Shown one piece after another: positions 1 through 12,697 of a DNA stretch of 12,697 nucleotides. Numbering within the stretch: position 1 is the stretch's first letter; each line of letters starts with the position of its first letter. Under the pieces are notes generated by a model, which had not been told where the DNA came from, did not search any database, and was given only the letters and a program-made list of their open reading frames with translations. Source of the stretch: Candidatus Methanomethylicia archaeon (GTDB lineage Archaea > Thermoproteota > Methanomethylicia > Nezhaarchaeales > B40-G2); assembly GCA_029259155.1 (NCBI GenBank), contig JAPDJI010000036.1:1-12697 (forward strand), written 5' to 3'. The position numbers were made by a program, and so were the translations under genes.

Positions 1-1
1 C

Positions 2-241
2 ACCGCCCTGGCGAGGCTGCTGATGCCAAAGGCGAGCATAAGCCTCGGATGCATGCGCCCCAGAGTCGAGAGGAAGCAGCTCGAAACCCTATGCCTCAAA
101 GCCGGAGCCGATAGGATTGTTCTCCCCTCAAAAGCTGCAAGGAGCTGGGCTGAGGCTCACAGCCTAAAGATCCTAGAGCTGGACGGCTGCTGCTCCATAC
201 CAGAGGAGCTGGAGGATAGAGCCATTCGATGCCTTCCATAA
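2..241 (+). CDS. C-terminal part of a radical SAM protein, biotin-synthase-like archaeal family (5'-truncated by window)
   Basis: Frame is open from base 2: TALARLLMPKASISLGCMRPR...AGADRIVLPS...DGCCSIP, stop TAA at 239-241. 'ARLLMP..I.LGCMRP', 'AG.D.I..P' and a terminal 'CCS' resemble the C-terminus of archaeal BioB-like radical SAM proteins. The CxxxCxxC motif would lie outside the window. Confidence 0.65.
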   Translation, partial: TALARLLMPKASISLGCMRPRVERKQLETLCLKAGADRIVLPSKAARSWAEAHSLKILELDGCCSIPEELEDRAIRCLP

Positions 242-242
242 G

Positions 243-259
243 GGTCGGTGTGCCAGCCG
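243..259 (-). repeat. Displaced copy of the RNase P RNA 3' end (att-like direct repeat, left copy)
   Basis: GGTCGGTGTGCCaGCCG (243-259) versus GGTCGGTGTGCCgGCCG (11921-11937): 16/17 identical, same orientation, intergenic, 1 nt after the upstream stop codon. Confidence 0.8.
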
Positions 260-467
260 ATACTAAACTCTGAAGGTGGATTACATGAGAATATTTGGTT
301 AATGGGGATGTTAGTGGTGGCTTTATTAGTCTTAGTATCATAGGCTACGGTGAAATTCTGTTACTGAGAGATCATGCATCAACTCGATTCTATGCACACT
401 AACCTTCAACCACTTCCAAAACCAGGGAAAGCAACAGAAGAATTCTTCAGACCCAGAGGCCTATGCG

Positions 468-1421
468 TTAAATTGGATAAGCGCCGCATACCCTGCAGTG
501 TATTGCATCCTCTGAGACATTTGAATGACACATCGGGCAGATCTTCCTCGTAGATCCATCTGGATGGGGTGGACCGAAGAGACTTCGATAGATCTGATAG
601 TAGAATATCTGCTCTTGGCTCCTAATCCTTACGCCATCTTCCATGAGATATCTCTCCCTCAACTCCTTGAAATCATTGATGTTATCCTCAAAGATTTTTG
701 GCAGGGTCGATGTTCCACATCCACCCTCTATTGGAACCTTAACCCTCCAAACTATCTCCTCTGGAAGCAGATCCTCAAAGGCGACTCGAAGAATATACTT
801 CCCATATCTTCTCCCATCTCTAAATCCCACTCTGAATTTTGAGTCAAGTCTCTCGGCGAACGACATCACCTCCTGATCGAGGTAGGGCTGCCTCACCTCC
901 ATCCCCAGCGCGTCTCCAAGCTTGACGGATGAGAAGCTCATCCTCCCCCAAAGCCTCCTAATTTTGAGGTCGAGTTCATCGAGGCTGAGGTTGTAGAGGA
1001 AGCTGTATCCCGCAAAAAGCTCATCTCCCCCATCCCCAGTCATGACGAGTTCGCCGCCGATATCCCTCGCATATCTTAAGGCCATGTAGATGGCGGCGCT
1101 GTTGCGCACCTCCATGGGGTCGAAAGTCTTCAACACCCTTATGGTCTCCCTGATGCCCTCCTTAAGCTCATCTAGGTCGAAGAGGAGAATTAGATGCTCG
1201 ATATCGAGGAAATCTGCAACGATTCTCGCATACTTCAAATCATCGCATGGAGAATCTTTGAGGCATACGGATATGGCTTTCAAATCCCCCATCTTCGAGG
1301 CGAGTAGGGCTATTATGCTTGAATCCAATCCCCCTGAGAGGAAGATCGTATCCCCAAGATTTCTCTCAACCGCAGCTATGAGAACATCTCTAAGCTCCCT
1401 ACATAGCTCCTCGGGAACCAT
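468..1421 (-). CDS. Asparagine synthetase-like protein: synthetase (PP-loop) domain only, no glutaminase domain, C-terminal Zn ribbon
   Basis: 317 aa with LSGGLDSS PP-loop, TGDGGDELFAGY, EVRQPYLD and KYILRVAFEDLLPEEIVWRVK motifs of Asn_synthase. No N-terminal Cys Ntn domain. Ends in CPMC-x10-CRVC. Confidence 0.85.
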   Translation of the reverse strand: MVPEELCRELRDVLIAAVERNLGDTIFLSGGLDSSIIALLASKMGDLKAISVCLKDSPCDDLKYARIVADFLDIEHLILLFDLDELKEGIRETIRVLKTFDPMEVRNSAAIYMALRYARDIGGELVMTGDGGDELFAGYSFLYNLSLDELDLKIRRLWGRMSFSSVKLGDALGMEVRQPYLDQEVMSFAERLDSKFRVGFRDGRRYGKYILRVAFEDLLPEEIVWRVKVPIEGGCGTSTLPKIFEDNINDFKELRERYLMEDGVRIRSQEQIFYYQIYRSLFGPPHPDGSTRKICPMCHSNVSEDAIHCRVCGAYPI

Positions 1422-1478
1422 GGCTTTACGGCCATGGAAATTTTACATAATCCATCTTCTATAAGGCACTCGGAATAG

Positions 1479-2153
1479 ATGAGGGTGATAGTCTCATGGA
1501 GTGGGGGTAAGGATAGCTGCCTATCCCTATATAGGGCTTTGAGGCGTGGCCTCAAACCCGTCTCCCTCCTAAATATCGCAACGCATGGGGGTGGAGGCTT
1601 CAGGGTTCACGGCCTAAACCCTGATATAATCATCGATCAGGCTAAGGCCCTCGATTTGCCCATAGTTCAGAGAGTGGCAGAGTGGAAGCGATACGAGGAG
1701 GTCTTCAAGGAAGCCGCTAAGGAGATTAGGGATAGGCTGGGGGCTGAGGGGATAGTCTTCGGAGACATCTTACTTGAGGAGCATAGAAAGTGGGGGTTAA
1801 AGATCTGCGAGGAACTCGGCATGGAGGCCCTCTCACCCCTCTATGGGGAGGATGAGAGGAAGCTTATGATGGAGTTTATAGAGTCCGGATTCAAGGCTGT
1901 AGTGGTTTGTGTTAGGGCTGATATGCTACCCGAGGAGCTCCTCGGGAGGATGCTGGATGAGGATTTGGTTAAAGCCCTTGAGGATATCGGAGTCGACCTC
2001 TGCGGCGAATACGGTGAATACCATACCCTCGTCTTAGACGGCCCCATATTCAAAAGGCGGATAGAGATCGTTGAGAGCGATGTCGAGCGTATCCCCCCAG
2101 ACTACGCCGTCTTGAATATACTTAGATGGAGATTGGTCGACTCTGGGGTTTAG
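1479..2153 (+). CDS. DUF71/COG2102 diphthine-ammonia-ligase-like ATP pyrophosphatase (likely the B12-associated subfamily)
   Basis: 224 aa with SWSGGKDS PP-loop, VFGDI..EEHR.W and DLCGEYGEYHTLVLDGPIFK signature. The SWSGGKDS/FGDI variant and the cob gene context argue against the housekeeping Dph6. Confidence 0.85.
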   Translation: MRVIVSWSGGKDSCLSLYRALRRGLKPVSLLNIATHGGGGFRVHGLNPDIIIDQAKALDLPIVQRVAEWKRYEEVFKEAAKEIRDRLGAEGIVFGDILLEEHRKWGLKICEELGMEALSPLYGEDERKLMMEFIESGFKAVVVCVRADMLPEELLGRMLDEDLVKALEDIGVDLCGEYGEYHTLVLDGPIFKRRIEIVESDVERIPPDYAVLNILRWRLVDSGV

Positions 2154-2863
2154 TATATCCTCCTCACCCTATATCTCCGCTTAATCCCATGATGGAGTAT
2201 CGACACCTTCCTCAGATGTCTCTCCGCCCTCCTCCTCGCCTCCTCAAGCTCGGCTATTGTCGGCCTCCTATATACATCATCCTCCATGGGTATGTAGCCA
2301 TCTATTCTATATGGAATATCCTCATCAACGTCAGCTATGAATTCAGCTATCCTCTCGATCTCATCCGACTCGATCAATCCTGGCACAAGTATGCTCTCAG
2401 CCCTCAGCTCAACCCCGAGGTTCCAATACCTCCTAAAGTTTATGAGAACCCTCTTAGATCCGCTTACTCCAGTGAATCTTCTAAATATCTCCTCGGTCAC
2501 GGCTTTGATGCTGACGCATGCGGAGTCTATGAGGCCTTCCTCCACGAGTTTATAGCCGTTCGTCAATAGTATGTTATATGAGTTGAAGGCCCTCTTCAAC
2601 TCCTCGGCGAGTTTATAGAATTCCACATCCACAGTAGGCTCAAAACCCATGTAAACAACCCTCTCGAAGTCGAGGCCCTTAACGATGTTGAGGGCCTCCT
2701 CAGCCGATAATGGGGGTCTCACGTCCCCAGAGGAGTCTGTTAGATGTATATCTATTGGATGATTTCTGCAGATGCATCCATGACATGAGAAGTTACATGG
2801 CCCATCGAAGTATATGTATAGCTCCCTCAATGTAGGCGCATATGTTATGTGATATATCCCCAT
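2150..2863 (-). CDS. Radical SAM protein, PFL-activating-enzyme-like, unknown function
   Basis: 237 aa with N-terminal CNFSCHGC (CxxxCxxC), MGFEPT (GGEP-like), TNGY, VSIKA and LVPG motifs. SD-like GAGGTTGAG and an ATATATA element lie upstream on the - strand. Confidence 0.85.
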   Translation of the reverse strand: MGIYHITYAPTLRELYIYFDGPCNFSCHGCICRNHPIDIHLTDSSGDVRPPLSAEEALNIVKGLDFERVVYMGFEPTVDVEFYKLAEELKRAFNSYNILLTNGYKLVEEGLIDSACVSIKAVTEEIFRRFTGVSGSKRVLINFRRYWNLGVELRAESILVPGLIESDEIERIAEFIADVDEDIPYRIDGYIPMEDDVYRRPTIAELEEARRRAERHLRKVSILHHGIKRRYRVRRIY

Positions 2864-2915
2864 CTCAACCTCAATTTTCAGCTCCCCTATATATCTCTGA
2901 TGAGGCCTCTATCCA

Positions 2916-3929
2916 TCACCCAGGGAGGACTCTATAGATCAGCGTCATGACAGCCGCAACCAGTATTAGATGGAGGATCATGGAGCATGACACTATCTTC
3001 ACTGCGTCATATACCCTCCGCCAATCTAATGCGTTGATAACGTCTCCAAGGGTGTAATGCCCTACCTTCTCCAGCCTCACCCCGAGGGCTCCAGCCATGG
3101 CCGACATTGGATGGCCGGCGTTTAGGCTTTCGGTCTTGTCGTGATCCCTCCTCCATATCCTCCACGCCCCCCTCCAATCATATCCGAGTAGAAGGGATGA
3201 GAAGATTATGTAGAGGGCTGACATCCTCGCCGGTAGATAGTTTATAACGGTGTCGAGCTTCGCAGAGAACCATCCTAACCTCTCAAACTCTCTGCTCCTG
3301 AATCCGACAGCCCCATCGAGGGTGTTAACCATCCTCTGTAGGTATGGTCCCATCACTCCGAGGAGTGGATAGTATAGTAGTGGGGAGACCATTCCATCGA
3401 CGAGGCTCTCGGCGAGGGACTCGATTGCAGCTGATAGTGTATGCTCCTCATCCAGGGAGTATACATCCCTCCTAACAATCTGCTGGGTCCAGAATCTCGC
3501 ATCATCCCAATTCCCGTTCTTAACGCTATCGCCGATCCTAATCCCTATCTCGATCAGCAGTCTAATGGAGAAGCTCAGCTTCAAGATGTAAGCCGCCACC
3601 AAGGGCCAGAGCATTGAGGCGATCCAGGAATCAGCCATGGAGAGGAGGATCAACAGGGCTATAAGTGGGGCTATATGAGTCAGGATGCATAGGAGGGCTA
3701 ACGCCACGCCGAAAGCCCTACCTGCATAGGGCTTTGCAAGTCTTCTAGCCATGTGGAAGCAGGTGTGAACTGGATGGATTCTAAGCATTATGCCTCGGTG
3801 ATAGGGGTAGAGGAGGTCTAGGATTACTGAGAGCAACAATGCGATTAGGCCTATGGTAAGGCTGGATGGATAGATTGCCCTTAGAAACATGGGGAGGATG
3901 CCTAATCCTCGAATCGATGTCTCGATCAT
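2916..3929 (-). CDS. cbiB: Adenosylcobinamide-phosphate synthase CbiB
   Basis: Membrane protein with HPV, AAIESLAESLVDGMVSPLLY, VNTLDGAVG, AKLDTVINYLPAR and SLNAGHPMSAMAGALGVRLEK.G.Y.LG motifs. The true start may be a slightly downstream Met. Confidence 0.93.
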   Translation of the reverse strand: MIETSIRGLGILPMFLRAIYPSSLTIGLIALLLSVILDLLYPYHRGIMLRIHPVHTCFHMARRLAKPYAGRAFGVALALLCILTHIAPLIALLILLSMADSWIASMLWPLVAAYILKLSFSIRLLIEIGIRIGDSVKNGNWDDARFWTQQIVRRDVYSLDEEHTLSAAIESLAESLVDGMVSPLLYYPLLGVMGPYLQRMVNTLDGAVGFRSREFERLGWFSAKLDTVINYLPARMSALYIIFSSLLLGYDWRGAWRIWRRDHDKTESLNAGHPMSAMAGALGVRLEKVGHYTLGDVINALDWRRVYDAVKIVSCSMILHLILVAAVMTLIYRVLPG

Positions 3930-3933
3930 GGCT

Positions 3934-4704
3934 CTACATTAAAATCGATGTTAGGGCGGCTGGGATTATTAGGGTGGCGGCCTTCGTCAGCTCATAGCAG
4001 AATCCGAGGACATCCCCATTCACGAATCCCAGAGTCCTATGAGACTTCGCCCTCGTATAGGTCACTATGAGGATCATGGCGGCGACCATCGTCAACCCAT
4101 AGGGTGTAAGGCCTCCTCCAAAACTGAGGATTAAGATGAGGATGAATCCAAATGAAATTGAGTTTACCACAGCCCCCACCCCACGCTTCGACTCAACTAT
4201 GAAGACTCTACCCAATCCATCATAGCCTGGAGGGGTGGATGAGATGGCGAGGAGATACATCGATTCGGAGGCCAAGACGTGGGAGAGTATGATTATCTGC
4301 CACCACAACTCATCCACGAGCTCTAAGAGGGAGGAGTATGAGACCATTATTAGCAGGGTTGTGGAGGCGATTGCGGCGGCTCCCCTCTCCGGCTTCTTCA
4401 TAATCCTAAGCATATCCTCCCCCCTCCTTCCAGAGGCTATGGCGTCGGATAAGTCGGCGAATCCATCGAGATGATTGAATCCCGTGATGAGATGGGAGAG
4501 CACGAGTATTATTGCGGCCCTGACATAAGTCGGCGCATCGAGGAGCATGGGGGATACGGCCACCAACCCCTCGATCAAGCCTATTATCGGGGATAGGTAG
4601 AAGAACTTGGAGGCGAGGGAGAGGTCGTGGATGCCGGTTGGTATTATCGTCAGGAATGATAGGAGGGCCATGAAGCCCTTAACCCCTTCCCGAAACCTCT
4701 TCAA
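3934..4704 (-). CDS. cobS: Adenosylcobinamide-GDP ribazoletransferase (cobalamin synthase) CobS
   Basis: LSFLTIIP, TGFNHLDGFADLSDA, RIMK, GLG and LGFVNGDVLG motifs; hydrophobic. The start is uncertain: TTG 4704 or ATG 4671 is more plausible than the ORF-track start at 4749. Confidence 0.93.
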   Translation of the reverse strand: MKRFREGVKGFMALLSFLTIIPTGIHDLSLASKFFYLSPIIGLIEGLVAVSPMLLDAPTYVRAAIILVLSHLITGFNHLDGFADLSDAIASGRRGEDMLRIMKKPERGAAAIASTTLLIMVSYSSLLELVDELWWQIIILSHVLASESMYLLAISSTPPGYDGLGRVFIVESKRGVGAVVNSISFGFILILILSFGGGLTPYGLTMVAAMILIVTYTRAKSHRTLGFVNGDVLGFCYELTKAATLIIPAALTSILM

Positions 4705-5737
4705 GGGCTCTAACCAGGAGATCGTTCTCCTCACCCCTCCTAACCGCAACCCTCGTATGGAAACTCGTTAAGCCATGGAAGGTATGCGCCGATCTCACAT
4801 GGATTCCATAGTCCCTTAACAGCCTCTCTCTAAGGATTTTGGATTCTATCCATGGATGCTTCAGTAGCAGGAAGTTCGCCTTAGACCTATATACGTGGTA
4901 GCCGATTCTTGAGAGTGATCCCCTCAGCCGGCTCCTCTCCTCTGCGATATATCTACATGTCCTCCTGATGAAACTCCACAGCTCATCCCTGAATTTGATC
5001 AGTGTCTCCCTGAAGGCGGTCTCCGCTATTGAGCCTATATTCCAGGTTGGCCTAATCGCCTCCATCCTCCCTACTATATCCCTCGATGACGTATAGGCGA
5101 ATCCAAGCCTCAGACCTGGAACGCCGAAGACCTTTGTAAAGCTCCTCACAACGATGACGTTATCCAATTCCACTCCGAGGAGGCCCCTAAAACCACTCAG
5201 CTCCGCATATACCTCGTCGACTATAAGCCATGAGAAATCCTCAAGCTCATCCACCAACTCCAGTAGGGCATCCTCCCCCACAAGCAACCCAGTTGGATTA
5301 TTCGGATTCGTAACCACTATAACCGAGTTCATTTCGCCCTTAGCCTCCTCAACCACCTCGCCGACATCGAATTTGAAAGCTCCATCCACCTCCCGCATCA
5401 ATATATGCCTACACTCGGCTCCGATCCCCCAGCATAGGAGGTCGTAGTCTCCATAGCTCGGGCTCACGACGAGCAGTTTCCTCGGCCTCAAGGCGATTAT
5501 CGCCAGGCTTAGGGCCTCTGAGGCTCCATTACAGGCTATTATGGAGTTCTCATCGATGTCGTAGAAGTATGATATGGCGGCCTTAAGCCCAGAGTAATTC
5601 GAGTCGGGATAAGACCTATACACCCCAGCTCTACAGCAGCGGGCTATCTCCTCCTCGAGGAGTTTTGGAGGGGCGAGGGGATTGACGTTCACGCTGAAGT
5701 CTATTACGCCCTCGATTCCCCCTCCATGAATCCTCAT
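4679..5737 (-). CDS. cobD: L-threonine-O-3-phosphate decarboxylase CobD (PLP-dependent class I/II aminotransferase fold)
   Basis: HGG, DFSVNVNP, NGASE, NPNNPTG, VDEVY and RSFTKVFGVPGLRLG (PLP lysine) motifs. Lies between cobY and cobS with an ATGA overlap with cobY. Confidence 0.9.
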   Translation of the reverse strand: MRIHGGGIEGVIDFSVNVNPLAPPKLLEEEIARCCRAGVYRSYPDSNYSGLKAAISYFYDIDENSIIACNGASEALSLAIIALRPRKLLVVSPSYGDYDLLCWGIGAECRHILMREVDGAFKFDVGEVVEEAKGEMNSVIVVTNPNNPTGLLVGEDALLELVDELEDFSWLIVDEVYAELSGFRGLLGVELDNVIVVRSFTKVFGVPGLRLGFAYTSSRDIVGRMEAIRPTWNIGSIAETAFRETLIKFRDELWSFIRRTCRYIAEERSRLRGSLSRIGYHVYRSKANFLLLKHPWIESKILRERLLRDYGIHVRSAHTFHGLTSFHTRVAVRRGEENDLLVRALEEVSGRG

Positions 5738-6288
5738 CGAATCAACTCCTCACTCAATCTCAGCTCATCCCATGTATCTATATCAAGAAGCTCTGGAAAT
5801 TCATCCATCACCACCTCACCCCAGCTCCAGTCATCCCCCTTTAGAAGTGATATGCCAACTGGAGCTCTCAGGGGAGGCCTTCGCAGCTCCCTTGGGAAGC
5901 TACTTCTATCAACTATGAGTGTTATGAGGCTCTCCCTCGATCTCCAGGCTCTCTCAAGGAATTGGCTTAGAAGCCCCGCTGTTATGAAGGGCATGTCCAC
6001 TGGCAGGAGGAGTATTGGCTTATCAACTCTGGATGCGACATATCCCAGATCACTTGGATATCCATCGCCCCTGGTCTTGATTATGGGAATCCCTCTATCG
6101 ATGCACCATCGCTCAGTTAGCGGCGTATGCCTCGATGGAGCTATGTAGAGCTCGCCATCCAATCCCTTCACCGCCTCCACGACATATTCGATTAGGGGTT
6201 TACCTCGAAGCCTCAGCAGAGCCTTCTCAACTCCACCCATCCTCTCGCCCTTTCCACCGGCCATCACCACGATCCTTAGGGTCGTCAT
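5734..6288 (-). CDS. cobY: Adenosylcobinamide-phosphate guanylyltransferase CobY (MobA-like NTP transferase)
   Basis: MAGGKGERMGGVEKALL, T.G.GY..DL, PVDMP and DIDTWDEL motifs. Translationally coupled (ATGA) to both neighbours in a cob operon. Confidence 0.85.
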   Translation of the reverse strand: MTTLRIVVMAGGKGERMGGVEKALLRLRGKPLIEYVVEAVKGLDGELYIAPSRHTPLTERWCIDRGIPIIKTRGDGYPSDLGYVASRVDKPILLLPVDMPFITAGLLSQFLERAWRSRESLITLIVDRSSFPRELRRPPLRAPVGISLLKGDDWSWGEVVMDEFPELLDIDTWDELRLSEELIR

Positions 6289-7403
6289 CGCCCACCTCCC
6301 AGATGTCTGTCATAGATTCTGCTTAGGATGGATCCTATCAGGGAGGCGAGGATGTCATCCATGAACATGGGCTTATCCCCAAACTCCCTCAGCTCCCCCT
6401 TATTGGAGTCGATCCAGTAATATGCGAAGAGGGCTCTCCACCCATTTATGTAGAGGGCTAAGGTTATTCCGAGGAGTTCATCTGCGAGTATCCTCTTAGA
6501 GTCTCCGAGGTATTCCTTCCGGCTCAACCCTGGTAGAGCTCCAGATAGACCATGCCAATCAAGATTACGGGCTGCGAGAGCTATGGCCCAGATATTTGGA
6601 TCTCTCAGGAGACTCCTAAGCTCGGCCTCAACCTCCCGCTTAACCTCATCCTCAGATAAACCTGGGATTGGAGCCCTACGATATATATTGGATGCAGCAT
6701 CCCTGATCCACTCCATATCGACGCCGAAGATATCGCTAAACCTCTCATCCATCCCCAGGCTCTCGATTCCCTTGGAGATTATCGCCTCATAAACGAGTTT
6801 AGCGGCCTCAGATCCTATCGGGGTGGCTGGCCCCCCATAGGGCTCCTCCTCCACCCCATCCATGCTCGATGCTATCACTATGGCATCCGTCGCAGTTGCA
6901 TACACCCTACCCAGATTATATCCCCTTGAGAGAGCCAAATCGACTAGCGCTAAGGTCTTCGCACCGCTGACGACCTCGGCGAGGTCGATGAAGGCGTTAT
7001 CCCTTAGAGGCTTATCCACGAATAGGAGGATGTTTATCGTCGCCGCCCTCCTCCTTGGCTCCTCGGCTCCGATGGAGATTGGAGGGGTAAGCCCGACGCT
7101 GGCCATCACCATCATCTTAATCGGGGAGTGAATCCACATCTCAACGTTTTCACGCACAACATCTACAGCGGTTAGGAACACCGCTGAGCTCCTAAGGGGG
7201 AGCTCCAGCCTCTCTAAGAGTCTCTCAGCGTAGCCAACTGGGTTTGGATCATTGAAGTCCGGTTCAACCCTATGGAATACTACATGGGTTAACTCCCTGA
7301 ATCCGCCTGCTATGATCGTTGAGGATAGGGCTCTCACCCTCCCCCCAAACTCTATTATTAGGGTGTTCTCATCCCCTATCCTCTTCGTCAACCTCAATTC
7401 CAT
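6285..7403 (-). CDS. cbiS: Bifunctional CbiZ (adenosylcobinamide amidohydrolase) - CobZ (alpha-ribazole-phosphate phosphatase) fusion, CbiS-like
   Basis: The N-domain is CbiZ-like (ALSS...GG, VFLTAVD, TINI, AK..AL, ATATDAI, GPAT.IG). The C-domain is CobZ-like (L.DPN, ILADELLG...A.YI.G..ALF.Y...D..K, PMFMDD). Confidence 0.85.
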   Translation of the reverse strand: MELRLTKRIGDENTLIIEFGGRVRALSSTIIAGGFRELTHVVFHRVEPDFNDPNPVGYAERLLERLELPLRSSAVFLTAVDVVRENVEMWIHSPIKMMVMASVGLTPPISIGAEEPRRRAATINILLFVDKPLRDNAFIDLAEVVSGAKTLALVDLALSRGYNLGRVYATATDAIVIASSMDGVEEEPYGGPATPIGSEAAKLVYEAIISKGIESLGMDERFSDIFGVDMEWIRDAASNIYRRAPIPGLSEDEVKREVEAELRSLLRDPNIWAIALAARNLDWHGLSGALPGLSRKEYLGDSKRILADELLGITLALYINGWRALFAYYWIDSNKGELREFGDKPMFMDDILASLIGSILSRIYDRHLGGGR

Positions 7404-8496
7404 CGCCCCTCAACCTCTCATACTCCTCGTATATGGCGTTGAGAAGTCTCTCATGGGTTAGGCCCTTAATCGTTGTAGCAGCTATACTCGTCCCACCTGC
7501 TCCAACTCCCTCCTTCACATATCCCCTCTCATAGTATCTCAGCCCCTCATAGGGAGACTTAGAGAAGTTGATGTCATAGGCAACAACGGGTGCATCTGGC
7601 TGAATCATCTCTACAAGCCCTATTAGATCGGATGAATCATCCTCGATCAGCCATCTAGTTGTCCCTATCATAACCCTCCCCTTCAGGGATATGCCGATGT
7701 GCTTGACGATGGCGAGGACGGCGGCCATCTGGGTTCCACCGCCGAGAATGATAGATGCATCCCCCTCCAAGGCTCCAGCTAGGAAGCCGGCCATGGATAC
7801 ATGCACCGGATCACCCAGCCTAGCCACTGCCTCAAAGGGGTCGACGCTCGGCTCACCCATCCTCTCCAATCCCTCCCCGACGATCTTCTCCTTGAGGACG
7901 TGTGGATTGCTGGGAGAAGCACTGCTAACCATCCCCCAGGCATCGTATCCAAGCCCCACTAGAATCCCCAGCGCCGTGGTAGTTCCACCTGGAATACTCT
8001 CCCCAAGTATCATCAGCTCGGTTAGGTGGGTGAACACCCTCGCTAAGGCCCTACTCTCCTCGAATAGGCTTCTCGCTACGTCGTAGGGGAGGGCCTCACC
8101 GAGGTCTATCCTCCCCCCAACCATCCTACTTGGAAGCGTCACATGTGGTATCCTCGGCTTCACATAGGACCCCGTGTCGACGACGATGAAGGGGATATTG
8201 GAGGATTTGATGGCGGCTCTGGTGATCAGGGCTGGCGTCGGTATCCCCTCTGGGGTGACAGGTATCTGATTGATGGTTAAGGGTCTCCCATAAAATAGGT
8301 ATTCCACATCGACGGCTGGGGTGTAAAGCGTCAGCTCCGGTGTGGCTCCAGCTACGCTCACCCCTGGTATGGTTGAGGTCTCCGTCGATCCGATGAAGTA
8401 TACGCCGAGAATCCGTCTATCCATAGCCGATGAGAGGATTCTCCTCGCCTCATCTCCACGATATGCGTAGATGAGGTGGCTCCTTGGCTTTGCCAT
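7369..8496 (-). CDS. cobT: Archaeal nicotinate-nucleotide:base phosphoribosyltransferase CobT (MJ1598/TIGR00303-like)
   Basis: GSTETSTIPGVSVAGA, TP.G.PTPALIT, GESIPGGTTTA, SSAS..NP..LK, GDP, GGGTQM and YERGYVKEGVGAGG motifs. ATG 8496 is preferred over TTG 8535 because the latter would overlap the TATA box. Confidence 0.88.
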   Translation of the reverse strand: MAKPRSHLIYAYRGDEARRILSSAMDRRILGVYFIGSTETSTIPGVSVAGATPELTLYTPAVDVEYLFYGRPLTINQIPVTPEGIPTPALITRAAIKSSNIPFIVVDTGSYVKPRIPHVTLPSRMVGGRIDLGEALPYDVARSLFEESRALARVFTHLTELMILGESIPGGTTTALGILVGLGYDAWGMVSSASPSNPHVLKEKIVGEGLERMGEPSVDPFEAVARLGDPVHVSMAGFLAGALEGDASIILGGGTQMAAVLAIVKHIGISLKGRVMIGTTRWLIEDDSSDLIGLVEMIQPDAPVVAYDINFSKSPYEGLRYYERGYVKEGVGAGGTSIAATTIKGLTHERLLNAIYEEYERLRGDGIEVDEEDRG

Positions 8497-8520
8497 CTTG
8501 GATGGATTATCCATCCAAGA
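8496..8520. promoter_or_regulatory. Perfect inverted repeat (11-3-11), candidate transcription-factor operator
   Basis: TCTTGGATGGA-TTA-TCCATCCAAGA lies between the cobT start codon and the TATA box in the divergent intergenic region. Confidence 0.65.
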
Positions 8521-8530
8521 ATTTAAATAT
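8521..8530. promoter_or_regulatory. TATA box, probably shared by the divergent cobT and btuF transcripts
   Basis: ATTTAAATAT reads TTTAAATA on + and TATTTAAAT on -. It lies about 25-30 nt from both ATG 8496 (-) and ATG 8558 (+), the spacing expected for leaderless archaeal mRNAs. Confidence 0.65.
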
Positions 8531-8557
8531 TCCAAAATCCCTTAACCTCTGAGGCTT

Positions 8558-9955
8558 ATGAGGCGTATAATCCTTCCAATCTTGCTGTTGGTCCTCGGCC
8601 TCATCCCGTTGGGTTCAGCATTTGCACAGGGGGAGGGAGTAACGGTCATAGACGACTTTGGGAGGGAGGTTCTGATACCCCATGAGCCAAATAGGATCGT
8701 CTCAATAGCCCCAAGCATAACTGAGACCCTATTCGCTCTAGGCCTTGGGGATAAGGTGGTTGGTGTTACTAGATACTGCAACTATCCATCCGAGGTTCTG
8801 GAGGGGGTTGGTAAGGGGGAGATTACCGTGATAGGAGGATTCATCGATCCAAGTCTGGAGAAGATAATCGAGTTGAACCCCGACCTCGTGATAGGCCATA
8901 ACCTTCTAAATCCAGAGTTCGTTGCGAAGATCGAGGACGCTGGAATACCTATCATCATCGTCAAGACCTCTGAGACGATTGAAGGAATCTACGACGACAT
9001 CAGATTGATTGGGAAAGCGTGCTGGGCTGAGGAGGAGGCGTCAAAATTAGTTGAGGAGCTTAAGTATAAGATATCATATTGGGAGAAACAAGTTGAAGGC
9101 GTTGAGAGGGTTGATGTAGCAGAGATAGCGTGGGTGAACCCCCTCTGGGTGGCTGGGAATGGAACATACATCAACGATGTCATCGAGCATGCTGGAGGGA
9201 GAAATGTATTCGCAGATAGAAGTGGATGGGCTTCAATAAGTGATGAGGAGCTCGTTGAGAAGGATCCAGAATACCTCATAGTTCCATATAGACATGGAGA
9301 GGAGCTCATCTATGATGGAGTTATAGAGATGAAGGGGAGGGGTTTGATACATGGAGAGATCATCCCAATAGATCCAGATATAATAAGCAGGCCTGGGCCG
9401 AGGGTTGCTATACTCTTCGAGGAGGTTGTCAAAGCCCTACATCCAGATGTTTGGAGCAGGGTCTACACAGTTGAGAATCTAATAGCTCCAAGGAGAGCGA
9501 TCGTCGGAGACCTCGTAACAGTATATGTTCAGGTGAAGAACGATGGAATGGTCTCTGGGGAGAAGCTCGTGGAACTAAACATCGATGGAAAAACACTCTC
9601 AAAAACCATCAGCCTTGAACCAGGGGAGGAAAAACTACTCAACTTCACATTCGTCATCGAGGAGAAGGGAACATGTAAGGTTAGTGCTAAATCCCTATCG
9701 AGGTCTATAGAGGTATCACCGACAAGTGAGGAGATCATGAATGAGCTGAGGAGATCACTTGAGGAATACATGAAAAGCTATATAAATGAGAACATCTCAC
9801 CAACACTAACAGAATTGGAAAATGAAATATCTGAAATTGATAGACGAATGAGTTCACTTAACAACTTGACAACGGCCTCAATAACCCTCTCAGCCATAGC
9901 GATCATCATTTCCCTCGCCTCCCTAGCCTATGCGCTTAGGGTTAGGAAAACATAA
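8558..9955 (+). CDS. btuF: Corrinoid ABC transporter substrate-binding protein (BtuF-like) with extra Ig-like (CARDB-like) domain, coiled coil and C-terminal TM anchor
   Basis: Signal peptide ending AFA; P.RIVSIAPSITETLFALG.GDKVVGVT.YCNYP, SLEKII.LNPDLV and SRPGPR motifs of type III substrate-binding proteins. The C-terminal ~160 aa extension ends in a hydrophobic helix plus RVRKT. B12 specificity is inferred from context. Confidence 0.85.
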   Translation: MRRIILPILLLVLGLIPLGSAFAQGEGVTVIDDFGREVLIPHEPNRIVSIAPSITETLFALGLGDKVVGVTRYCNYPSEVLEGVGKGEITVIGGFIDPSLEKIIELNPDLVIGHNLLNPEFVAKIEDAGIPIIIVKTSETIEGIYDDIRLIGKACWAEEEASKLVEELKYKISYWEKQVEGVERVDVAEIAWVNPLWVAGNGTYINDVIEHAGGRNVFADRSGWASISDEELVEKDPEYLIVPYRHGEELIYDGVIEMKGRGLIHGEIIPIDPDIISRPGPRVAILFEEVVKALHPDVWSRVYTVENLIAPRRAIVGDLVTVYVQVKNDGMVSGEKLVELNIDGKTLSKTISLEPGEEKLLNFTFVIEEKGTCKVSAKSLSRSIEVSPTSEEIMNELRRSLEEYMKSYINENISPTLTELENEISEIDRRMSSLNNLTTASITLSAIAIIISLASLAYALRVRKT

Positions 9956-9970
9956 TAAGTTAGGTGGGCG

Positions 9971-11032
9971 ATGATTGAGGGGATTCAGGAAACATATGAA
10001 ACGGAACGTGGGGAGACTGGACTACTAGAGAAGAGACTACTTAAATGGAAGGCTACGCTAACATATCTAACCATCGGCTTAATTTTTACGATCATAGCAG
10101 CCACCGCGATAGGGCCGGTCTATATCCCTCCAGGTGAGATCATCTCAATAATTTCATATAGGATTGGATTCCGCATCGGAGGATTCAGCGAGACTCATAT
10201 GAGAATAATACTCCAGCTACGACTTCCAAGGATACTTCTCGGAGTCTTCGTCGGCATGGCACTATCCGTAGCTGGGGTTATGATGCAGGGATTATTTAGA
10301 AATCCATTGGCTGGGCCATATGTCCTCGGAGTCTCCTCTGGAGCTTCGCTTGGGGCGGCCCTATCCATAACCCTGCTACCCTCAATAATGGGGATATATA
10401 CAACTCCCATAGCTGCCTTCATCGGGGGTTTAACAGCGATATTCCTCGTCTACAACATCATAAAACTCTGCGGCAGATTCACTATTGAGGCCCTCCTACT
10501 CGCTGGGATAGCTGTGACATATCTATTCTCAGCTATACTCTCCATATTGATCTGGACCTTAAACAGGGATGCCCACAACATACTTCTATGGATTATGGGG
10601 GGATTATGGGGCGCCGATTGGCTTAAGGTTGAGATAATCGCCCCAATAATAATCACATTGATTCTCATATCCTATATATTCTCAAAAGACTTAAATGCAC
10701 TACTCCTTGGAGAGGAGACTGCTCAATCGATCGGTGTGGATGTTAAGTTTGTGGAGAGATCTCTACCTATCCTTGCATCCCTTATAACGAGTGCGGCAGT
10801 CTCCTTCTCTGGGGCGATAGGATTCATAGGGTTGATGATACCCCACATAATGAGGATGCTTGTAGGGCCGGATCATAGGATACTGATACCATCATCAGCC
10901 CTAGCCGGTGGGATATTCCTCGTTTGGGCCGATACCGCAGCGAGATGTCTAATGGAGCTCCCAGTTGGAGTCGTAACGGCGTTGACTGGAACACCATTCT
11001 TCATCTACCTATTGAGGAGGAGGCGTCCATGA
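9971..11032 (+). CDS. btuC: FecCD/BtuC-family ABC permease
   Basis: LRLPRILLG..VG.ALSVAG..MQGLFRNPLA.PY.LGVSSGA, LLLGEETAQSIG, G.IGFIGL.IPH and ELPVGVVTAL.G.PFF motifs. Confidence 0.92.
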   Translation: MIEGIQETYETERGETGLLEKRLLKWKATLTYLTIGLIFTIIAATAIGPVYIPPGEIISIISYRIGFRIGGFSETHMRIILQLRLPRILLGVFVGMALSVAGVMMQGLFRNPLAGPYVLGVSSGASLGAALSITLLPSIMGIYTTPIAAFIGGLTAIFLVYNIIKLCGRFTIEALLLAGIAVTYLFSAILSILIWTLNRDAHNILLWIMGGLWGADWLKVEIIAPIIITLILISYIFSKDLNALLLGEETAQSIGVDVKFVERSLPILASLITSAAVSFSGAIGFIGLMIPHIMRMLVGPDHRILIPSSALAGGIFLVWADTAARCLMELPVGVVTALTGTPFFIYLLRRRRP

Positions 11033-11868
11033 AGCTGGAAGTTGACAACATCCAATTCTACTATGAGGCCCGTAAGGTGCTCGATGAGATAAGCTTCAAG
11101 GCCGATGAGGGGGAGTTCATAGGATTAATCGGCCCAAATGGATCGGGGAAGACAACACTCCTAAGGATAATAGACGGCATTCTAAAACCCATCGTCGGCT
11201 CAGTTTATATAGATTGTAGGCGAATCTCAGAGCTCGATCCACGGGAGATCGCGAGGGAGATCGCAGTCGTCCCACAGATAGCCGATCTAAGCTTTGATCT
11301 AAAGGTTTTCGACATAGTTATGATGGGGAGATATCCATATCTTGATAGAATCTCCCTAGAGGGAGAGGTCGATGAGGAGAAGGTTAGATTTTGGATGAAG
11401 GTCACCAACACCCTACACCTCGCCGAGAGATCTATTAAGGAGATAAGCGGAGGTGAGAGACAGAGAGTATTTATCACAAGAGCCCTAGCGCAGGAGCCTA
11501 GAATTCTACTCTTAGATGAGCCGACATCAAACCTCGATATATGCTACAAAATAGAGATAATGAACCTCTTAAGAGCACTTGTTGATGAACTTAAGTTGAC
11601 GATCATCTGTGCAATCCACGACCTAAACCTTGCTGCGAGATATAGCGACAGGATCATCCTGATAAAGGATGGAAGGATAAAGAGTGTTGGAAAACCCATG
11701 GATGTCCTGACAAGGGATAATTTGAGGGAAGTTTTCAAGATCGATGCTAAGATAGAATATGATATGAACTCCAAAAGCCTCATAATAATCCCCCTCAAAA
11801 CAATCAATCAAGAATTAAATAATGGGCTGATCTTCTCCACATTGAAGAAGAATGTCCTAACTCAATGA
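11029..11868 (+). CDS. btuD: ABC transporter ATPase (BtuD/FecE family)
   Basis: Walker A GPNGSGKT, signature ISGGERQR, Walker B LLLDEPT and H-loop IHDLN. Start reassigned to ATG 11029 (ATGA overlap with the permease stop, GAGGAGG upstream). Confidence 0.92.
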   Translation: MKLEVDNIQFYYEARKVLDEISFKADEGEFIGLIGPNGSGKTTLLRIIDGILKPIVGSVYIDCRRISELDPREIAREIAVVPQIADLSFDLKVFDIVMMGRYPYLDRISLEGEVDEEKVRFWMKVTNTLHLAERSIKEISGGERQRVFITRALAQEPRILLLDEPTSNLDICYKIEIMNLLRALVDELKLTIICAIHDLNLAARYSDRIILIKDGRIKSVGKPMDVLTRDNLREVFKIDAKIEYDMNSKSLIIIPLKTINQELNNGLIFSTLKKNVLTQ

Positions 11869-11917
11869 AATCATTAGTTCGAGATGCCTCAGGAAGATGG
11901 TAATAAGGATCAACTTA

Positions 11918-12232
11918 AACGGTCGGTGTGCCGGCCGTAACCCACCTTCTGTTCTGGCGGCATTCCGCTGAACGGGCCACCCGGCGTCTCGGGCAGGACT
12001 CATCGACGCCTATTTGCCCTTCCACCCCGCGGGTCGGCCGTCTCACCCCATCCATCCACGTCCTCGACGCCTCATCGGCGTCTCATGGCCATCCTGTGGA
12101 TGGAGGTCTCGTCTCTGTTCCGGAGCCAGGGCTCTCACCCTGCGCCTCGCGGCGCCGCGGCCCTGCCTGGTGGGTGGAGTTTCCCCAAGCCCTCTCGGGG
12201 CTCGGAGGCCGCCCACCGGCTCACCGACCATT
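11918..12232 (-). ncRNA. rnpB: RNase P RNA, archaeal type A
   Basis: On the - strand: P1 AAUGGUCGGUG.GCCGG / CCGGC.CACCGACCGUU; CR-I GGGGAAACUCCACC pairs with CR-V AACAGAAGGUGGGUUA (P4 with bulged U); ACAGAGA and UGAGACGG conserved regions; P6 GGCAGG/CCUGCC; P15-P16 with GGU in L15. GC-rich, about 315 nt. Confidence 0.96.
11921..11937 (-). repeat. att-like direct repeat, right copy (within the rnpB 3' end)
   Basis: GGTCGGTGTGCCGGCCG matches 243-259 at 16/17 positions. Confidence 0.8.
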
Positions 12233-12250
12233 AGAATTGGGGGCTGAGAT

Positions 12251-12270
12251 GTTTATAAACCTTGATTTTT
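12251..12270 (-). promoter_or_regulatory. BRE/TATA promoter of rnpB
   Basis: The - strand reads AAAAATCAAGG-TTTATAAA, with TTTATAAA at 12259-12252, about 20-27 nt upstream of the predicted RNA 5' end. Confidence 0.75.
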
Positions 12271-12591
12271 GTCCATCGTTTTTTGAAGGATATTTTTGAT
12301 GATGTCTTGTTCCATGTTTTCTGTTCATAAAGTTTTTTTAAATATCTATGGACAGAATACAACAAATAAATGTTTCTATACATTATGTTAATATACACAC
12401 TTATTTTTTTCTAAAAGTGTGGGTTTATAGTTAACATCATATTAAAATAATAGCAATATAGAATAACTAAAATATTTTTAAATAAGAAACACAAGAAAGA
12501 AAAAGAGTTAAAAGGTCATAGATATTATTTCATTTTAGCACCCTGAAAAATAATATTCGTGGTTTTAACAAGAGTTAAGGAGCGTTTTTAT

Positions 12592-12697
12592 ATGGATTTC
12601 CTTAGACTAACGTGGCAAGATATCGAAAATATGTGTGACAGAATTACCGAAGAAATCAAAAAACGAGGATACAAAATAGATGTGATAGTTGCCGTAT
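12592..12697 (+). CDS. N-terminus of a type I (purine, Hpt/Gpt-like) phosphoribosyltransferase, 3'-truncated by window
   Basis: MDFLRLTWQDIENMCDRITEEIKKRGYKIDVIVAV..., matching the 'W.DI......A..I......D.IVA(I/V)xRGG' start of COG2236-like PRTases. AAGGAG SD at 12577-12582. Only 35 codons are visible. Confidence 0.7.
   Translation, partial: MDFLRLTWQDIENMCDRITEEIKKRGYKIDVIVAV

Follow-up and report, generated by a model that had tools for sequence, protein, structure and literature searches.

A corrinoid salvage cluster of Bathyarchaeia probably inserted at the RNase P RNA gene's 3' end

That elements integrate site-specifically into tRNA and tmRNA genes at their 3' ends is textbook knowledge. 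Units flanked by att sites and devoid of an integrase are also known: the CIMEs of Firmicutes, which can be mobilised in cis, use protein-gene or tRNA targets. Integrons have an integron integrase with attI, and their cassettes each end in a folded attC. Archaeal cobinamide salvage combines CbiZ with BtuFCD uptake, CbiB, CobD, CobY, CobS, CobT and CobZ. In the tyrosine-integrase islands of tRNA and tmRNA genes (Islander-type), as presented in PMC4383910, the target gene is regenerated by the element, a displaced 3' fragment is found in direct orientation at the far end and tandem arrays occur. The 'suicidal' integrases of the SSV type (pT26-2 family) are archaeal, with the att site inside the integrase frame and the gene split on integration, and the targets described in PMC7253208 are tRNA genes.

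The DNA analysed here (the window, 12,697 nt; Table 1) is a Bathyarchaeial contig that was mis-binned into the genome under which it was delivered. The first-pass annotation had read its B12 cluster as an island integrated at the 3' end of the gene for RNase P RNA (rnpB), and the repeat, the empty form and the integrases and arrays of relatives support this. We put at about 70% the probability that the B12 island arose by an integrase-type insertion at the rnpB 3' end and has since decayed.

The left copy of the repeat, GGTCGGTGTGCCAGCCG (243-259), and the right copy, GGTCGGTGTGCCGGCCG (11921-11937), are identical at 16 of 17 positions, both on the plus strand, and at 18 of 20 when the AA flank is added (240-259 and 11918-11937), so that both figures given for this repeat in the first pass, one mismatch in 17 nt and 18/20, were recomputed unchanged. 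Extended to the last 21 nt of rnpB the match to 243-263 is 18/21 in direct orientation, and the similarity stops there, at the end of the core common to the arrays of relatives. The gene itself was found by Rfam model RF00373 on the minus strand (12224..11926, 183.8 bits, gathering score 84) over the full model (1-288), which means that it is intact with its 3' end present, and because the P1 helix continues to about 11921 the right copy is the rnpB 3' terminus. Allowing up to 3 mismatches, the window contains the 17-mer 3 times, where 200 shuffles predict 0.04, the third occurrence being the 5' strand of P1; the 21-mer GGTCGGTGTGCCGGCCGTAAC occurs twice, at 243-263 (3 mismatches) and at 11921-11941 (0), whereas the mean over 200 shuffles was 0.00. 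Whether the 17-mer is common genome-wide had been proposed as a check; allowing R at position 13 and up to 2 mismatches, it occurs at these two places only in the 1.55-Mb binned genome. The remark that the mismatch would leave a G-U pair in P1 is correct by base-pairing and immaterial, because the left copy lies outside any RNA gene. The arrangement shares with the Islander-type islands a target at the 3' terminus of a structural RNA gene, regenerated, with a displaced direct 3' fragment on the far side; it differs in that the target is RNase P RNA and not a tRNA or tmRNA, and in that the island has no integrase.

The description of the genes between the copies as B12 uptake and salvage genes with their neighbours holds in family searches (Table 1). 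Judged by these matches, the inserted DNA is today a predicted complete corrinoid uptake and cobinamide-salvage set, in which BtuFCD would serve uptake, CbiZ-CobZ, CbiB, CobD and CobY cobinamide salvage, and CobS and CobT the final assembly. The gene set is identical to that of archaeal CbiZ/BtuFCD salvage, except that here it would make up a single insertion at rnpB. It is rare in the Bathyarchaeial genomes searched: none of 61 relatives yielded a CobT-like protein, and one had a member of the CbiB family, just 30-42% identical. Furthermore, no island DNA was found in five genomes searched, including two with a 97-98% identical rnpB. All 12 ORFs belong to metabolic or transport families, with no integrase, excisionase or other mobility gene in 260-11920, and a tblastn search with two rnpB-type integrases gave nothing better than E 1. 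On the left, the radical SAM/BATS gene has its stop codon 1 nt before the core, and in amino acids it is 80% identical to the C-terminal end of an L126 Radical_SAM+BATS ORF of full length, next to which lies an LplA gene. Over 119 aligned columns the methyltransferase relic has 77% identity to the interior of its match, with a 1-nt gap breaking the frame. At the right end, BtuD has 98% amino acid identity to its counterpart in L128, there too adjoining rnpB. Its stop codon is followed 52 nt later by the core, at just the place where the integrase sits in relatives.

Table 1 Features of the window with their positions and supporting matches
Feature	Position	Strand	Evidence
Radical SAM/BATS-domain gene, 3' end; host flank	2..241	+	BATS match weak, E 0.0063
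Displaced degenerate rnpB 3' core (distal att remnant), GGTCGGTGTGCCAGCCGATAC	243..263	+	18/21 to core
SAM-dependent methyltransferase gene, frameshifted relic	363..470	+	match to 262-aa Methyltransf_11 ORF, G404:C152
Asparagine-synthase-like amidotransferase, synthetase domain only	468..1421	-	PF00733, E 1.3e-44
Dph6-like ATP pyrophosphatase	1479..2153	+	PF01902, E 1.9e-53; NCBIfam TIGR03679 below cut-off
Radical SAM protein	2150..2863	-	PF04055, E 8.5e-10
CbiB/CobD adenosylcobinamide-phosphate synthase	2916..3929	-	PF03186, E 6e-71
CobS cobalamin-5'-phosphate synthase	3934..4749	-	PF02654, E 4.3e-38
CobD-type threonine-phosphate decarboxylase (class I/II aminotransferase fold)	4679..5737	-	PF00155; TIGR01140 231.8 bits, below cut-off 290.55
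CobY-like nucleotidyltransferase	5734..6288	-	PF12804, E 5.5e-20; NF045495 72.5 bits, below cut-off
CbiZ amidohydrolase fused to CobZ-like alpha-ribazole phosphatase (CbiS-like)	6285..7403	-	PF01955, E 7.9e-41; NF038002 241.7 bits, cut-off 250
Archaeal-type CobT phosphoribosyltransferase	7369..8535	-	TIGR00303 338.4 bits, above cut-off 240; PF02277 weak
BtuF-like substrate-binding protein with CARDB domain	8558..9955	+	PF01497, E 1.2e-30; PF07705
BtuC-like ABC permease	9971..11032	+	PF01032, E 1.3e-93
BtuD-like ABC ATPase, last island gene	10924..11868	+	PF00005, E 3.5e-31
Intact 21-nt att core = last 21 nt of rnpB	11921..11941	+	same 21-mer bounds array units in L184, L185, L186
rnpB (RNase P RNA gene), full length	11921..12230	-	RF00373 11926-12224; P1 extension to 11921/12230 from sequence
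AT-rich right contig end, outside island	12352..12697	.	GC 0.29

The empty site that had been predicted is present in the public runs X1 and, from a different study, X3, as one assembled contig each (contigs, not reads) in which about 11.79 kb are skipped. The X1 contig (582 nt) matches window positions 12167-11920 with 0 differences, continues with 116 other letters and then matches 129-4 with 18 differences, a joint from 129 to 11920 that amounts to a skip of 11790 nt; the single X3 contig joins 129 to 11921. Because 129 and the left core are 113 nt apart in the window, the end of the radical-SAM gene would come to lie only a few bases away from the 3' end of rnpB in these contigs, where this gene end has diverged from the window copy. 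Close relatives vary in what lies between the radical-SAM gene and rnpB; in a third arrangement (L126 and G404:C96) there are 4.9 kb of other genes and no core remnant, so the ancestral state is not certain. No circle junction was found among the contigs listed, which are assembled contigs only.

The proposal that RNase P RNA serves as an att target is borne out in the lineage by integrases abutting rnpB and by arrays of 2-5 cores. Both rnpB 3'-end duplications and adjacent integrases, for which the first pass had suggested a survey of archaeal genomes, occur in Bathyarchaeial relatives. Direct core copies numbering 2-5 (up to 3 mismatches) were present in 33 of 100 related records. The core was found in 23 of 61 Bathyarchaeial genomes, with at least two copies in 7 of them, and a reversed-pattern control in none of the 61; in metagenomes a 23-mer of the rnpB end matched 86 stretches, with two exact same-strand copies in 9 of the 80 loci listed. 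Six records scanned with Rfam (L184, L185, L186, L124, L128 and L123) have exactly one full RF00373 each, and the extra core copies are therefore fragments. Assemblies break at these rnpB-core arrays.

Tyrosine integrase genes abut full-length rnpB in L124, L184/L196 (G407), L197 (G430) and L198 (G426), with PF00589 matches at the core in L124 and L184 (E 1.6e-15 and 2e-16). Homologues of the integrase occur in 21 of the 61 genomes; the three closest (100, 73 and 49% identity) adjoin a full rnpB, and 23 of the remaining 26 integrase loci have a tRNA gene in their flanks. The tree places all four rnpB-adjacent integrases to one side of a single branch with support 86/80, nested among tRNA-adjacent ones. 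As with Islander-type islands, the rnpB elements of relatives form tandem arrays. By sequence the integrase is nearest to XerA (PDB 4a8e, 5hxy; E about 2e-10) among the PDB entries matched. Against the integron integrase model TIGR02249 the score was 66 bits (cut-off 265), and what delimits the units are copies of the rnpB end. The L184 integrase frame is open through the core and has no start codon on the integrated side, while both distal arms offer an ATG in frame, 7 or 9 codons ahead of the core. This would resemble the SSV type in the archaeal host and in a frame that spans the core with its start separated (in the one array examined), and differs from it in the target, rnpB, and in that the N-terminal piece has just 7-9 residues plus 7 core codons. 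The frame across the core of L124 differs from that of L184. A minus-strand frame of the window that starts with ATG (341->96) runs across the remnant in the L184-like frame (VSAGTPT), without an integrase body, and the arms flanking the window cores do not look like the arms of the verified elements from other genera.

The cargo of the G405 array consists of alcohol dehydrogenases, Lrp/AsnC regulators with multihaem cytochromes and a PIN protein, and an integrase, degraded, is found in one unit only; L186 has degenerate core copies with 2 and 3 mismatches. The former provide a precedent for integrase-less cargo and the latter for core-only remnants. Like CIMEs, such cargo units are bounded by att copies and have no integrase of their own, in or beside tandem arrays at one target; unlike CIMEs, the target is archaeal rnpB, and mobilisation in trans is hypothetical here.

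The insertion would have started from an ancestor in which the radical-SAM gene and rnpB were convergent, the stop codon lying against the rnpB 3' terminus. A circular element, whose attP contained a stretch of about 21 nt, the same as the last 21 nt of rnpB, would have recombined with the rnpB core through a tyrosine integrase. The element's copy would thereby have rebuilt the rnpB 3' end (11921-11941), the original end being moved 11.7 kb off to a place beside the radical-SAM stop (243-263). Later decay may have removed the integrase, left three substitutions in the displaced core and produced the methyltransferase relic nearby. We infer that this particular stretch was acquired in this way with the B12 genes as cargo, and the island is probably old, decayed, fixed and immobile.

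The alternative that survives best, which we consider unlikely, takes 243-263 as the scar of an older, unrelated small element and the B12 cluster as an arrival by homologous exchange via conserved flanks or by native rearrangement, never as cargo. Core-flanked scars of 0.5-0.9 kb are indeed common among relatives, the methyltransferase relic near the remnant is of a chromosomal type and the radical-SAM-to-rnpB region is variable among close relatives, yet what the insertion-free form lacks is exactly this interval. The absence of mobility genes from the island would also suit such an origin, but core-bounded cargo units without an integrase are known in other arrays. The composition of the island looks native, with no foreign mark: its tetranucleotide correlation with contigs of the nearest Bathyarchaeial genomes is 0.87-0.90, and those contigs correlate equally highly with each other. 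The alternative would explain this; against it, the interval 243-11941 behaves as a single two-core unit, because no further degenerate core was found inside the island at up to 7 mismatches.

Far less probable is an assembly artefact, with the cluster wrongly joined to the radical-SAM end and the remnant in a chimeric contig. The contig was mis-binned, and its right ~345 nt are probably a chimeric assembly end: 12352..12697 differs from all four close relatives compared, which have another gene in common there, and contig depth is 0 over 12297-12697 in X1, X3 and X4. At the left junction, 241-468 is bridged by none of the contigs listed, although X1, X3 and X4 do have contig depth across 1-424. 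The right junction is confirmed by a 2866-nt contig of X2 (9370-12233, 28 differences) and by L128 (94.7% match to 11134-12355). Besides, the longest identical run between the copies is 12 bases, too short for a k-mer mis-join, and the remnant is not a collapsed repeat since 3 positions differ from the true core. A chance repeat in ordinary chromosomal DNA, with the skip contigs reflecting an unrelated deletion or the gene order of another species, could draw on the other imperfect repeats of 17-25 nt in the window and on an island without mobility genes, but is strongly disfavoured and very improbable given an 18/21 match not expected in the shuffles, placed 1 nt past a stop codon exactly at the rnpB joint of the empty form and matching, both in place and in length, the core at the borders of relatives' elements.

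Beyond the insertion at rnpB favoured here, it is conceivable, and in our opinion rather doubtful, that core-bounded, integrase-less cargo units are captured and stacked, and may be re-mobilised in trans, by a XerA-like clade whose integrase gene spans attP and which switched its target from tRNA to RNase P RNA. Examples of cargo for such a system would be B12 salvage, multihaem cytochromes with Lrp regulators, alcohol dehydrogenases and PIN/VapB pairs.

In the literature searched we found no paper on rnpB as an integration target of this kind. The gene of an essential ribozyme appears to be a tRNA-type integration target with its own integrase clade, and island finders limited to tRNA and tmRNA genes would overlook the elements at rnpB. 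For the Bathyarchaeia, abundant and uncultured archaea of sediments, this would provide a mappable hotspot of accessory genes, at which a complete corrinoid scavenging pathway and, in relatives, respiratory cytochromes would be gained or lost as single units.

The window is the complete contig C29 (12,697 nt), one of the 47 contigs in the binned genome, and carries a full-length match to the RNase P RNA model. The first-pass annotation had described a 17-nt direct repeat of the 3' end of this gene, rnpB, on the far side of a cluster of B12 uptake and salvage genes, and both the repeat and the gene content were borne out. The 17 terminal nucleotides of rnpB (11921-11937, + strand) recur at 243-259 in direct orientation with one mismatch. 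A fuller description of the repeat is a 21-nt core, GGTCGGTGTGCCGGCCGTAAC, with 18 of 21 positions matching between 243-263 and 11921-11941, a match that never arose in 200 shuffles. The annotation had also considered that the 17-mer might be common genome-wide; no other copy of the repeat was found elsewhere in the binned genome, nor any further degenerate core within the island, between the two copies. The left copy begins 1 nt past the stop codon of a radical-SAM/BATS gene fragment (2-241). Since the tRNA scan found no tRNA gene in the window and positions 1-700 gave no Rfam match at E<=10, we ruled out that the left copy is a piece of another known RNA.

Features of the RNase P RNA locus, the island cargo and the core copies of a related array
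Feature	Position	Strand	Remarks
RNase P RNA (rnpB)	12224..11926	-	RF00373, 183.8 bits, full-length model match
BtuFCD-like transporter	between core copies		
CbiZ-CobZ, CbiB, CobD decarboxylase, CobY-like transferase, CobS, archaeal CobT	between core copies		
Asn-synthase-like protein, Dph6-like ATP pyrophosphatase, radical SAM protein	between core copies		
Cores of L184 (contig of Bathyarchaeial genome G407)	225, 1574, 7221		

Twelve ORFs lie between the two core copies, and neither their families nor homology searches revealed an integrase or other mobility gene in the island. The island is decayed and compositionally native. Its distal core bears three substitutions, and just inside the island, at 363-470, a SAM-dependent methyltransferase survives as a frameshifted relic with 77% identity to an intact gene in the Bathyarchaeial genome G404 (contig C152). 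The island's tetranucleotide make-up is host-like, with correlations of 0.87-0.90 to contigs of Bathyarchaeial genomes having 97-98% identical rnpB. A Dph6-like ATP pyrophosphatase and a radical SAM protein are found within the B12 salvage cluster both here (1479-2863) and in the binned genome's own cluster (G000:C12:700-12700), a sharing that hints at a conserved role of this pair in corrinoid handling.

The window contig is mis-binned, because the binned genome has a second RNase P RNA gene on contig C26 (G000:C26:11109-11414) and a B12 cluster of its own on C12, and because the window contig and the large contigs of the bin correlate at 0.507 in tetranucleotide composition. The C26 RNase P RNA shares 79% identity with its counterparts in the bin's family relatives, to which the window's is at most 73% identical; all but two of the other bin contigs >5 kb have tetranucleotide correlations >0.8; and the C12 cluster has the same architecture with 31-49% amino-acid identity to the window's. 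Mis-binning explains why the bin's relatives have no close rnpB or shared neighbourhood: rnpB matches reached at most 76% identity in comparisons with 41 relatives, with the class (62 genomes) and with 401 genomes sampled from the phylum, and the window genes were beside rnpB in none of 14 neighbourhoods. A protein search of genome contigs likewise found no relatives of the window's CobT-like protein. The 23-mer of the rnpB end, on the other hand, matched exactly in 22 genome records, 20 of them Bathyarchaeota or Bathyarchaeia, and the rnpB of two of the 22 is 97-98% identical to the window's. The other two records, L162 and L178, the latter with a full-length rnpB match, come from bins of Desulfobacterales and Patescibacteria and are probably further mis-binned contigs.

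Parts of the window are contained in 20 public runs from 16 studies, all of them vent or sediment metagenomes, and the contigs of four runs (X1-X4) were aligned to it. The predicted empty form, with the end of the radical-SAM gene joined to the rnpB 3' end, was found in two studies (X1 and X3), in assembled contigs rather than reads. A 582-nt contig of X1 follows 12167-11920 with 0 differences, continues with 116 other letters and then runs along 129-4 with 18 differences; one X3 contig has a joint 129->11921. In the window, position 129 is 113 nt from the left core, and the two contigs therefore put the end of a diverged radical-SAM gene only a few bases away from the rnpB terminus. The right junction is covered by an X2 contig (9370-12233), and a metagenome contig, L128, matches 11134-12355 at 94.7%. 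Among the contigs listed for the four runs none bridges the left junction (241-468), and stretches without contig cover were not counted as absence (the listed X4 piece, for example, begins at 457). The AT-rich right end of the window (12352-12697, GC 0.29) is unlike all four close relatives, which have another gene there in common, has contig depth 0 in three of the four runs and is probably a chimeric contig end.

The radical-SAM neighbour was close to rnpB in only two core-bearing loci, L126 and L165. A third arrangement was seen in L126 (2698-7573) and in a close relative (L188, G404:C96), where the radical-SAM gene and rnpB are 4.9 kb apart, with DUF6754, an amidohydrolase and three unknown ORFs in between and no core remnant, and L123 has yet another neighbour next to rnpB. 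The region between both genes is variable, and the empty form may be its ancestral state.

A survey for duplicated rnpB 3' ends and adjacent integrases, suggested by the first-pass annotation, found both in Bathyarchaeial relatives. The rnpB-end 23-mer matched 86 metagenome stretches. Of the 80 loci examined, 38 show a blastn alignment to the window's rnpB that starts with the 23-mer and extends over 270 nt or more; in the remaining ones the rnpB stretch behind it is 29-200 nt long or undetectable, and contig ends cut some of these short. Two exact same-strand copies occurred in 9 of the 80, and 2-5 direct core copies (<=3 mismatches to the 21-mer) in 33 of 100 records examined. Among the 61 relatives of G404 the core was present in 23, in seven of them with at least two copies, and a reversed-pattern control matched none. 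One full RF00373 apiece was found in L184, L185, L186, L124, L128 and L123. The copies in L184 have a common segment of 22 nt, beyond which the two distal ones resemble each other and not rnpB, and the 5.6-kb unit encodes winged-helix proteins, an HSDR_N-domain protein and an integrase beside rnpB. Next to rnpB in L185 (G405:C110:15000-33000), five cores bound four tandem units of 0.8, 2.9, 3.9 and 5.1 kb encoding a PIN protein, Lrp/AsnC regulators with multihaem cytochromes, and alcohol dehydrogenases; the sole integrase is degraded. Two of these units are related, each with an Lrp/AsnC regulator and multihaem cytochromes, and judging from this layout the respiratory genes appear to be att-flanked cassettes. 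Some distal copies in L186 are core-only with 2-3 mismatches, like the left copy of the window. Smaller core-bounded units (~0.5, 0.8 and 0.86 kb) with PIN or VapB proteins were seen in L077, L086, L121, L140, L186 and others, recurring with 82-98% identity from contig to contig. The att repeats also interrupt assemblies: in one genome, three contigs (G404:C80, C96 and C189) each have an end within or at the 3' region of rnpB. The 21-mer had no exact match in viral contigs.

The integrase adjoining rnpB belongs to the tyrosine recombinases (PF00589). Among solved structures those of XerA come closest (E about 2e-10), and the integrase's score of 89 bits is below the XerA equivalog cut-off of 220. 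Homologues (E<=1e-20) were present in 21 of the 61 relatives; a full rnpB directly adjoins the three most similar ones (100, 73 and 49% identity), and at the other 26 integrase loci scanned there was a tRNA gene in 23 and no RNA gene in three. In a tree of 24 rows, leaving out six short rows and one overlapping locus, the four rnpB-adjacent proteins fall on one side of a branch (support 86/80; 88% of bootstrap trees) among tRNA-adjacent ones, and they look like a clade that switched its target from tRNA genes to rnpB. The L184 integrase frame (6303-7268) stays open into and across the core with no start codon on the integrated side, and each distal arm (225-266 and 1574-1621) offers an ATG in frame, 7 or 9 codons ahead of the core (MSQRSGF / MSEQGKTGL + VTAGTPT). 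This layout, found in one array, resembles at an rnpB target the split integrases of SSV type that PMC7253208 describes at tRNA genes. In the window, an ATG-started 81-codon frame (96-341, - strand) crosses the core remnant as VSAGTPT, in the same frame as the L184 core; it may be what remains of a split integrase start, or a coincidence.

The island has the same anatomy as tRNA/tmRNA islands (PMC4383910), from which it differs in the target RNA; RNase P RNA in this role would be the new element. No paper describing integration into rnpB or RNase P RNA was found in full text, and supplements or island databases may hold cases. The rnpB papers found, as far as their accessible parts go, use the gene as a marker or in gene lists. 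Integration at rnpB is unmentioned in the available parts of PMC10848311, PMC12424338 and PMC7253208, whose supplements, or the database of PMC12424338, could hold rnpB-targeted islands.

The stretch between the two cores behaves as a single unit, which the empty form lacks. Our favoured reading (probability about 0.7) is that site-specific integration at the rnpB core, long ago, brought the B12 genes there or assembled them, and that the recombination module was lost afterwards. The main rival seems to us unlikely; in it, the core would be a scar left by some other element, and the B12 genes would have come by a different route. As a source of the island, the CbiB cluster of G437 was rejected at 30-42% amino-acid identity to the window's. 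The B12 cargo is accessory in this group: the CobT-like protein was found in none of the 61 relatives, the CbiB family in one (G437), and the island DNA in none of five genomes searched, including the two nearest.
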